A DNA stretch of 64,000 bases from Candidatus Hadarchaeota archaeon (GTDB taxonomy: Archaea > Hadarchaeota > Hadarchaeia > Hadarchaeales > JAGGTB01), in the NCBI GenBank assembly GCA_964384105.1, contig CAYLJV010000001.1, positions 653,482 to 717,481 of the forward strand, written 5' to 3'. The notes under the pieces were generated by a model. That model was not told the DNA's origin and did not search any database. It was given only the letters and a program-made list of their open reading frames with translations. Positions 1-64,000 of the stretch are shown piece by piece. How positions within the stretch are numbered: the first letter of the stretch is position 1; each line of letters starts with the position of its first letter. Made by a program: the position numbers and the translations under genes.

Positions 1-1
1 G

Positions 2-358
2 GATATAAAGAAAGGAAAAGTAGATTTGAACGATTTGATTGTTCACACACGGCTTAAGAAACCTATAGATCAATACAAAGCGAGAGGTCCTCATGTCGCT
101 GCTGCTGAGAGACTTGAGTCCGAAGGTGAAGAGGTAGAAACAGGATCCACTATTACATACATAGTTGAAAAAGGGTCTGGTAGCATAAGCGATAGAGCCA
201 TACCCGTATCCCAGTTTGAAGGGCGGGAGTACGATCCCGATTACTATGTTCATAATCAGGTTTTACCGGCTGTCTTTAGAGTTATGGAAGTTCTAGGTTA
301 TACTGAGGAAGAGCTCTGTTATGAGAAAACTAAGCAAACAAAATTGGGAAGCTTTTAA
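2..358 (+). CDS. polB: Family B DNA polymerase, C-terminal fragment (5' end outside window)
   Basis: Thumb-domain motifs (Y-K-x-x-G-P-H-V, ITYIV.KG, YDPDYY..NQVLP) and C-terminal PIP box QTKLGSF; frame open to the window edge. Confidence 0.93.
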   Translation, partial: DIKKGKVDLNDLIVHTRLKKPIDQYKARGPHVAAAERLESEGEEVETGSTITYIVEKGSGSISDRAIPVSQFEGREYDPDYYVHNQVLPAVFRVMEVLGYTEEELCYEKTKQTKLGSF

Positions 359-408
359 AATAGGGATTATACTTTTATTCTAACTATAAATAGGGTTAAC
401 AGAGATCA

Positions 409-1332
409 ATGTCAGAAAAGTTAAGTGACGAAGAGATTGAAATCTATCGAAAGGTAGGTAGTCTAACAGCAGAAGTTAGGGAAGAAGCTAAGAGTATGGT
501 TGAGCCAGGACAAAAGCTTCTAATTATAGCAGAAAAAGTCGAGGAAATGATTGATGATCGAGGTGCAGTACCTGCTTTTCCATGTAACATATCTTTGAAT
601 GAGAGAGCTGCTCACTATACTCCTCCTGAGGAAGACGATAACGAGATTGGAGAAGGAGATTTTGTGAAGATCGATATAGGTGCGCATATTGATGGGTACA
701 TCGCAGATACAGCTGTTACTGTTTGTGCGAGTGAGGATGAAGACAAAGGAGAAAACGAAGGGGAGATGATTCAGGTAGTTAATCAAATTTTAGAAGATGC
801 AATTAAGCTTGTAAAACCTGGAATCGATGTTGGTGAAATAGGTGGTTTGGTAGAAAGAACCGCTGAGGAACATGGATATAAACCAATAAGTAATCTTACA
901 GGCCATAAGCTCGAGAGGTGGTCCCTTCATGGTGGAGTCTCCATTCCAAACGTGGAAAAGGAAACGGGAGATAAGCTAGGAGAGGGGGATGTAATCGCTT
1001 TAGAGCCGTTTATTACAGATGGGAAAGGAGAGGTGGAAGATTTACCCGAGGTCTATATCTTCAGGTATTTAGGCAATAAGGGAGTATCGGGTAGAATGGC
1101 TTTGAAGACTCTCAGGAAAATACAAAGTAAATATGGTGGTCTGCCGTTCGCAGAAAGGTGGTTGGCTAAGGATCTCTCCAGAATAAGATTACAAATGACT
1201 TTGAGGGAGCTATTGACTACAGAGTCCTTACACCCTTACTATGTTTTGAAAGAAGTGGAAGATGGTCAGATCGCACAAGCAGAACATACAATGATAGTGA
1301 CTGAAGACGGCTGTGAAGTAACTACTAGATAA
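409..1332 (+). CDS. map: Methionine aminopeptidase type II
   Basis: AFPCNISLN..AAHYTP, KIDIGAHIDGYIADTA, NLTGH, ALEPF, AQAEHT motifs. Confidence 0.96.
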   Translation: MSEKLSDEEIEIYRKVGSLTAEVREEAKSMVEPGQKLLIIAEKVEEMIDDRGAVPAFPCNISLNERAAHYTPPEEDDNEIGEGDFVKIDIGAHIDGYIADTAVTVCASEDEDKGENEGEMIQVVNQILEDAIKLVKPGIDVGEIGGLVERTAEEHGYKPISNLTGHKLERWSLHGGVSIPNVEKETGDKLGEGDVIALEPFITDGKGEVEDLPEVYIFRYLGNKGVSGRMALKTLRKIQSKYGGLPFAERWLAKDLSRIRLQMTLRELLTTESLHPYYVLKEVEDGQIAQAEHTMIVTEDGCEVTTR

Positions 1333-1343
1333 ATTTATGATAG

Positions 1344-2045
1344 CTATTTTTTCTCTAGCAATATCATGGCATGATCCTCTTCGTAAGGATCTAATAGTTT
1401 TGAATCAACTATTTTCATTTTTTCTTCCAGTTTTTTCATTTCGGTCTTAAATATTTCCCTAGGTTCCTTCGTAACATCGATACTTCGAGCTTTGAGAGCG
1501 ACTAGGGCACTACCATCTCCTTTTAAAAAAGCATTGGTGTTTTTCAATATTATCTCAGTTTGGTGTGGATGAGCTACGTCTTGATAAATCATATCGACTT
1601 GTTCGATCATTGCTCTATACTGATATGTTTTCTTAGCGTCAGCTAGTATGGGTGCCATGTTTGGTCGGTTCTCGCAGGTAACGAGTAAATCTCTAAGTGG
1701 ACGCGTTGATATCTCGACACAGTAAACCATTCCATTTTTTCCCACTATATCTGATATGTGGCTTGCTGTTGTACCGCTTGCTGCTCCAAGGTAAAGGACT
1801 TTTGTTCCTGATTTGATTGGAACGCTTTTTAACCCTCGTAGGATGGCAGATGCTAGTTTGCTTCGATACGGGTTCCAGATTCTATATTGTTCATTATCGA
1901 AGTCGACTAGTCTTTCATCATATACTTTATTATTTGGTGATAGATTCTTAGTTGCTAGTTTTGGTTTTCCTTCTTCTATTTTAGCCCAATAGACCTCATC
2001 AAACTTGTCGTGTTTTTTTATTTCCATATTCGAACTACCTTCCAC
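1344..2045 (-). CDS. flpA: Fibrillarin-like rRNA/tRNA 2'-O-methyltransferase (start probably 2024)
   Basis: YRIWNPYRSKL, VLYLGAASGTTASH, YQDVA, KARSID motifs; follows nop5. Confidence 0.96.
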   Translation of the reverse strand: MEGSSNMEIKKHDKFDEVYWAKIEEGKPKLATKNLSPNNKVYDERLVDFDNEQYRIWNPYRSKLASAILRGLKSVPIKSGTKVLYLGAASGTTASHISDIVGKNGMVYCVEISTRPLRDLLVTCENRPNMAPILADAKKTYQYRAMIEQVDMIYQDVAHPHQTEIILKNTNAFLKGDGSALVALKARSIDVTKEPREIFKTEMKKLEEKMKIVDSKLLDPYEEDHAMILLEKK

Positions 2046-3174
2046 TCTTAATTCTCTCTATTTTTTCTTCCAGCTCTTCCCTAATCTGGTCCCCTATATA
2101 TCGCCCGGACATGGCATCTACTCTCGCGACTATTGCAAGTTTGCCAGCCAATGCTCTGGCTATTTTTCCTCGTATGTCTTTAGGAGATCCTCGTATTTCC
2201 GGATATTGAAAAATTATACCGTGTTTTGGAGGTTTGGCTCCTTTTTCTTTTAGTGATCTAAAGAGTGCCTTTTCAGCGCCCAATACTTGAATCGTACTTG
2301 AGGGCATTTTGGCTAGTTTCTCCAGTCCGCCCGCTTGTGATATTAATCTTGCACCGATTGGGCCGCCCACAAGGGTCTTTATATTTGGAGCTACTTGCTC
2401 CATAAGGTCTTCGAGGTAATCGGATGTTTTGTCTCTAGCTTCTTGGAGTCTCTGAACTTTGTTGACGCAAGTTTTGATAGCTTCTATGTCTATTTCATCA
2501 AAGTCCGATCCAACCGAATTATTTGAGGCATTTTCTATTTCCACAGCTTTCTCTTCACTTATACCTGTAGCTGTAATTTTTTCTTTCGCGAAATTCTCTC
2601 TACCTCCAAATTTAGAGATTAAGACGAAGTATTCAGTATAGTCTGATACATGCCTTTCGAGTTCGGGAAAGTGGATACCGTACCACTCCCTGATTCTTTC
2701 ATATAATGCGTTGATGGTTTTGTCAAGTTCATCCATTGTGTTTATAGTTTCGATTACTATTTTGTCCTTTTCTGAGGCTTTTTCTCTAAGATCTTTTCGG
2801 ATAATTAGAATATTTACATCTCTGAAAATTTCATTTAGATTTTCGATACCTTGTTCTTTTGCTATCTCATGTATACTGCTTCTTAATTTCAGATTTGCAG
2901 GGCTTGGAATTTTGGAACGGAAAGTTGTATTTTCGAATTCTTCATTTAGTTTTGAGGCGAGTTCGTCGGACTCGATTTCAAATTCTGTATGCCCATTTTT
3001 AATTAGTTTCTTGATTAGTTCTAGATGCTCATGTGCTAATTTACCCTTTCTAATAAGCCTTAATTTTTCGGAAATCTCTCTTACATCGGGTTTGAACATC
3101 TCTGAGTCTAATATTTCTAGGTCTTCGCTTAATGCGAATATTCCGAGTATACATTCTCCAATTTGAATAGTCAT
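2035..3174 (-). CDS. nop5: C/D box RNP protein Nop5/Nop56
   Basis: REWYGIHFPEL, IQVLGAEKALF, PPKHGIIFQ, RGKIARALAGK; operon with fibrillarin. Confidence 0.95.
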   Translation of the reverse strand: MTIQIGECILGIFALSEDLEILDSEMFKPDVREISEKLRLIRKGKLAHEHLELIKKLIKNGHTEFEIESDELASKLNEEFENTTFRSKIPSPANLKLRSSIHEIAKEQGIENLNEIFRDVNILIIRKDLREKASEKDKIVIETINTMDELDKTINALYERIREWYGIHFPELERHVSDYTEYFVLISKFGGRENFAKEKITATGISEEKAVEIENASNNSVGSDFDEIDIEAIKTCVNKVQRLQEARDKTSDYLEDLMEQVAPNIKTLVGGPIGARLISQAGGLEKLAKMPSSTIQVLGAEKALFRSLKEKGAKPPKHGIIFQYPEIRGSPKDIRGKIARALAGKLAIVARVDAMSGRYIGDQIREELEEKIERIKSGR

Positions 3175-3400
3175 AAACTCCTCATTTCTTATTTTATTGG
3201 AAACTTTAATCTCTTGTGTTAAAAACTGTAGAAAAGACAGAGATCACACTTTTTAGACTTAGAGTGACAACAGTACTAAAATCAATCAACTGCTGAAGTG
3301 AATTTTCTGCATTAGGACTTAGTTAATAGTGTCTTTATTATTGATAGTTCCATCTGGATAACATTTGTTGGTTATGTTTTTCGATTAGTCGAATTCACGA

Positions 3401-4426
3401 CTATAATTTTTCAGATCGGAGGTCAATTGTATCGAACGTATCGGGGCCTGTTGATACTAAAGTAACTGGTATTTCCAATTTTTCTTCAACGTCTTCTATG
3501 AATTCTTTGGCTTCCTTTGTCAATTTTCCATATTCTTTAACGCTATCATTTCCGTCAAATAGTCTATCTACATTGGTTATTGCTATTTGAGTTGCTCCGT
3601 TTATCATGGCCGAACGTTTTGCTAACTCAAAATCAAACTCTCCGATTCTTCTTCTTCTACCAGTAACTGTGCCATGTTCTATAATTCCAAGTTCCTCTGC
3701 CCTTTCTTGGGATATTTCGGTTGGGAAAGGCCCTTCTCCAACTCTACTAATATAGGCTTTGAATATTACTATCACTTCATCTACGTTTGTTGGACCAACA
3801 CCTAGGTCTGCTGCTAGTGAACTTGCAGTAACATCCTTACTTGTTACATAGGGGTATGTACCGAAATAAAGTGAGAGACCGAATCCTTGAGAACCTTCTA
3901 TTATCACTTTTTCTTCATTTTTCAGAGCTTCATTTATTTCTCCTGGAACGTCTGTGAGATATTTTTTCAGTTCATCGATTTCTTCAGCTAGCTTAATTGA
4001 TCTATTTGCTCTTTCTGAGTTCGCAGGTCCGCATCCTGTTCCGGTTGTTCCAATTTTCTCTTCGAGATGTTCCGAACTCTTGTCTTGTTCAATATGTTTC
4101 TGCTCTATTATCGGGCATTTGTAGTCGATTCCTACTCTATCTTCAATGCCTGTTTCTTCTATCTCTTTTAAAGCGACTTCGGGATTTACGAGCACTCCTG
4201 GCCCTATCAGTGTCCGAGCTTTTTCTTGAACGAAACCACAGGAAATTTCTCTAAGCCCATATTCTCTTCCATTATACTTCACGGTATGCCCTGCGTTTGG
4301 GCCAACTCCTGCCCGTCCTATTTTTGTTGGTTCGTCTTTCAGGGCGAGATAAGAAGAGATTTTGCCTTTGCCTTCGTCGCCCCATTGACCTCCAGAAATT
4401 ATTGTACAAGGCATATTTATCCCCAC
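3401..4426 (-). CDS. purA: Adenylosuccinate synthetase, short archaeal type (start probably 4414)
   Basis: [48 protein letters not shown]. Confidence 0.97.
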
Positions 4427-4680
4427 AATTCGTATGAGGTTAAGGTTTTAACTGTTTCCATTTTTTCTTTTTCTTGTTACAACTTTTTCCCATATTATGC
4501 TGTTGCGAATTTTAATCTTTGGAATTTTTAAAGGTGTAAAATTGGGTAATGCATTATTTCTCGTCTTTTTTTGCAAGATTTGAAGTGAAAACACCCTTAA
4601 GATGAAAAGGTTTAAAAACTTTTTTCTAATACTATATCTTGGCTAACTTAGTCCTTGAAAAATGGAAAGGAGGCGAATAA

Positions 4681-4884
4681 ATGTCTGAATTACCTATTGC
4701 GGCTGTGGATCGTATCATAAGAAAAGCAGGAGCTAAAAGAGTAAGTGAGAGTGCAGCTAGAGAACTAGCAGGAATACTTGAGGAGTACGCTATAGATATA
4801 GCAAGTGAAGCAGCAGAACTTTCAGAACATGCTGGTCGTAAGACTGTCAGAGATTCTGATATTAGATTAGCTGCTAAAAGATAA
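4681..4884 (+). CDS. Archaeal histone (HMfA/HMfB type, canonical)
   Basis: ELPIAAVDRIIRKAGA.RVS and HAGRKTV..SDIRLA; SD GGAGG; upstream AAAAGGTTTAAAAA BRE/TATA-like element; T-rich run after the stop. Confidence 0.96.
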   Translation: MSELPIAAVDRIIRKAGAKRVSESAARELAGILEEYAIDIASEAAELSEHAGRKTVRDSDIRLAAKR

Positions 4885-4896
4885 AACTAGTTCTAT

Positions 4897-4932
4897 AGTT
4901 TTTGATTTTTTTATTTTTTTTCATTTTTTTTA
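4897..4932 (+). terminator. Oligo-T archaeal terminator-like tract after the histone gene
   Basis: Several T5-T8 runs directly downstream of the stop codon. Confidence 0.55.
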
Positions 4933-4964
4933 CTACATCTAATTGACTAATTTTATTACTTTCA

Positions 4965-5309
4965 TTGACAAAGATTAAATTCGTGTTATCGATGAAAAAC
5001 AATAGGTTTTCATCTATGGAGATGCCTAGGCTTTTCGATGTTTTTGATTATCCAAAAACTAAATCAGTTAGGGCGGTGACTTCTCTTCGCCAAAAAATTG
5101 ATGTTGAAGAGGTTTGGAATAGACTAGAAAAGGCAAAAAAAATAAGAACATCCAAAAAAGAAGTAGCGAAGTTCGAGGTCGGAAAAGGTCATTATTTGCT
5201 ACTTTTTCCATCAGGATACATCCAGATTTATGCACCAAGCGAGGAACAGATACGCGAGGTTTTGAAGGTTTTTAGGGATGCTCTTTATGAAAAGGGCCTT
5301 TTTGATTGA
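4965..5309 (+). CDS. Single-repeat TBP-like domain protein (start probably 5016 or 5022)
   Basis: VRAVTSLRQKIDVEEV ... YLLLFPSGYIQIYAPSEEQIREVLKVF resembles one TBP repeat (xxLFxSGKxxITGAKSEE pattern). Confidence 0.65.
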   Translation: MTKIKFVLSMKNNRFSSMEMPRLFDVFDYPKTKSVRAVTSLRQKIDVEEVWNRLEKAKKIRTSKKEVAKFEVGKGHYLLLFPSGYIQIYAPSEEQIREVLKVFRDALYEKGLFD

Positions 5310-5410
5310 TCTTTTATCCGTTTTACTGTGGAGTATGCTTTGGAAGATTGGGGCTCCTGTAAATTTGTGACCTCTAATTTTTCATGAGTCAAAGAGAAAT
5401 TTTGTAATTG

Positions 5411-7300
5411 CTACTGGCTTCTCTTCTCTATTTCCTCCAAGAGGAGTTTATGGACAAGCTTTCCATCTGCTTTACCCCCTATCTCGGCCATCACTAACCC
5501 CATTAGAGCATCAGCGGCATTTTCTCCTCTTTCTTGGATAAGATCTTCTTTTTTCTCTATTATTTTCTTAACTATTTTCTTTACTTTTTCTTTTTCCATC
5601 TTTCGTATTCCTAATTCGTCTATAGTTTTTTTCACAGGTGACCCCTTTCCTACTTTTTCTAATACTTGTGGAAGGGCGTCCTTTGAAATCACGTCTTCCG
5701 AAACCAATTTGAAGACTTTTTCTAAATCTTCGTATGTGATGTTCTCTGTTTCTATTCCGCTTCTTTTGATTTGTGTAATAGTTTGTTCTAGGGTGGTGGC
5801 TACCAGGGTGGGATCAATATCTTTTGCGACCATCTTTTCAAAAAAAGATGCATTCTCCGAAATACTCATCTGAGTGGCGAGTTCTTCGCTTAGTCCGTAC
5901 TCCTCTTGATATTTTTTCTTTTTATCTTCAGGCTTTTCAGGTAGTTGTGATTTTATCTTTTTCAATTTTTCATCAGAGATTTGGATTGGTGGCACATCAG
6001 TTTCTACATACATCCTAGCGGCTCCGGGGAGAGGTCGCATGTATTGTGTATGTCCATTTGGTAGAGCCCTTCTTGTTTCTTCGGGAACGCCTTCAAATGC
6101 TTTTTTTGCACGATCTATTATGGCTTCCAAAGCCTTTTTCGCTTTATTCTTTTTGTCAGCAATGATTACTATTGCATCTTCTTCGGAGGCCTCTATCTCT
6201 TTCTCCAACTCATTTACTTCCTTCTCCGTGATTCCATAACCAGGTAATTCGTCTGTATGAAATATTCCTTCTACTTTTCCATAGACTTTTGCATAGTCCG
6301 ATAATTCGGTTCCAAATCTATGATCTGATATAAGTTCTTTTCCTAATAGTCCATCAAATCCATCCAGTTTTATTGCGTATACTCCTCCGTCCGAGATCGC
6401 TTTTTTGATTATTTTTGATTCAGTTTCAGAAAATATTTCGGTGACGTCATATATTTTCTCTTCAGGTAATGCATGCCCTCTTTTTTCTAGTTCTTTTTTT
6501 ATCTCGAGTAATCTGACTTGTCTTTGAACTTCTTTTTTAATCACGGTTGGAATTAACGATAGTTCCTGAACTCCTTTTATCTCTTGTCTAGCCCCAGCTT
6601 TTATGGACACGTTTACGTCTTGTCTGATGGTTCCTATACCTCTCTTAGCTTTTCCAGTTGCTCTGATAATTCTACCAATTTTTAGTGCAGCTTCTGCTGG
6701 TGTTTCTGGATCATTGAAGTCTGGACCTGTTGCAATTTCCAGTAGTGGTATTCCAAGTCTATCTAACTTGTACCTAACAAGATCCTTCTTTTCCTTGACT
6801 TTTCTAGCCGCATCTTCTTCAAGGCAGATTGTAGGTAGACTGATCTCTTTATCTCCGTGTTTTATTTTGCCATCAGTCGCTACCAGTATCGTTCTTTGAA
6901 ACCCTGCTGTGTTGCTTCCATCGATTACTGTTTTTCTCATTATATGGGCTTCATCTACTGGTTGAGAATTTAACAATAGGGAGACTTCTAAAGCAGTATT
7001 CAAAGCTTCATTATTCACAGGATGGGGTGGTTCTTCGTCTAGTTCAACCAGACAAACACTACTTGGATGAACTTCGTATTGGAATCTCTTACTTTTCGCT
7101 TCTTCTGCTAGTGCAGCTCTGTCTATTTCACCTAATTCACTTTCAGTAGGTCTAAGTTCTCTGTTAACGATCATCGAGGGGTCTTCGTCCGTTAGATCAG
7201 ACGGACAGTCACAGAAAAGCTTCTTAGTATCTAATTCCTGGTGTATTTCGAATCCGACTTTTAATCCAAGTTCTTTGTAGTTATTTTCTTCCAATTCCAC
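5411..7300 (-). CDS. gatE: Glu-tRNA(Gln) amidotransferase subunit E
   Basis: GLKVGFEIHQEL, MRKTVIDGSNTAGFQRT, GIGTIRQDVNVS, RPLPGAARMY.ETD. Confidence 0.97.
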   Translation of the reverse strand: MELEENNYKELGLKVGFEIHQELDTKKLFCDCPSDLTDEDPSMIVNRELRPTESELGEIDRAALAEEAKSKRFQYEVHPSSVCLVELDEEPPHPVNNEALNTALEVSLLLNSQPVDEAHIMRKTVIDGSNTAGFQRTILVATDGKIKHGDKEISLPTICLEEDAARKVKEKKDLVRYKLDRLGIPLLEIATGPDFNDPETPAEAALKIGRIIRATGKAKRGIGTIRQDVNVSIKAGARQEIKGVQELSLIPTVIKKEVQRQVRLLEIKKELEKRGHALPEEKIYDVTEIFSETESKIIKKAISDGGVYAIKLDGFDGLLGKELISDHRFGTELSDYAKVYGKVEGIFHTDELPGYGITEKEVNELEKEIEASEEDAIVIIADKKNKAKKALEAIIDRAKKAFEGVPEETRRALPNGHTQYMRPLPGAARMYVETDVPPIQISDEKLKKIKSQLPEKPEDKKKKYQEEYGLSEELATQMSISENASFFEKMVAKDIDPTLVATTLEQTITQIKRSGIETENITYEDLEKVFKLVSEDVISKDALPQVLEKVGKGSPVKKTIDELGIRKMEKEKVKKIVKKIIEKKEDLIQERGENAADALMGLVMAEIGGKADGKLVHKLLLEEIEKRSQ

Positions 7301-7303
7301 ACC

Positions 7304-8629
7304 CTATATTTCTTGTTTTGGATAAGTATCTGGTAGAGTTCTAGATGTTATCTCTCCTGCGATATTTTGTGTCATTAATGATTCAATCTCTTCCAAATCT
7401 TGAGTTTTATCTAGTACCCACATCAGCTTTACATAGGCAGTCTCAGGTAACATATCTTCTACAGGAAGAACCCCAAATTCTAACAAATCTCTGCCAGAGG
7501 AGTAAACTCTCATATTTGTTCGGCCCCAGATACACTGTGAAGTCATGACGACCGGTATTTTCTTTTCTATTGCTTTTTTGATTCCAGAATACAATGATTC
7601 AGGAGTATGACCCAATCCAGTTCCTTCCAGAACTATCCCCTTATAGTTCCTGTCAAGTAAATTTTCAATAATTTCACTTTGGATGTTTGGAAATACTTTG
7701 ACAAGGGCTACTTTTTCTTCAAAACCGTCTTTTATCTTGACCTTCCCTTTGTTATCCCTACCTCGTTTTTCTTGGAAGAATCTCACTTTAGTTCCTTCAA
7801 CTTCCCCCAAAGGTTGGCAATTTATACTCTGAAAAGCATCTCTTCTGCTGGTGTGACATTTTCTTACTTTAGTCCCTCTATGAATAAAACAGGTTTTATC
7901 TTCGGTTGAGCTATGCATGACAACACAAACTTCACCTATATCTGAAATCGCTGTTGAAACTGCTCCAGTGAGATTGAGAGTAGCATCGCTACTTGGTCTG
8001 TCCGAAGACCTTTGGGAGCCTACAAGAACAACAGGTTTCGTGAGATTATTTAGCATGAAACTGAGTGCTGAAGCAGTATATCCCATAGTGTCGGTACCAT
8101 GAGCTATTACTACGCCCTGTGCTCCTTTGTTTAACTCTTCTGCTACCGCATTGCCTATTTTGGACCAGATTTTTGGAGACATATTCTCACTTAAGACGTT
8201 GCATACTGTTTTGGTTGTAACGTTTGCTATTTCGGCGACTTTAGGAGCAGAATTGTAAATTTCCTCTGGAGAAAATGCGGGATGAACCGCCCCAGTTCGA
8301 TAATCAATTCGAGAGGCTACAGTTCCACCCGTTCCGATTATTGTAATTTGTGGTTTATCTTTCGATGTCTTTACTAGTGGTGTTTTTTTTTCTATTTTTG
8401 CTTCCTTGCCTTCCTTGATCTTCTCTAGCTTGATATTCTCGTCAACCTTGATCCCTATATTATAACCATTGTCCAGTTTCAACGTAATATGTTCTGATCC
8501 TTTTCCTTCAGTCCTTGGCATCAAAATACCGTTGAAAACTTGAGAATCTCGCTTTACTTTTATTCGATCTCCAGGTGTGGCCGATATCGATTCTAATAAC
8601 TCTCTGCTTTTTCTTCCATACCCATTCAT
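7304..8629 (-). CDS. gatD: Glu-tRNA(Gln) amidotransferase subunit D
   Basis: KLDNGYNIG N-terminal domain, GTGGTVASRIDYRTG, HGTDT, SQRSSDRPSSD; adjacent to gatE. Confidence 0.97.
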   Translation of the reverse strand: MNGYGRKSRELLESISATPGDRIKVKRDSQVFNGILMPRTEGKGSEHITLKLDNGYNIGIKVDENIKLEKIKEGKEAKIEKKTPLVKTSKDKPQITIIGTGGTVASRIDYRTGAVHPAFSPEEIYNSAPKVAEIANVTTKTVCNVLSENMSPKIWSKIGNAVAEELNKGAQGVVIAHGTDTMGYTASALSFMLNNLTKPVVLVGSQRSSDRPSSDATLNLTGAVSTAISDIGEVCVVMHSSTEDKTCFIHRGTKVRKCHTSRRDAFQSINCQPLGEVEGTKVRFFQEKRGRDNKGKVKIKDGFEEKVALVKVFPNIQSEIIENLLDRNYKGIVLEGTGLGHTPESLYSGIKKAIEKKIPVVMTSQCIWGRTNMRVYSSGRDLLEFGVLPVEDMLPETAYVKLMWVLDKTQDLEEIESLMTQNIAGEITSRTLPDTYPKQEI

Positions 8630-8689
8630 ACAAATTCCTAATCAAGAATAGTGATAGAAAGGTTTAACTTTTAGTGAATCTCTTTGTAA

Positions 8690-10630
8690 TTATTCTTCGA
8701 GGTCAAAAGGTGAGATGTAATCTCCGTATTCATCTCTTGCATTTTTTAGCCTTTCTCTCTGTTTTTTTATCTCTGAAAAGAGTTTTTTAGGTACGTCTTT
8801 TACATCGCTTGAGTAAATCTGCTCTACTCTTTCTAACTTTGAGAGGTGTTGTGGGACCCTTATTGTGAATTGTTTTTCATAATCTTCCTTAGAGTATTTT
8901 TTTCCTAGAACTTTATCGAATAACTTTTTTAGATCATTGTATTTTGGTATGAAGCCGGTTGGTGTTTCGATTGCATCGACTTCATTGTGAGTTCTGAGTT
9001 CCATCCATTTTAGCCAAACTTTTTTGTCGTGCATACCATTTAGATAATTTCCATTTTCATCTTTTAGGAAATAGTTGGCCGAGAAGATTGAGGGGGGGTC
9101 GTTTAATTTCTTACCGAATTCGATTTGATTTTCAATGTATTTACCGATAGAGATTGATAGGAAATCTAAGTTTGACATTGGATTGAATCTTCTAGAGCCG
9201 CTTTTTCCGAGAGTGGCTGATGTGGTTTCGGATTCTAATAAGGCTCCTTTGGTTAGAATTCCGTGATCCCAATTGTAAGCTTCTTCTACTGGTACCCAAG
9301 TGTCTGAGTCACGCCCACCGTAAATTATCCCGTCAAGTTTCACACCATCGGGGTTCTCTAGATTAGGGTCCTTTATTTCTAAATCCGAAATTCTTAGAGT
9401 ATATCTTGCATTTCGATGTGATGGATCTATCAATTCTCCGTTTGAGTCTTTCTTCCCTTTGTACCATTTGCCCGAATGGTTTATACCTTCATCAGGGATC
9501 TCCTTTCCCATTCCTATCCAGTAGGGAACACCATTTTTCACTAGAACATTAGTAAATATGACTTCACCAGGAGTAGTGACAACTCTCCAGATTACGGGGT
9601 CGTCTTCGGGATTAACATCTCTTATGATCCCGAATATTCCATTTTCGGGATTTACTGCTCTTACTTCGTTATCGATCTCTCTCAAGTATGCGATATCATC
9701 TCCAATTAGAGTTGAATCTTTTGACATAGCAGTGGAGGTTTTACCACATGCAGAAGGGTAAGCCCCACTGAAGTAAGTGATTCTATCTCCTGGTCCTTTC
9801 ACACCCATGATGAACATGTGTTCTGTGAGCCAACCTTCTTCAGAAGCTTTCTTTATAGCCAGTCGCATGGATAGCTTCTTGTTGCCAATAGTATTTCCGC
9901 CGTATTGGGTATTTGTGGAGAACACAATTTTATCATCTATATCCGTGTAGATTCTTCTTTTGTCAATGTTTTTAGAGACGTTGTTTTCTAGAACTCCGGC
10001 TGAATGTACAAATTTAAAGAAGTCTTTTTCGCTTTCAAATTCTTTCCTTTTGAATAACTTGTATCCATCCCGGTATAATATGTCTTCAGCATGAGCTACA
10101 TATGCAGAATCCGTGAATTGTAGAGAAGGGATTGAGAATTCCGATTTTTTTGGACCAAGACAGAAAAAGCAGATAAAAGCTTCTTTTCCTTCCATTATGT
10201 TTTCTAAATATTTATGGATTTCATTAAGGCCTTTGCTTCTATCTATAGAATTGAATTGCGGTCCTATGTCTTTTCCAGGAGGGAATAGGAATTTAGTATT
10301 TTCTTTATCTCTCGCTTGATCGTTGTAGCCATCATAATGAACTGTGTGACCCTCCTTCTTCAGTTTCTTTTCTTCTCCTCTTTCCAGAGACTTTTTTCTT
10401 ATATATTCTGCATCCTCATTTGAATTTGATCTAACAAATACAGAATCGGGATTACAGTGTTTTACATATTTAGCTACAAAGTCAATGACTTCTGGACTGT
10501 TGAGCTCCAACAATTTTTCGAATCCGGCATCTCCACATTTTTTCCTTAGTAGTTTCTCTTCATTTTCCACCTTGGGTAGAAGTCCTGTTCTTATTAGACT
10601 TTTTTTAGCTTCTTTTGCTGTTTTGGTCAT
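8690..10630 (-). CDS. pckG: Phosphoenolpyruvate carboxykinase (GTP/ITP)
   Basis: YGGNTIG.KK, WLTEHM, AYPSACGKT, IGDDIA, NPENGIFG, HRNARY. Confidence 0.93.
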   Translation of the reverse strand: MTKTAKEAKKSLIRTGLLPKVENEEKLLRKKCGDAGFEKLLELNSPEVIDFVAKYVKHCNPDSVFVRSNSNEDAEYIRKKSLERGEEKKLKKEGHTVHYDGYNDQARDKENTKFLFPPGKDIGPQFNSIDRSKGLNEIHKYLENIMEGKEAFICFFCLGPKKSEFSIPSLQFTDSAYVAHAEDILYRDGYKLFKRKEFESEKDFFKFVHSAGVLENNVSKNIDKRRIYTDIDDKIVFSTNTQYGGNTIGNKKLSMRLAIKKASEEGWLTEHMFIMGVKGPGDRITYFSGAYPSACGKTSTAMSKDSTLIGDDIAYLREIDNEVRAVNPENGIFGIIRDVNPEDDPVIWRVVTTPGEVIFTNVLVKNGVPYWIGMGKEIPDEGINHSGKWYKGKKDSNGELIDPSHRNARYTLRISDLEIKDPNLENPDGVKLDGIIYGGRDSDTWVPVEEAYNWDHGILTKGALLESETTSATLGKSGSRRFNPMSNLDFLSISIGKYIENQIEFGKKLNDPPSIFSANYFLKDENGNYLNGMHDKKVWLKWMELRTHNEVDAIETPTGFIPKYNDLKKLFDKVLGKKYSKEDYEKQFTIRVPQHLSKLERVEQIYSSDVKDVPKKLFSEIKKQRERLKNARDEYGDYISPFDLEE

Positions 10631-10669
10631 TTTATCTCCAACTTTTTTCTTATCTTTTACCTTTCCTAC

Positions 10670-10716
10670 TACCTAAAAGGTAAAGGTTTAAATGGTTTAT
10701 GTTAACAAAATGTTAA
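10670..10716. promoter_or_regulatory. Divergent pckG/lrp promoter with central TTTAAA flanked by two AAA-centred palindromes
   Basis: TACCT-AAA-AGGTA (10670-10682), TTTAAA (10687-10692), TTAACA-AAA-TGTTAA (10702-10716). Confidence 0.55.
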
Positions 10717-10720
10717 GTGT

Positions 10721-11185
10721 ATGAAAAGACTGGATGAAGATATATTATTACAACTTTTAGAAGATGCGGAACAACCTGTCGTCGACATAGCAGATAAGGT
10801 GGGAGCCTCTAGACAGACAGTTTCAAAAAAGATTGATCAATTTAAAGAAGAAGGAATAATAGAAAATTTCAAAGTTAAAGTAAATCCCGATAAGTTGGGA
10901 CTGAAGGTTAGAGCTTTCGTTTTTCTTCAAGAGGATCCAAAGGACGATATGAGAAAGGAAATTCAGGAAAAAATCAACAACTTTACTCAAGTTACTGAGT
11001 TTTTGAGGGTTTTTGGCAGGTATAGTGGTATATTAGAAGTTTGGACAAAAGATAAAGAGGAATTGACCTCTTTAGTAAAAAATATTCATAATTTGGAAGG
11101 AGTAAAAGAGACAGAAACTTTCATAGTTCACGACGTGATAAAAAGCAAAGCGGAAGATCCTTTGATAGAAGTCCTGAGAGAATAA
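10721..11185 (+). CDS. Lrp/AsnC family transcriptional regulator
   Basis: N-terminal HTH (LDEDILLQL.EDA...IADKVG.SRQTV), V.PDKLG linker, RAM domain ending GVKETET. Confidence 0.92.
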   Translation: MKRLDEDILLQLLEDAEQPVVDIADKVGASRQTVSKKIDQFKEEGIIENFKVKVNPDKLGLKVRAFVFLQEDPKDDMRKEIQEKINNFTQVTEFLRVFGRYSGILEVWTKDKEELTSLVKNIHNLEGVKETETFIVHDVIKSKAEDPLIEVLRE

Positions 11186-11192
11186 TCTGGTT

Positions 11193-12797
11193 TTATATGT
11201 TCTTGGCCATATATGGCCCCTCTAGTTTGTACCCGAATTTCCTGTAGTAAGGCCTTGTTCCTATTCCTGATAGTATATACATTTTATTTGAGTCATAATT
11301 TTCTGAGGCTATTTTTTCTGCTTCTACGAGCATCCTTTTTCCTAACCCTATATGTTGCCATGCATTATCATGAGAATCCTCGCCGACCGAAACTAGTTCA
11401 CCAAAAACGTATAGCATTCTGATGAGAGAGGTATCTTCAGAGATCTCTTTTTGATGTGCGTGTTCTGAAGGTATCCTCAATCGTAAATGTCCAAAAATAA
11501 GATCATTCTTAAGATCTTCAAGGGAGATAAAAATTTCTTTTCCTTCGGAAGCTTCATAATTTTCTACAATTAGCTCTATATTCGAAGGATCAGGTTCTAC
11601 CTTTTCTTTTAACATTTTGTGGCCAACTTCTCTACATCTGATACACTTACATTTTTCGCCTTCTTTGGCAAGCTTTTTTTTGGCAATATTTCGAATATTT
11701 CCTTTTTTTACTCCCGCTTCTATTAAGCCAGAGGGAATATCCCTTTGTATTCTTTGTATCCTTGTCCATCTTGGGATTTTTTTCTTAATTTCAGAGATTA
11801 GGTCTACCGCTTCCTGCCCGTCTAGTGGATCGAATTTGCCTGATTTCCATAATTCATGAAGTTTTGTGCCTTTTGTAACGAGACAAGGGTATATTTTCAA
11901 CATATCGGGACGAAACTCGGGTTTATCAAAAATAGTTTCAAAGGCTTCTAAGTCTCTTTGAGGAGATGATCCGGGTAGTCCAGGCATCATATGGTATACT
12001 ATCGCAAGACCCGCATCTTTAGCGATTCTAGTAGCTTCGATTACGTCATCGACAGTATGCTCACGATTTATTATTTTGTAGATGTCATTGTAGATCGTTT
12101 GAACTCCGAGTTCTACTCGAGTACCTCCAAATCTGAGCATTTGGTCCACGTGATTTTCTTTTGAGTAGTCCGGACGGGTTTCGAAAGTTATCCCGATAGT
12201 TCTTATATTCGCGTTTTCTGCTTTCCTTTTTGCAGTCTCTAGGTCTGGGGTTTCTATTTCGGAAATCTCATCGATACAGGCGTGCATAAATTCCTCTTGG
12301 TACTCAAGCGGTTGAGCAAGAAATGTTCCACCAAATATTATCAGTTCGACTTTGTCAACTTTATGTCCAATAGCTCTTAATTGGGATTTCCTCATTTGAA
12401 TCTGCTTTTTTGGATCGTAATCTGCGTTTAAGGCCCTTGCTGATGCGGGTTCCTTACCTGTATAACTTTGAGGTGTATTCTCAGCTGGACCGCCTGGACA
12501 GTAGATACAAGGTTTATCTTTTGGACATTCGTATGGCTTTGGCATCACGGTTATAACTGTGACACCAGAAATAGACCTAACAGGTTTTTTGCGAAGGATT
12601 TGAACTGCATTATCCTTTTCTTCTTCATTTGCAATATCTAAAATCTCGGCGTTGCTAGGAACTTTAGGTAGATTAAAGGCTTTGCTTTTACGTCTCTTGG
12701 CTTTTTCTAACTCTCCCTTATCCGAAATTTCGCCGGCTAGGATATCTTCTAACAATTTTCTTTTTACTTGTCTCATCGCTTTGGAATTAGTCATCAT
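11193..12797 (-). CDS. elp3: Elp3 tRNA uridine(34) acetyltransferase (radical SAM + GNAT)
   Basis: CPKDKPCIYCPGG, QSYTGKEPA, ETRPD, RIQRDIP, CIRCRE, QHIGLG, SGIG.RPYYRK.GY. Confidence 0.95.
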   Translation of the reverse strand: MMTNSKAMRQVKRKLLEDILAGEISDKGELEKAKRRKSKAFNLPKVPSNAEILDIANEEEKDNAVQILRKKPVRSISGVTVITVMPKPYECPKDKPCIYCPGGPAENTPQSYTGKEPASARALNADYDPKKQIQMRKSQLRAIGHKVDKVELIIFGGTFLAQPLEYQEEFMHACIDEISEIETPDLETAKRKAENANIRTIGITFETRPDYSKENHVDQMLRFGGTRVELGVQTIYNDIYKIINREHTVDDVIEATRIAKDAGLAIVYHMMPGLPGSSPQRDLEAFETIFDKPEFRPDMLKIYPCLVTKGTKLHELWKSGKFDPLDGQEAVDLISEIKKKIPRWTRIQRIQRDIPSGLIEAGVKKGNIRNIAKKKLAKEGEKCKCIRCREVGHKMLKEKVEPDPSNIELIVENYEASEGKEIFISLEDLKNDLIFGHLRLRIPSEHAHQKEISEDTSLIRMLYVFGELVSVGEDSHDNAWQHIGLGKRMLVEAEKIASENYDSNKMYILSGIGTRPYYRKFGYKLEGPYMAKNI

Positions 12798-12935
12798 GAT
12801 TTTGGAGATAATTGAATGATATTAAAGTCAGTTTCATTTTTTCTGGGGTCTATATACTTGTTCTTATCTTTTGTTGAAAATAAAAGGTAAATTGTTTTAT
12901 GGTATGTTCTAAAATGGGTATAAAGTGGGTAATAC

Positions 12936-14141
12936 ATGAAAAGGCTAGCTGACTACAGGAATCTAGTGGGCGAATCAAAGGTTTCCGAAATCTATCGAAA
13001 GGGGAGTAAGCTTTCTAAATACCATATTCTACACGTTAACTCCACTTATTATGGTGGTGGAGTAGCAGAAATATTGAGGAATATGACTCTGTTACTGAAT
13101 GAAATTGGAGTAGATTGTGGTTGGCGTGCGATGATTGGGAGTCCAGATTTCTTCAGGGTAACTAAAAAATTTCATAATGCCTTACAAGGTGCTGAAATAA
13201 ATCTGACCCGCATGAAAAAGAAGGTTTATGAAGCAGCGAGCGAGGAATTCTCTACATTTACTCATGTCGATCATGATCTGGTTATTATCCATGACCCACA
13301 GCCGCTCCCCCTGATAACTTGTTACCGGAAACATCAGCCATGGATGTGGAGATGCCATATTGATCTTTCGGCTCCAAATGAGGAATTGTGGGATTATTTG
13401 AAGTCTTTCATAATTTCATACGATCAGAATATATTTCAAATGGATGAATTTGCGGCAAAAGGTGTATCAGGTGACTATAAGATTATCAGACCCTCGATAG
13501 ATCCTTTGACGGTTAAAAACCGCGATATCGGAAAAAAAACAGTAAATAAATATCTAAAAAAATTTGGAATAGATCCATCTAGGCCAATTATCTCTCAGAT
13601 ATCTCGATTTGATAGGTTTAAGGATCCTTTAGGCGTTCTTGAAGTATTCAAGAGGGTAAAAGAAGAGATGGATTGTCAGTTGGTTATGATCGGTTCAATG
13701 GCTACAGATGATCCAGAGGGTCAGGAAGTCTATGACCAAACTAGAAGAGAAGCAAACGGGACGGATGATGTAATATTGATCGCTGATGCTCACGATATAG
13801 TAGTAAATGCTGTACAAAGAGCATCTGATGTGGTCTTGCAAAAGTCCCTGAAAGAAGGATTTGGTCTCACTGTTTCAGAAGCGTTGTGGAAGGAGACACC
13901 TGTTGTGGGAGCCAATATTGGTGGTATACCAACTCAGATAGTAGACGGTGAAACTGGATATCTTATTGATCCCGAAAACTTAGATGAAGTCGCTGAAAGG
14001 GTTATGGATATTCTGTCTGATGAGCATTTGAAAGATGAAATGGGTAAGAAAGGTAAAGAAAGGGTGAGGAAGAAGTTCCTCATAACTCGCCAGATTGAAG
14101 ATTGGTTGGATGTTTGGTTGGATTTTTTACCCCAGCTGTGA
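12936..14141 (+). CDS. treT: Trehalose synthase TreT-like glycosyltransferase (GT4)
   Basis: HVNSTYYGGGVAEIL, TKKFHNALQG, HDPQP, WRCHID, SRFDRFKDP, EGFGLTVSEALWK. Confidence 0.9.
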   Translation: MKRLADYRNLVGESKVSEIYRKGSKLSKYHILHVNSTYYGGGVAEILRNMTLLLNEIGVDCGWRAMIGSPDFFRVTKKFHNALQGAEINLTRMKKKVYEAASEEFSTFTHVDHDLVIIHDPQPLPLITCYRKHQPWMWRCHIDLSAPNEELWDYLKSFIISYDQNIFQMDEFAAKGVSGDYKIIRPSIDPLTVKNRDIGKKTVNKYLKKFGIDPSRPIISQISRFDRFKDPLGVLEVFKRVKEEMDCQLVMIGSMATDDPEGQEVYDQTRREANGTDDVILIADAHDIVVNAVQRASDVVLQKSLKEGFGLTVSEALWKETPVVGANIGGIPTQIVDGETGYLIDPENLDEVAERVMDILSDEHLKDEMGKKGKERVRKKFLITRQIEDWLDVWLDFLPQL

Positions 14142-14171
14142 TTAAGGATTGATCTACTGGTTTGTTTTTCA

Positions 14172-14984
14172 ATGAAAGAGAGAATAACAGATTTCGTTGA
14201 GAAAGAAAAGGTAGTAGAGTTAGATAAGAGAGACAAGGCGGTATTTGTAGGAGATACTCATGGTGACCTCGAAGCATCGGAAAAAATATGGGATTTTTTT
14301 AGAGATGAAGTGATCGGAGGACAAACATATCTGGTTTTTCTGGGGGATTACGTTGATAGGGGAGCTAAATCAAAAGAAAATATTGATTTTTTGCTTTCAA
14401 AAAAGAGAGAATGCTCAAACGGGATTATTCTCTTACTTGGAAATCATGAGGCATATCATCTCAAAAATTTGACACCTGCGGATTTTTGGAAAAGTTTGGG
14501 TGAAGATGAGTACGATTACTATAAAGACCTATTGTCTTTACCTTGGATTGCTGAGACCCGTAACTTGGCGGCTATGCATGGGGCTTTGCCTTTTGTCTCA
14601 AATTTAAGTTATTTGAAAAATTCAGATGAATCTGTGTTCGAAAAAGAAAATGAAGTTGGATTTCCCATTTGGGTATCTGTGACTTGGGGTGACCTGAATT
14701 ATGATATCTCAGGAGCACAGATTGATCCTCTTACCTGTAGACCTCAGTTTGGAAAAGAGATATTCTTGAAATATATGCAAAAGCTTGGGTGGAACATTCT
14801 GATAAGGTCACATCAACCGGGAATGCAGGGCTGGTCTTTTTCCAATAACGTGCTAACAATTTTTACATCCCAAGCTTATGTGGATATGAATCGAGCACAA
14901 GAAAGAAGTATAGCGGTGGTCGATTTGAGGGAATGTGTTGAAAGAAAAAGGAATATAGAAATTTTGAGCTTGAAAGAGTTTTGA
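14172..14984 (+). CDS. PPP-family Ser/Thr phosphatase-like metallophosphoesterase
   Basis: GDTHG, GDYVDRG, GNHE, HG, RSHQ motifs. Confidence 0.88.
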   Translation: MKERITDFVEKEKVVELDKRDKAVFVGDTHGDLEASEKIWDFFRDEVIGGQTYLVFLGDYVDRGAKSKENIDFLLSKKRECSNGIILLLGNHEAYHLKNLTPADFWKSLGEDEYDYYKDLLSLPWIAETRNLAAMHGALPFVSNLSYLKNSDESVFEKENEVGFPIWVSVTWGDLNYDISGAQIDPLTCRPQFGKEIFLKYMQKLGWNILIRSHQPGMQGWSFSNNVLTIFTSQAYVDMNRAQERSIAVVDLRECVERKRNIEILSLKEF

Positions 14985-15030
14985 GTTTTTTATGAGTCGA
15001 GTTTTATGATAATCGCTACAAAACCTTTTT

Positions 15031-15048
15031 TATTCAATATTTTGAATA
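15031..15048. promoter_or_regulatory. Palindromic operator TATTC-N8-GAATA, copy 1, overlapping a TATA-like element
   Basis: TATTCAA-TATT-TTGAATA directly after AAAACCTTTTTTAT. Confidence 0.5.
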
Positions 15049-15052
15049 GTAT

Positions 15053-15162
15053 GCGGAGGAGTTATGAAACTCCTAAAGAGAGGCCGGTTCTTCACCTCCC
15101 CTGAAGATCTTTTTAAAATACCGGCCTCCCTCCCCTTTCTACGAAGTAATTCATTCGGCCGC
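15053..15162 (+). ncRNA. Candidate structured small RNA with two CCUCCCC motifs
   Basis: GC-enriched intergenic island. Helices: AGGAGTT/AACTCCT, GAGGCCGGT/ACCGGCCTC, TCTTCA/TGAAGA, CGAA/TTCG, closing GCGG/CCGC. TATA-like element about 25 nt upstream. Confidence 0.5.
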
Positions 15163-15254
15163 TGGGATTAATTGTTTAAATTCAAAAACTATTGATAATT
15201 CAACTAGAATTCTAATATGATTTGAACTATAACTATTGATTTAGAGGTGTTAAT

Positions 15255-15464
15255 TTGCGCTATTTTACGATTATTGGGATAATTTTTTTAGTTCTAGGGG
15301 TTGTCTTTCTTTTATTTTCGTTTTTACAAAATTATATTTCGTTTGAAAGTATCCCCTCGTGGCTTATTTACGTTTACAAAGGAGACAATTTTTACTTTGC
15401 TACTTCACCTATCCTGATACTTATCTCTATTTTGATTATAATTTTGAACTTATTTTTCGATTGA
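15255..15464 (+). CDS. Small two-TM membrane protein (DUF2905-like)
   Basis: SD GAGGTG before a TTG start; two hydrophobic helices around a short YKGDNFYF hairpin. Confidence 0.7.
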   Translation: MRYFTIIGIIFLVLGVVFLLFSFLQNYISFESIPSWLIYVYKGDNFYFATSPILILISILIIILNLFFD

Positions 15465-15508
15465 GCAATAATTAAAAAAAGAAAAGGCTTCGAGAAATGA
15501 GTTAAAGC

Positions 15509-15670
15509 TTAAATTGTGCTAAGTTCGCCGCTTTGAATCTTTTCCACTAGAACGTTCCAATGGTCTTTGGAAAGTTCTAACTTCTCGTTTCCTTCTCCGA
15601 TCGATGCACCATTCTCTGTCACCTTTACGGTTGGGCAACAGCCTTTTCCCGAGCATAGAGAAACTTCCAT
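15509..15670 (-). CDS. 53-aa Cys-rich small protein (not in the ORF track), DUF397-like pattern
   Basis: Translated by hand: MEVSLCSGKGCCPTVKVTENGASIGEGNEKLELSKDHWNVLVEKIQSGELSTI; strong SD GGAGGTGA 5 nt before ATG. Confidence 0.85.
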   Translation of the reverse strand: MEVSLCSGKGCCPTVKVTENGASIGEGNEKLELSKDHWNVLVEKIQSGELSTI

Positions 15671-15692
15671 ATTATTCACCTCCCAATTCTGA

Positions 15693-15710
15693 TATTCTTC
15701 TATTCGAATA
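15693..15710. promoter_or_regulatory. Palindromic operator TATTC-N8-GAATA, copy 2, next to the minus-strand TATA of the Cys-rich gene
   Basis: (A)TATTC-TTCTATTC-GAATA(T); minus-strand AAAAACTTAATAA abuts it. Confidence 0.5.
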
Positions 15711-15837
15711 TTATTAAGTTTTTACTTTTTATCAGTATTCTTCTCTTATGTAATCTTGGAAGTCACTATTAATAGTTTCAATCTTTATTTGAAAAGGGTT
15801 ATCAAAAATTTTGGAAAAGGAATAAGGAGATTGAATT

Positions 15838-18009
15838 ATGGAAATAACTGAGGTTAAGAATAGATACGGGCTTCCAGAGGAAATTGCTGAGGTACTAAAA
15901 GAGGAAGGAATAACAAAGCTGTATCCACCCCAGTCAGAGGCTGTTAAGAAAGGTGTTTTAGAGGGTGAGAATCTTGTCCTTGCAATTCCTACAGCTGCTG
16001 GAAAAACATTAGTTTCAGAACTTTGTATGCTGAAATCTATTCTGGAGGAGGGCGGGAGCTGTCTCTATACAGTCCCTTTACGGGCTCTCGCGAGCGAAAA
16101 GTACGAAGAATTTAAGAAAAAATATGGGCCACTCGGTATAAAAGTGGGCATTGCAACTGGTGATTATGATGTTCCTAGTTCCGATTTGGCAAAGTACGAT
16201 ATACTGGTAGCTACTTCCGAAAAAGTAGACTCCCTTCTGAGACATAGGGCTAGTTGGTTAGCTGATTTGACTACTGTTGCAGTTTTTGATGAGATTCATC
16301 TTTTGGATGATTCAGGTAGAGGACCAACTCTGGAAATTTTAATTGCAAGACTTCGTCAGATCAACCCATCCCTTCAGATTTTGGGTCTGAGTGCCACTAT
16401 TAGCAACTCTCAGGAGATAGCGGATTGGCTAGATGCTCGTCATCTGAAAAGTGAGTGGAGACCGGTTCCGTTGAAAGAGGGAGTTTATTGTAAGGGGAAG
16501 ATTGTCTTTGAGGATTTATCTGAGAGAAAAATAGAGGATTCTGCAAAAGATAATGTTTCTAAGCTTGCTCTCGATACTTTGAGAAACGGGGAGGGACAAG
16601 TTCTGGTTTTTGTTAGTACGAGAAAATCCACGGAAGTTGCTGCAAGAAGGGTTTCCAAAAAAATAAAGGAGGTTCTTTCTTCAAAAGAAAAGGAGGAACT
16701 TACTGAGATCGCAAGAGAAATTGAAGTTGCTCTTGGAGAACCTACTGAAACGTGTAAAAAATTAGCTAGATATGTTGAGAAGGGTGCTGCCTTTCATCAT
16801 GCGGGCCTTCATCATAAACAGAGATCTATTGTTGAGGACGCATTCAGAAAAAATTTAGTTAAGGTTGTGTGCGCTACACCGACACTCGCAGCAGGAGTAA
16901 ATCTACCGTCTCAAAGGGTTATTATTAGAGATTATAAGAGATACTCCCCACCTTACGGTATGCAGCCGATACCTGTTTTGGAGTATAAACAGCAGGCAGG
17001 CAGAGCTGGTAGACCCGGATACGATGAGTATGGAGAATCTGTTTTGATATCGAGTTCGAAAAGTGAACTAGAGAAATTATTCGAGGGCTACATTGATGCA
17101 GATCCTGAGAGAATAAGATCAAAACTTGCTTCCGAACCTGCGATCAGAAGTCATGTTTTGGGGTCTATAGCTGCGGGTTATGTAAATAGTCTAGACTCTA
17201 TGCTTGATTTCATTGGCCAAACCTTTTTTGCTTACCAATTCTCTGCTGATCGAGTCTCGAGCACTGTTGAGAAAGTATTAGACTTTTTGAAAGAGGAGGA
17301 CATGATTTCGGATAGAGGGAGATGGCTAAGTGCGACGAAATTTGGAAGAAAAGTCTCCCAACTCTACATTGATCCTTTATCTGGAGTGGAGATCAGAGAT
17401 GCACTCCTTAATGCAAAATCGAGAGGTCCATCTGAAATAGGATTTCTTCACGCAATTTGTGCTACTCCCGATATGAATACCCTCTATCTTCGAAAGGGTG
17501 ATGAGGGAGATCTTGATCTATTCGTGTCTGATTACGATGCTGCTGGGAAGTTTTTAATTGATCCACCAGAAAGGTGGAAACAGCCGCAAAAATATGAATT
17601 CTATCTCGCAGAAGTCAAGACTGCGAAGATGTTAAGAGACTGGGCCAATGAGAAACCTGAAGATCAAATTCATGAGAAATATGGTATTGGAGCCGGAGAT
17701 ATTAGAAGAAAGGTGAGTACAGCTGAGTGGCTATTACACGCAGGATATGAAATTGCAAAGCTTTTTAAAATCGGCAATTCGATTAGACCGCTTCAAGATT
17801 TAAGGAAGAGGGTAAGGTACGGAATCAAGGAAGAACTTTTAGAATTAGTTAGTTTGAGAGGTCTGGGAAGAGTTAGAGCTAGAAGTCTTTATAACTCAGG
17901 CTACAAGAATAAGCAAGACCTCAAAAAAGCGAGATTAGAAGAACTTACTAGAGTCAGTCATATTGGAAAGGAGACTGCAAACCGAATTTTGAAACAGGTA
18001 CAAAGTTAA
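15838..18009 (+). CDS. hel308: Ski2-like DNA helicase Hel308/Hjm
   Basis: PTAAGKT, DEIH, SAT, FHHAGL, TPTLAAGVNLP, QQAGRAGRPGYD, C-terminal HhH. Confidence 0.95.
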   Translation: MEITEVKNRYGLPEEIAEVLKEEGITKLYPPQSEAVKKGVLEGENLVLAIPTAAGKTLVSELCMLKSILEEGGSCLYTVPLRALASEKYEEFKKKYGPLGIKVGIATGDYDVPSSDLAKYDILVATSEKVDSLLRHRASWLADLTTVAVFDEIHLLDDSGRGPTLEILIARLRQINPSLQILGLSATISNSQEIADWLDARHLKSEWRPVPLKEGVYCKGKIVFEDLSERKIEDSAKDNVSKLALDTLRNGEGQVLVFVSTRKSTEVAARRVSKKIKEVLSSKEKEELTEIAREIEVALGEPTETCKKLARYVEKGAAFHHAGLHHKQRSIVEDAFRKNLVKVVCATPTLAAGVNLPSQRVIIRDYKRYSPPYGMQPIPVLEYKQQAGRAGRPGYDEYGESVLISSSKSELEKLFEGYIDADPERIRSKLASEPAIRSHVLGSIAAGYVNSLDSMLDFIGQTFFAYQFSADRVSSTVEKVLDFLKEEDMISDRGRWLSATKFGRKVSQLYIDPLSGVEIRDALLNAKSRGPSEIGFLHAICATPDMNTLYLRKGDEGDLDLFVSDYDAAGKFLIDPPERWKQPQKYEFYLAEVKTAKMLRDWANEKPEDQIHEKYGIGAGDIRRKVSTAEWLLHAGYEIAKLFKIGNSIRPLQDLRKRVRYGIKEELLELVSLRGLGRVRARSLYNSGYKNKQDLKKARLEELTRVSHIGKETANRILKQVQS

Positions 18010-18104
18010 AAAATTTAGTTAATTGATTTGGTATTTAGATTCTAGCAAGATGTTTAGGAACTTATTTTTGTTTGGATTATACAAATGTCTACAGGAAGGA
18101 TAAA

Positions 18105-19490
18105 ATGAGACTTCTCAAAGATATTTTAGACGAGATTAAACCTACTCGTAAAGAACAAGAAAAGCTTGACGAGGTAGCAGGATGCCTCCTACGAGAAGCA
18201 GATAGAGTAGCCTCGGAATTAGAAACGGAAATAAAACCTAAGTTAGTTGGCTCTGCAGCTAGGGGAACTTGGTTATCGAGTGAGCGAGATATTGACATTT
18301 TTTTGTTGTTTCCTGAAAGCACAGATAGGGAAAGTCTTGAAAAATTGGGGCTAAAGATTGGGAAAGAGATAGCGGGTGAGAAGGGAAGGGAGCAATATGC
18401 TGAACATCCGTATATAAATACTCGAATTAACGGTTTTGATGTTGATATAGTTCCTTGCTACGATGTTGCGGATCCATCTAAAATCAAGAGTTCTGTAGAT
18501 CGGTCACCCTATCATCAAGATTACGTAAAAAGTTGGCTAACTCCCGAAAAGGCCGAAGAGGTTCTTCTTCTCAAAAAATTTTTGAAAGGCATCGGAGTAT
18601 ACGGTTCTGATTTGAAAATAAAAGGTTTTTCAGGGTATTTGTGTGAGCTTTTAATTCAATATTCTGGATCATTTTTGAACTTAATGAATGATGTAAGAAA
18701 CTGGAAAGAACGTAGGGTAATAACTCTAGAAGATGGTAGATCGGAGGAGAAGCTGGAAAAAGCTTTTCCAAATCATGCTCTTATTTTTATTGACCCTGTG
18801 GATCCAACTAGAAATGTTGCTGCAGCGGTTTCAAAAAAGAATTATTCTATATTTGTCCGTGCATGTCAGGACTTTATAAAGAGCCCTAGTCGTAAGTATT
18901 TTTTTCCAGAAGATCCCTCTTCGTCCGGAGGGTTGCTGAAAGATAAAATACAGGAGAGAAGAACTAAGATCTTTCTAATTGTCTTTCAACTTTCTGATGG
19001 TCTTGTTCCAGATATTGTTTATCCACAATTAAGAAAAACTGAACGGAGAATCTTGGGGGAATTAGAAAATCTTGAGATAGATGTAATTAGAAGTTCAGTT
19101 TGGAATAAAGAGGATAAAGCTGCTATACTAATTGAAACTAAGTTTTCTACACTCCCACTCGTGAAAGAACACTTGGGCCCACCTATAGGAATTGATGCAG
19201 AGCCTTTTATCGAAAAGCATTTGGGTTCAGAACGGAGACTTTCTGGTCCTTTTATGAAAAAGGATGGCCGTATGGTTTTTGAGTTAAAACGCGATGAAAT
19301 ACAGATTGATAAGATATTAAGAAATATTGTTGAATCAAAAGAAGGTTTCGGTTCTCATATACGAAAGTCGATTATTAAAGATAACTACGGAGTTTTTGAG
19401 GGTACTGGCATAGTAGATAAAGCGGAAGAGTTAAGTGCTCTCGAATTTCTGGGAAAATACCTTGATAAATGCCTTCCTTGGTACCGTTAA
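18105..19490 (+). CDS. cca: CCA-adding tRNA nucleotidyltransferase (class I)
   Basis: VGSAARGTWL...DIDIF, YAEHPY, DIVPCY, VDRSPYH, GFSGYLCELL, DPVDPTRNVAAA; ATG after GGAAGG. Confidence 0.95.
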   Translation: MRLLKDILDEIKPTRKEQEKLDEVAGCLLREADRVASELETEIKPKLVGSAARGTWLSSERDIDIFLLFPESTDRESLEKLGLKIGKEIAGEKGREQYAEHPYINTRINGFDVDIVPCYDVADPSKIKSSVDRSPYHQDYVKSWLTPEKAEEVLLLKKFLKGIGVYGSDLKIKGFSGYLCELLIQYSGSFLNLMNDVRNWKERRVITLEDGRSEEKLEKAFPNHALIFIDPVDPTRNVAAAVSKKNYSIFVRACQDFIKSPSRKYFFPEDPSSSGGLLKDKIQERRTKIFLIVFQLSDGLVPDIVYPQLRKTERRILGELENLEIDVIRSSVWNKEDKAAILIETKFSTLPLVKEHLGPPIGIDAEPFIEKHLGSERRLSGPFMKKDGRMVFELKRDEIQIDKILRNIVESKEGFGSHIRKSIIKDNYGVFEGTGIVDKAEELSALEFLGKYLDKCLPWYR

Positions 19491-19603
19491 ATCTATCTAT
19501 CGTTTTAGACAAAAATTAGTGCCCTAGATTTCTCTTTTTCAGTAAAAGCATGTAGAACTATATATTATGCGGCATAAATTAAAATCAACGATTTTAGTAG
19601 GAG

Positions 19604-20965
19604 GTGATAACGATTAAATTTAGCGAAAGAGGATTAGCTACCATTAGCGTTGTTGTAATAGCAGTGATAGTTACAGCAGTAGTAGTTGGAGTAGGAACTT
19701 ACGCTCTAACTCCCAAAGACGGAGGAGCAGAAGGAGAAGTCAACAAATCAGACGTTCAGAATTATTTGCAGGGAGCATCAGAAACCGACGTTCGGGATAT
19801 AGCCCAAAATTCAATCCCACAAAGCATAATAGACGAACTAGCCACACCAACCGGAAACGGTGAAGAGCAGGTAACAATCGGGTGGATCTATGGAGGTCCG
19901 ATAGGGACAGAGGCTTGGACAACTGCTACTGATGATTCTAGAATTTGGATGGAAGAAACATACCCGTGGATCGAGACCGTGGTTAGGGAATCTGTAACAG
20001 TAGAAGATGTTGTAGATGTAGCAAAGAGTATGATCGAGGATAGAGGAGCGGATATTATCATGGTAAATTACGAATATGTGGGGCTTCCGCTGGTTGATAT
20101 TGCCGCGGACTACCCCGATGTCTATTTCATGCCGGAAATTGTTGGACAGTTTGAACCCCACGGTGGGATGACGGATGTACCAAATAATGTTGTAAGAGCT
20201 AATGGACGGGAATATCAATCTATATACCTTTCTGGTATGGTTGCAGGAGCATTAGCCACGAATAACAAGATCGGGTGTGTCGCTTCGATGCCGGCTTCTA
20301 TGAATTACAGACGGATAAACGCTTTCACCCTGGGAGCTAGACGTGTGAATCCACAGGCGGAGGTTCATATCATTTGGCTAGGTAGTTGGTGGGACCCATC
20401 AAAAGAAGGTGAAATAGCCAGAACTTTAGTGGAAGACCGTGACGTCTCCGTACTTTGGGAAACAACAGATTCCCAATCGCCCGTTAGGGTAGCTGCCGAA
20501 TATGATATACCATTCATAGGGAAGTCTTTGGACTACGTTCGCGCAGGATGGGCAACTGACGAAGAAGTAGCTGTATGTTACGAGCATAGATGGGAAATAG
20601 AGATAATGCAGATTGTGAAAGACCATCTGGCAGGTGGACCACCAAAGCCAGTTCGCTTCCCGGGCATGGACGAGACTCTATACACTCCTGATGGAGAATA
20701 TAGAAGTGTTGTAGATCTACGTCAGAATGATCGAGTGGGTGTAGAAGCTATTTCACCCCACTGGCGAGATGAAATCTCTCAAGATGTACTCAACGAGATC
20801 GAAGAAATGAGAGAAAAGATGATTAATGGAAATTGGGATCCATTCATGCAAGAGGTAGTAGATCGTAATGGAGATGTACAGAGTGCAGAAGGAGAGATGC
20901 CAACAGGGGAAGAGCTTCTTTCCATGGACTATTTTGTAGAAGGAGTCATAGGAGCCAAGGAATAA
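19604..20965 (+). CDS. BMP family (nucleoside/purine-type) solute-binding protein with class III-like signal peptide
   Basis: IGWIYGGPIG..AWT, YLSGMVAG, RRINAFTLGA..VNP, GSWWDP; N-terminal ERG|LATISVVVIAVIV. Confidence 0.88.
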   Translation: MITIKFSERGLATISVVVIAVIVTAVVVGVGTYALTPKDGGAEGEVNKSDVQNYLQGASETDVRDIAQNSIPQSIIDELATPTGNGEEQVTIGWIYGGPIGTEAWTTATDDSRIWMEETYPWIETVVRESVTVEDVVDVAKSMIEDRGADIIMVNYEYVGLPLVDIAADYPDVYFMPEIVGQFEPHGGMTDVPNNVVRANGREYQSIYLSGMVAGALATNNKIGCVASMPASMNYRRINAFTLGARRVNPQAEVHIIWLGSWWDPSKEGEIARTLVEDRDVSVLWETTDSQSPVRVAAEYDIPFIGKSLDYVRAGWATDEEVAVCYEHRWEIEIMQIVKDHLAGGPPKPVRFPGMDETLYTPDGEYRSVVDLRQNDRVGVEAISPHWRDEISQDVLNEIEEMREKMINGNWDPFMQEVVDRNGDVQSAEGEMPTGEELLSMDYFVEGVIGAKE

Positions 20966-21062
20966 ATAAAATATGTATTCCGGCTCTTTTTTCTTTTTTT
21001 TCACGTTTTTGAAAAATTGATTTAAGATTTTTTTATTTAGATAGATAGGCTTATTCATCAAA

Positions 21063-21656
21063 TTAGCCTAATTTTACAGTTTTTAGGTCAGAATATATTG
21101 GACCCTCTGGAGTTAGTTCACTTTTTTTGAGCTTTATTTCTTCGACTCTCGCTTTACCAAAAGAGGTCTCCGATTCTCGTTCTACAATTGAGCCCAGTTT
21201 ATCTTTCGCTTTCCCCGACTTAACTCTCGCTATTGTGAAATGAGGTATGAAGTCTTTGTCTTCGGAGGGGAAATTTATTTTCTTTAAACTCTGGTTTATT
21301 TTCTCTCTGAGTTGCTTCATTTTTTCCGAACCTTCAGAAACGCCGGCCCAGATAACTCTGATAAAACTGGGACTTGGGAATATTCCAAGCCCTTGAATTT
21401 CAATTTTAAATGGACCTAGTTTTTTAGTGTCTTCTAGTGCTTTTTTAACGTCTTCAAGTTTATCTTCAGAAATATTCCCCAGAAACCTTAATGTTGAGTG
21501 AATATTCTCAGGTTTAACAGTTTTCAAGTCCGCTCCGGTTCCTTCTAGTTCACTTTGAATAATTTTTAGAGATTTTTGGGCTTTTTCGCTTGACTCTATG
21601 GCGATGAATGATCTCGGCAAGTCTTGATCACCTTTCTGGCCAATTATTCTCATCAA
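21063..21656 (-). CDS. thpR: RNA 2',3'-cyclic phosphodiesterase (2H family; start probably TTG 21620)
   Basis: RSFIAIE, two 2H motifs HSTL and HFTI, SELTPEGPIY. Confidence 0.93.
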   Translation of the reverse strand: MMRIIGQKGDQDLPRSFIAIESSEKAQKSLKIIQSELEGTGADLKTVKPENIHSTLRFLGNISEDKLEDVKKALEDTKKLGPFKIEIQGLGIFPSPSFIRVIWAGVSEGSEKMKQLREKINQSLKKINFPSEDKDFIPHFTIARVKSGKAKDKLGSIVERESETSFGKARVEEIKLKKSELTPEGPIYSDLKTVKLG

Positions 21657-21682
21657 GGTTTATGAAATTTAGTCCAGATTGG

Positions 21683-22894
21683 TTAGATTATCTCGTTAAT
21701 CAGAGTATAGAGGTAAGTTGCAGAAGAGACGTCACCCGCACCGACTGTTGAAAAAAATTTTTCTGCTTTATAACAGGGGGTAGCAATTAGTCTATAATTC
21801 TCTGACTCGCTTTGATATCTATTTTTTATGTGGGTTATAGTCTCCCCTCCTTTTTTAGAATAGATCCGGTTTTTTTTCAGAGTTGAGATGTTCTCAAGGT
21901 TGGGATATTCTCCGTTTTCAACCTTGTAAAGGCCTGCTAAAGCGGCTTTATCTTGGGCTATTTTTATCAAATCCTTTTGAAATAAGGAAGTCAGAGTCAA
22001 TTGAAAATCAGAGGTATGTAACCAGATAGTTGAAAGGTTAGGGCTATTCTTTAAAATCACAACCATCGCTTGGATAATAGAGTTTGGGGTTTCTCCCATT
22101 GAACTCGCAATTTGGATAACCTCGTCTTCGTTGACGGACAATATATCAAAAAGAGCATATATCTTGCACAACCGTTCTCTTTCCACCTTATCCAAACCAC
22201 CCACTCCTCCAGCGTCTGTAAAGAGAAGTATGTTTTCCCGTTGTCGAATTTTCTTTATTGTTTGGATGGTAAGTTTGAGATCATCTTTAGTTAGCTCATT
22301 TCCAAAAAGTACTTGCCAACCTACGAGGCTTAAAGCATTTAACTTTCCAAATTTTTCTTTTGATCTTTTTATTGTATTCGGGAGATTTTTCAAGTATGTT
22401 CTGAGTTGGTTTATTCTTCGTCCTTTTCCTTCTGTGAGTATATATCTATTTTTGTTTTTGACCTGAATTATGTAGGATGCGGGAGCATATTTTTCAAATT
22501 TCACAGCCAATTCAAGGTTCGTATTTTTTAGAGTTTGTTTTTTTCTTTTGGATAGTTTTGATAACGATTTTGGGAAGATACCTCCTAAGAAGATAGTGTC
22601 GCAATCGAAATTTTCAAGTGTTGCAGCTTCCTGGGCTGCGTTTCCTCCAAGAGCATATTCTATTTTTGCTCCCTTATCCCGAGCTAACTTTAACAATTTC
22701 TTTGCTTCTTTCCTCTTCCCATCTATTGGTACCTCTCCACCCGCTCCTGCTGCTATTTTTTGATAGCTTTTTCTTAAGTGGGAAGAGAGCTCTCCGTCGT
22801 AATCTCTTGATAAAACTTCTAATTTTTTTAGTGTAGGAAATGTTATCAAAATATCAATTGTGGATTCTAGTCCTACAGCAATTCTTATTGTCAT
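21683..22894 (-). CDS. ADP-dependent glucokinase/phosphofructokinase family protein (divergent)
   Basis: LGGNAA, SVNEDE, LHT and C-terminal STVGAGDVSSA ribokinase-fold motif. Confidence 0.75.
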   Translation of the reverse strand: MTIRIAVGLESTIDILITFPTLKKLEVLSRDYDGELSSHLRKSYQKIAAGAGGEVPIDGKRKEAKKLLKLARDKGAKIEYALGGNAAQEAATLENFDCDTIFLGGIFPKSLSKLSKRKKQTLKNTNLELAVKFEKYAPASYIIQVKNKNRYILTEGKGRRINQLRTYLKNLPNTIKRSKEKFGKLNALSLVGWQVLFGNELTKDDLKLTIQTIKKIRQRENILLFTDAGGVGGLDKVERERLCKIYALFDILSVNEDEVIQIASSMGETPNSIIQAMVVILKNSPNLSTIWLHTSDFQLTLTSLFQKDLIKIAQDKAALAGLYKVENGEYPNLENISTLKKNRIYSKKGGETITHIKNRYQSESENYRLIATPCYKAEKFFSTVGAGDVSSATYLYTLINEII

Positions 22895-22908
22895 TAATAA
22901 TCCCGAAA

Positions 22909-23334
22909 TTAAAATTTCCAGAGTGATAGTCCTGTCGTGTCGTCTGGTTCCCTACTTAGTTTTGGACCTTTCAGCACTTGAATATGTATCTCAGCTGCGA
23001 AAACAGTACTTTCAGACAAGTGACCACCTTTAGCTTTTCCACTGTCATCAGAGACGACAGCATGAGAGTGTACGAATGTTTCTCCGTTTATCGAGGAGAT
23101 GTTCCCAACGCAACTTGCTATTTCACATGGGTTATCAACAGAGATTTCTTGGTATTTTTGCGTGTCTTGATTATAGAAACCGAGTCTTGCCCGCTTCAAA
23201 GCTCCTATTGCGGTAAACATACCAACTTTAATCTTCTCTTTTTTTGCAATGTTTTTGATAAATTCAACAAGATCTGCATCGTGCTCTGCTCTAGCGATAA
23301 TATATTTTCCAGGTTCGTATTCTGAGTAGTTCAA
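22909..23334 (-). CDS. PPC/DUF296 domain protein
   Basis: FTAIGAL, EIASCVGNIS, HSHAV, GGHL motifs. Confidence 0.92.
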   Translation of the reverse strand: MNYSEYEPGKYIIARAEHDADLVEFIKNIAKKEKIKVGMFTAIGALKRARLGFYNQDTQKYQEISVDNPCEIASCVGNISSINGETFVHSHAVVSDDSGKAKGGHLSESTVFAAEIHIQVLKGPKLSREPDDTTGLSLWKF

Positions 23335-23414
23335 TTATTATACACCAATTTAATTTGTTCAAGGTAGTTAAAATGTTAATCTATTATTTCTTTGAAGGAA
23401 TAGGTTCTAAGATT

Positions 23415-24440
23415 TTATAGATCCCAATATGGTCCTAATGCTTTTTTAACGTCTTTGAAGAAAGGGGTGGGAGTTCCTTCGGGTATATCATCTACTTTTT
23501 CCCCAGTCATGGCTTTTGCTATTTCCAAAATGGAATCAGAGGAAGCTTCGATTGAATATCCCCCCTCTAAGGTGAAAATAATCTTGTCCCCACATAATTT
23601 TTTTGCTTGCTCGATTGATCGTTTAGACAGCCAACCGAAAGCGCTGGTTGATAATTCTATATTAGTAAGGGGGTCATTTTTGTGGGCATCTAATCCCACA
23701 GATACTAGAATCATATCTGGCTTAAACTGATTGCACAATGGAACAAAAAGTTCATTTAGTGCAGCAGCATAGTTCTCGTCCTTGCTTCCAGGGTTGAATG
23801 GTACATTTACGGTGTACCCCTCTCCCTCTTCAGAACCAATTTCCTTAGGGAATCCTGTACCCGGATAAAGTGTACGACCATTTTGGTGAAACGAGATATA
23901 AAGAACGCTGTTGGTAGAATAGAATATTTCCTGAGTTCCATTGCCATGGTGAGCATCAAAGTCGAAGATTAGTGCTTTATTTATTTGGTCCTTTTTTAGC
24001 AAACTCTCTGTGGCAATCGCTATATTGTTAAAATAGCAAAAACCGCCCCCACCGTTGCTTGTAGCATGGTGCCCCGGCGGTCTAACCAATGCGAATCCGT
24101 TTTCAAATTTCCCCTCAAACACGTCCATGGTAGTTTTTACGGTGCCGCCTGCGGCCAAGCTTGCTATTTCAAATGTGTTGCGATTTATGGGTGTATCAGA
24201 CGTTAGCAGTCCACCACCCTTTTCACTGATATCCTTAATTTTTTTGATATAGGATTTGGTGTGAGCTAATTCTAGATCTTGGATATTTGCGGCATAAGGT
24301 TCAGAAATTTCTAGTTTTTTTATAAAAGCAGAGTTTCTAATTCTCTTTATTGATTTTCCGACCCTTTCAGGTTTTTCGGGGTGGTTCGGTCCAGTGTCGT
24401 GTTCAAGATATTTTTCAGAATAGGTTATTTCAGATACCAT
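23415..24440 (-). CDS. Histone deacetylase family (class II-like) amidohydrolase
   Basis: HPEKPER, RPPGHHA, GFCYFNN, DFDAHHGNGTQ, GLDAH..DPL, LEGGY. Confidence 0.94.
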   Translation of the reverse strand: MVSEITYSEKYLEHDTGPNHPEKPERVGKSIKRIRNSAFIKKLEISEPYAANIQDLELAHTKSYIKKIKDISEKGGGLLTSDTPINRNTFEIASLAAGGTVKTTMDVFEGKFENGFALVRPPGHHATSNGGGGFCYFNNIAIATESLLKKDQINKALIFDFDAHHGNGTQEIFYSTNSVLYISFHQNGRTLYPGTGFPKEIGSEEGEGYTVNVPFNPGSKDENYAAALNELFVPLCNQFKPDMILVSVGLDAHKNDPLTNIELSTSAFGWLSKRSIEQAKKLCGDKIIFTLEGGYSIEASSDSILEIAKAMTGEKVDDIPEGTPTPFFKDVKKALGPYWDL

Positions 24441-24492
24441 AATGTATCATTTATCAATTGAGCATCAAGTTAAATAAATCGACTTACATTAA

Positions 24493-25167
24493 TCAATATT
24501 TTTCCGCAAGTTTAGCTTCTTTGATTTTCAAGTGTCCCCTGTCTTTCTCCCAAGTTCTTTCTATTTTTTGGGGCACTATTTTTTGTTTGAAGAAAGGGGT
24601 ATCGAGAGCTGTAGTTTCGTATTCTCCTCCTTCTCCAGCTATATGAATACCGAATTTTTTATGCAGTTTTTGAAGTTCATTGATCGTATTAGTGTCAAGT
24701 CTTCTCCCAAGCCAGTTGGAATTTAGACCTGCTGCGGATACAGAAGTTATGATTACTTCGAAACCTTCTTCGTTCAGATTTTTTAGGTGGCTGACCGGTT
24801 CCAGGTTCCAAATAGGGGATAATAATCTAAGATTGAGTTCTTCACAGATTTTTTCGAGTCTTTTTCTCTGATATTCAGAGGCTAGAGCCCCACTGATGAC
24901 TCCTTCTATCTGGAGTCCACTGAGTGTTTTTTTAAGATCCTCCAGTTCTTTTTCTTTTATCCCTTCAGTTTCTTTTCTAATTAGAGGTATATCCGCTGCT
25001 TCCGCCGATAACTCCATAATTCGGGGATTTGGTTTGTGGAACATCCAAGAATCTCTTCTCTTGGGAACTATCGAGACCATTTTATCTATTTTATGGTCCT
25101 CTTTCATTGCAGCCCATAGCGCATATGCGCTGTCTTTTCCTCCCGAGTACAAAGAAGCCAATTTCAT
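24493..25167 (-). CDS. Diphthine-ammonia ligase / PP-loop ATPase (Dph6 family)
   Basis: SGGKDS, SWMFH, GALASEYQ, GEGGEYET. Confidence 0.9.
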   Translation of the reverse strand: MKLASLYSGGKDSAYALWAAMKEDHKIDKMVSIVPKRRDSWMFHKPNPRIMELSAEAADIPLIRKETEGIKEKELEDLKKTLSGLQIEGVISGALASEYQRKRLEKICEELNLRLLSPIWNLEPVSHLKNLNEEGFEVIITSVSAAGLNSNWLGRRLDTNTINELQKLHKKFGIHIAGEGGEYETTALDTPFFKQKIVPQKIERTWEKDRGHLKIKEAKLAEKY

Positions 25168-25222
25168 GTTTATCTACAAGTAAGAATTAGAGTGAAAGTA
25201 TTAATTTTACTATCAGAATGTT

Positions 25223-26458
25223 CTATAGCCCTAGTATATTCATTAGTAATTCTTCTAATCCCGAAAAATATAGGATTATTGGAAACAGGAGGGCACCCAT
25301 ACAATGAGTTCTCTTTATATTCAGAGCGGCTGGTATTATTCCTATCGATGTAGCCACTCCTAGAATGATTATACCCCAGAGGTTAGCATAATAAAAGCTG
25401 AACCCTACTATGCTGGCCATAACTCCCAGACACATCCCTCTGTAGGGAATGTATCTAATCTTACGCGCTGCTATTTTTCCTAGTTTCAAATGGATCATTG
25501 CTGCTATACCCCCTACAAAAAGTGCAATTCCTATAAGGAATATTAGCTCATAGAGCCCTACTTCTATTATCTCATTAACCGCAACGGCTGCACCGCTTCT
25601 AGGTCGACCAATTGCATAAAGTGCTACGAATGAAAGGAGTGCCTTTGCTGTGTTAACACCACTTACCCCAACTAGGAAATTTTTTGGGCTTTCAGAGTTG
25701 GTAGCAGCCTGGGTTAAGACTGTTCCCTGAGCAGGTCCTATTCCTGGAAGCACTCCCGTTAAGAATCCGGCTGATGCTCCAGTAACTATTGGCTTAGCGT
25801 TTGGGATGATACTAATAGGCTCCTCGTTTACGCTTTGAACTGGCATTGTGTTCTCGTTGTTTAAGCTGACCAGTAGTATACTCATTCCAAAGAGTCCGCC
25901 GAGTAGAGGCATCAGTGATTCGTCTCCTCCAATTAGGTTGGAATTTAATACAATAAATCCGAGCAATCCGGATAGAGTAAATACGCCTAATGCCGCAAGT
26001 CTTTTTGTCCAGGTAGTTTCCAAAAGAATCATTATTATCACCACCGATAGTAACAGCCAGTGCATCTCTGGGTTTATAGACCTGTATACTGGTCCAATTA
26101 GTGGAGTTAGTGGTCCAATCAAAATGACACTGAATAATAATGCACCAAGAGAACCCAAAGCAGTTAGTTTTATAGCAGTGTATCCCTGTCCCTTCAGAAC
26201 CATCTTATGAGCTGGCAGGACGGACAAAGCTGTATCCTTGTTTGGAACTCCTAAAAATGTGGCGGGAATAAAATCTATAAAGGTATGAGTTAGCATCATT
26301 GCTACAATTAGTGATATAGCTTGGTGTGTGCTCAAAGTCGAACCAGCAACTAAGCCTACCAGGAGTGGGGTGATATTGTTTACGTGTACTCCGGGAATCA
26401 AACCAGTAAAAGTTCCCATTCCTATACCAAGTATAGAAAATCCAAAGTACTCGATCAT
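25223..26458 (-). CDS. TctA-like (tripartite tricarboxylate transporter permease family) membrane protein, archaeal type
   Basis: GTFTGLIPGVHVN, HTFIDFIP..FLGVP, SVLPAH, LPGIG; about 11-12 TM segments. Confidence 0.85.
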   Translation of the reverse strand: MIEYFGFSILGIGMGTFTGLIPGVHVNNITPLLVGLVAGSTLSTHQAISLIVAMMLTHTFIDFIPATFLGVPNKDTALSVLPAHKMVLKGQGYTAIKLTALGSLGALLFSVILIGPLTPLIGPVYRSINPEMHWLLLSVVIIMILLETTWTKRLAALGVFTLSGLLGFIVLNSNLIGGDESLMPLLGGLFGMSILLVSLNNENTMPVQSVNEEPISIIPNAKPIVTGASAGFLTGVLPGIGPAQGTVLTQAATNSESPKNFLVGVSGVNTAKALLSFVALYAIGRPRSGAAVAVNEIIEVGLYELIFLIGIALFVGGIAAMIHLKLGKIAARKIRYIPYRGMCLGVMASIVGFSFYYANLWGIIILGVATSIGIIPAALNIKRTHCMGALLFPIILYFSGLEELLMNILGL

Positions 26459-27109
26459 TTAAAGTGCCTCGAGCACTTTGAGGTTTCTCCTATTCCTGAC
26501 TTTGAGTATTGTACATGAGTCAGATAATTCGAGATTACCAGTGACTTGTATAAGGTCCCCAATATGCAAGTTCGGTGAATTAGACCCCTTACTTTTGTAC
26601 GATAATAAGACGGTCAGATTATTCTCTTTTTTCTCTAATCCTATTTTTATGGTGTTATTCGAGTTCTCTTTTTTCTCTGTTATTATTCCCTTGGTCTTTA
26701 CTATTTCACCCTCCTTTAGACTTAACCGTGAGACGGGGATTGGTGATACATGAATTATTTTAATACTTTCAGGAGAGTTAGGGATTATTTCTAACATATT
26801 TTCGTATTTTTCGACTTTTCCTTTGATTTTGATATTGTCTAGCAATTCTATTCGCTTTTTCAATTTAGTTCTTATTTTTGCGAAAATAGGAACAGATATT
26901 GTTTCTTCTGAGCCGTCTTTGACTTTCAAGAAAAGATGGTTGTCTTTGTGTTCGTAGATATCCACAATCTTTCCGGAAATCTTTGCTTCTAAACCGATAA
27001 ACTCATCCCCAATTTCGGAGATCGGTGTCAGGTCTGCATTCATGTTGACTGCACCACAATAGACAAAAATCACTCCAATTAGCGAGCAAGTGATACTTAG
27101 TTTTGTCAA
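26459..27109 (-). CDS. Membrane-anchored tandem OB-fold protein
   Basis: N-terminal hydrophobic segment, then OB-like repeats (ISGKIVD..HLFLKVKDGS..IKGKVEKYENMLEI; TKGII..GDLIQVTGNL). Confidence 0.72.
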   Translation of the reverse strand: MTKLSITCSLIGVIFVYCGAVNMNADLTPISEIGDEFIGLEAKISGKIVDIYEHKDNHLFLKVKDGSEETISVPIFAKIRTKLKKRIELLDNIKIKGKVEKYENMLEIIPNSPESIKIIHVSPIPVSRLSLKEGEIVKTKGIITEKKENSNNTIKIGLEKKENNLTVLLSYKSKGSNSPNLHIGDLIQVTGNLELSDSCTILKVRNRRNLKVLEAL

Positions 27110-27200
27110 GGACTTTACCAGAGCTACCCGACGCTAATTTAGTTTAAGGTCTTTTTTAAGTCCATAATTTTCTGAAGAAGGTTTAGATGGATCGATAGAT

Positions 27201-27821
27201 CTATTCTAAAAGCTCGGCAACTTTGTCTTCTGATAGCTCCTCAAATCCCTCAAAATCGATCTTTCCGACCATTATGTTATCGCCAGTAGCAGCATCTCTT
27301 TCTATTGCTTGTTTTATTGCTTGGGCGGCTAGTTTAAGCCCCTCTTTCTTTCCAATAAACTCTCTGTAGTTTTGTTCTAAAACTCCATAGGCCACTGAAG
27401 CTCCCGTTCCACCGCATGCAAATTTTTCCTCTTCAAGTTGCCCTCCAGCAGGGTCGATGAAGTAAAGTTTTGGTCCTTCATTTCCTACACCACCCATTAT
27501 TAATGATACGATATAGGGAAACATTCTTCGTGCATGGAAAATATTTGAGGTTAATCTAGCGAGACTTTTGGGTTGAATCTGCTTCCTTTTTCCGATTTTG
27601 TATAGATTAGACTCCGACTTTATCAGGTCTACCAGATTCTGTGCGTCTCCGGCTAATCCAGATATGGCAACTCCAATATTGTCTTGGATCTTGAAGATTT
27701 TACGTACTTTTTTACTTTGGACTAAGTATCTCGTGGTTGAACGAGTATCAGAAGCCAAAGCGATTCCATCCTCATATTTTAGTCCAACAGAAGTACCTTC
27801 AAAACCTTGCATTTTAACCAC
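27201..27821 (-). CDS. psmB: Proteasome beta subunit, apparently non-catalytic (start probably 27812)
   Basis: VGLKYEDGIALASD.R, KIFKI, GLAGDAQ, AYGVLE, ERDAATGD; position 1 is Gly rather than Thr. Confidence 0.92.
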   Translation of the reverse strand: MVKMQGFEGTSVGLKYEDGIALASDTRSTTRYLVQSKKVRKIFKIQDNIGVAISGLAGDAQNLVDLIKSESNLYKIGKRKQIQPKSLARLTSNIFHARRMFPYIVSLIMGGVGNEGPKLYFIDPAGGQLEEEKFACGGTGASVAYGVLEQNYREFIGKKEGLKLAAQAIKQAIERDAATGDNIMVGKIDFEGFEELSEDKVAELLE

Positions 27822-27872
27822 TTTTCTTTCTGTCTCTCTCTTATAAAACCTAACTATTATTTAAATCCGAGA

Positions 27873-28094
27873 TTACTTTTTTATTTCCTCATAAGCTGCT
27901 CTAATATGCTCTTTACTTACTGTTTTGACTCCTTCTTGTTCTGCTTTTCTAATAGCTTCTTCTGCTATCTTTTTCCCGAGGGATTCCGTTACCGCACCGA
28001 GTTCGATTGACGCGTCTTTTGAGACTCTTTCATTTCCAGCATTCCTCAAAATTTTATCCATTGATGAAATTGAAAATTCAGGCATATTTCCCAT
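27873..28094 (-). CDS. Archaeal histone, divergent variant
   Basis: Histone-fold pattern EFSISSMDKILRNAG.ERVSKDA ... EGVKTV...HIRAA. Confidence 0.85.
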   Translation of the reverse strand: MGNMPEFSISSMDKILRNAGNERVSKDASIELGAVTESLGKKIAEEAIRKAEQEGVKTVSKEHIRAAYEEIKK

Positions 28095-28130
28095 ATTATT
28101 AATGCTAAATCTAGGTTTAATAGATGACCC

Positions 28131-28547
28131 TTAATCTTTTGCTTTGTTTCTGATTTTCTTTGCGATTTCAGAGATTTCTTTTTTTGGTGGATTGTTTACA
28201 ACGGCATGGATTGGTTTTCCTTGATCTCCTTCAAATCTTGGAATTATGTTAACATGTAGATGGGGAATTTCCTGTCCTGCCGATTTTCCGTCATTTATTC
28301 CCACAGTAAAAGCATTGGGTTTGATGGAATTTTCGAGAATTTTTTCCACTTTTTTTACCACAATAAATACTTCTTCGACCAGACTATCATCTAATTCGGT
28401 TAGTCTTTCCACGTGTTCTTTAGGAATTACAAGACTGTGTCCAGGGGCCCTAGGATTTATATCAAGAAAAGACATTACTCGGTCTGTTTCATATATCTTT
28501 TCGCAATCAAGTTCTCCATTTGCTATTTTACAAAAAACGCAGTCCAT
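28131..28547 (-). CDS. HIT family nucleotide hydrolase
   Basis: DCVFCKI, FLDINP..PGHSLVIPK.H, AGQEIPHLHVNIIPR (last triad His is Asn). Confidence 0.93.
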   Translation of the reverse strand: MDCVFCKIANGELDCEKIYETDRVMSFLDINPRAPGHSLVIPKEHVERLTELDDSLVEEVFIVVKKVEKILENSIKPNAFTVGINDGKSAGQEIPHLHVNIIPRFEGDQGKPIHAVVNNPPKKEISEIAKKIRNKAKD

Positions 28548-28726
28548 TATTTTAACCTCTCTGGCTACTCATTTGAAATTTCTTTATAACTATTTAAGTG
28601 GTTTTCTACACCACTTTCGTTTGCTTTAGCTATTGTCTTTGCTTAATATTTGGATTTTCAAAATAATAATATTCATTTGATAATGGTAAATCTTAAACTC
28701 ATGTAGTCAATTTTAGCTACGGGACT

Positions 28727-30049
28727 ATGTCTGATATCATAATCAAAAACGGCTTAATCGTCACTATGGATCCTGAAGGAAGAGTTACAAAGGGGTCAGT
28801 TTCTATTGAGGATGATCGAATAAAGGAGATTGGGGGTACTGGAGAAGAAGCAGATAAAGTCATCAATGCAGAGGGTAAAATAGTGATGCCGGGTCTTGTC
28901 TGCTCATATTCTCGCCCATATAGAGTATTCCTGAAGTCAATTTTACGAAATATAGAGCCGCCCACGGATTTTACACAAATTTTACAGCGTATATGGTGGC
29001 CTCTGGATGAAGTGTTATCTGATGATGATATTCATATTGGTACTTTAGTCTCTTGTTTAAAGTTCATAAAAACTGGAACCACTTTTTTTGTCGGACTTCA
29101 TTCTAGCCAGGAATCTATTGGGAAATCGCTTGATTATGTTGCTTCTGCTATCGAAAAATCAGGAATTAGGGCTCGAATTGCTTACGAATCTTCTGAAAGG
29201 CATACACATGCAGAGGGAGCGAGAGGCATGAAAGAAAACATTAGGTTTCTTGAAAGAAAGAGAAAGTCAGAGGAGTCTCTAGTTGAAGGGCTAGTGGGTT
29301 TAGGCTGCACTTTTACTACTTCCGATGAGTTGCTAAGGCACGGAGAGAGGGTGTCTAATAGATTCGATGTGCCGATGGCCCTATCCGTTTCGGAGGGCAA
29401 AGTAGATCTTTACCATAGTCTTGAGAATTATGGAAAAAGACCCGTTGAGAGACTAAGAGATTTGGGAATCTTAAACTCTAATACAGTTCTTGCTCACTGT
29501 GTGCACTTAAATGATGATGAGATTTCGTTAATTAAAAAAGCTGACTCAAAAGTCGCTCACTGTCCGATGGGCAATATGTTAAACGCTAGTGGAGTAGCAC
29601 CGATTCCGGATATGACCAAGAAGAAGGTTTTGGTCGGTATAGGAAATGATGGTTATATTTTTGATGGTTTTGAAAATATGCGCTTTTCTTGTTTAGTTCA
29701 TAAAGGGGTTTCAAGGGACCCAAGGTCGATTTCATCTATGGATGTGTTAGAAATGGCCACGATAAATGGAGCAAAGTCTTATGGTCTGGAAAAAGAAATA
29801 GGATCTATTGAACCTGGGAAAAAAGCAGATATCATAGTAATAAATCCTCCCTCTATGTTTTCCCATCTAACGCGGGAAAATATAGCAGATTTTATAGTCA
29901 ATAACGTAAGAGGTTGTGACGTGGAAACAATGATTGTTGATGGAAAGATTGTGATGAAAAACCGAAATATAAAAACCCTTAGAGAGGAAACTATAATGAA
30001 AAAATCTGTAAAAGTAACAGAAAAAATTTGGAAAAATTTAGAATTATAG
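28727..30049 (+). CDS. SsnA/MTA-SAH deaminase-like amidohydrolase homolog lacking most metal-binding His
   Basis: VMPGLVCS, GTT, LAHCVH, HCPMGN, GNDG, ATINGA, IGSIEPGKKADI; HxH replaced by YSR. Confidence 0.88.
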   Translation: MSDIIIKNGLIVTMDPEGRVTKGSVSIEDDRIKEIGGTGEEADKVINAEGKIVMPGLVCSYSRPYRVFLKSILRNIEPPTDFTQILQRIWWPLDEVLSDDDIHIGTLVSCLKFIKTGTTFFVGLHSSQESIGKSLDYVASAIEKSGIRARIAYESSERHTHAEGARGMKENIRFLERKRKSEESLVEGLVGLGCTFTTSDELLRHGERVSNRFDVPMALSVSEGKVDLYHSLENYGKRPVERLRDLGILNSNTVLAHCVHLNDDEISLIKKADSKVAHCPMGNMLNASGVAPIPDMTKKKVLVGIGNDGYIFDGFENMRFSCLVHKGVSRDPRSISSMDVLEMATINGAKSYGLEKEIGSIEPGKKADIIVINPPSMFSHLTRENIADFIVNNVRGCDVETMIVDGKIVMKNRNIKTLREETIMKKSVKVTEKIWKNLEL

Positions 30050-30063
30050 AGGTGAAATAAATA

Positions 30064-31152
30064 ATGGTTAATTTAAGTACTGAAATAGCTGGAATAGAGT
30101 TCAGAAATCCAATACTTCCTGCAGCCGGGCCTTTAACAAGAGACGGAGATTCACTTGTAGATGTAGCTAACAACGGTGCTGGCGGACTAGTTTCGAAAAC
30201 GGTAAGTGTGGAACCCGCAAAAATCCCTAGACCAAATCTTGCTAAGGTTGGAAACAGTATAGTAGATGCAGATAGCGGATCGGAAATATCTGTAGAAAAA
30301 TGGATTGAAGATGAATATCCAAAGGCGAAGAGTGTAGGACTTCCCTTAGTAGCTAGTATTGGCTATACTCCTGAAGAAATTGAGGAATTAGCTCCTAGAG
30401 TCGCTGAGGCAGGAGTTGATGCGCTAGAGATTACGAATGGAAATATTGTTAAGGACGTATCTGTTATCCCTGAATCGGTAGAGATTGCAAAAGAACAAGT
30501 GGATATCCCTGTTCTTGTAAAATTAAATCCACAGCTTTTGGAGATAGATGAGATCGCAATAGCTGCCGAAAAAGCAGGCGCTGACGGAATCGTCGCTGTA
30601 AACTCTATCGGTCCGAGTTTGGTTATCGATGTAAACACAGAGAGACCATTAATGGGTAGTGCTAATGGATACGGCTGGCTTTCAGGACCTTCGATAAAGC
30701 CTGTAGCTGTAAGATGTGTCGCAGATATAGCAAGAGCTGTTGATATACCTATTATTGGCTCTGGTGGTATCAATAGTGAGAGAGACGTTGCAGAGTTTTT
30801 AATGGCTGGCGCTTCTGCGGTCCAAATCTGTACGGCTAGTATTACTCGAGGTAAAAAGATTTTTGGCTTGATAGCGGATAACCTCAAGAGGTTTATGGAT
30901 GTAAGAGGCTACGATTCTATTGAGGATATTAGAGGTGTTGCTCTTAGGAATCTGCCCGAAGAACCTTTGAGAACTACTGCGAAACAGCCCTCTTTCTTGA
31001 GTTCAAAATGTACTGGTTGTGGACTTTGTGTAAAGCACTGTCCTTACGACGCCGTTACGATAGTCAGCGGAAAAGCTAGGATAGATTCAACCAAGTGTAC
31101 AGGATGCGGACTCTGTGTTTCAGTGTGTCCCCCGAAAGCTCTCAGATATTAA
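30064..31152 (+). CDS. Dihydroorotate/dihydropyrimidine dehydrogenase (PreA-like) homolog with C-terminal 2x[4Fe-4S] ferredoxin
   Basis: NPILPAAGP, SKTVS, VLVKLNP, GWLSGPSIKP, GSGGI, GASAVQIC; two CTGCGLCVxxCP motifs. Confidence 0.88.
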   Translation: MVNLSTEIAGIEFRNPILPAAGPLTRDGDSLVDVANNGAGGLVSKTVSVEPAKIPRPNLAKVGNSIVDADSGSEISVEKWIEDEYPKAKSVGLPLVASIGYTPEEIEELAPRVAEAGVDALEITNGNIVKDVSVIPESVEIAKEQVDIPVLVKLNPQLLEIDEIAIAAEKAGADGIVAVNSIGPSLVIDVNTERPLMGSANGYGWLSGPSIKPVAVRCVADIARAVDIPIIGSGGINSERDVAEFLMAGASAVQICTASITRGKKIFGLIADNLKRFMDVRGYDSIEDIRGVALRNLPEEPLRTTAKQPSFLSSKCTGCGLCVKHCPYDAVTIVSGKARIDSTKCTGCGLCVSVCPPKALRY

Positions 31153-31205
31153 AAACCGAAGAATTAAATTCTCTGAGAGCTAACTTATTCTTCGGTGGAT
31201 GGATT

Positions 31206-31781
31206 TTGATAATCGAAGCGATTCTAATTGCAATAATTGCTATACTAATAATCTGGATCTACTTTTCAGGTGGGGGAACTCCTAGAACTAGAGAGTTAAC
31301 TAATAAGATTGATAGGTTAGAAAAAGAGAACGAAACTTTGCGGGAAACAAATGAAGCTTTAAGATCTGGATATGGTTATTCTAGCAAAAAAGTCTCTAGG
31401 TCTTTGGATAAAATTGGGTCTATGGTAAGGGATTTAGTTTGCGTGAAAGAAGCCATAAAAGGTTCAAAATCGGCAAGGATGAGACTAGATGAGAAGTATG
31501 GAATTGAGGTCAGTAAACAGTTAGTCAAAAATATTCTTTCATCAGAGCAGACCGTAAACTTTGATTTAAGAAGAAGAGCAGCTCATGAAGTCTTAGTAGG
31601 CAGTATTGGCAGGGATATTCTGAAGGGGCTGGAGAGAGGAAAGAGCTTGGATGATTCCATATCGGATGCGGGTGTCCCACTAAGAATAGGAAGAGAAAGA
31701 GCGAGGTTGCTTAAAGAAGTAGGCTATTTGGATAACCATATGAATCTGACTAACTGGGGATACGAAGTTTTAGAAATGTAG
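31206..31781 (+). CDS. Membrane-anchored coiled-coil protein with C-terminal winged-helix-like motif
   Basis: TTG after GGTGGA; N-terminal TM, heptad segment IDRLEKENETLRETNEAL, C-terminal LLKEVGYLD...LTNWGYEVL. Confidence 0.7.
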   Translation: MIIEAILIAIIAILIIWIYFSGGGTPRTRELTNKIDRLEKENETLRETNEALRSGYGYSSKKVSRSLDKIGSMVRDLVCVKEAIKGSKSARMRLDEKYGIEVSKQLVKNILSSEQTVNFDLRRRAAHEVLVGSIGRDILKGLERGKSLDDSISDAGVPLRIGRERARLLKEVGYLDNHMNLTNWGYEVLEM

Positions 31782-31829
31782 AAATAGAGTAAATATTTCC
31801 AATTCCAACTTTTTAAGACTAACCGATTA

Positions 31830-33257
31830 CTACCAAATTCCTAGTAACTTCCACCAACCTAGTCCAACTGTAATAAACGTTATTACGCTGATAATACTCA
31901 ATACCGCGCCACCTTTTACTAAGTCTTTCACTTTAACGTATCCTGATGAATAGACTATGGCCGCACTTGGGGTAGCTATAGGAAGCATGAAGGCCATTGC
32001 GGACCCCATCGCTATTAAATAAGAGGGTAGCTGTCCGGGATAGCCAAGCTCTATTAGAGTTATCAATGCAATAGGGAGAACTACTACCGTAGCTGCGGAG
32101 TTACTCATTAAGTTTGAAAGAAGGACCACGAGAACAAGTAGCATAACTATAATCAGAAATGAGTTCTGTCCAATAAAACCTATTAGTTGTGTGGTGATAA
32201 AGGAAATCCCTTGTGTATTTCGCAAGGCCTGGCTCAAGGTTATGGCACCCCCATATAGAAAAAGCAGTCCCCATGGCATGTTTTGTTCTATATCTCTCCA
32301 GGTGATTGTTCTAGTTACTACAAGTAAAATGAGTGCACCTACTGCTACTGTAGCAAGGCCAATTTCGGTTCCAAGTACAACCCATAATACGAAGGAAAGT
32401 CCGAAGATTCCCGCAGCTTTCTTTTCCCTCTCGCTTATGCCACCCATATCCGAGACTTCCTCTTTCATTTCGGTTCTCATACGATCTACATCTACTTCTT
32501 CCCAAGGGTAAACTATCCTTAAAACGATGAAAGTTAGTATCATCAAAATTATGGCTATTGGAGCTCCCGCAATAAGCCAATCCACAAAGCTAAGAGATAC
32601 CCCTACGGTGCTTTCTAGTATTCCAATTGCAAGCACGTTACGAGCTCCACCTAAGAGTGTGCCGATGCTTCCTACAGAAGTGGCATAGGTCAATGCTAGG
32701 AAAATAGCAATTCCGAAATTATTTCTCCTGTCTACCCCTCCTGCTTTGACCATACCCATTAAAACAGGTAGAAGTAGGGCAGCAACAGCATGTGCGGGAA
32801 TGGTCATTGCCATAAATCCACCTAATATACAAACGCTGAAGATCATAGAAGATGAACTTTTACCAAATTTTCTGAGGAATAGTAGTGAAATTCGCTTGTG
32901 TAGATTTGTTTTTTGAATTGCGATTCCTAGGGAAAGAGCTCCTATTAAAAAGAAGAGAGCTGGACTACCAAAACCGGTGAAAGCATTACTAGGTTCTAAA
33001 ATTCCGAATATTGGAAGTAACATTGTTCCAAACAAAGCGGTAAGGCCAAGAGGAAAAGTTTCTGTAACCCATAGTATTGTTACGAACGCAAGTATTCCGA
33101 CTGCTCTTTGACCTTCTATTGGAAGGCCTTCAGGATTAGGGAGGAATGAAATAATCATGAGGGTTGCAAAGGCAGTAGCCAGATAGTAGACTCTTCTTAA
33201 ATACTCCGGCCTGGCGATATCCTTGCCTATTAAGTTTTCGTTCTCCCCGGTGGGCAT
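31830..33257 (-). CDS. SLC13/DASS family sodium:dicarboxylate or anion symporter
   Basis: LWVTETFP, TNLHKRI, SVGSIGTLLG..RN, SNLMSNSA, FMLPIATP. Confidence 0.9.
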   Translation of the reverse strand: MPTGENENLIGKDIARPEYLRRVYYLATAFATLMIISFLPNPEGLPIEGQRAVGILAFVTILWVTETFPLGLTALFGTMLLPIFGILEPSNAFTGFGSPALFFLIGALSLGIAIQKTNLHKRISLLFLRKFGKSSSSMIFSVCILGGFMAMTIPAHAVAALLLPVLMGMVKAGGVDRRNNFGIAIFLALTYATSVGSIGTLLGGARNVLAIGILESTVGVSLSFVDWLIAGAPIAIILMILTFIVLRIVYPWEEVDVDRMRTEMKEEVSDMGGISEREKKAAGIFGLSFVLWVVLGTEIGLATVAVGALILLVVTRTITWRDIEQNMPWGLLFLYGGAITLSQALRNTQGISFITTQLIGFIGQNSFLIIVMLLVLVVLLSNLMSNSAATVVVLPIALITLIELGYPGQLPSYLIAMGSAMAFMLPIATPSAAIVYSSGYVKVKDLVKGGAVLSIISVITFITVGLGWWKLLGIW

Positions 33258-33275
33258 GTCCGCACCTTTTCATAG

Positions 33276-33746
33276 TTAATCAGAAACAGTTAAAACTTCA
33301 CAGGCTACTTTGTCACAAAGATATTCTATTTCATCACCTAAGAGTATTTCTGGCATTTTCTCTCTTAGTTTCTCGATTATTACGAGCTCAATTGAGTATT
33401 TCTCTACAGCTTTTAATATTTCTTCAGCGGGGCTCCCGGAGGCATAAAATGGTTTTACGGAGATTCCTTTTTTAGCGGCCACTTTTTTCACATCTTCCGC
33501 ATAGTCCTTTGCAGCGCTTTCCTGCACTTTCTCTTGAGTTTCCTTAAAGGTTTTAATTATCTCGCTTTTTTCTCCCATCTGCCCTGTTCGATATCTTATG
33601 CTTCTAGTGGGGGCTTCATCAAGAATATGTAGGAGAAATATTTCTCCTCCTTTTTCTAGTCTATCTAACGCTTTTTTTTGCGCTTTCTTGGGGAGTTTCC
33701 TACCCAAATAGGGAATTAATACTCTATTTACTTTTCCTTTTTCCAT
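33276..33746 (-). CDS. Universal stress protein (UspA family)
   Basis: RVLIPY, LLHILD, GSPAEEILK, ILLGD...L...ACEVLTV. Confidence 0.8.
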   Translation of the reverse strand: MEKGKVNRVLIPYLGRKLPKKAQKKALDRLEKGGEIFLLHILDEAPTRSIRYRTGQMGEKSEIIKTFKETQEKVQESAAKDYAEDVKKVAAKKGISVKPFYASGSPAEEILKAVEKYSIELVIIEKLREKMPEILLGDEIEYLCDKVACEVLTVSD

Positions 33747-34076
33747 TATATTCGCCAGTAGATATTAGTTGTTTATTTGAGCTTTATAACATGTCTTAAA
33801 AAGTTGATGTTCACCGTTTTAATAGTTTGTTTATGAAGACTAGTACCTCTTGGGAGTTTTCGTCATCTTGTTAATACTGGATATTAGAAGCAAATGTGGA
33901 ATATTCGCTAGAGTGATATCGTCTCGAAAAGCCAGTTTGGATAGAAACTCAGAAAAGGAAAAATTAATGACTATGCTTTCTTCTGAATTTCTTGAATTTG
34001 ATGAGATAAGGTTTGTATCTTATGACTTGACGAATAAATCTAATAAAGAGATCTATAAGACTTCTATTGTGAAACA

Positions 34077-34412
34077 ATGAACGGGGAATGGATCGAAAGG
34101 AAAAATTACAGGAAGAAGATACTTTTCACAGAGGAGGACTTGGAATCAAAAGGGGTGAGGATCCAACTAGTTGAGGTAGATGCTAATAATACTGTCAAGC
34201 CCCATTATCATGAATCCCAGACTGAAGTTTACAATGTACAAAGGGGAAGAGCTATTCTTAGGATCGGTGAAAATAACCACAAGGTTAGCAAAGGCGATAC
34301 GCTGATATGCAAACCAGGAACAGTACACGGGGTCAAGAACAGATCTGATGAAGTTTTTCGCTTGTTAGTTATTAAGACAAATTATGAGGAAAACGATAGT
34401 TATTGGCTATGA
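34077..34412 (+). CDS. Cupin domain protein
   Basis: PHYHESQTEVYNVQRG and GDTLICKPGTVHG cupin motifs. Confidence 0.9.
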   Translation: MNGEWIERKNYRKKILFTEEDLESKGVRIQLVEVDANNTVKPHYHESQTEVYNVQRGRAILRIGENNHKVSKGDTLICKPGTVHGVKNRSDEVFRLLVIKTNYEENDSYWL

Positions 34413-34551
34413 TCCTTGGATTGCTTTGTTTCTTTCTATTCCGTTCATTGTTTTCGGGACTCTCATCAGTTCTTTTATCTTACGATGAGCTAAAAGATAG
34501 AATTTCCATCAGATTTAATGGTTTTGATTGGTATACTGCTATGGTAGAAAA

Positions 34552-34725
34552 ATGCTGGAAGCAGAAAAGATAACTACCATATTTATTGGAATAGTTCTTA
34601 TAGTGGCGGGAATAATGATTCTTGAATACCCTCGCTTTGTTTATTATTGGGTTGCCGGTGCTTTTGTGCTTACGGGAATATCGTATATTCTCCGGGCTGT
34701 TAGGGAGAGCGATAAAGATAGTTAA
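34552..34725 (+). CDS. Small two-TM membrane protein (DUF3096-like)
   Basis: LIVAGIMILEYPRFVYYWVAGAFVLTGI helical hairpin. Confidence 0.65.
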   Translation: MLEAEKITTIFIGIVLIVAGIMILEYPRFVYYWVAGAFVLTGISYILRAVRESDKDS

Positions 34726-34756
34726 TTTTCTAGATATGGGTGCTAATTATCCAGAA

Positions 34757-37597
34757 CTAGTCCCAAAATCGGTGAGTTCTTGCGTAAGTTCTTTCTGCTT
34801 TTAAGATTTCTCGATAGAAGTCTTCTTCTTCCTTATACTGTTTTGCTAAGATTCTTTTAGCAGTGGCAGGACCGATTCCTCTGGCTGACATGGCTATAAT
34901 CGCTTTTTTTCCGTATGTAAGAATGAGATTACCAGCGTCTATTGCTCTTTTTATATTGTTTTCTTCTTTATTTTGGGTTTTAATTTTCTTATTCCTCTTT
35001 TTTAATGAATTGATGAGTTGATTCTTTCTTTTTGGTACCAATGTTAGATAGCTAGCACCACAGTTTTTACATACTGGCTCTTCTGAAATTCGCCTAACCC
35101 TAGTTAGAACTGACCAATCTCGGCAATTCAAGCAAAACACTTTGATTTGGTTATTGCGTAAGCGCTTTTTTAAGACATTGAGAATTTCTCTTTCCGCTCT
35201 TTTAGGTACTACTAATTCACCTGAACTTGCAAGCTCATTTAATATGCTAAGCCCCATTGGGCTGGGCCCTTTCTCTTTCGGCCTAACTATAGCCTCTATT
35301 TTCACTTTTCCTTCTTTTATTAGTTCTATAAATTCTTTTAACCGGGATATGTCAAGTTTCTCCTTTTTTACTTCTTTTTCAGTTTCCGTCCAAATCGGAG
35401 TGCCCCGAAAAGACTCGGCTATATTTCTCCAATTCAATTCAGAAAAATCTGCGTCTTTTTCAACAGCTCCAAACCTCTTAGCCACATGAAGAAGTCTCCA
35501 TCGAAAAACAGAACTCTTTTCTAATATTTTTTCTATAAGGGGGTCTATATATTTTGATTCTAGTTCGTTCAGGGTTTTTTCGACTACTTCATTATCTTTT
35601 TTATTTGGCAAACGAAAAGCGATTCTGTATGGGTCACTTTTTACTCCGACACTTGTCCCCAGTCTTGTGGAAATAAGAGCAGATAGGATCTGCCCAAATG
35701 TTTTGTTTACTTTCGTGCCTAACGATGAATGTAAGACGACGAAATTTTCGTACTTTTCGATAACTAGTCGTTCATCATTTGGAACTGAGGCTTCATTAAA
35801 TTGATTTCTAACGTATCGGATGAACCATTCTGATGCATTTTGGTCTATGGGATATTTTTTTCTTAGCTCCTTTACAATGGCATTGTCATCCATTTCTTCA
35901 ATTAGGAATTTTTCTATTTTCTTTCTTGACTTGGCTACTTCATTAGCAATTTTAAATGGGACGGGTATTAGTTCCCCTTCCCAAGCAGGGATTGCCCCGT
36001 AGGGGTCGTTTATCGGCTCCACTTTTACTTTATCCTCTTCTAATTCAAGGACGCGCCAAGCCTCTCCCTTGCATATGAATGTGATACCAGGCTCTGCGTT
36101 CCCCACAACAAATTCCTCATCCAGTGTTCCAATTGATTCTCCTGAAACAAGATTTTGTATATGGTACTGCTTTGTATCGGGTATCATAGAAAGGTTTGTA
36201 TAATAATATTTCCAGGATTTTTTACCTCTACTGAATTTGTTTTTATCTCTCCAAATCAACCTTTGTCGTAAAAGTTGTTTTAGAACCTCTGAGAACTCTT
36301 CTCTCAATAGTTTTCTGTAAGGGTAAGCTCTTTTTACTAATTCTAGAGTTTCTTGAGGATCTTTGACCCCATCAAGTGCGGTTCCTATTATCTGATGAGC
36401 TAATATATCAAGTGAATTCCTGTAAATCTCCGTTGGCTCAAGTTCGTTTCTTAATGTGTGTCTAGAAATCACTCCCGCTTCAATTACATCTTCTGGGTCG
36501 GTTGCAAGAATTGTCCCTTTGGAAGTCGCCCCTATCTCATGTCCACTTCTGCCCACTCTTTGGACTAACCTGGAAACTTGGCGAGGGGAACTGTATTGAA
36601 TCGTAAGATCAACGTTCCCTATATCTACTCCTAGTTCCATGGAAGAGGTACAGATCAATGATTTTAAATTTGATTCTCTAAAATCATCCTCTGCAGCAAT
36701 CCTAGATTCTTTGGACAATGATCCGTGGTGAACATCAACGGGGAGGTCGGGGGCCCAAAGCTTTAAACGGGAACCTAAAGTTTCAGAGGCCTCTCGTGTG
36801 TTCACGAAAGTAAGAGCGGATTTGTGCTCATTGATTAATTCTTTAATTCGGCGAAGTCTCGCAATCAGAGTAGGTGGGGCGTTGAGTTCATCTGATAGTT
36901 CTGCGTCCTTCTTATCAGGCATAGGACTTTCCACATTAATAGACAAGTCTTTTGTGGAGTAGGTGTCTATTATTTCGATATTTCTGTGAGTTCCGGCTAG
37001 AAACTTTCCAACTTCTTCTGAGTCACCAACAGTTGCAGACAACCCGATCCTTTGAAAATCCCCTGAAAGTCTAACTAGTCTTTCTAGCCCTATTGAAAGC
37101 TGTGTCCCACGTTTGCTCTCGGCTAATTCATGAACTTCGTCGACTATTACCCATTTTACGGATTTTAAGTGCTCTTTCATTCGACTGCCTGGTAAGATTG
37201 CCTGTAATGTTTCCGGAGTGGTAATTAGCATGTCAGGGGGTTCGAGTGCTTGTTTTCTCCTTTGATACTTGGATGTATCACCGTGCCTGACCTGAATACT
37301 TATTTCCAAAATGGACTGCCACCTCTTAAGCCTGTTGAGCATGTCTCTATTCAGTGCTCGCAGAGGTGCGATGTAAATAATTTTTATTCCTTTTTCCCTG
37401 CCTGTTTTCAGATAGTTGCTAAACACAGGGAGTAAAGCCGCTTCGGTCTTTCCAGTCCCAGTTGGAGCTATTAGAAGTGAATTTTCTCCGTTTAGTACCT
37501 TTTCTATGGCTTTTTTCTGTATAGGGCTGGGTTTTTTGAATCCAAATGACTTTATAGTTCCTCTAACCTTTTTATTTAGTTTCTCGAATGCATTCAT
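34757..37597 (-). CDS. lhr: Lhr-family SF2 helicase with C-terminal Cys-rich motif
   Basis: APTGTGKTEAA, RHGDT, TTPETL, DEVHE, HHGSLS, QRVGRSGH, IPAWEGE, CLNC...CKNC. Confidence 0.93.
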   Translation of the reverse strand: MNAFEKLNKKVRGTIKSFGFKKPSPIQKKAIEKVLNGENSLLIAPTGTGKTEAALLPVFSNYLKTGREKGIKIIYIAPLRALNRDMLNRLKRWQSILEISIQVRHGDTSKYQRRKQALEPPDMLITTPETLQAILPGSRMKEHLKSVKWVIVDEVHELAESKRGTQLSIGLERLVRLSGDFQRIGLSATVGDSEEVGKFLAGTHRNIEIIDTYSTKDLSINVESPMPDKKDAELSDELNAPPTLIARLRRIKELINEHKSALTFVNTREASETLGSRLKLWAPDLPVDVHHGSLSKESRIAAEDDFRESNLKSLICTSSMELGVDIGNVDLTIQYSSPRQVSRLVQRVGRSGHEIGATSKGTILATDPEDVIEAGVISRHTLRNELEPTEIYRNSLDILAHQIIGTALDGVKDPQETLELVKRAYPYRKLLREEFSEVLKQLLRQRLIWRDKNKFSRGKKSWKYYYTNLSMIPDTKQYHIQNLVSGESIGTLDEEFVVGNAEPGITFICKGEAWRVLELEEDKVKVEPINDPYGAIPAWEGELIPVPFKIANEVAKSRKKIEKFLIEEMDDNAIVKELRKKYPIDQNASEWFIRYVRNQFNEASVPNDERLVIEKYENFVVLHSSLGTKVNKTFGQILSALISTRLGTSVGVKSDPYRIAFRLPNKKDNEVVEKTLNELESKYIDPLIEKILEKSSVFRWRLLHVAKRFGAVEKDADFSELNWRNIAESFRGTPIWTETEKEVKKEKLDISRLKEFIELIKEGKVKIEAIVRPKEKGPSPMGLSILNELASSGELVVPKRAEREILNVLKKRLRNNQIKVFCLNCRDWSVLTRVRRISEEPVCKNCGASYLTLVPKRKNQLINSLKKRNKKIKTQNKEENNIKRAIDAGNLILTYGKKAIIAMSARGIGPATAKRILAKQYKEEEDFYREILKAERTYARTHRFWD

Positions 37598-37767
37598 TTT
37601 TTCTCCTAATTTTTAGTCTCTACGAATTCAAGTGGTTCTTTAAAAGTTAATTATTAATTATTGGTTATCATATGAGATTGGAGAGTTGATTTCCGAAAAC
37701 GTTTTTTAACACTTGTCGAGTATCTATTATAGTATAGTGAATTGGAAGTTTATATACCGGTGTTGAT

Positions 37768-39990
37768 ATGGGAAAAACATTAATAATAAGTGAGAAACCT
37801 AGCGCTGCATCTAAAATAGCCGGCGCTTTGTCTAAAAAGGAGGGTGCTCTTGAAAAGGAGCTAAATGGGGTTACTTACTATGAATTTGAAAGAGACGGGA
37901 AAAAAATAGTGGTAGTTCCGGCTCTTGGCCATCTTTTTACCTTGAAGAATAAGAAACCTATGAAGTACTATCCGATGTATGATATCGAATGGGTACCAAA
38001 ATACGAGGCTAATAATACGTCGGGGAATTCCGAAGCTTTCATAAAAGCGATAAGCGAAATCTCGAAAGAAGCTAGCGAATATATAAATGCCACAGATTTT
38101 GATCAGGAAGGCGCAGTAATCGGATACACAGTTTTAAAATTTCTCTGTGGTGATGGAGCTCCTGAGAAAGCGAAAAGAATGAAATTTTCGACATTAACAG
38201 CGGAAGAACTTGAAAATTCATATAAGAATTTACTTCCCAATTTGAATCAAAATCTCGTAGATTCGGGGATAGCCCGTCACATGTTAGATTGGTATTGGGG
38301 GATGAATCTCTCAAAGGCCCTTACTTCCTCCGTTGAAGCGGCTCATGATCGTTTTGTAAAACTGTCTGTTGGTCGAGTACAAACACCAACTCTGAAAATT
38401 TTGCTGGAAAGGGAGAAGGAAATCGAGAAGTTCGATCCGGAACCATACTGGGTTATTGAACTTTTGTTTGATTTAGATGATCAGGAAGTAAAGGCAAGGC
38501 ATAAAGAGAAAAAAATATTTGATGAAGACAGAGCGTTAGAGATAAAGAAGAAGTGTGAAGGCAAATCTGCCACGGTCTCAAATATAAAAACAAGAGAGTA
38601 TACGAATACCCCACCCACACCTTTTAATTTAAGTTCACTTCAATCCGAGGCCCATAAGCAGTTTGGTTATTCCCCAGCTAGAACTCAACAGTTAGCACAA
38701 ATTCTCTATAATGACGCATTGATTAGTTATCCCAGAACGGGTTCTAAGAAGTTGCCTAAGTCCATCGGATACAGGGAAATAATCAAGAAAATAGGTAAAA
38801 TTCATGGATATAAAAAACGAGCTGAAAAACTCTTAAAAATATCCAAATTGGAACCCAATGAGGGAAAGGCAACTGACCCGGCTCATCCAGCTATTTATCC
38901 GACGGGTGTAAAACCTGAGGGTCTAGAAGGGCCTCGAAGAAGAGTCTATGACCTGATTGTTAAGAGATTTTTAGCTACTTTTGCTGATAAGGCGGTTAAG
39001 CAGAGTATGAGAATTGATTTGGATATCGAAGGAGAACCATTCTTCCTTAGAGGTCGAAAAGTGCTTGAGCCTGGTTGGCTGGAATATTATGCACCATACG
39101 GAACTACTGACGAAATCATCCTCCCCGAAATACGCGAGGGGCAAATACTTGAACCCCAAAAATTCCTGTATCAGGAAAAGGAGACAAGTCCTCCTGCTAG
39201 ATATAATCCTTCTTCTACGGTTAAGGAAATGGAAGATCGAAATTTGGGTACCAAGGCTACAAGAGCGGGTACCGTAGAAAATTTAGCAGATAGAAATTAC
39301 ATAGAGGGTGAACGTTTCGTTGTAACTGAAATAGGGAAACAGTTGATAGAATCTTTGAACGAATATTGCCCTGAAATCGTTAGTGAGGAACTTACTGCTC
39401 ATTTTGAAAAAGAGATGGAAGAAATAGAGCAAGGTGAAAAGGATAAAGAGGAGATATTAGAAGAAGCTAAAAAGAAACTCAATGAGATTTTAGAAAACTT
39501 CAAAGAAAACGAAGAGAAAATAGGAGAACCACTTGGTGAGGCCTATAGAAAAACCAGGAGGAACCAGAAGATTATGGGTGACTGCAAACTTTGTGACGAA
39601 GGCCAACTCAAAATAATTGTTTCTCGGAGGACTGGAAAGAGATTCGCTGGCTGTACCAATTATCCAAATTGTAATAATTCTTACCCCTTACCCCAAAATG
39701 GGAAGATTATACCTCTAGACGAGTATTGCGATGAATGTGAGGAACCACGAATTAAAGTAATCCGAAAGGGGAAGAGACCATACACTATGTGCATTAACCA
39801 TACTTGTTCAACAAAAGATGATTGGGATATCGACCAATCAAAAATAGGAAAATCAACACCACCCCAAGATCAGAATATAACTCCATTAATGGAACAGTAC
39901 CAGGAAGAGACTGACAAAAAGGCTAGAGATGAAGAAGGAGATTTGACTGATGAATATAAGAAGTGGAGAAGGAACAGGTCGAAGAAATAG
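37768..39990 (+). CDS. topA: Type IA DNA topoisomerase with C-terminal zinc ribbons
   Basis: ISEKPS, GHLF, ATDFDQEG, SVGRVQTP, ISYPRT (catalytic Tyr), AHPAIYPT, LGTKATR, GCTNYPNC. Confidence 0.96.
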   Translation: MGKTLIISEKPSAASKIAGALSKKEGALEKELNGVTYYEFERDGKKIVVVPALGHLFTLKNKKPMKYYPMYDIEWVPKYEANNTSGNSEAFIKAISEISKEASEYINATDFDQEGAVIGYTVLKFLCGDGAPEKAKRMKFSTLTAEELENSYKNLLPNLNQNLVDSGIARHMLDWYWGMNLSKALTSSVEAAHDRFVKLSVGRVQTPTLKILLEREKEIEKFDPEPYWVIELLFDLDDQEVKARHKEKKIFDEDRALEIKKKCEGKSATVSNIKTREYTNTPPTPFNLSSLQSEAHKQFGYSPARTQQLAQILYNDALISYPRTGSKKLPKSIGYREIIKKIGKIHGYKKRAEKLLKISKLEPNEGKATDPAHPAIYPTGVKPEGLEGPRRRVYDLIVKRFLATFADKAVKQSMRIDLDIEGEPFFLRGRKVLEPGWLEYYAPYGTTDEIILPEIREGQILEPQKFLYQEKETSPPARYNPSSTVKEMEDRNLGTKATRAGTVENLADRNYIEGERFVVTEIGKQLIESLNEYCPEIVSEELTAHFEKEMEEIEQGEKDKEEILEEAKKKLNEILENFKENEEKIGEPLGEAYRKTRRNQKIMGDCKLCDEGQLKIIVSRRTGKRFAGCTNYPNCNNSYPLPQNGKIIPLDEYCDECEEPRIKVIRKGKRPYTMCINHTCSTKDDWDIDQSKIGKSTPPQDQNITPLMEQYQEETDKKARDEEGDLTDEYKKWRRNRSKK

Positions 39991-40057
39991 ATCTCGTGAT
40001 TGCTTTCTTTCCAGAAATTTTAACTTTTCCAATAATTAGTTTTGTTGGTGATAGAAA

Positions 40058-41359
40058 TTGAAGATAGCGGTACTTTCGGATTTTCATTTGGGGGCAAAAT
40101 CTGGAACACAAAGAGAGGATGACTCTTTTGATCAGGCTCAAAGCGCTATTGAAAAAGCACTAAATTTAGGTGCTCAACTCATACTGATTGCTGGGGATAT
40201 ATTTGATTCTAGAATTCCTGAACAAGAAGTGTTGTCTAAGGCCATGAAAATTCTTACTTTGGCCTCCGAAAGACCAAATAAACAAGTAGAACTTTTAGAT
40301 ACTATAAACAAAAACAGAGACGAAATTTCAGCACTCCCAATAAGAGGGGTTCCCGTTATTGCGGTTCATGGAAATCATGAGAGGAGGGGAAGGGGATTCA
40401 TAGATTCTGTCGAAACATTGGAATCTGCGGGTCTTGCTATAAGGCTTCATCATAATTCAGTAGTTTTCGGCACGAATGAAGGAGAAATAGCGATCCATGG
40501 TATGGGTTATGTCCCCGAAGAATATGCATTGGATGTATTAGATAAATGGGAGCCCAAACCAGTGAAAAATGCAAAGAATATTTTTATGATACACCAGGGA
40601 TTAGGAAAATTTACTTTTTCACTCGAGAAGGAATCCGTTCTTCAACCTTCGGATGTTCCGTTAGGGTTCGATTTATATATTTCTGGCCATGTTCATTACC
40701 AAGCCGAATCGAAAATCAACCATGCCCCCTTACTTTTCCCCGGGAGTACAATCCGTACTCAGCTTTTGCCTATTGAAGCCGAAAAGTCAAAAGGATTTTA
40801 TATGTTAGACGTTGATTCTGACGAAATACACTACAAATTTATAGAACTTGGATCTGTCAGGGACTTCTTTTACAAGGAGAAAGAATTCGATAGTGCGCTT
40901 CCGAACCAAGTAGAAGAGTGGATTAAAATGGAACTTGATGAACTAAGCAAAAAAGCTAGAAAAAATCAGGACAAACTGCCATTAGTCCGGTTCAGGTTAA
41001 AAGGGACCTTGGCTAAAGGTAGCTCTAGAAGCGAAATTGATATCAACTCGATTAAATCTGATTACGAAGCAATGTTCTTACTTAGTTTTTCTTACAACGA
41101 TCTTAATTCCCCGAGGTTAGAAGAAAAAACGAGATTTTTGAAAGACATAAGGGAGGAAAGAATATCTATGGAAGAGCGAGGAATGAAAATTCTCGAATCT
41201 AATTTAGAGGAACTTGAGTACGATGGATTATTTGAGTGTAGGACACTATTCGAGATTTTGTCGGAAGAGAGAGTTGATGAGGCCTTTGGGGAGGTTTCCA
41301 AAAAACTGAGAAAGATGATCAACAGAGAATTTGAGGATACCAATGATAACAAGAGTTAG
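40058..41359 (+). CDS. mre11: DNA double-strand break repair nuclease Mre11
   Basis: SDFHLG, AGDIFD, HGNHE, HQ, GHVH, PGS motifs; overlaps rad50. Confidence 0.92.
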   Translation: MKIAVLSDFHLGAKSGTQREDDSFDQAQSAIEKALNLGAQLILIAGDIFDSRIPEQEVLSKAMKILTLASERPNKQVELLDTINKNRDEISALPIRGVPVIAVHGNHERRGRGFIDSVETLESAGLAIRLHHNSVVFGTNEGEIAIHGMGYVPEEYALDVLDKWEPKPVKNAKNIFMIHQGLGKFTFSLEKESVLQPSDVPLGFDLYISGHVHYQAESKINHAPLLFPGSTIRTQLLPIEAEKSKGFYMLDVDSDEIHYKFIELGSVRDFFYKEKEFDSALPNQVEEWIKMELDELSKKARKNQDKLPLVRFRLKGTLAKGSSRSEIDINSIKSDYEAMFLLSFSYNDLNSPRLEEKTRFLKDIREERISMEERGMKILESNLEELEYDGLFECRTLFEILSEERVDEAFGEVSKKLRKMINREFEDTNDNKS

Positions 41360-43736
41360 GCTAAAAAATTGGAAATCCCATGAAGAGACTGAATTGAAAT
41401 TGGGGCAGGGTACCAACGTATTGGTTGGGATAATGGGAAGCGGCAAATCGGCTGTTCTCGAGGCTATATCTTATGGTTTGTTCGGAACCCTCCCGGCCGT
41501 AAGAAATCGCAAGATAACTCTTGATGATCTTATAAGAAAGAGACCAGTTAAGAAAGACTTTTTGGAAACAGAAGTGGGGTTCACTACACCTACCGGCGAT
41601 GAGTACAAAGTCAAAAGAGTCGTAGAAAGAGGGAAGGGGACTACCTATGCAGAATTGAGAGGGGAAGATGGCACTCTAATAGAAAAGCCAAATTCTACTA
41701 ATGTGACCGAGCATGTTACATCTCTTCTTGGTATAGATTACGATTTTTTTGAAAGAATGATTTATGCAGAACAAAATCAGCTTGATAGATTTCTAACTTT
41801 GGAACCTAGAGAAAGAAGAAAGAAGGTTGATGAATTATTAAAAATAAACAAGTTTGAAAAGGCTAGAAAAAGTACCACCACGCTCGTTAATAGATTAAAA
41901 GATCGTAAAGCAGATAGAAAGGAGGATCTAAAAGAGTTAGAAGGCGACGATGAAATAGAAGCTCTTAGCTCTTTAGAGGAAGAGCTTGAAGAAACAAAAG
42001 CGGAAAAGGATACTCTAGTAAAAGAACTCAGTGAGATAAAGCCAGAGTTAGAAAAGGTTGAGAAAAAGTTAGGGAATCTCAATAAGATTAAAGAAAAAAT
42101 TGAATCTTTTTCGAAGAGAATCGAATCCATCAGGGGTAAACTGGAAGCATTGGATGAGCAGATAAATAACGCGAAAGAAAAACTCGGAAAAGACGCAGAT
42201 TTTAATCTAGAGGATTTAAAAAAACGAAAAAATGTTTTGGAGAACTCTCTTCGTGAGTCCAAAGAGAAAGTTGAAGAATTGGAATCTAAATTGAGTTCTA
42301 ATATAGCGGAAATTAGTGAGTTAAAAACAGAAAGGCGAACTTTTGAGAATAATGTTGATGAACTCGGGGAGACTATAGAAAAAAAAGAGCAAATTAAGAA
42401 AGAACTCAGTGACGTAGACATAGTAGAGATTTCTGAAAAATTAGAGAATCTCGAAAAGAAGAGAGAGGAGATAAGAGAGTCTGTTTCAACCTTAACGGCA
42501 CATGTCGCTGAACTGAATGATACTTTAGAGGATCTTAAAAAAGTAGAGTCAACTTGTCCAATTTGTGATCGGCCACTAAAGGAAAGTCACAGAAAAGAAT
42601 TGATAGATAAAAAAACTGAGGATTTACAAAGGAAAAAGGCTGCGATTTCAGATCTCAAGATTAAAATTTCTAAGATCGAAGACAAAATAAGCGAAAAAAA
42701 GAGTGAAAGAGATTACTTTAAGGAATTGGAGAGGAAAGTAACTGATTTACCTGACCTAAAGTCACGACTAAACGACATAGAGAAAATAATTAAAGAAAAG
42801 GAGCATTCCTTAGAAGAAAAGAAAACGATAAGAGAAGTAATTAGAGAAAAGCTTGAAAATGGAAAGAAAAAAATCGAAAAAGTTCGTAGTGGCTATGAAG
42901 ATGTTAAGAAAAAAATAGGTCTTTATGAGGATCTGAAGTCAGCTAGAAAATCTAGAATGGAAACAGAGAAAGAAGAAAGTAGAATTTCGGAAAAATTAAG
43001 TGAGAAGAAAGAAGAATACGATGAAGAAGAAGTTAAAGAGCTAGAAAAAAGACATCAAGATTTGATTAGGAAGCAGGAAAGGGTTAAGACTCGGTTAGAT
43101 GAAATAAAAAAGTTGATTGAACAGAAAGAGAAATTAGTTGAGAACATTCGGAAAAAGAAAGAGACTCTAGAAAGACGAAGGAAAGAAGTTGAATTCTTAA
43201 CTGATTCGATTAATTCTCTCAACAAGTTTCAGAGAGCTTTATCAAAGAGCCAAACTTCTCTGAGGAGACAGGTAATAGAAGCTGTAAACGGTATGATGAA
43301 TGATATTTGGGATAGTATCTATCCCTACGAAGATTTCCAGAAAATCCGATTATCTATCGAAGAGGCGAGAAAAACGAGTGATTACGAACTTCAAGTAATG
43401 GACAGTGCAGGGGATTGGAATCCGGTAGAAGGTGTCACAAGTGGAGGGGAAAGAACATGTGCTTCGTTAACTTTGAGGATAGCTTTTGCGGTAGTATTGG
43501 CCCCGAGTTTGAGCTGGTTAGTACTTGATGAACCTACACACAATTTAGACTCGGAAGGAATTGACAATTTGTCCGAAATCTTTCGAGATAGAGTTCCAAA
43601 AGTCGTGGAACAACTTTTACTAATAACTCACGAAAAGCGCCTGGAATCTGCTGTGAGTGGGTATTTATACCGTTTTTCAAGAGATAAAAGTGTAGATGGA
43701 CCTACCGAGGTTGAAAGAGTCTATGAGCGGGGATAA
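41343..43736 (+). CDS. rad50: DNA double-strand break repair ATPase Rad50
   Basis: Walker A GIMGSGKS, Q-loop, long coiled coil with CPIC zinc hook, SGGE, LDEPT, ITH. Confidence 0.94.
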   Translation: MITRVRLKNWKSHEETELKLGQGTNVLVGIMGSGKSAVLEAISYGLFGTLPAVRNRKITLDDLIRKRPVKKDFLETEVGFTTPTGDEYKVKRVVERGKGTTYAELRGEDGTLIEKPNSTNVTEHVTSLLGIDYDFFERMIYAEQNQLDRFLTLEPRERRKKVDELLKINKFEKARKSTTTLVNRLKDRKADRKEDLKELEGDDEIEALSSLEEELEETKAEKDTLVKELSEIKPELEKVEKKLGNLNKIKEKIESFSKRIESIRGKLEALDEQINNAKEKLGKDADFNLEDLKKRKNVLENSLRESKEKVEELESKLSSNIAEISELKTERRTFENNVDELGETIEKKEQIKKELSDVDIVEISEKLENLEKKREEIRESVSTLTAHVAELNDTLEDLKKVESTCPICDRPLKESHRKELIDKKTEDLQRKKAAISDLKIKISKIEDKISEKKSERDYFKELERKVTDLPDLKSRLNDIEKIIKEKEHSLEEKKTIREVIREKLENGKKKIEKVRSGYEDVKKKIGLYEDLKSARKSRMETEKEESRISEKLSEKKEEYDEEEVKELEKRHQDLIRKQERVKTRLDEIKKLIEQKEKLVENIRKKKETLERRRKEVEFLTDSINSLNKFQRALSKSQTSLRRQVIEAVNGMMNDIWDSIYPYEDFQKIRLSIEEARKTSDYELQVMDSAGDWNPVEGVTSGGERTCASLTLRIAFAVVLAPSLSWLVLDEPTHNLDSEGIDNLSEIFRDRVPKVVEQLLLITHEKRLESAVSGYLYRFSRDKSVDGPTEVERVYERG

Positions 43737-43760
43737 TCGGTTAAACAAAATTTTTGGTCG

Positions 43761-44450
43761 TCAATCAAAATTTTCTAGAATTATTTTTATCGCTTCCTCT
43801 ACACCTTTGCCATAGGACTCTTTAGTGGTATGGTTACTTGCCTCCTTTGCTTTTTGATCTGCATTAGCAGGCGTGAAGCTTTTTCCAGCCTCCTTTAACA
43901 TCTCTATGTCGTTCTGAGCATCGCCGATGGCAGCTATTTCAGAAGCCGAGCAATTTAAAATTTCGGCAACTTTTTTCAGAGCTTCTCCTTTATTGATGTT
44001 AGGGTTTCTAATATGAATAGCGAATCCAGAATCAACAGCTGTAATTCCCAATCCCTTGGCTTTCAAAATTTTTGTTGCCTCTTCGGCATTGAAGGTTCTT
44101 TCTAAGGTTCTACCTGCGCGTCTCCTATTAGAGGTAGCTGTATGTTGAATGTCCCCGAATTCTTCTTCTAGTATTTTCACTGCTTTATTCAGCTCTTTTG
44201 AATCTCCTAACAAGTACTCTTTCTCTGAAGATTGGTCAAACACGATTCCTCCGTCTTCTGCTATCAAAGGTCCACTTGTGCCAAGGAGAACAGCAGCTGT
44301 TCTGGCAAAGCATAAAATATTGCCTGTTGCCAAGCATATTTTGATCCCTGAGGCTTCGGCACTTCGTATAGGCTCAATAGCGTTTACGTCTAATTGTCGT
44401 TTTTCATCTGTTATAGTCCCGTCAATGTCTAAAGTAATCGCTTTTATCAA
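43761..44450 (-). CDS. HAD-IIB phosphoglycolate phosphatase (archaeal type)
   Basis: DIDGTIT, ATGN, AEDGG, SGFAIHI, NKG, GDAQND. Confidence 0.9.
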   Translation of the reverse strand: MIKAITLDIDGTITDEKRQLDVNAIEPIRSAEASGIKICLATGNILCFARTAAVLLGTSGPLIAEDGGIVFDQSSEKEYLLGDSKELNKAVKILEEEFGDIQHTATSNRRRAGRTLERTFNAEEATKILKAKGLGITAVDSGFAIHIRNPNINKGEALKKVAEILNCSASEIAAIGDAQNDIEMLKEAGKSFTPANADQKAKEASNHTTKESYGKGVEEAIKIILENFD

Positions 44451-44461
44451 GAAAATACACC

Positions 44462-45421
44462 TTAATCTCTAATACCCTCGCTAGTTATCCGAAATACCGC
44501 TTCTCCCTCTGGTAATTCAGGGCTATCAACTACTCTAGCTATTCTTCTCGAACCTCTTGATTTCCTTAAGTAAATCCTATTTGTAGCAGAGTGTCCCATT
44601 ATGTGTCCTCCTATCGGCTGGGTTGAATCACCTAAGAATGCGTCAGGATTCGCTTGTACTTGATTCGTTACCACAACTGCGACATTATTCAGATCCGCAA
44701 TTCTATGAAGAGAAAGAAGATGTTTTCCGAGTTTTTGTTGTCTCTCCGCTAGATTCTCTCTTCCGATAAATTCGGCTCTAAAAAGAGAGGTTACAGTATC
44801 CACCACGAGAAGTCTAACATTTTTTTCTTCGACTAAATCTTGAGCTTTTTCTGCTGTTATCAATTGCTGATCGGTATTCATGATTTTGGCGACATAAATA
44901 TTCTTAAGAGCTTCTTGTGGGTCTACCCCTACATCTCGGGCCATACTTTCTATTCTCCTAGGGCGGAAAGTATTCTCTGTGTCCAGATAAATTGCTCTTC
45001 CGTCTAGGCCTCCTTTTTCCTTGGGAAGTTGAGTGTTAACGCTAAGCTGATGAGCTATCTGAGTTTTACCACAACCAAATTCTCCAAATATCTCTGTAAC
45101 TGCTTGGGTTTCGATTCCACCACCGAAAAGACCATCTAATTCTTCACTACCTGTGGTTATCCATCCAACACTATCTCTTTTTTCTAAAATTTTATCTGCA
45201 GTCACAAACTGATCCTCCCCGCATACTTCTTCAGCCTCCTCGATTATTTTTCTGGCTTTTTCCTCGCTGATTTCGGCTATTTTTTGAATGTCTTTTATTC
45301 TGGCGGTAGCAATAGATTCTATTGTTTTATAACCTTCCTCCCTAAGTTTGCGGGCAGTAGCCTCTTTTAATTCCGATAGAGAGTTAATACTTTTATTTTT
45401 TTCCAATTTTCTTCTCCTCAT
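44462..45421 (-). CDS. radA: DNA repair and recombination protein RadA (start probably TTG 45406)
   Basis: N-terminal Hh[37 protein letters not shown]; no intein. Confidence 0.96.
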
Positions 45422-45438
45422 TTGTTTGAAGAGCTGGA

Positions 45439-47514
45439 CTAGGCTTTAATCCTTTTTAAGATTCTTTTTGCTTCTTCTTTTGGTTTTGGGAAATCTATTT
45501 CAGTAGCCCTTATCTCAAGCATATCAAAGTAATCGTCGTGTCTTATATTACCCTTTACTAGAAGTTCCGTTCCAATTAGATCTATTTTTTTATAAAATGA
45601 TGAGAGCTCGCCTTCTTTTATTTCCTCTCGAATCTCGTCAACCGATTTTCCTAACACTTTTTCTCCTAATTTTCCAAAGAGCACCATTCGAATGTTACTG
45701 CTTCCATCGTCTACAATCCCGTTAAGAACTGTTCTATAGTCCGGTTCAACTATTTCTCCGCATTCTTCGCAGAGAGCCTCAGAGTCATCAGTCCCCAAAC
45801 TTCTCTCACACCTAGGGCATATACTGAAGAAAGGTTTTCTCTCAAAAAGTTTAACGACAGTCCCACGAACCATAACTTTCGAGTTTTCTTTTACATTTTC
45901 TATTTTTACTCGCTCTGCGGTCAAAGGCTCTTTTTTGTTTATCTCGCTTGTCGGAGGCAAATCTACTCCTTCGGGATTTATTTCAACATTAGCTAGATTC
46001 CCAACGTGGATTTCTGGTCTGCCGTAATTACCGGCTACAGTGTAAGAATTTTCGATTTTCAACGAGTCACCTATCTCTAATTCGTCTAACAGCTCAGTTC
46101 TTGATCCCCATAAAGTGACAGAACACGTGCCAGTTTTATCACCGATAGTTAGTGAAGCGACTTTTCCTTTTTCACCGCTTGAATTGGTGAATTCTCTAAC
46201 CTCTGTCATGTTGATGATCCGTCCCATTACCTGGATGTAATCCATTCCTTCTTCTAATTCAGAAATTAGAAATCTGTTTGTTTCCGTTTTTCCTATTTCA
46301 ATATTCTCTGGATTAATTTCTATTCTAGACTTTTCACCAATCTGTATCTCAGGTTTACCCCTTAGGCCCGCTCTACTTCTAGCATTTTCTATAAATATGA
46401 GATCCCCGGGGGACATTTTTTCGGCTGTTTCTGCTGCATTATCCCAGAAGGATAGTCTAATTGTTCCAGTCTCATCCGCAATTAGAGCATTCATAACTCT
46501 ACCAGTAGATCCGTCTTTTCTTAAAAATTCGTTAACGGGGAAAGTTCTTTGGACTTTTCCAGCAAGGTCTAAAGTTGGCATATCCGGCTCTATATCTTCT
46601 ATCTTTAATAGCTTCCTTTCGAATTCGGGTAAATCTCCTACTTCCTTTTTTGGTGGACTACGTATCAACCGACTTTGCCAGTTCACGTGAAGTTGGGGTA
46701 TATCTTGTTTATCTTTTCTCACAGAAGCATTTTCAAGTTTTATAATATCTCCTTGTTCAATTCCTTTAACTTCCTCAGCTTTTTCATCCCATATGGAAAC
46801 CCTAATTTGACCAGTCTCATCTGCAATTCTCACGGTTGCTACTTTCCCTTTTGACCCGTCCGCCCTTTCGAATTCTCGAGGGTTGGTGACGGCGATAACC
46901 CTCCCTACTATATCTGCATATTCTAGATTGGAATCAATATCAGAAATTTTAATTTTAGTGTCTTCGAGGGATGGTAAATCCTCTACTCGCTCTCCTGTGG
47001 GTTCTGCTTCGATTTCGCTTCTCTTGCCAACGTTTAACTCCAGTGAGTTGGTTCGACCTTTTTTGATATATGCGTTTTTGAAACGGATGGACATACCTTT
47101 TTGTAATTCTCCCCTTGCCACTAACTCAGCCATTTCGTCCCAAAGCACGACTCTGATCTCTCCGGTCTTGTCTATAATAGTTAGATTTGCTACTTTCCCT
47201 TTTGACCCGTCTTGTCTTTCAAATACATTAGGTTCAAATATCCTAGCTACTTTCCCTACAACGTCTATATTGGACATTCCTTCGCTAAGGTCCTCTATTC
47301 TTAGCTTTTTTATCTCCGGTTCTTCTCTTTCCAACGTGATGCCATAATTTCTAGCTATTATCGTTGCTGCTCCTTCCTCAGTAACGAAACCACTAAGCTC
47401 CTCTTGTTTTTTATTTATCCGGTTGATTACTTCTTCTCTTTTGGCTTCCGTCTTCTCGATTATTTTTTTTATTATGTCTTCCGTTTTTTCATTCATTTTC
47501 TTCCTAGAGTACAA
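45439..47514 (-). CDS. rpa: Replication protein A (four tandem OB folds plus a Zn-finger OB fold)
   Basis: Four repeats of F.R.DG..GKV....D.TG.IR..LW; CPRC...CEEC; directly upstream of radA. Confidence 0.92.
46836..47211. repeat. Two identical 25-bp copies within rpa OB repeats
   Basis: TTGCTACTTTCCCTTTTGACCCGTC at 46836-46860 and 47187-47211 (encodes DGSKGKVA). Confidence 0.85.
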
Positions 47515-47600
47515 TCGTTTTTTAGGTTAAAGAAATTAAGTCTATCAACTCTTGGGATTGAGAACTGTTAAATGTTGATAATTGAGTTGCTTTAGACCTA

Positions 47601-48713
47601 TTAAACTCCGGTTATTCTAAAGGGTACTGGAGTGAAACACGCTATAAATATTATATAAACTAATAATCCCAGCAGTTTTCTTCGCATATCTGGTTTAGTA
47701 ACGTTGTTTAAGGGGGGTGGGTGTCCCGCACTATGAAAAAAGAGGGTAATAAATCCCCAAAAAATCCAGATTTCTCCACCGCCTGAATCAGTAAAGCTAG
47801 TTAAGTAGAAACCTAGTGCCAAAAGAATGATCGGAACGCCACTTGAAATATATTGATGTTTTTCCCCAAAGAGCGCTCTGGACACATGTCCTCCATCTAG
47901 CTGACCAACAGGGAGAAGATTCAAGAAGGTGACAAAGAATCCAACCCATCCAGCAAAAGCCACGGGATGTAAACCACCTTCGTTCACTGGGATTAAGTAA
48001 GTAAGAGCTTGGTATATGAGTGGACGGCCTAGTTCTATTAAGCCTCCATCGGTTGGGACGGTGATTGGAGAAAGGTATAAACCTATTAATGTGACGGGTA
48101 TGGCAAAAATTATACCTAATAGGGGTCCAGCCGCTCCTATATCCAGAAGGGACTTTCTACTTGGAATCGGACTTTTAGTCTGTATTACAGCACCAAGTGT
48201 GCCTAATATGAATGGCGGTGGAACCGGAATGAAGTAGGGCAAGGTAGCGGCCACTCCCCGCCTTTTCGATATGATGTAATGACCCAGTTCGTGAGTTCCT
48301 AGAATCAACATTATAGATAGAGAAAACGGCCATCCTCTTAGTATACCCAAAGGATTATTGAAAACATCTACCCCGAACATAAGGGCTCCTGCAATCAGTG
48401 TGGTGATGATAGTAGCAATAAACAGTATCAGATGTTTTTTCGATGTTTTTACAGTGGGTTCTCGATATCTTTTTACAGTTATTTTGCCGATTTCTTCTTC
48501 TTTGTCTAGAAAAAGAATGAATCCAATTTTCTTTAATCTGGATAGTGTGTTGTTGAATTTTTTTTCAACATCGCCTTCTAACTCGAAGTATATCCCAATT
48601 TCATCATAATTTACAGAAGTACTTTGAATCAGAAACTCTTCCCCAACTATTTTTTCTATCTTCTTTGTCTCTTCTTCAGAGATAGAGATTTCTGGCTTGC
48701 CTACTCCTTCCAT
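47601..48713 (-). CDS. Site-2 protease (M50 family)
   Basis: HELGH, LPYFIP, GAAGP, NLLPVGQLDGGH. Confidence 0.94.
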   Translation of the reverse strand: MEGVGKPEISISEEETKKIEKIVGEEFLIQSTSVNYDEIGIYFELEGDVEKKFNNTLSRLKKIGFILFLDKEEEIGKITVKRYREPTVKTSKKHLILFIATIITTLIAGALMFGVDVFNNPLGILRGWPFSLSIMLILGTHELGHYIISKRRGVAATLPYFIPVPPPFILGTLGAVIQTKSPIPSRKSLLDIGAAGPLLGIIFAIPVTLIGLYLSPITVPTDGGLIELGRPLIYQALTYLIPVNEGGLHPVAFAGWVGFFVTFLNLLPVGQLDGGHVSRALFGEKHQYISSGVPIILLALGFYLTSFTDSGGGEIWIFWGFITLFFHSAGHPPPLNNVTKPDMRRKLLGLLVYIIFIACFTPVPFRITGV

Positions 48714-48821
48714 TAAGTTCGTCCCAAAGCTATTCTTTCAGTCTAGCCTTTTCTTTTTTCTCCAATAATTTTTGTATATTAGTTGAAAAGACTTAATTTC
48801 AAACGATTCTATGTAGTTTTG

Positions 48822-50714
48822 ATGTCTATTTCAGTTGATGTAGGTGGAACATTTACAGACTTTGTTATATTTGAAGAGGATAAGATTCAGTATTACAAAG
48901 TTCCCTCTACTCCTAGAAGTCCGAAAGCTCTCAAAGAGGGAATTAAAAACAAAAAATACGAAGGCGAAGTCTTACTTGGATCAACAATTGCCATAAATGC
49001 TTTTCTTGAAAAAAGGGGTGCTGAAACAGCGTTTATAGTGAATGAAGGATTTGAAGATATCTTATTTATTGGAAGACAGACTCGTCCATATCTTTATGAC
49101 TTGTACGTGAAGAAACCGAAACCTCCACTCAAAAAGAATAATTGTTATGGTATTCCTGGAAGGCTTGATTCTAAGGGAAGAATAGTTAGAGATTTAGATA
49201 TTGAAAGGGTTAGAGCGATAGCAACAGAACTGAAAGAAAAGAGTCTTTCTGCTGCAGTATGTCTTCTCCATTCATATGTTAATCCCGAGCACGAAAAGAA
49301 AATCGGACGTATTTTAGAAGAATATGATATTCCTTATTCTCTTTCTTGTGAGGTTTCAGGCGAGTTTAGGGAATACGAGAGGGGGATGACAACTCTTTTA
49401 GATGCTTACGTGGCCCCTCTGACTAGAGAATATTTTTCTTCTGCTGAAAAGATCTTTGAAAAAGAGCCATTAGTAATGAAGTCTGGAGGGGGATTGGAAC
49501 CTGCCTCTACTGTGAAGCCAGTAGATTTATTCTATTCCGGCCCGGCTGGCGGAGTAGCTGGTAGTGCGTACATTGCGGGCATTACAGACGTGGAAAATAT
49601 AGTAACTTTCGATATGGGTGGAACAAGTGCAGATATGGCTACAGTTATCAATGGTAAAATTTCTTGGAAAGATGAAGGAAAAGTTGGAGAGTTTCCAGTT
49701 CAGGCAAGAATGGTGGATATCGTAACCGTCGGTTCGGGCGGAGGAAGTATTGCAAGATGTGATCGTGGAGGTATACTGAGAGTCGGTCCCGAGAGTGCAG
49801 GGTCGGAACCCGGTCCAGTATGTTATGATAAAGGTGGAGAGAAACCCACTATCACAGATGCTTTACTTTTAATGGGATATATCAATCCGGACTACTTCTT
49901 GGGAGGGACAATGGAACTCGATGAAAAGCACGCACTTTCTTCTTTAGAGAAGTTATCTAATGAATTGGGAATGGATTTTGAAGATACTCTTTTAGGTATA
50001 TTTCAAGTAGCCAATTCCAATATGGGTAAAACAATGAAGAAAATAACCGTAGAGAAAGGTTTGGATCCAAAAGATTTCGCTATTTTAGCTTTTGGTGGCG
50101 CTGGACCGTTACATGCTGCATACATAGGAGAAGAACTAGGGATAAATTATGTTATGGTCCCACCCATGCCAGGCGTTTTCTCTGCTTTCGGAATTGCAAC
50201 GGGTGACATTGTCAGAGATTACTCAAAAACTCTGATTTCTCCTTTGTCTGAAAGAGAGAAAATAGGACGAACTATTAAAGAACTTCAAGAAAAAGCAGTC
50301 GATGGTTCAGAAACTGTGTACTTAGGATTGAGATATAAAGGTCAAAGTTATCATATAAATATTCCTTATGAAGGCAATATTGAGAAAAAATTTCATCAAG
50401 AACATGAAAGAAGATATGGTTATTCCGACGTAGAAACTCAAATTGAAGTAGTTAGAATTCACTTAGAAGTAAGGGAAACTTGTGATTTAGTAAGCTTTCC
50501 ATCTAGGGAAAAGAGGACATCAGAATCCAGGTCTAGAACTTGCCTTTTCCCGGAAGGAACCTATGAAACGGAAATTCGCTATAGGGAAAGCTTGACCAAA
50601 AATTCGAATGGGAGTGGACCTTGTATTATAGAAGACATCAACTCTAGCATTTTAGTCCCACCTGCCTGGAGTTACCGTGTTGACTCAGATGGAATAATTC
50701 ACATGAAGGGATAA
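48822..50714 (+). CDS. Hydantoinase/5-oxoprolinase subunit A (ATP-binding)
   Basis: DVGGTFTD, EFREYER, SGPAGG, DMGGTS, GPESAG..PGP.CY, FGGAGPLH. Confidence 0.93.
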   Translation: MSISVDVGGTFTDFVIFEEDKIQYYKVPSTPRSPKALKEGIKNKKYEGEVLLGSTIAINAFLEKRGAETAFIVNEGFEDILFIGRQTRPYLYDLYVKKPKPPLKKNNCYGIPGRLDSKGRIVRDLDIERVRAIATELKEKSLSAAVCLLHSYVNPEHEKKIGRILEEYDIPYSLSCEVSGEFREYERGMTTLLDAYVAPLTREYFSSAEKIFEKEPLVMKSGGGLEPASTVKPVDLFYSGPAGGVAGSAYIAGITDVENIVTFDMGGTSADMATVINGKISWKDEGKVGEFPVQARMVDIVTVGSGGGSIARCDRGGILRVGPESAGSEPGPVCYDKGGEKPTITDALLLMGYINPDYFLGGTMELDEKHALSSLEKLSNELGMDFEDTLLGIFQVANSNMGKTMKKITVEKGLDPKDFAILAFGGAGPLHAAYIGEELGINYVMVPPMPGVFSAFGIATGDIVRDYSKTLISPLSEREKIGRTIKELQEKAVDGSETVYLGLRYKGQSYHINIPYEGNIEKKFHQEHERRYGYSDVETQIEVVRIHLEVRETCDLVSFPSREKRTSESRSRTCLFPEGTYETEIRYRESLTKNSNGSGPCIIEDINSSILVPPAWSYRVDSDGIIHMKG

Positions 50715-50715
50715 A

Positions 50716-52254
50716 ATGGAGAGTTTGAACCCTGCTCAGCTCGAGATTATGAAAAATGCATTTACTGCAATTCCTGAGCAGATGGGTGCGTCACTACAAC
50801 GGAGTAGTCATTCCCCCAATATTAAAGAGAGAAAAGACGAGTCCTGTGCTATCTTTACCTCTGAGAGAGAATTATTGGCTCAGGCTGAGCATATTCCGGT
50901 CCACTTGGGTGCTATACCAAAATCGATTGAACATGCGGTTGAAAGCTGCGAAATGAACCAAGGCGATCAGATCATTCTAAATGATCCCTATTCTGGAGGG
51001 ACCCATCTCCCAGATATAACACTGATTAAGCCGGTCTATGATAAAGAAAGGCATTTAGGTTACGTTGTAAATCGCGCCCATCATGCCGATATAGGGGGAG
51101 AAACTCCAGGATCTATGCCCGGAAAAGCTGAGAGAATTGAAGAGGAGGGAATTATCATTTCCCCCACACACATAGTAAAAGAAGGAGAGTACGTTGATAG
51201 AATAATTAGTCTCATTCAGGAAGCAAGATCCCCAAAAGAGAGATGGGGGGATATTAGGGCCCAGATCGGGGCTAACGAGAGAGGAGCAAAAGAATTTAGA
51301 AAAGCTGTCAAAAGATTTGGATTAAAAAGGTATATTGCATTTGTAAGACAAATACTGGATTACTCAGAGAATAGAACTAGAAGTGTTATAGGCGATTTAC
51401 AGAATGGAACTAGCTCTGACTGGGACTTAATGGAATGGGACGAAGAAGTTAGACTAGAAGTCACGATAGAAATCAAAGATGGAAAGGTAAATTTTAATTT
51501 TTCAGGAACAAGCGACCAGGTTGAAGGGAACATTAATGCTCCTGAACCTGTAACACTTTCCGGGGTATATTATGTTCTTAGATGTTTGTTAGGAGCAGAC
51601 ATCCCTGTAAACGAAGGTTGCCATCGACCTATAAAAGTAGTTATTCCAGAAGGTAGCTTGTTAAATCCAAAGTGGCCTGCAGCAGTTTCAGCAGGTAATG
51701 TAGAAACGTCACAGAGGGTAGTAGAGTTATTGTTTAAAACTTTGAGATTTTTACTTCCGGATACTATACCTGCCGAGAGCCAAGGAACAATGAATAATTT
51801 GACTATTGGTAATGATCAATTTTCTTACTACGAGACAGTGGGGGGAGGGGCTGGAGCTTCTTCAAAAGGAGCGGGCGAAAGCGGAGTCCAGGTTCACATG
51901 ACAAATACTAAGAATACACCTATCGAATCGATAGAGAATAATTACCCTCTTTGTGTAACCTCCTATTGTATAAGGGAGGAGTCCGGTGGTGATGGTCTTT
52001 TCCCAGGTGGTTGCGGACTTATTAGGGAAATAGAGTTTTTGGATGATAGAGCAATATTGTCGATACAATCGGAAAGAAGGAAGTACAGACCGAAGGGAGT
52101 AGAGGGGGGTGGCGATGGAAAGAGGGGGAAGAACTTGATAATTAGAGATGGAATAGTAGAGGAGCTCCCCGGAAAGGTGACCTTGCCCATAAGAAAAGGA
52201 GAAAAAGTGCGAATAGAGACTCCTGGAGGTGGCGGTTGGGGTTCTAAAAAATAG
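50716..52254 (+). CDS. Hydantoinase/5-oxoprolinase subunit B
   Basis: SPNIKERKD.SCA, HIPVHLG, NDPY.GGTHLPD, AHHADIGG, GNVETSQR, HMTNT, ETPGGGGWG. Confidence 0.94.
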   Translation: MESLNPAQLEIMKNAFTAIPEQMGASLQRSSHSPNIKERKDESCAIFTSERELLAQAEHIPVHLGAIPKSIEHAVESCEMNQGDQIILNDPYSGGTHLPDITLIKPVYDKERHLGYVVNRAHHADIGGETPGSMPGKAERIEEEGIIISPTHIVKEGEYVDRIISLIQEARSPKERWGDIRAQIGANERGAKEFRKAVKRFGLKRYIAFVRQILDYSENRTRSVIGDLQNGTSSDWDLMEWDEEVRLEVTIEIKDGKVNFNFSGTSDQVEGNINAPEPVTLSGVYYVLRCLLGADIPVNEGCHRPIKVVIPEGSLLNPKWPAAVSAGNVETSQRVVELLFKTLRFLLPDTIPAESQGTMNNLTIGNDQFSYYETVGGGAGASSKGAGESGVQVHMTNTKNTPIESIENNYPLCVTSYCIREESGGDGLFPGGCGLIREIEFLDDRAILSIQSERRKYRPKGVEGGGDGKRGKNLIIRDGIVEELPGKVTLPIRKGEKVRIETPGGGGWGSKK

Positions 52255-52267
52255 TTTGCTTTCGGTA

Positions 52268-53059
52268 TTAGTCTTTTTCGAGTCTCCATTTTAGATTATC
52301 GTGCTGTATCAGTTCTCTGTGTGGGAATGGTATACCAATTCCCGCCTTCTCGTATTTTTCTTTAATGCTCGTAATTACATCGTTGATTACTTTCCGTCTC
52401 TTACCAGGAACCGGGTCATCGATCCAAAATAGGATTTCAATGTTTACCGAACTATCGGCTAGTTCATCTACCAATGCCTTGGGTTTTGGCTCGCTTAATA
52501 TCATTTCATGTTTTTCGAGTTCTTTCTCTGCTATCTCTTTTGCTTTTACCGGATCTGCGTCATAGTCAATACCGATTGTTTTCTTAACTCTAAGTTTCCC
52601 CATTCTCGATTTATTGTTTATTTCTGTTGATGAAACTGTTTGATTAGGTATTGAGATTAATTCACCCTCAAAAGTTCTTAGGCGGGTATTTATCACTGTT
52701 ATATCCTCTACCACCCCTGAATAACCTGAAATTTCGATCCAATCCCCAATATCAAAAGGTCTAGAAAACATCAGCAGCATACCAGATATAACATTTCCAA
52801 GTGTTTCTTGGGCAGCGAGTCCTATTACTAGACCCATAAACCCAGCTCCAGCTAATAGTCCGGTTAAATTGATGCCCCAAATTCCCAAAATCACAAAGAG
52901 TGCAACTACGGATATTATTATTTGAAATATTCGATATATAGTTCTTCTAAAATGCTTCTCTACAGTTCCTGCGGCGAAATGCCTGAGAGATCTCTGGATT
53001 ATCTTCATTATTATGATAGCGACTATGACCACTACGATAATAGATATGATTTTAGTCAT
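52268..53059 (-). CDS. mscS: Small-conductance mechanosensitive channel (MscS family)
   Basis: GLVIGLAAQETLGNVISG, RPFDIGDWI, IPN, GIGIPFP. Confidence 0.93.
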   Translation of the reverse strand: MTKIISIIVVVIVAIIIMKIIQRSLRHFAAGTVEKHFRRTIYRIFQIIISVVALFVILGIWGINLTGLLAGAGFMGLVIGLAAQETLGNVISGMLLMFSRPFDIGDWIEISGYSGVVEDITVINTRLRTFEGELISIPNQTVSSTEINNKSRMGKLRVKKTIGIDYDADPVKAKEIAEKELEKHEMILSEPKPKALVDELADSSVNIEILFWIDDPVPGKRRKVINDVITSIKEKYEKAGIGIPFPHRELIQHDNLKWRLEKD

Positions 53060-53234
53060 TGTCTCCGAATTCTGAGTGAAAAAACCTACTAATGTTTCTA
53101 CTACTTGAGATGAAATTTTATCTTCCCTTTGTTTAGTACAATTTAGAACATTTATTTTTAAAGACTTTATTAAATCGGCATGTCTTGATTAAGTAGATAA
53201 CTTATTCAATATTAGTTATAGGTGATGTATAATT

Positions 53235-53963
53235 ATGGAGAGTACTGATACGATAGAGCGTAGCGAGAAAATAGAAGAAATGGTGTGTAGAGGAGAAAAA
53301 AGAAAATATTACCGTTTCAGAAGCACTCGGTTCTATGGGGGAATAGCCACTGCAGACTGTGTAGGTTGTAATTTAGATTGTCGCTACTGTTGGAGTGATC
53401 AACCTAGAAAGAAACCGAATGAAATTGGTGAATTTAAAACACCAAAAGAGGTAGCTGAGAGGCTAATAAATATTTCTGAAAAAGAAGGATATTCTCAAGC
53501 TCGGATTTCCGGTAATGAGCCGACCATTGGAAAAAAACACCTTTATCTAATATTAAAACAACTCAAGGAATATTCACTTAGGTTCATTCTTGAAACAAAT
53601 GGTATTCTCATAGGTTTGGATCACGACTATGCAGAATCTCTTTCCAATTTTAGTAATCTATATGTTAGAGTTTCCTTGAAAGGAACCTCACGAGAACAAT
53701 TCTCTACTTTAACGGGCATGGACCCGACTGGTTTTGAGTTTCAACTAGAGGCCCTAAGAAATCTAACAGAAACTGGTTGCAGTTGTGGCGTTGCAATTAT
53801 GAAAGATTTTGTAAATGAAGGTCAGATGAACTCGATCATAGAGAAGTTAAAGAAAATAAACCCCAATTTACTATTAAATTTAGAACTCGAAAAATTGAAA
53901 ATATATCCTCATGTCAGAAGGAGACTTGGAAATCACAACTTGTTAGAGAGGCTTGAAGATTAG
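53235..53963 (+). CDS. Radical SAM protein, short archaeal type, function unknown
   Basis: FYGGIATADCVGCNLDCRYCW (CxxxCxxC), RISGNEPT, LETNG. Confidence 0.9.
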   Translation: MESTDTIERSEKIEEMVCRGEKRKYYRFRSTRFYGGIATADCVGCNLDCRYCWSDQPRKKPNEIGEFKTPKEVAERLINISEKEGYSQARISGNEPTIGKKHLYLILKQLKEYSLRFILETNGILIGLDHDYAESLSNFSNLYVRVSLKGTSREQFSTLTGMDPTGFEFQLEALRNLTETGCSCGVAIMKDFVNEGQMNSIIEKLKKINPNLLLNLELEKLKIYPHVRRRLGNHNLLERLED

Positions 53964-54016
53964 TTTTGATGATGTTTAGAGAAGTAATTATAACTGTTTA
54001 TAATTAACTTTAGAGA

Positions 54017-55303
54017 GTGAAGGTGGTACGAATTAAAGAGCTAGAAATAGAGGGAATAAAAGCCAGAGAGATCCTTGATTGTAGGTTAGAGCCCACACTT
54101 CAGGTTGATGTCTGGACTAGAGGAGGGTGTTTAGGTCGAGCGGATGTTCCTTGCGGACGGTCTACGGGTACGAATGAAGCGAAGCAGATTAGAGATGGAG
54201 GATCGAGGTTCAACGGCAAAGGAATGCTAGAGGCAGTCGAAAGAGTAAATCAGATAGTAGGACCCGAATTAGTAGGTAAAAAGATTACGAGCCAGAGAGA
54301 GATTGACGAAACTATGGTAAATCTCGACGGTACAAGTGATAAAAGTAGGCTGGGTGGAAATGTAATTACGGGTGTTTCTCTTGCTGTCCTAAAAACTGCG
54401 GCAGATGCATTAAACCTCCCTCTGTACCGGTATATAGGCGGCACAAATTCCTACACACTTCCAATTCCCCTTTTAGATGTGATTGAGGGTGGAAAACTAG
54501 CTTCAAATGATTTAGATTTTCAAGAACATCAAATTATACCAGTAGGCGCCGGAACCTTTTCGGAGGCTATACGGATGGGCGCCGAGGTTTATTCGGAGCT
54601 CGGCAGAATCTTAGTTAAGGGGTGGGGTAAGAATTCGCTGAACGTTGGTTTTGAGGGCGGATATACACCTCCAAAAATGAAAGATCCTAGAGATGCGTTC
54701 GATGAGATTTTGAAAGCTATTAGTGAACTCGGCTATGATGATAAATTTTCTCTTGGAATAGATGCAGCAGCCAGTCATTTCTACTCAGAAGAATCTGGAA
54801 CCTACCAGTTTATGGAAAAGGAATTGACCCGGGAAGAGCTTTTTGAGTATTACAATGATCTTGTTAAAACATATCCTATAAAATCGATAGAGGATCCCCT
54901 GCACGAGGAAGATTTTGAGGGTTTCAAAAAACTTACTGAGGAGCTAGATATACAGATAGTGGGAGATGATATTTTCGTTACAAATACCGATCGACTGAAA
55001 AGAGGGATTGACATAGGCGCTGGGAACTGTCTTTTGTTGAAGGTAAACCAGGTGGGAACTGTGAGTGAGGCGCTAGATGCTGCAAATTTAGCTTTTAGAA
55101 ATAGTTACAATGTTCAGGTTTCAGAGAGATCCGGTCAGACCGCGGATACTTGGCTTGCTGACTTGGCAGTTGGGCTTAACTCTGGACAGATAAAGACTGG
55201 CGTTACAAGAGGAGAAAGAACGGAACAGTACAATAGGTTACTACAGATAGAGGAAGAACTTGGAGAAAACGCCGCTTACGCTGACTGGTCCGTTAAGTGC
55301 TAG
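54017..55303 (+). CDS. Enolase homolog with altered substrate-site residues
   Basis: AREILD, LGGN, QE, EGG, DAAAS, IEDP, VGDD, LLKVNQ.G, GQIKTG; but GGKLA and SERSGQ in place of GGxHA and SHRSGE. Confidence 0.88.
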   Translation: MKVVRIKELEIEGIKAREILDCRLEPTLQVDVWTRGGCLGRADVPCGRSTGTNEAKQIRDGGSRFNGKGMLEAVERVNQIVGPELVGKKITSQREIDETMVNLDGTSDKSRLGGNVITGVSLAVLKTAADALNLPLYRYIGGTNSYTLPIPLLDVIEGGKLASNDLDFQEHQIIPVGAGTFSEAIRMGAEVYSELGRILVKGWGKNSLNVGFEGGYTPPKMKDPRDAFDEILKAISELGYDDKFSLGIDAAASHFYSEESGTYQFMEKELTREELFEYYNDLVKTYPIKSIEDPLHEEDFEGFKKLTEELDIQIVGDDIFVTNTDRLKRGIDIGAGNCLLLKVNQVGTVSEALDAANLAFRNSYNVQVSERSGQTADTWLADLAVGLNSGQIKTGVTRGERTEQYNRLLQIEEELGENAAYADWSVKC

Positions 55304-55316
55304 ATCGGATGATAGT

Positions 55317-56678
55317 ATGGTAATAAATAATCGAGAAACTCTTGTTTCTCATGGTAATTCAGAAGCCAGAAACTCACTCATAGAGATCGCGGAATATGCA
55401 ATAGAAAAAATGAATCCAAGCAATTTTCTTTCTAATTTTGTTCGAATAAAAAACGGTTCTGTATTACAAGTTGAGGATTCTGTTTATGATCTATCAGAAA
55501 TAAACAGAATTTTTGTTATTGGTTTGGGAAAAGGTTCGTTACATTTGGTTAAAGCTTTGAAAAATATTCTGGATAAGGAGATTGAGGGTGGTATAGTTGT
55601 TGAAAAGAAAGGGCAAGGAGAAAGTTTAGATTGGATAAAAGTTTTGGAGGCTAGTCATCCAATTCCCTCTTCTGATGGTGTTTATGCGAGTCAAAAAGTC
55701 CTTGAGCTTGCAAAAGAGACTAAAAAAGAAGACCTTGTATTTGTGTGCGTTCTAGGAGGAGCCTCTGCTTTGCTTCCTTCACCTCCTGAAGGTATCAGTA
55801 TTAAGGAAAAAGCAAAAATAACAGAGCTTCTTTTAAAATCGGGTGCTCAGATCGAAGAAATAAACGCTGTAAGAAAACATATTTCTAATTTTAAAGGAGG
55901 AAAACTGGCGAAATTACTTCAACCCGCACAGATTGTTAATCTGATAGTTGTAGATGAGGTCTCCGGTCTGCCATGGGGCCCTACAGTTCCAGACGAGACC
56001 ACATTCTCTGATGCAATCAATATTTTAAATCACTACGATTTGTGGAAAAAAACACCAACTTCAATAAGAGATCATCTTATTCAGGGGACTAAACGTCCTG
56101 AGCTCGAAACCCTAAAACCAAAAGATTTCATCGATTTAAATGTAAAAAGTGTTGTTTTGCTAGACGCTAGTAAGTTGTGTGAAGCCTCTAAGGAAAAAGC
56201 TGAAGAGTTAGGATTCAATTCGATGATTCTTTCTACTATGGTTGAAGGAGAAAGTAGAGAGATTGGTAAATTTCTGGCAAGTGTTGCAAAGGAAATATCG
56301 TTTAATGGGAGACCTATGGAGCCGCCCTGTATTATAATTACAGGAGGCGAAACAACGGTTACGATTTCAGGAGAATGTGGGGAAGGAGGACCAAATCAAG
56401 AGTTGGTATTGGCATTTTCCTTGGAGATAGACGGAAATTTGGATATTTCGTGTTTATCAATTGGAACGGACGGAACAGATGGACCAACAGATATTGCAGG
56501 AGGAATCGTGGATGGTTATACACCGAAGAGAGCAAAAGAACTAGGGTTAGACATTCGAAAAAGTTTGAAAAAACACGAATCATCTCGTGTTCTAAAGAAG
56601 TTAGGGGATGCAATTTACACGGATAATACTGGAACCAACCTTATGGATTTGAGAATAATACTCATAGAAAAAGAATAA
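55317..56678 (+). CDS. Glycerate 2-kinase family protein (GckA/TtuD, MOFRL domain), divergent
   Basis: IGLGKG, ASHPIP, GGASAL, INAVRKHIS..KGGKL, GGETTV, GTDGTDG, TGTNLMD. Confidence 0.88.
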   Translation: MVINNRETLVSHGNSEARNSLIEIAEYAIEKMNPSNFLSNFVRIKNGSVLQVEDSVYDLSEINRIFVIGLGKGSLHLVKALKNILDKEIEGGIVVEKKGQGESLDWIKVLEASHPIPSSDGVYASQKVLELAKETKKEDLVFVCVLGGASALLPSPPEGISIKEKAKITELLLKSGAQIEEINAVRKHISNFKGGKLAKLLQPAQIVNLIVVDEVSGLPWGPTVPDETTFSDAINILNHYDLWKKTPTSIRDHLIQGTKRPELETLKPKDFIDLNVKSVVLLDASKLCEASKEKAEELGFNSMILSTMVEGESREIGKFLASVAKEISFNGRPMEPPCIIITGGETTVTISGECGEGGPNQELVLAFSLEIDGNLDISCLSIGTDGTDGPTDIAGGIVDGYTPKRAKELGLDIRKSLKKHESSRVLKKLGDAIYTDNTGTNLMDLRIILIEKE

Positions 56679-56701
56679 TGAATAACTCCCCGTTTAGGAA
56701 G

Positions 56702-57970
56702 TTATTTCTCTTGTAATTCCTCCAGTAATTCTATAGCCCGATCGGTACTGATTCTATCTTCTTCGATCATCTTTTTAGCTACTTTGTCTATCAAATCGCC
56801 TTCTGCACCCGCCACGGAAGCGATGTTTCTCGCATGGAGTTTCATGTGTCCTTTTTGTATACCCTCAGAGCTTAATGCTCGAAGAGCTGCAAGGTTTTGG
56901 GCGAGTCCAGCCGATGCCATTACTTTTCCTAGCTCTTGAGAGGTTTCTACACCTAATATTTTGATACAAGTTCTAGCTATGGGGTTAACGGACGTTGAAC
57001 CACCGACTATACCGATAGTAACCGGGACCTCTATTTCTCCGACTAAATCACCATTTTCATCTTTTCTCCAAGTAGTAAGCGGTTTGTAACTTCCATCTTT
57101 GGCAGCATATGAATGTGCACCAGCTTCCAAAGCCCTAATATCATTGCCTATGGCTAACGCAATTGAAGTCATTCCATTCATTATGCCCTTATTGTGGGTA
57201 GCACATCTATAAGGATCTCCAACAGCAAAGTGATACGCTTTTATAATCCCATCTACAACTTCTTCGCCGCCTAACTCTTCTTTGCCGAAAACAGCTTTGG
57301 CTCTGGATATCCGTTTGTCTGCCAGGTTTGATATTATCCTAAGAAATATCTCGCCGCCTGTAATGTCTTCAATTATTGGTGCAACGGCCTCGGCCATTGT
57401 ATTTACTAGATTTGCACCCATTGCATCTCGAACATCAACGATCAGGTGAACGATGATCATTTTGCCGGAAGGTGTGTCTATCTCTCTTACTTCTAGATCT
57501 TCGGCTCCACCGCCTAATTTTACGATAACAGGGTCCTGTTCATTTGCCAGCTCTAAAATATCCTTCTTCTTGGATTCAATTGCTTTTTTGGCTTTTCCGA
57601 TATCGTTTACGTCGGTGACTTGAATCTGACCTATCATCCTAGGTTCGTCTGCTTCTGCTTTAAACCCACCTTTGGACCGTGCTATTTTGGCTGCGTTAGA
57701 TGCTGCCGCTACAACTGAAGATTCTTCAGTTGCCATTGGAATCAAGTAATCCTCTCCGTTTATTACGAAGTTAACTGCTATTCCTATTGGTAACTCTAAA
57801 GTTCCAATTACATTTTCAATCATTCGATCAGCTGTATCGATATCAAGAGACCCTGTCTTACCTAGGATCTCCACTTCTTCATCTGTTAACTCGGCGAAAT
57901 CTCTAACTTCCTCTAATCGATCTTCTGGAGGCAATTTATAAAAACCGGGAATTCTCGAACTCGATGACAT
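56702..57970 (-). CDS. mvaA: HMG-CoA reductase, class II
   Basis: [51 protein letters not shown]. Confidence 0.95.
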
Positions 57971-58097
57971 TTTATCTACTCATGGGAATAACACTTTTGA
58001 ATTAATAAAGGTTTTACTTTCTAATCACAACTATTGGTCGATCAGGTTGAAAAATAAAAATAAGAATAGGGGGAAGTGCTATTTTTAATTTCTTTTC

Positions 58098-58391
58098 TTA
58101 TTTGCTCTTCCCGAGTTTTACCGTAATGGTCGAGACATTTGAAGTGCCGTCTTCTCCAGCAACTTCTTCGGTGCCGGTCTGTATGTCTAGGATTTCTAGG
58201 TCTTGTAGGAATCTGTTTCTGACGATCTCTGCAGTATCGACGGCTCTGCTTATGGCTCTACCTCGAGCTTTTAGAATTACTTCGTCGCTACCTTCGTTTA
58301 TTTGAGTAACTACTGCCAAAACATAGTTCATTACTTCCTTGTTACCAATATAGACAACATTATCGGCACTTTTTACCGATTTATCAGCCAA
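58098..58391 (-). CDS. albA: DNA/RNA-binding protein Alba
   Basis: [34 protein letters not shown]; SD GGAGG before TTG. Confidence 0.96.
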
Positions 58392-58457
58392 TATTTTCCC
58401 TCCTTTTCTGTTTTTGTTTCCTTCTTGCGAAAACGCTAATAAAAAATTATCGTATTT

Positions 58458-58901
58458 TTACCGAAATTCAAATACCAAAACTTTTGATACACGAGAATTT
58501 TCCTTAATAGAGATACCCTTACTGCCTACATGTAATAGCATCGGGCCCAAATTCTTAGTAAAATAAGATGGATGAGTCGCGAAATTTTTTGTAATCCTAG
58601 GCAGAGGCTCTATGAAACATAATTTATTGTTTCTTAAACTTTCATTGTATTTCAAGAGATAGTCTCCTGGTTTCAAGTCCCACCAACCGTAATCGTTTTC
58701 GGGGTCTTTTATAACCGGTTTAATCTCCTTGGTCTTTGCATCTTCTCTTTCGCCGCCGCCGAAGTCTACTCTCCCTTTACTTCTAGGCTTGTAGATTTTT
58801 GAAACAGTTAAATCCATGCTATTCTCCGAAATCTGTGTCTCTGAATGGATAATACCGTCTAGAATCTTTTCGATTTTATTTCCAGGATACATATATTCCA
58901 C
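58458..58901 (-). CDS. dCTP deaminase/dUTPase-fold protein (start probably 58892)
   Basis: GIIH.ETQ, DLTV, GRVDFGGGE, YGWWDL.PG.YL..YNE, ENSRVS. Confidence 0.8.
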   Translation of the reverse strand: MEYMYPGNKIEKILDGIIHSETQISENSMDLTVSKIYKPRSKGRVDFGGGEREDAKTKEIKPVIKDPENDYGWWDLKPGDYLLKYNESLRNNKLCFIEPLPRITKNFATHPSYFTKNLGPMLLHVGSKGISIKENSRVSKVLVFEFR

Positions 58902-58965
58902 CGATTAATTGTTTAGCATTGTTTAGCTCACACTTCATAAAAAAAATTGAGAATAGGACAAAAGT

Positions 58966-60297
58966 TTAGAAAGTATTTAAGTATCTATCAAGCTCCCATT
59001 GGCTGACGTCTGTTATGTAGTCCTTCCATTCACTCAGTTTTGCTTGAATGAATTTTTCAGTAATGTGGGAACCTAATGCATTTTTTACTACTTCGTCATT
59101 TTTGAGTGCAGTTATTGACTCCTTTAGATTCTCTGGTAGCATTTTTATCCCATGTTCCCTCCGTTTTTCTTCGGTAAAATTATAGATGTCCTCTTGTATC
59201 GGATCTCCTGGTGAGATTTCATTTTCTATGCCATCTATCCCTGCTTGTAGTATTACCGCAAGTGTTAGGTAAGGATTTGAGGATGGATCAGGAGATCTGA
59301 ATTCAACTCGTGTGCTTTCTCCTGCCGCTCCTGGAACTCGTATCAGAGAGGACCGATTTATTTTACTCCAGGAAATATAAACAGGAGCTTCGTATCCTGG
59401 AACTAGGCGCTTGTATGAGTTAATCGTTGGATTACATATTGCTGTTAATGCTGGAGCATGCTCAAGTAACCCCCCCATAAAGTAATAAGCAATCTCGCTT
59501 AGATTGTATTCATCTTTTGGATCATAGAAAGCGTTTCCACTTTCTCCAAATAGTGAGATATGAGTATGCATACCGCTTCCATATCCACCGGATATGGGTT
59601 TTGGCATGAAAGTAGCGTGTAAACAATTAAGCTCTGCAATCGCCCTTACAACTGTTCTAAAAGTTGCAATATTATCGGCGGTTCTCAAAGCATCTTCATA
59701 TTTAAAATCTATCTCATACTGTCCTTCACCGCATTCATGGTGACTTGCCTCTATTTCAAATCCCATTTTCTCGAGAGTAAGAGTTATATCTCTTCTCAAC
59801 GCACTTGAAAGATCCCTTGGGGCAAAGTCGAAGTATCCTCCAAGGTCGTAAGGTCTAGTTGTGGCTGTATTCCCCTCTTTTTCGAAAATAAAAAATTCGG
59901 GTTCTGGTCCTGCCATTGGCTCCAAGCCCATATCTTTTGCTTTTTTTATTGCCCGCTTGAGAACATATCTCGGATCACCTTCAAAAGAGGAATCATCGGT
60001 ATTGACTACGTCACAGATTAATCTAGCAGTGATTACGTCTTCATTCTCATCCTGTCTCCAGGGGAGCACTGCAAATGTATCTGGATCGGGGTCAAGCCGC
60101 ATATCACTTTCTTGGATTCTAACGAAACCCTCTATTGAGGAGCCATCAAACCATATGCCATCTCTCAATGCTTTTTCTGCTTGTTCTGCGGGTATTTCCA
60201 CGCTTTTTACGATTCCAAGGATATCTGTGAATTGCAATTGGATGAATTTTATGTTTTCATCTTTGATCTTTTTTAGGATTCCATCTGTTTTTGTCAT
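58966..60297 (-). CDS. glnA: Glutamine synthetase type I
   Basis: [54 protein letters not shown]. Confidence 0.97.
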
Positions 60298-60421
60298 GAT
60301 TCCACATCTGAGGTAGTTACATTTTTTTGAATTTAACCGTTATGCATTTTCTATTAGTTGCACTGTCGTTTAAGCGTAGTGGGCACGTGGTCAAGACCAG
60401 AATCTACGATTTATATTGAGA

Positions 60422-62038
60422 TTAATCTAGGAGGATACCCTCATAGACATCGTTTTCAACTTCGTCCATAAGCGGAATTCCTGTTACTCTGGATGCTCTT
60501 TCTGTCAAAGCGGCAAGGTCATCTCTGCCGGCTAAATTAAGATCCCATTTTCTTGTTCCTGCAAGTAATTGTTGTAATCCTACACCTAATCTATCTGAGA
60601 GATATGTGTATACGGCAACTGCTCCGGGGGGTATTTCTTTGTATCTCTTTCCATATTCCTCTTTAAGGTCAGAAGCAGTAACGAAAAAGTCTTCGACCTT
60701 GTTACCGTACTCCTCTTTGAATTTTCTGGGTAAATTGTCTTTTTGTGCTAGCTCGGCGAAGTATGAGCCTTTGAATGCTGCAGTTAACGGGGCCCTAGCC
60801 ATTGTAATTGATTTTATGTATGGACCATCACCGAAATTACTCATGGCAATCGCCTTTAATATTTGAGTTTCCTGGATAAATCCTCCAGCCATACTAATAT
60901 CTGGAACATATTTTCCATGATCGTCGAGCATCTTGGCACATTTGAGTATTTGCGCTTCTAGATAGACCGTGGGGGTGCTCATTTCATTCATCATTGGTAC
61001 AGGGCTCATCCCTGTTCCACCTCCGGCTCCATCGAAAGTTATGTAGTCAACTTCAGCTTCAGAAGCCATCTTCATAGTCCACGCTACGTCTGAGGGTCGG
61101 TAGGCACCAGTTTTCAGAGTAACCATTTTAGCTCCTTTTTCACGTAAATTATCCACGTCCTCTAGGAAACCTTCTTTGGTTGGCATACCAACTCGACTAT
61201 GTCGCTCGAAAGATTTTATGCTTCCTTCTTTGTACGCTTCTCTGACAGCTGGATCTTCGGGATCTGGCAGTACTAGATAACCTCTATTTTTTAGCGTTTG
61301 AGCTCTGTCTATATCGTAGAATCTGACTTCTCCGCCTATCGCTTTTGCACCTTGTCCCCACTTTCTCTCGATAATGTTAACTTCAAGATCCGATATTACA
61401 TAGTCTTCCACTCCTGTTCTTTCGTCTTCTACGTTTGTCTGAACGGCTACATCTCCGTGCTTTCCGTCCCAAAATTTTCTGAAAGTCTCAACTCGGTTTT
61501 CCATGTCTTTGGAGTACTTGATTTTATCATTCTGGAATTTGGCTTCTGGATCCATTCTGCAAACGTTTTCACCGATTACTAATATTGCTCCAGAGAGCGC
61601 AGCTCCGATAGCCAATGCATCCCAATTTCGTTTCCCTACTTCTGTAGAACCATATGCACCGCTAGCAATAGGCACTTTTAATGGAATTCCTCCGCACTCC
61701 GAGTCAATATCAACGTTATGGAACAATGCAACGTCCGAATCTTCTTCGATACCTCTTGCTCCTCTGAGTCTAGAAAGTATATTCAAATCAGACCAATCTA
61801 AACCATAGTTCTTGAGTGATGCTGCTGTACTTGTACCAAATTGCTGGGGTACTGGATATAGTGTTTCTCTACCTCTAAAGGATGAGAGACTTATCTCGCA
61901 GAGTACTGGACATTCTTCGATACATATAGGACACATCCCACTGGTAGGACTTACATCTTCGACTCTAGTTCGCGTTCCGGTAGTAGACATTCCGTCTAAA
62001 TAAGACGAGTCTTCTCTTACTCTTTGCAATAAAATCAC
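60422..62038 (-). CDS. Stand-alone FMN-binding glutamate synthase-related protein (start probably TTG 62029)
   Basis: N-terminal CPIC..ECPVLC, IGENV, KWGQGAK.IGGE, LKTGAY, TFDGAGGGTGMSP, AGG. Confidence 0.85.
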   Translation of the reverse strand: MILLQRVREDSSYLDGMSTTGTRTRVEDVSPTSGMCPICIEECPVLCEISLSSFRGRETLYPVPQQFGTSTAASLKNYGLDWSDLNILSRLRGARGIEEDSDVALFHNVDIDSECGGIPLKVPIASGAYGSTEVGKRNWDALAIGAALSGAILVIGENVCRMDPEAKFQNDKIKYSKDMENRVETFRKFWDGKHGDVAVQTNVEDERTGVEDYVISDLEVNIIERKWGQGAKAIGGEVRFYDIDRAQTLKNRGYLVLPDPEDPAVREAYKEGSIKSFERHSRVGMPTKEGFLEDVDNLREKGAKMVTLKTGAYRPSDVAWTMKMASEAEVDYITFDGAGGGTGMSPVPMMNEMSTPTVYLEAQILKCAKMLDDHGKYVPDISMAGGFIQETQILKAIAMSNFGDGPYIKSITMARAPLTAAFKGSYFAELAQKDNLPRKFKEEYGNKVEDFFVTASDLKEEYGKRYKEIPPGAVAVYTYLSDRLGVGLQQLLAGTRKWDLNLAGRDDLAALTERASRVTGIPLMDEVENDVYEGILLD

Positions 62039-62235
62039 CTCTTTTTTTTTACAAATTTCACTTATTTAAGGTTATTTAAAAGACTTTTTAAGAAATTTTA
62101 ACAACTATTGTGAATTTTTCGGAAATTTCGTTAAATAGAGTGTATTTTTATTTTTAGGCTTTAAGAGACGGGTCTTTTATTAAAAATTCAGAAACTATAA
62201 GCATTAAAAGTGAAGATTGAGATGAAGAATATAAC

Positions 62236-63774
62236 ATGGACGCAATATTAGTTTTAGACTTTGGTGGACAATACGCTCATTTAATAGGACGTCGCGTTAG
62301 GGAGCACAACGTATATTCTGAGGTTGTTCCTTACAGAATAGGCCTTGAACAAATTAGAAAATTGGAAAAAAGATATGATATAAAGGGCATAATCTTCTCG
62401 GGGGGGCCTTCCAGTGTTTATGAAGAAGGTGCTCCTAAAGTGAGTCCGGAAATTTTGAATATGGATGTTCCAGTTCTAGGCATATGTTACGGACACCAGC
62501 TAATTGCTAATATGGTTGGAGGTATAGTTGAGCCTGCTGAAAAAAAAGAATATGGGATAATATACCCCACGATAGTAGATGAAAATACTTTGCTTAAAAG
62601 ATTAGATCAAAAGGAAAAGGCATGGACTAGCCATGCGGACACTGTTCGAGAATTACCTTCGGAGTTCGAAGTTCTAGCGAAGACCAAGAACTGCCCAGTT
62701 GCTGCTTTTGCCCATGCAAATAGGGGAATCTATGGAGTACAATGGCATCCAGAAGTCACTCATACCGAGCATGGTGATAAAATCTTCCAAAACTTCCTTT
62801 TTGATATATGTGGCTGCGATGGAAATTGGAATCTCAAGGACTTTGCAAAGAAGTCTATAGAAAAAATAAAGAACACAGTAGATGGAAAGAAGTGTATCAT
62901 AGCAATTAGTGGTGGAATTGATTCTAGTACCGCTGCCGTTCTTGCTTCGAGAGCCATCGGAGAAAATTTAGTTGGAGTATTCGTTGATCACGGCCTCATG
63001 AGGGAGAGAGAACCAGAAGAGGTCAAAGAAATCTTTGAAGATTTAGAGATGGATTTTATATTTCTAGATAAAAAGGAAAGATTCCTCAAGAAACTAAAGG
63101 GTGTTATTGACCCCGAGGAGAAAAGAAAGATTATCGGGGAGGAGTTTATTCGGGTTTTTGAGGAAATAGCCAAGAAAGTAGAAGCAGATTATCTCATACA
63201 GGGAACTATCTACCCCGATTGGATAGAATCTGGTTCAGAAGATAACGCTGCGTTGATTAAAACTCATCATAACGTTGGGGGATTACCAGAAAAACTTGAC
63301 TTTGAAGGAATTATAGAACCTTTACGTGAGCTTTACAAGGATGAAGTTAGAGAGATTGCACGAAACCTGGGTATTAGCTCAACAATAGTGGAAAGACAAC
63401 CTTTTCCAGGGCCCGGCTTGGCTGTAAGAATTATAGGAGAGATAACTCCAGAAAAGTTGAACATATTGAAAAAAGCAGACTGGATATTCAGAGAAGAGAT
63501 TGAGGACGCCGGGTTAGATAAAAAACTCTGGCAATATTTTGCTGTTTTACCGGGGATTAGAAGCACAGGTGTAAAAGGTGATGCACGAGACTATGGATAT
63601 GTTATAGCATTGAGAGCAGTTGAGAGTAAAGAAGCTATGACTGCCTCGTTTTCAAAAATTTCCTATGACTTTTTGGAGGATGTTTCCACTAGGATAACAA
63701 ATGAGATTCCAGAGGTAACTAGGGTTGTATACGATATAACTCACAAGCCACCTTCGACTATAGAGTGGGAATAA
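62236..63774 (+). CDS. guaA: GMP synthase (glutamine-hydrolysing), fused GATase + synthetase
   Basis: LDFGGQY, GICYGHQ, QWHPEV, SGGIDS, QGTIYPD, IKTHHNVGG, PFPGPGL, KPPSTIEWE. Confidence 0.97.
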   Translation: MDAILVLDFGGQYAHLIGRRVREHNVYSEVVPYRIGLEQIRKLEKRYDIKGIIFSGGPSSVYEEGAPKVSPEILNMDVPVLGICYGHQLIANMVGGIVEPAEKKEYGIIYPTIVDENTLLKRLDQKEKAWTSHADTVRELPSEFEVLAKTKNCPVAAFAHANRGIYGVQWHPEVTHTEHGDKIFQNFLFDICGCDGNWNLKDFAKKSIEKIKNTVDGKKCIIAISGGIDSSTAAVLASRAIGENLVGVFVDHGLMREREPEEVKEIFEDLEMDFIFLDKKERFLKKLKGVIDPEEKRKIIGEEFIRVFEEIAKKVEADYLIQGTIYPDWIESGSEDNAALIKTHHNVGGLPEKLDFEGIIEPLRELYKDEVREIARNLGISSTIVERQPFPGPGLAVRIIGEITPEKLNILKKADWIFREEIEDAGLDKKLWQYFAVLPGIRSTGVKGDARDYGYVIALRAVESKEAMTASFSKISYDFLEDVSTRITNEIPEVTRVVYDITHKPPSTIEWE

Positions 63775-63776
63775 CT

Positions 63777-63802
63777 TTAGTGAGGTCATTAGTGAGGTCA
63801 TT
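63777..63802. repeat. Perfect 12-bp tandem duplication (TTAGTGAGGTCA)x2
   Basis: Direct reading of 63777-63800, plus TT. Confidence 0.9.
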
Positions 63803-63806
63803 TAAA

Positions 63807-63890
63807 TTAAATTCTTTCACAGGGGCACCAGCCAAGCCGATAGCAAGCTCTTTCAACGTTTGTTCTTCCACAGATTATGCATTCCGCCAA
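63807..63890 (-). CDS. 27-aa Cys-rich microprotein (not in the ORF track)
   Basis: MAECIICGRTNVERACYRLGWCPCERI; SD GGTGA 5 nt before TTG; five Cys including CxxCG. Confidence 0.6.
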   Translation of the reverse strand: MAECIICGRTNVERACYRLGWCPCERI

Positions 63891-64000
63891 TTTTTTCACC
63901 AGTAAATAGTATAGCTTTCAATTAATTTCAATTTTTCTTTTTATATGCTGTGTTGCGTAAAGGCTATATTTCTCTTGTCGGATAGGTATGTTTAGTTTTC

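Follow-up and report, generated by a model that had tools for sequence, protein, structure and literature searches.

In Firmicutes, RsaE/RoxS and the hairpins of RNAIII carry C-rich motifs in loops or linkers that pair with G-rich ribosome-binding sites. Nearest to the locus described here are two archaeal small RNAs, sRNA154 (through its loop 2) and sRNA41 of M. mazei, whose loops are complementary to ribosome-binding sites, mask them and repress translation, as described in a review (PMC5867862). We analysed a window of 64,000 nucleotides from a Hadarchaeota genome, in which a first-pass annotation had marked a candidate small RNA with two CCUCCCC motifs and had suggested that it either regulates translation in trans or doubles as a leader peptide. 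The source genome is archaeal (1.62 Mb in 12 contigs, 39.8% GC), the window being part of contig 1, and the DNA runs that contain the stretch are labelled as microbial mat and brine metagenomes.

A folded element in a lineage-specific stretch

The element lies between its 5' neighbour, a gene for a calcineurin-like phosphoesterase (14172-14984; below, the phosphatase gene), and a Hel308-type helicase gene farther downstream (15838-18009). In five congeners (L026-L030), the phosphatase gene leads directly to the helicase gene across a spacer of roughly 60-130 nt; because the two genes are adjacent there, the intervening stretch of about 850 bp in this genome (14985..15837, 853 bp, assigned to no strand), which has no counterpart in the five, is an insertion or rearrangement particular to the lineage. 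It contains the folded element, a gene for a 69-aa membrane protein (15255..15464, plus strand) and, convergent to that gene, a 56-aa ORF (15509..15679, minus strand). When the 853 bp were compared by BLAST with 65 other genomes of the phylum, DNA matches were confined to the two small ORFs. Near both borders of the stretch sits an 18-nt direct repeat (14946-14963 and 15815-15832, 15/18 identical), which may record the rearrangement or have arisen by chance. No trace of a decayed coding region from the genes that neighbour the locus in relatives was detected by tblastn (329 frames; best match, 18 bits).

As folded, the element spans 15053..15165 on the plus strand, with a likely RNA start near 15053-15058 and candidate ends at 15114, about 15141 and about 15185. 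Hairpin 1 (15057..15074) comprises 7 bp and a 4-nt loop, with a GGAGG sequestered in its stem and an AUG in its loop. Hairpin 2 (15080..15128, inverted repeat I3) is larger—a 9-bp GC-rich outer helix (15080-15088/15120-15128), a one-sided internal loop of 12 nt and a 6-bp inner stem (15089-15094/15102-15107), capped by the apical loop CCUCCCC (15095..15101). Directly 3' of it follows a second CCUCCCC (15129..15135), and a small CGAA/TTCG hairpin (15142-15145/15154-15157) and a 4-bp GCGG/CCGC closing helix (15053-15056/15159-15162) complete the structure. The helices, loops and 35-codon ORF named in the first-pass annotation were all recovered in place, as was the GC-rich island that it had noticed (GC 0.47 in 15050-15149 vs 0.26 in 14950-15049 and 0.28 in 15150-15249). 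In the partition function, all 7 bases of the apical loop are unpaired with probability 1.0, and the GGAGG of hairpin 1 is almost fully paired (unpaired probability 0.0-0.06). The second CCUCCCC had likewise been described as single-stranded, which holds at most of its bases and fails at the second and third (unpaired probabilities by base: 0.94, 0.25, 0.29, 0.94, 1.0, 1.0 and 0.98).

The plus-strand fold clearly exceeds its shuffled controls: its minimum free energy is -39.8 kcal/mol against -26.2 +/- 3.5 kcal/mol for dinucleotide shuffles (200 per strand; z -3.86), and a single shuffle of the 200 was as good. We also scanned the genome in 9120 windows of 110 nt drawn from 538 regions without ORFs of at least 90 aa, regressing folding energy on GC content. 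By GC-corrected energy, the region of the element ranked 3rd among the 538 intergenic regions, its residuals being -20.8 (minus strand) and -14.2 (plus strand) where the SD of all residuals is about 5. The top 45 regions of this list include 24 that are tRNA or rRNA and 5 from two RNA families with compensatory changes, so scores of this order generally mark genuine structured RNAs in this genome; a list by raw energy also includes RNase P RNA and SRP RNA. Further intergenic regions of exceptional GC-corrected energy lie on contig 1 at 110609-110718 (plus strand) and 499574-499683, on contig 2 at 118287-118396, on contig 8 at 21346-21455 and on contig 6 at 23947-24056. The last of these is an AT-only palindrome (GC 0.13), and no Rfam match at gathering level was obtained for the regions that were fetched, the one on contig 8 being left out.

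Upstream on the plus strand, at 15019..15034, stands a BRE/TATA-like element consisting of an A-rich part and then a T-rich box, whose start is 27 nt from 15053; judged by eye against the upstream regions of tRNA, RNase P and SRP genes, this is a fitting distance, in agreement with the first-pass annotation. The GCGG arm of the closing helix may fall at or before the transcription start. Oligo-T terminates archaeal transcription, and a T5 run (15110..15114, plus strand) lies within the internal loop of hairpin 2 as a possible signal of this kind; the main product could therefore be an RNA of about 60 nt that ends in the loop hairpin and a U-tract. An end at 15114 could thus remove the long helix, and in an RNA truncated at the T5 run the apical loop is still predicted to be open (unpaired probabilities 0.89-0.94).

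Four runs were compared over 1.2 kb that include the element. One of them, an oligo-dT RNA library of a sediment metagenome in a different study, has a single 151-nt contig there, which spans 15010-15160 and thus covers the element and no other part of the 1.2 kb. This contig is unstranded and has a depth of 2.6. Beginning 43 nt upstream of the proposed start, it could stem from carried-over DNA or from transcription that reads through from the phosphatase gene. Internally it differs by a single missing T in the T5 run, and of two other differing letters none is listed away from the contig ends. The deletion fits an RNA better than a peptide, because it falls in an unpaired internal loop and yet inside the 35-codon frame. 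Two RNA libraries (X6 and X7, with a small word share) lack coverage of the element and are uninformative on expression.

The C-rich loop, the 16S tail and ribosome-binding sites

The 16S gene of this genome ends 3' in GAUCACCUCCU, and the loop of hairpin 2 with its 5' flank (15092-15099) is identical to eight consecutive nucleotides of that tail, UCACCUCC. The element and the genome's own 16S 3' tail are thus alike in these eight bases, unpaired in both, and differ in that the element, of about 110 nt, carries them in a hairpin loop and adds two more C. By virtue of the two extra C, pairing of the element with sites of the AGGGGAGGUGAA type would exceed the ribosome's own in length. Use of GGAGG-type ribosome-binding sites, asserted for the genes of the window in the initial reading, was evident among 932 long ORFs of the genome, where the frequency of G reaches 0.31-0.40 at positions -12 to -8 vs about 0.17-0.2.

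The loop with its flanks is perfectly complementary over 12 nt to the strongest ribosome-binding sites: the complementary 12-mer, AGGGGAGGTGAA, is found in front of four ORFs (113-237 aa), at a distance of 3-7 nt from the start codon, and complements of 10-11 nt precede the start codons of more than ten further ORFs, in a scan restricted to exact complements and based on crude ORF calls. Among the latter is the neighbouring 56-aa ORF, whose ribosome-binding site (15675-15684, complementary strand) is perfectly complementary over 10 nt to the element's loop region (repeat D4). Such complementarity is generic, since it follows from copying the 16S tail and any CCUCC has it. At two places in the genome vs 0.53 expected, one strand carries a pair of CCTCCCC motifs within 60 nt of each other (169 motifs in total); the second such pair, on another contig, is not accompanied by a similar element. 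Hairpin loops with CCUCC are not enriched in intergenic DNA, where 9 were counted vs 9 for the complement. Intergenic CACCTCC occurs 83 times, of which 58 are ribosome-binding sites of ORFs on the opposite strand; the other 25 include the 16S tail, the element and three copies of a seven-copy RNA family treated below, a set that is suggestive only.

Relatives, known classes and other RNA families

The element is single copy in its own genome and, as far as sequence comparison reaches, is present in one species only. Homologs did not come to light in related genomes: BLAST with 15040-15175 found none in 40 relatives (best chance match, 22 nt, E 0.001), and no match appeared in the 65 other Hadarchaeota genomes searched. 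A single-sequence covariance model (R1) gave one match among the 40 relatives, at E 0.1 and antisense within an ABC-transporter ATPase gene. An exact 26-nt pattern of the element had 0 matches in the genome contig collection, and a gapped pattern had at least 119 matches in metagenome contigs, all 80 of the 80 loci examined being chance matches in contigs with GC contents of 0.48-0.80, mostly 0.6 or above, and none element-like; this second pattern was ill-chosen. Because the element has no relatives, it offers neither covariation nor a sign of selection.

Known classes of RNA did not account for it. In the 64-kb window, Rfam 15 gave 0 matches at gathering level, and over 14900-15350 the best match was to a plant microRNA model (23.2 bits vs a gathering score of 58), with no family at E 0.01. 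A tRNA has a cloverleaf, a 7-bp acceptor stem, a T-loop and U33. ARAGORN found no tRNA in the window and, in a run over the whole genome with introns allowed, none here; there was no Rfam tRNA match at E up to 10, the closing helix has 4 bp only, and a C takes the place of U33. Archaeal H/ACA RNAs have a two-sided pseudouridylation pocket, a K-turn or K-loop and an ACA 3' of the hairpin. By inspection, the internal loop of the element is one-sided (0 vs 12 nt), and there is no ACA 3' of the lower stem. Archaeal C/D RNAs carry a C box RUGAUGA and a D box CUGA near their ends, with guides of about 12 nt. Here, again by inspection, the heptamer closest to a C box is missing the G of the sheared pair, and the sole CUGA is 35 nt away from it. 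In the same ARAGORN run, the genome as a whole yielded no tRNA for Asn, Leu (UAA, UAG) or Pro (CGG) and a single CAU tRNA; as the genome is 90% complete, the absent genes may be unassembled, or else split by several introns. A 5S rRNA is present elsewhere in the genome.

The same genome holds two other RNA families, both outside the window. One, which we call the C-rich tail family, is an RNA of about 100 nt that has a TATA box of its own, forms two hairpins and carries an invariant CCCCC loop and a CCCUCCCCCC tail. It has two copies here (L069:1509-1606 and L077:1494-1590, plus strand), one of the family's copies sitting between the TBP and TFB genes, and one to four copies in five of six congeners (loci L070, L071, L073, L074, L076, L078, L238 and L239). 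In an alignment of nine members (A3), pairing holds in 97% of cells, and both sides have changed in 7 of 20 pairs, a degree of pairing or covariation reached by 0 of 500 shuffles; the family has no Rfam 15 match. The other (A5) is a structured element of about 240 nt in seven copies that are 72-81% alike and have promoter-like upstream boxes, three on the plus strand (L240:1501-1731, L242:1489-1726, L247:1299-1559) and four on the minus strand (L241:1501-1738, L243:1497-1743, L244:1479-1726, L245:1340-1611), with neighbouring genes that differ from copy to copy. Ten of its 41 predicted pairs show compensatory changes, and a large loop carries a CUCACCUCCUU-type motif; it is absent from 40 relatives by BLAST and has no Rfam match. 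These two families with compensatory changes are more solid products of the analysis than the orphan element.

The element resembles the C-rich tail family in having a promoter of its own (putative in the element), a first hairpin of 7-8 bp, a second one that is long, GC-rich and capped by a C-rich loop, and a CCCUCCCC-type tail, and the covariance model of the family (R2) aligns to it end to end. The score is 8.8 bits (E 1.2), 4th of 21 matches in the 64-kb window; three unrelated places score higher, and the element is not listed at E up to 1 genome-wide. Its apex also differs from that of the family, where five C and a CGG/CCG stem are invariant in nine of nine aligned members, and a local alignment on the same strand reached z 1.6, which is noise. 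We do not file the element in this family because of the model score, the missing invariant apex and the noise-level alignment. A regular expression for the shared layout, written post hoc, matches only the element and one family member in the genome, and weak R2 matches elsewhere are unreliable, one being a tRNA and another lying within an aspartate-semialdehyde-dehydrogenase-like ORF. Membership in the seven-copy family was rejected likewise: local alignments to all seven copies on the same strand reached z 1.9 at most (200 shuffles per copy), the shared part being a C-rich motif of 8-10 nt. It is conceivable that three unrelated, promoter-driven RNA classes—the orphan element, the seven-copy family of about 240 nt (CUCACCUCCUU) and the genus-wide family of about 100 nt (CCCUCCCCCC tail)—all expose C-rich sequence like the 16S tail and so together tune translation initiation globally or titrate factors that bind the 16S 3' end, with the orphan as a newborn member that arose recently in a rearrangement, an idea to which we attach little credence.

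Competing readings and a putative small RNA

The element could be a functionless by-product of rearrangement, namely young inverted repeats that chance to fold and contain C-rich runs, which we consider unlikely while granting it a sizeable share of the probability. Consistent with such an origin, five congeners lack the stretch at the corresponding place, the element is without a relative in 65 other genomes, an 18-nt direct repeat (15/18) lies near both borders, and the helices are perfectly Watson-Crick, free of G-U, as expected of young repeats at the level of DNA. Against it, a single simple palindrome would not give three separate nested helices with an asymmetric internal loop, as good a fold arose in only 1 of 200 shuffles, GC-corrected energies of this order here mostly belong to real RNA genes, a promoter-like element stands upstream, a near-identical sequence occurs in a sample of another study, and the relatives' neighbouring genes have left no decayed coding trace (best 18 bits). 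Since all 22 pairs of the three main stems are Watson-Crick and none is G-U, folding is just as good on the minus strand (-43.7 kcal/mol, z -3.68), where 0 of 200 shuffles equalled it. A structured RNA might therefore be read from that strand, bearing two strong GGGGAGG-type look-alikes of ribosome-binding sites without an ORF and serving as a decoy for the 16S tail, not a mimic of it, or in some other function. Its larger residual in the genome scan (-20.8 vs -14.2 on plus) and a symmetric TTTAAA box at 15175-15180 speak for this, as does the sole position that discriminates between the strands, A-C on plus and G-U on minus (repeat I3). It is nonetheless distinctly unlikely in our judgement, given that no BRE-like A-run was found by eye on that side, that no start codon follows the look-alikes and that such an RNA would extend, in antisense, into the phosphatase gene at its 3' end.

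Two other readings tie the element to coding sequence. The 69-aa gene downstream has a GAGGTG site of its own, and encodes a two-helix protein of no Pfam family; among 41 genomes from the order, 25 (with this one counted) have a relative of it. In relatives, it lies usually behind another gene, or else behind an AT-rich spacer, with no GC-rich RNA upstream. The element, on the same strand and 90 nt upstream, could be part of a 5' leader of about 200 nt of this relocated gene, driven from 15019-15034, whose C-rich stretches would gate translation in cis by pairing with the GAGGUG site: the gene lost its usual upstream partner on moving, and the GAGGUG at 15243-15248 is open to pairing with CACCUC of the loop. 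When 15053-15260 is folded, however, the C-rich loop stays open and unpaired with GAGGUG, a separate TATA-like box (GTTTAAAT, 15174-15181) stands downstream of the element and ahead of the gene, and the T5 run and further T-rich stretches intervene. RNA-library contigs of a 92-97% relative cover 15257-15680, that is, the 69-aa gene and the 56-aa ORF, and begin at 15257, short of the element, though contigs cannot show starts. Such a leader is, on balance, quite improbable. The 35-codon ORF (15064..15171, plus strand) is probably not a gene; it is an open frame with GGAGG 4 nt before its ATG, but that GGAGG is locked in hairpin 1, with an unpaired probability of at most 0.06. The encoded peptide is without a convincing relative in 40 genomes and without any in six congeners (best match outside the genus, E 0.009; no Pfam match). 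In the sole near-identical variant, a 1-nt deletion within the frame would change its last 19 residues, on evidence of low depth and at a homopolymer. These results weaken the leader-peptide or dual-function idea of the first-pass annotation, and a gene for a 35-residue peptide is very hard to credit.

The fold, the rarity of the element, its open loop and the complementarity of that loop are established. The best explanation we can offer for them, held tentatively and with less than even confidence, is a young, lineage-specific, putative plus-strand small RNA that masks ribosome-binding sites. Transcription would proceed on the plus strand from the BRE/TATA-like element at 15019-15034, and the RNA would fold into two hairpins, the second showing an anti-Shine-Dalgarno copy in a fully open 7-nt loop and followed by the C-rich stretch after the helix. 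These C-rich stretches would pair with GGAGG-type ribosome-binding sites, best with those of the extended AGGGGAGGUGAA type; 5' leaders carrying AGGGGAGGUGA are where the RNA would bind or block loading of the 30S subunit, and keeping that subunit off would lower translation of the bound mRNAs. A separate transcription unit, its strand and ends, and an effect on translation are what we infer.

If the element is real, no small RNA with an action on ribosome-binding sites would have been described for Hadarchaeota before it; among the entries listed in a limited literature search there was no paper on small RNAs of this phylum, which is not proof of absence. As an example of a regulatory RNA gene of recent origin it would be unusually clean, being found in one species and absent at the locus in five congeners, and a newly arisen element of this sort bears on the birth of regulatory RNAs.

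Among known systems, the element is most like the trans-acting small RNAs that mask ribosome-binding sites, in that it exposes a sequence complementary to them and that complements of 10-12 nt stand before start codons. Firmicutes small RNAs with C-rich loops differ in being bacterial and conserved, whereas the element has no Rfam family at E 0.01. The likeness is closer to sRNA154 and sRNA41 of M. mazei, which are intergenic archaeal small RNAs with stem-loops and loops complementary to ribosome-binding sites (PMC5867862). The two are conserved across Methanosarcina and bench-tested, whereas the element belongs to one species and is a prediction. Archaeal small RNAs with an anti-ribosome-binding-site loop are already known as a kind, and the element is an orphan example of it.

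What the first reader, a model, noticed from the sequence alone, without database searches (positions are those of the whole stretch)
28727..31781. Operon of two apparent pseudoenzymes plus a membrane-anchored wHTH protein: candidate sensing system
Seen: three co-oriented genes with gaps of 14 and ~53 bp, all full-length with no frameshift. The amidohydrolase has lost its metal ligands. The PreA/PyrD-like flavoprotein has lost its catalytic loop but keeps FMN motifs and both [4Fe-4S] motifs. The third gene encodes TM + coiled coil + winged-helix-like C-terminus. Known: SsnA-like amidohydrolases and PreA-like Fe-S flavoproteins co-occur in anaerobic purine/pyrimidine catabolic clusters. Inference: parallel loss of catalytic residues with retained folds and cofactors suggests repurposing as a nucleobase/redox-sensing or scaffold complex, possibly signalling to the membrane-tethered DNA-binding protein, or as inactive partners of active paralogs. 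This is my best candidate for an undescribed system in the window.
Basis: partly seen in the sequence, partly recalled or inferred. Interest (0 to 1): 0.78.

Follow-up and report, generated by a model that had tools for sequence, protein, structure and literature searches.

The report
Catalytically stripped archaeal purine-breakdown enzyme pair
Two neighbouring archaeal genes descend from the enzyme pair that reduces and then opens purine-type rings without oxygen, but here both have lost the residues that mark that chemistry while natural selection still keeps them intact, so they probably do a different, still unknown job; the third gene is a separate neighbour.

Summary
Three co-oriented genes lie at 28727-30049 (A), 30064-31152 (B) and 31206-31781 (C). 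A is an SsnA-like amidohydrolase that has lost three of its four metal ligands. B is a PyrD-fold FMN protein with two intact [4Fe-4S] motifs that lacks its own family's two signature loops. C has a membrane helix, a coiled coil and a winged-helix-like end.

A and B descend from the SsnA/UacX-type "reduce, then hydrolyse" purine-ring module described in 2025. They are adjacent in 30 of 30 related loci. Most Hadarchaeota copies are intact and sit among purine-breakdown genes.

The window's A belongs to a single clade of 26 metal-less proteins among the 120 nearest homologues. That clade is under purifying selection (dN/dS about 0.09). For B, a near relative differs at 30 silent and 3 replacement sites among the differences listed. 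The rest of the pathway is missing from this genome.

C occurs in 59 of 66 genomes of the phylum, including six that lack A and B. A three-part sensing system is therefore not supported.

Best reading: a repurposed Fe-S flavoprotein with a non-catalytic amidohydrolase partner. Physical binding is untested. Earlier notes of this scan had already found the B family on other DNA. This is a new variant of a known kind, of moderate interest.

The parts
28727..30049 (+). Gene A: SsnA-like amidohydrolase (440 aa) without a metal site; a member of a monophyletic metal-less clade
   Evidence: The model has pLDDT 93.3 and TM 0.9 to Zn deaminases.
28907..28915 (+). Codons 61-63 (Y-S-R) at the place of the H-x-H metal motif at the end of barrel strand 1
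   Evidence: Among 120 family members H61 occurs in 106 and H63 in 97.
29384..29386 (+). Codon 220 (Ser) at the place of the strand-5 metal His. E223 of the HxxE motif is kept.
   Evidence: All 26 clade members have S or P at this position.
30064..31152 (+). Gene B: PyrD-fold FMN protein with a C-terminal 2x[4Fe-4S] domain (362 aa). It belongs to the UacX / 'DHase X1'-like family, but both family loops are lost.
30265..30285 (+). Codons 68-74, DADSGSE, in place of the family loop N-A-E-L-W-S-[DE]
   Evidence: N68 93/120, E70 105/120, W72 111/120. The same loop occurs in bacteria and Thorarchaeota. There is a weak match to NTEWSTE of E. coli YgfK.
30427..30450 (+). Codons 122-129, EITNGNIV, in place of the family loop E-L-S-T-H-Y-L-G. 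This is the position of the Cys loop of PyrD/DPD.
31009..31044 (+). First CxxCxxCxxxCP [4Fe-4S] motif (codons 316-327), intact
31096..31131 (+). Second CxxCxxCxxxCP [4Fe-4S] motif (codons 345-356), intact
31194..31199 (+). GGTGGA, a ribosome-binding-site-like stretch 6 nt before the TTG start of gene C
   Evidence: read from the sequence. Its function as a binding site is inferred.
31206..31781 (+). Gene C (191 aa from TTG): N-terminal membrane helix (codons 2-21), long coiled-coil helix (26-84), winged-helix-like domain (113-191). A phylum-wide gene, not specific to the A-B pair.

Best explanation
Genes A and B are a derived form of the 'reduce, then hydrolyse' module for N-heterocycle (purine) ring breakdown. 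In that module an Fe-S flavoprotein of the YgfK/UacX type reduces the ring and the amidohydrolase SsnA opens it.

In the window's lineage (MSBL1-like Hadarchaeota) the hydrolase lost its metal centre once, at the base of a clade. In the window's own sub-branch the flavoprotein later lost the two loops that mark the family's substrate site. The other pathway genes are absent from this genome.

Both genes are nevertheless kept by purifying selection, stay adjacent, and appear in RNA libraries of a near relative. I therefore read them as a repurposed pair. B still binds FMN and two [4Fe-4S] clusters and works as a ferredoxin-linked redox protein on a changed, unknown substrate or partner. A is a non-catalytic partner kept for structure or ligand binding. 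It would play the role that the inactive dihydroorotase-like chain plays for Pseudomonas aspartate transcarbamoylase.

Gene C is a separate, phylum-wide, membrane-anchored winged-helix protein that happens to lie downstream.

Shown: descent, the losses, their clade structure, selection, the missing pathway, and the independence of C.
Inferred: cofactor binding, an A-B complex, and the new role.
For: Descent
- SsnA models are the best NCBIfam hits for A.
- A is 30% identical to E. coli SsnA over its full length.
- A and B are adjacent in 30 of 30 related loci.
- They co-occur across the phylum: both in 46 of 66 genomes, A without B in 0, neither in 12.
- In all 3 Hadarchaeota genomes outside the window's family that were inspected, the intact pair sits beside an allantoinase/hydantoinase-like gene and ATP-grasp_5 and Succ_CoA_lig genes. 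XdhC, MobA-like, MoCF and AllH genes also occur nearby in some of them.
- The E. coli uric-acid cluster likewise holds hyuA, yqeA, yqeB (XdhC family), mocA, ygfK and ssnA.
- YgfK or UacX together with SsnA convert 2,8-dioxopurine (passages of bioRxiv 10.1101/2025.05.19.654654).

Loss in A
- Among the 120 nearest homologues, 26 form one clade with support 1.0, and all 26 lack the strand-5 His.
- This clade is sister to three intact MSBL1-type proteins.
- Twenty sites that are at least 95% conserved in 90 intact proteins are kept in under half of the clade. Several of them, including H63, D123, T156, S191, H220, H257 and D308, lie at or just after barrel-strand ends in the model.

Loss in B
- The two loops are conserved from Hadarchaeota to Anaerolineae, Chloroflexia, Thorarchaeota and a Cetobacterium. 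They are absent from the window's B.

Selection
- Two metal-less A genes (G054 versus G051) give dN/dS 0.09. Their B genes give 0.04.
- RNA-library contigs of a roughly 93-97% identical relative differ from the window's B at 30 silent and 3 replacement sites among the 33 differences listed for B.
- Between G000 and G052, A (54%) and B (61%) are as conserved as TctA (60%).

Missing pathway
- This 90%-complete genome shows no PF01315 match, no carbamate kinase, AllH, XdhC or MobA match, and no orthologous hydantoinase.

Within the genus
- A lacks its ligands in 7 of 7 genomes.
- B keeps both loops in the 3 genomes that have a PF01315 gene and has changed loops in the 4 that lack one.

Precedent
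- An inactive dihydroorotase-like chain is needed by P. aeruginosa ATCase (abstract of PMC7053772, seen in the listing).
Against: - No test of A-B binding succeeded, so the partner role rests on adjacency, co-occurrence and analogy.
- The new function is unknown.
- The window's A keeps E223, H257 and D308 and has Arg at the old metal site. The same Y/R/S pattern arose independently in P0112. Metal-free catalysis is therefore not excluded.
- Some clade members' B proteins have also lost FMN-contact lysines (K45E, K153Q). This fits poorly with a redox role common to the whole clade.
- dS is near saturation (1.4 and 1.9), so dN/dS is rough.
- One search did not list 34 further differences.
- RNA-library contigs can contain DNA and do not prove a single transcript.
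- The PF01315 correlation rests on 7 related genomes that are 65-91% complete.
- I could not compare B directly with C. difficile UacX.
Confidence: 0.5

Rival explanations
1. New enzymes rather than dead ones. The pair still catalyses a reduce-and-hydrolyse (or related) reaction on a different substrate. A would use a metal-independent mechanism built on R63, E223, H257 and D308. B would have a widened pocket from W72G, H126G and Y127N.
For: - Purifying selection is strong on both genes.
- The window's A keeps the acid/base residues E223, H257 and D308.
- Five of the 120 proteins share the exact pattern Y-R-S-E-H-H-D, one of them (P0112) by independent origin.
- Position 63 is Arg or Lys in 18 of 26 clade members.
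- The FMN and Fe-S motifs of B are intact in the window.
Against: - Across the clade the supposed catalytic residues are not held. H257 is kept in 12 of 26 and D308 in 12 of 26, and position 61 varies among H, Y, F and C.
- A shared new mechanism would fix these residues.
- No new clade-wide polar motif stands at the old site. The IG[RK]SLD, H205 and F213 features are shared with the intact sister proteins.
Confidence: 0.25
2. A and B are ligand- or redox-sensing pseudoenzymes that signal to the membrane-anchored winged-helix protein C, forming a three-gene regulatory system.
For: - The three genes are co-oriented with short gaps.
- C follows B directly in 8 genomes.
- An RNA-library contig of a near relative bridges the B-C junction (X7 record 7).
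- The C-terminal domain of C resembles winged-helix regulators.
Against: - C is present in 59 of 66 genomes, including 6 of 6 f5 genomes that have neither A nor B.
- C also follows intact A-B pairs in G009 and G010.
- In other genomes C lies 4-98 kb from the pair or on another contig. There it sits next to an HD-domain gene (3 of 5 loci) or near a proteasome beta gene (2 of 5).
- In G025 the proteasome beta gene and C are direct neighbours. In G052 an ATP-grasp_5 gene, A and B lie between them. The adjacency therefore looks positional.
Confidence: 0.1
3. Relics on the way out. The pathway was lost and A and B are drifting toward pseudogenes with no remaining function.
For: - The partner pathway genes are absent.
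- Conserved active-site positions are released.
- A evolves faster than B within the genus (43-57% versus 60-85% identity). Elsewhere in the phylum A is the more conserved of the two (82% versus 79%).
Against: - All 26 clade members listed are full length at 420-475 aa.
- No stops were found in 7 of 7 genus genomes. The one apparent split, in G053, is a run of N.
- dN/dS is 0.09 for A and 0.04 for B.
- B shows 30 silent versus 3 replacement differences to a near relative.
Confidence: 0.07

Closest known systems
YgfK-SsnA (E. coli) and UacX-SsnA (C. difficile) of the reductive uric-acid / 2,8-dioxopurine pathway (bioRxiv 10.1101/2025.05.19.654654 and 10.1101/2025.04.24.650524; passages read)
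   Same: - An SsnA-like amidohydrolase is encoded next to a PF01180-type Fe-S flavoprotein that has no FAD/NAD(P)H domain.
- Intact relatives in the same phylum sit beside hydantoinase-like, XdhC and MobA-like genes, as in the E. coli cluster. A carbamate kinase gene lies in the cluster of the same-genus genome G050.
- A is 30% identical to E. coli SsnA over its full length.
- The consensus loops of the B family align weakly with YgfK (NTEWSTE, LSTMHG).
   Different: - The window's A lacks three of the four metal ligands and scores below both SsnA cut-offs.
- The window's B lacks both family loops.
- No XDH-type, hydantoinase, carbamate kinase or other pathway gene was found in this genome.
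- Even the intact Hadarchaeota A proteins fall below the SsnA cut-offs (394-408 versus 444), so they form a sister group.
- No UacX sequence was at hand for a direct comparison.
'Dehydrogenase X1' clade of the DHODase/DHPDase superfamily (Barba et al. 2013, PMC4016543; passages read)
   Same: It is a PyrD/PreA-related clade of unknown dehydrogenases found together with hyuA, ygeW, ygeY, ssnA, xdhABC and yqeA. That matches the neighbourhood of the intact relatives.
   Different: The window's copy has lost its neighbours and its loops.
Pseudo-dihydroorotase (pDHO) subunit of Pseudomonas aeruginosa aspartate transcarbamoylase (PMC7053772; abstract seen in the listing)
   Same: It is a member of the amidohydrolase superfamily that is catalytically inactive yet retained, because the enzyme of the adjoining pathway step needs it as a subunit.
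   Different: It belongs to a different branch (dihydroorotase-like) and has a different partner (a transcarbamoylase rather than a flavoprotein). A complex is shown there and is only inferred here.
PyrD class 1B and PreA/DPD flavoproteins (PDB 1ep1, 5ksw, 1gt8)
   Same: The FMN TIM-barrel fold is shared, with conserved FMN-contact Lys and Gly-rich motifs. As in PreA/DPD, there is a C-terminal 2x[4Fe-4S] domain.
   Different: There is no catalytic Cys loop, and the loop is about 10 residues shorter. B scores below the PyrD and PreA cut-offs (208 versus 269 and 190 versus 335). The genome has a separate PyrD-like gene beside a dihydroorotase-like gene.
MarR/ArsR-type winged-helix regulators and the Rio2 N-terminal winged helix (for gene C)
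   Same: The predicted fold of residues 113-191 is similar (Z 6.6-8.2, 57-89 aligned residues, rmsd 1.5-6.6).
   Different: No sequence family matches above cut-off. C has an N-terminal membrane anchor and a roughly 60-residue coiled coil. DNA binding is not shown.

Membership tests
SsnA (NCBIfam NF005540 / TIGR03314) | Score at or above the curated whole-protein cut-off | tested here: not met
   346 bits versus cut-off 444, and 331.6 versus 455.5. Intact Hadarchaeota orthologues also fall short at 394-408 and 375-388. SsnA is nonetheless the best-scoring family.
SsnA (NCBIfam NF005540 / TIGR03314) | Mononuclear metal site of subtype III amidohydrolases: HxH (strand 1), His (strand 5), Asp (strand 8). 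The naming of the subtype is recalled, not taken from a call. | tested here: not met
   Y61, R63 and S220 replace the three His residues. D308 is kept. E. coli SsnA has H-N-H, H in HAAE, and D.
SsnA (NCBIfam NF005540 / TIGR03314) | Encoded beside a YgfK/UacX-type ring reductase | tested here: met
   (30 of 30 loci).
SsnA (NCBIfam NF005540 / TIGR03314) | Hydrolytic opening of reduced 2,8-dioxopurine | not testable with these tools
   This needs an enzyme assay.
UacX / DHase X1-type Fe-S flavoprotein | PF01180 barrel plus C-terminal 2x[4Fe-4S] domain, without a fused FAD/NAD(P)H domain | tested here: met
   The 362-aa length is shared by the family.
UacX / DHase X1-type Fe-S flavoprotein | Family loops N-[AT]-E-L-W-S and E-[LI]-S-[TS]-H-Y. 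I defined these here from 120 homologues and from bacterial and Thorarchaeota members. | tested here: not met
   The window has DADSGSE and EITNGNIV. W72 occurs in 111/120, S124 in 104/120 and T125 in 101/120.
UacX / DHase X1-type Fe-S flavoprotein | Direct similarity to the characterised C. difficile UacX | not tested
There is only an indirect link through the weak YgfK alignment (E 4e-5 for one sequence).
PyrD class 1B / PreA (DPD) | Catalytic Cys loop and a score above the curated cut-offs | tested here: not met
   loop; 208.4 versus 269; 190.4 versus 335.
Inactive structural amidohydrolase subunit (pDHO-like role) | Stable complex with the neighbouring enzyme | not tested
The job accepted failed, and the repeat got no usable answer.
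Winged-helix DNA-binding proteins (gene C) | Winged-helix fold of the C-terminal domain | tested here: inconclusive
   the listed matches are mostly winged-helix regulators or winged-helix domains, but Z is only 6.6-8.2. The tool's own note calls that range common. There are no Pfam or NCBIfam hits above cut-off.

The most novel reading that the evidence does not exclude
The metal-less SsnA-like protein and the loop-less Fe-S flavoprotein form a new kind of two-subunit redox or ligand-binding complex. It would have evolved from a purine-ring-degrading enzyme pair after the pathway was lost. One possibility is a ferredoxin-linked reductase for a new substrate. Another is a purine- or redox-state sensor whose output is not yet identified and could still include the adjacent membrane-anchored winged-helix protein in this family of genomes.
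Probability: 0.25. Interest if true: 0.7.

Novelty: new variant of a known kind. Interest (0 to 1): 0.45.

Why it matters
The oxygen-free purine-ring pathway (YgfK or UacX plus SsnA) was only solved in 2025, and its archaeal relatives are untested. This locus shows a natural series within one archaeal phylum:
- intact pairs inside purine-breakdown clusters;
- pairs whose hydrolase has lost its metal site while the reductase keeps its loops;
- pairs, as in this window, where both have changed and the pathway is gone.

All stages are still under purifying selection.

The series gives three things. It offers a test of whether SsnA-type proteins have a second, non-catalytic role beside their reductase. 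It provides ready-made natural mutants for mapping which residues of both enzymes matter. It also warns against annotation: these genes would be called 'amidohydrolase' and 'dihydroorotate dehydrogenase' and counted as nucleobase metabolism in metabolic reconstructions of MSBL1/Hadarchaeota genomes, which is probably wrong here.

Tried and rejected
The job accepted was unfinished and failed. The repeat got no usable answer. There is no result either way.

- A new P-loop in A. The clade-wide G-K-S at 132-134 looked like a Walker A motif. The intact sister proteins have I-G-R-S-L-D at the same place, so it is a lineage feature. I dropped the idea.

- Foldseek search of the whole model of C. It gave no match at E <= 0.001. 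The long helix dominates the model. The VIA-align wide search gave the winged-helix matches instead.

- A split B gene in G053 / L094 as a sign of decay. The translation shows runs of X, meaning N in the contig, so this is not a frameshift.

- An XDH-type gene as an obligate companion of the pair. PF01315 occurs in only 30 of 66 genomes against 54 of 66 for B. For example genus g5 has 0 of 6 against 5 of 6, and g9 has 5 of 14 against 14 of 14. There is no tight link phylum-wide.

- Bacterial promoter and terminator scan. It found 15 promoter-like sites against 10.9 expected and one terminator-like site upstream of A. This is uninformative for an archaeon.

- Earlier notes of this scan by place returned nothing.

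- Literature. One search for Hadarchaeota + purine + amidohydrolase listed no paper holding 'Hadarchaeota' among the 12 shown. One search for pseudoenzyme + amidohydrolase + 'metal ligands' listed nothing on SsnA-like pseudoenzymes. I saw no description of this metal-less clade, but two searches do not show that none exists.

- Protein atlas for C. The best cluster is an unnamed Hadarchaeota cluster scoring 0.86. It adds no functional lead.

- Pairwise dN/dS for the window's own A and B against G050, G052 and G054. Synonymous sites are saturated and no value could be given.


Full report
**What is there**

The stretch holds three co-oriented ORFs with no internal stops.
- Gene A runs 28727-30049 (440 aa).
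- Gene B runs 30064-31152 (362 aa), 14 nt downstream of A.
- Gene C has a longest form starting with GTG at 31095, which overlaps B.

An in-frame TTG at 31206 is preceded by GGTGGA at 31194-31199. Homologues of C begin to align at residues 24-36 of the long form. I therefore take 31206 as the start.

Upstream lies a divergent HIT-family gene (28131-28547, minus strand). Downstream lies a convergent Na/sulfate-symporter-type gene (31830-33257, minus strand). The rest of the window encodes archaeal housekeeping proteins: proteasome beta, RadA, Rad50/Mre11-like, Hel308-like, CCA-adding enzyme and RPA. The nearest homologues of A, B and C are named by their sources as candidate division MSBL1 or Hadarchaeota.

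**Gene A**

Family and fold:
- A matches Pfam Amidohydro_1 (E 5.5e-45).
- Its best NCBIfam models are the two SsnA models, but below their cut-offs (346 versus 444 and 331.6 versus 455.5).
- It is 30% identical to E. coli SsnA over its whole length.
- Its AlphaFold model is confident (mean pLDDT 93.3, pTM 0.93).
- The model superposes on Zn-dependent deaminases and AtzA with TM about 0.9.

Metal site:
- I aligned A to solved Zn enzymes and to the 119 other best homologues.
- Y61 and R63 stand at the HxH motif and S220 stands at the strand-5 His. E223, H257 and D308 are kept.
- Three of the four metal ligands are therefore gone.
- The four amidohydrolase paralogues in the same genome are 32-38% identical to A and all keep HxH.

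**Gene B**

- B matches DHO_dh (E 1.2e-38) plus two Fer4 domains.
- It scores below the PyrD and PreA cut-offs.
- Both CxxCxxCxxxCP motifs are intact. Seven of these eight Cys positions are invariant in the 52-sequence alignment and the eighth (C319) is at least 90% conserved.
- K45, K153, N180 and K212 are kept. I recall these as the FMN or substrate contacts of dihydroorotate dehydrogenases.
- The Cys loop of PyrD/DPD is missing.

**What the pair descends from**

Distribution in the phylum, which holds 66 genomes including the window's own:
- B occurs in 54 of 66 genomes at E <= 1e-60.
- A occurs in 46 of 66 at E <= 1e-95.
- No genome has A without B, and 12 have neither.
- Eight have B only at these thresholds. 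In one of these (G026) A is cut off by the contig end. The other seven have divergent B proteins (42-49% identity).
- In all 30 loci fetched around B, an A homologue lies directly upstream on the same strand. In three of them it is truncated by the end of the locus.

Neighbourhood of intact pairs. I inspected three genomes outside the window's family (G025, G043, G035).
- In all three, the intact pair is flanked by a divergently transcribed allantoinase/hydantoinase-like cyclic amidohydrolase.
- ATP-grasp_5 and Succ_CoA_lig genes also flank it in all three.
- In some, XdhC, MobA-like and MoCF genes and an AllH-domain gene are present too.
- The E. coli cluster that holds ygfK and ssnA contains hyuA, yqeA (carbamate kinase-like), yqeB (XdhC family) and mocA.

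Literature:
- I read passages of two 2025 preprints. They report that YgfK, or in C. difficile the PF01180-type protein UacX, reduces 2,8-dioxopurine. SsnA then opens the six-membered ring and HyuA opens the hydantoin ring.
- Barba et al. 2013 (passages) had already grouped such PyrD-like proteins as 'dehydrogenase X1', found with hyuA, ssnA, ygeW, ygeY, xdhABC and yqeA.
- Earlier notes of this scan on other genomes name the same family 'cysteine-less UacX-type purine-ring reductase' with an S-T-H-Y loop. I had reached the UacX link independently, and I checked the loop myself.

**The family loops of B**

- Across the 120 best homologues the family has N-A-E-L-W-S-[DE] at positions 68-74 and E-L-S-T-H-Y-L-G at 122-129.
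- Frequencies are N68 93/120, E70 105/120, W72 111/120, S124 104/120, T125 101/120 and H126 83/120.
- The same two loops are present in Anaerolineae, Chloroflexia, Thorarchaeota and a Cetobacterium MAG. The Cetobacterium locus also holds an SsnA-like gene upstream.
- A profile of the family aligns colinearly but weakly with the N-terminal part of E. coli YgfK (E 4e-5 against that one sequence). It places NTEWSTE and LSTMHG at these loops.
- I infer that these loops line the substrate site.
- The window's B reads DADSGSE and EITNGNIV. It is the only one of 120 with Asp at 68, one of 9 without W72, and one of 2 each with N125 or G126.
The whole family lacks the PyrD Cys loop, and this copy has also lost the family's own loops.

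**How the losses are distributed**

Protein tree of A. A FastTree of the 120 A proteins was rooted with the 38% paralogue.
- All proteins lacking the strand-5 His, apart from three sporadic cases, fall in one clade of 26 tips with support 1.0 on a long stem.
- This clade is sister to three intact MSBL1-type proteins.
- Within the clade the former ligand positions vary:
  - position 61 is H, Y, F or C;
  - position 63 is R in 14, H in 5, K in 4, and Q, M or N in the remaining three;
  - position 220 is S in 17 and P in 9;
  - position 257 is H in 12 of 26;
  - position 308 is D in 12 of 26.
- Twenty positions that are at least 95% conserved in 90 intact proteins are kept in fewer than half of the clade. 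Sixty-six positions are conserved in both groups.
- In the model, several released positions lie at or just after the ends of barrel strands. These include H63, D123, T156, S191, H220, H257 and D308. That is where amidohydrolase active sites lie, which is recalled knowledge of the fold.
- Four proteins outside the clade show independent changes (P0112, P0120, P0040, P0084). P0112 carries the same Y/R/S triple as the window.

Genome table of the window's genus:
- A lacks its ligands in 7 of 7 genomes.
- B keeps both consensus loops in G050, G051 and G054. These are the three genomes with a PF01315 (xanthine-dehydrogenase-type) gene.
- B has altered loops in G000, G049, G052 and G053, the four without such a gene.
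- These seven genomes are related and 65-91% complete, so this is a pattern and not a test.

The order of events suggested is metal loss in A first, and change of B later where the pathway disappeared.

**The pathway is gone from this genome**

The genome is 1.62 Mb in 12 contigs and 90.2% complete.
- It has no PF01315 match.
- tblastn with proteins from relatives' clusters found no carbamate kinase, AllH-domain, XdhC or MobA-like gene.
- For the hydantoinase-like protein it found only a 35-40% match. That match lies beside the PyrD-like paralogue, and I read it as dihydroorotase.
- Relatives keep parts of the cluster. G050 has carbamate kinase, ATP-grasp_5 and the hydantoinase-like gene beside the pair. 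G052 keeps ATP-grasp_5.
- In the window a HIT gene occupies that place.

**The genes are not decaying**

- All 26 clade members are 420-475 aa long.
- No stops were reported in any genus genome. The apparent split of B in G053 is a run of N.
- Nei-Gojobori estimates between two metal-less genomes (G054 and G051) are below. Synonymous sites are near saturation, so the ratios are rough.

| Gene | Codons | dN | dS | dN/dS |
|---|---|---|---|---|
| A | 451 | 0.12 | 1.40 | 0.09 |
| B | 240 | 0.07 | 1.93 | 0.04 |

- All comparisons involving the window's own genes were saturated.
- Between G000 and G052, A (54%) and B (61%) are conserved about as much as the neighbouring TctA (60%). They fall between an OB-fold protein (36%) and topoisomerase IA (80%).
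- Within the genus, A is less conserved than B (43-57% versus 60-85% over 10 pairs). In 231 pairs from the rest of the phylum A is the more conserved (mean 82% versus 79%). Constraint on A is therefore relaxed but far from lost.

Evidence from RNA libraries:
- Contigs of four metatranscriptome runs from three salt-lake studies match the locus at about 93-97% identity.
- They cover the 3' end of A, the A-B junction (two contigs), most of B, the B-C junction (one contig) and part of C.
- Of the 40 differences that the tool listed, B has 30 silent and 3 replacement, C has 4 silent, and A has 2 silent and 1 replacement. Another 34 differences were not shown.
- One contig spans the altered E-I-T-N-G-N loop, and no listed difference falls within it.
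- These are assembled contigs from RNA libraries. They do not prove transcription, strand or a single transcript.

**Gene C**

Structure:
- No Pfam or NCBIfam family passes its cut-off. The weak DivIC/FtsB-type hits reflect the membrane helix plus coiled coil.
- An alignment of 30 orthologues shows three conserved features: a hydrophobic N-terminal helix followed by F/Y-S-G-G-G, a heptad-rich segment ending in N-E-A-L-R, and a conserved C-terminal domain.
- The model has mean pLDDT 80.4, rising above 90 over residues 130-190.
- The VIA-align matches span residues 113-191. Most are MarR, ArsR/SmtB, HxlR, PadR or TubR-type proteins, Sso10a, or winged-helix domains such as the Rio2 N-terminus. 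Z is 6.6-8.2, which the tool itself calls a middling range.
- Basic residues follow the membrane helix, so the C-terminal part should face the cytoplasm. This is my inference from the positive-inside rule.

Distribution:
- C occurs in 59 of 66 genomes. These include all six of family f5, which has neither B nor A.
- C directly follows B only in G000, G050, G052, G053, G054, G056, G009 and G010. The last two have fully intact A and B.
- In other genomes C is 4-98 kb from the pair or on another contig.
- In five such loci C is convergent with an HD-domain gene in three and lies near a proteasome beta gene in two.
- In G025 the proteasome beta gene and C are direct neighbours. In G052 the order is proteasome beta, ATP-grasp_5, A, B, C. 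In the window the proteasome beta gene lies 0.9 kb upstream of A.

The simplest reading is that the remnant of the purine cluster lies between two old neighbours. The adjacency of C looks positional, although co-transcription in this family of genomes is possible.

**Most likely working**

Shown:
- The pair descends from an SsnA/UacX-type module.
- The metal site of A and the family loops of B are lost.
- The loss in A defines a clade.
- Both genes are under purifying selection.
- The pathway is absent from this genome.
- C is independent of the pair.

Inferred:
- B still carries FMN and two clusters and acts as a ferredoxin-linked redox protein with a changed substrate or partner.
- A is retained as a non-catalytic partner for stability, assembly or ligand holding.

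The precedent is the inactive dihydroorotase-like chain that P. aeruginosa aspartate transcarbamoylase needs (abstract of PMC7053772). Repeated independent losses of ligands in this family, unbroken adjacency and strict co-occurrence fit a second, non-catalytic role for A.

I could not test binding because the complex job never returned a result. I give this reading 0.5.

Rivals:
- New catalysis without metal on a new substrate: 0.25. It is favoured by the retained E223, H257 and D308 and by the recurrent Y/R/S pattern. It is disfavoured by the variability of these residues across the clade.
- Relics in decay: 0.07.

**Novelty and verdict**

- The family and its pathway are known. Sources are the 2013 prediction, the 2025 biochemistry and earlier notes of this scan on other DNA.
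- What I did not find described, in two literature searches, is a monophyletic, selected, metal-less clade of SsnA-like proteins paired with reductases that lose their site step by step.
- That makes this a new variant of a known kind.
- It is of moderate interest as a natural experiment on enzyme-pair repurposing and as an annotation caveat for MSBL1/Hadarchaeota metabolism.
- It is not the undescribed signalling system proposed.
- Supplements of Barba et al. 2013, which hold the X1 alignment, could not be opened. They may bear on the family assignment of B.

Noticed in passing
L073:10036-11604 (G025) and L074:4905-6701 (G043): A eukaryotic-type DNA topoisomerase IB gene (Pfam Topoisom_I_N, Topoisom_I and Topo_C_assoc, E down to 2.8e-70) lies near the intact A-B pair in two Hadarchaeota genomes. 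It is directly downstream in G025 and two genes away in G043. The window itself has a type IA topoisomerase at 37768-39990.
   Followed up: no
protein P0112 (homologue list): An SsnA-like protein nested among intact relatives, sister to the intact P0122, carries the same Y-x-R and Ser replacements as the window's protein. This is an independent origin of the same pattern. P0120, P0040 and P0084 show single independent losses.
   Followed up: partly
L094 (= G053:C29), about 2480-3738: B appears as two overlapping pieces with different identity to the window (58% for the N-terminal half, 75% for the C-terminal half). The translation shows runs of X, meaning N in the contig. This is an assembly gap or masked stretch, possibly a chimeric join, and not a frameshift.
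   Followed up: partly
window 28131-28547 (minus strand): A HIT-family gene lies where the same-genus genome G052 has an ATP-grasp_5 gene between the proteasome beta gene and gene A. This marks local gene replacement during erosion of the cluster.
   Followed up: no
genomes G038 and G039: These two genomes carry 15 and 11 matches to the xanthine-dehydrogenase-type hammerhead domain PF01315. That is far more than other members of the phylum (0-5) and marks a large expansion of Mo-hydroxylase-type genes.
   Followed up: no
proteins P0154 and P0156; L016 (G049), whose B shows the same loops and K-to-E/Q changes: Some B proteins of the same clade have also lost the Lys residues aligned with FMN-contact lysines (K45E, K153Q), yet they keep all eight cluster cysteines. 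In those lineages only the Fe-S domain looks fully conserved.
   Followed up: partly
L166:3687-4937, L167:3752-5104, L168:1663-3036: An HD plus HD_assoc_2 (dGTPase-like) gene is convergent with gene C in three of five genomes where C is not next to the A-B pair. It may be a conserved neighbour of C.
   Followed up: no
source names (locus tags AKJ64_00485, AKJ64_00490, AKJ64_03500): In one MSBL1 single-cell assembly, B and C carry adjacent locus tags on one contig. A metal-less A carries a distant locus tag and is listed with a different longest-contig length. The assembly may hold two pairs or may be mixed.
   Followed up: no
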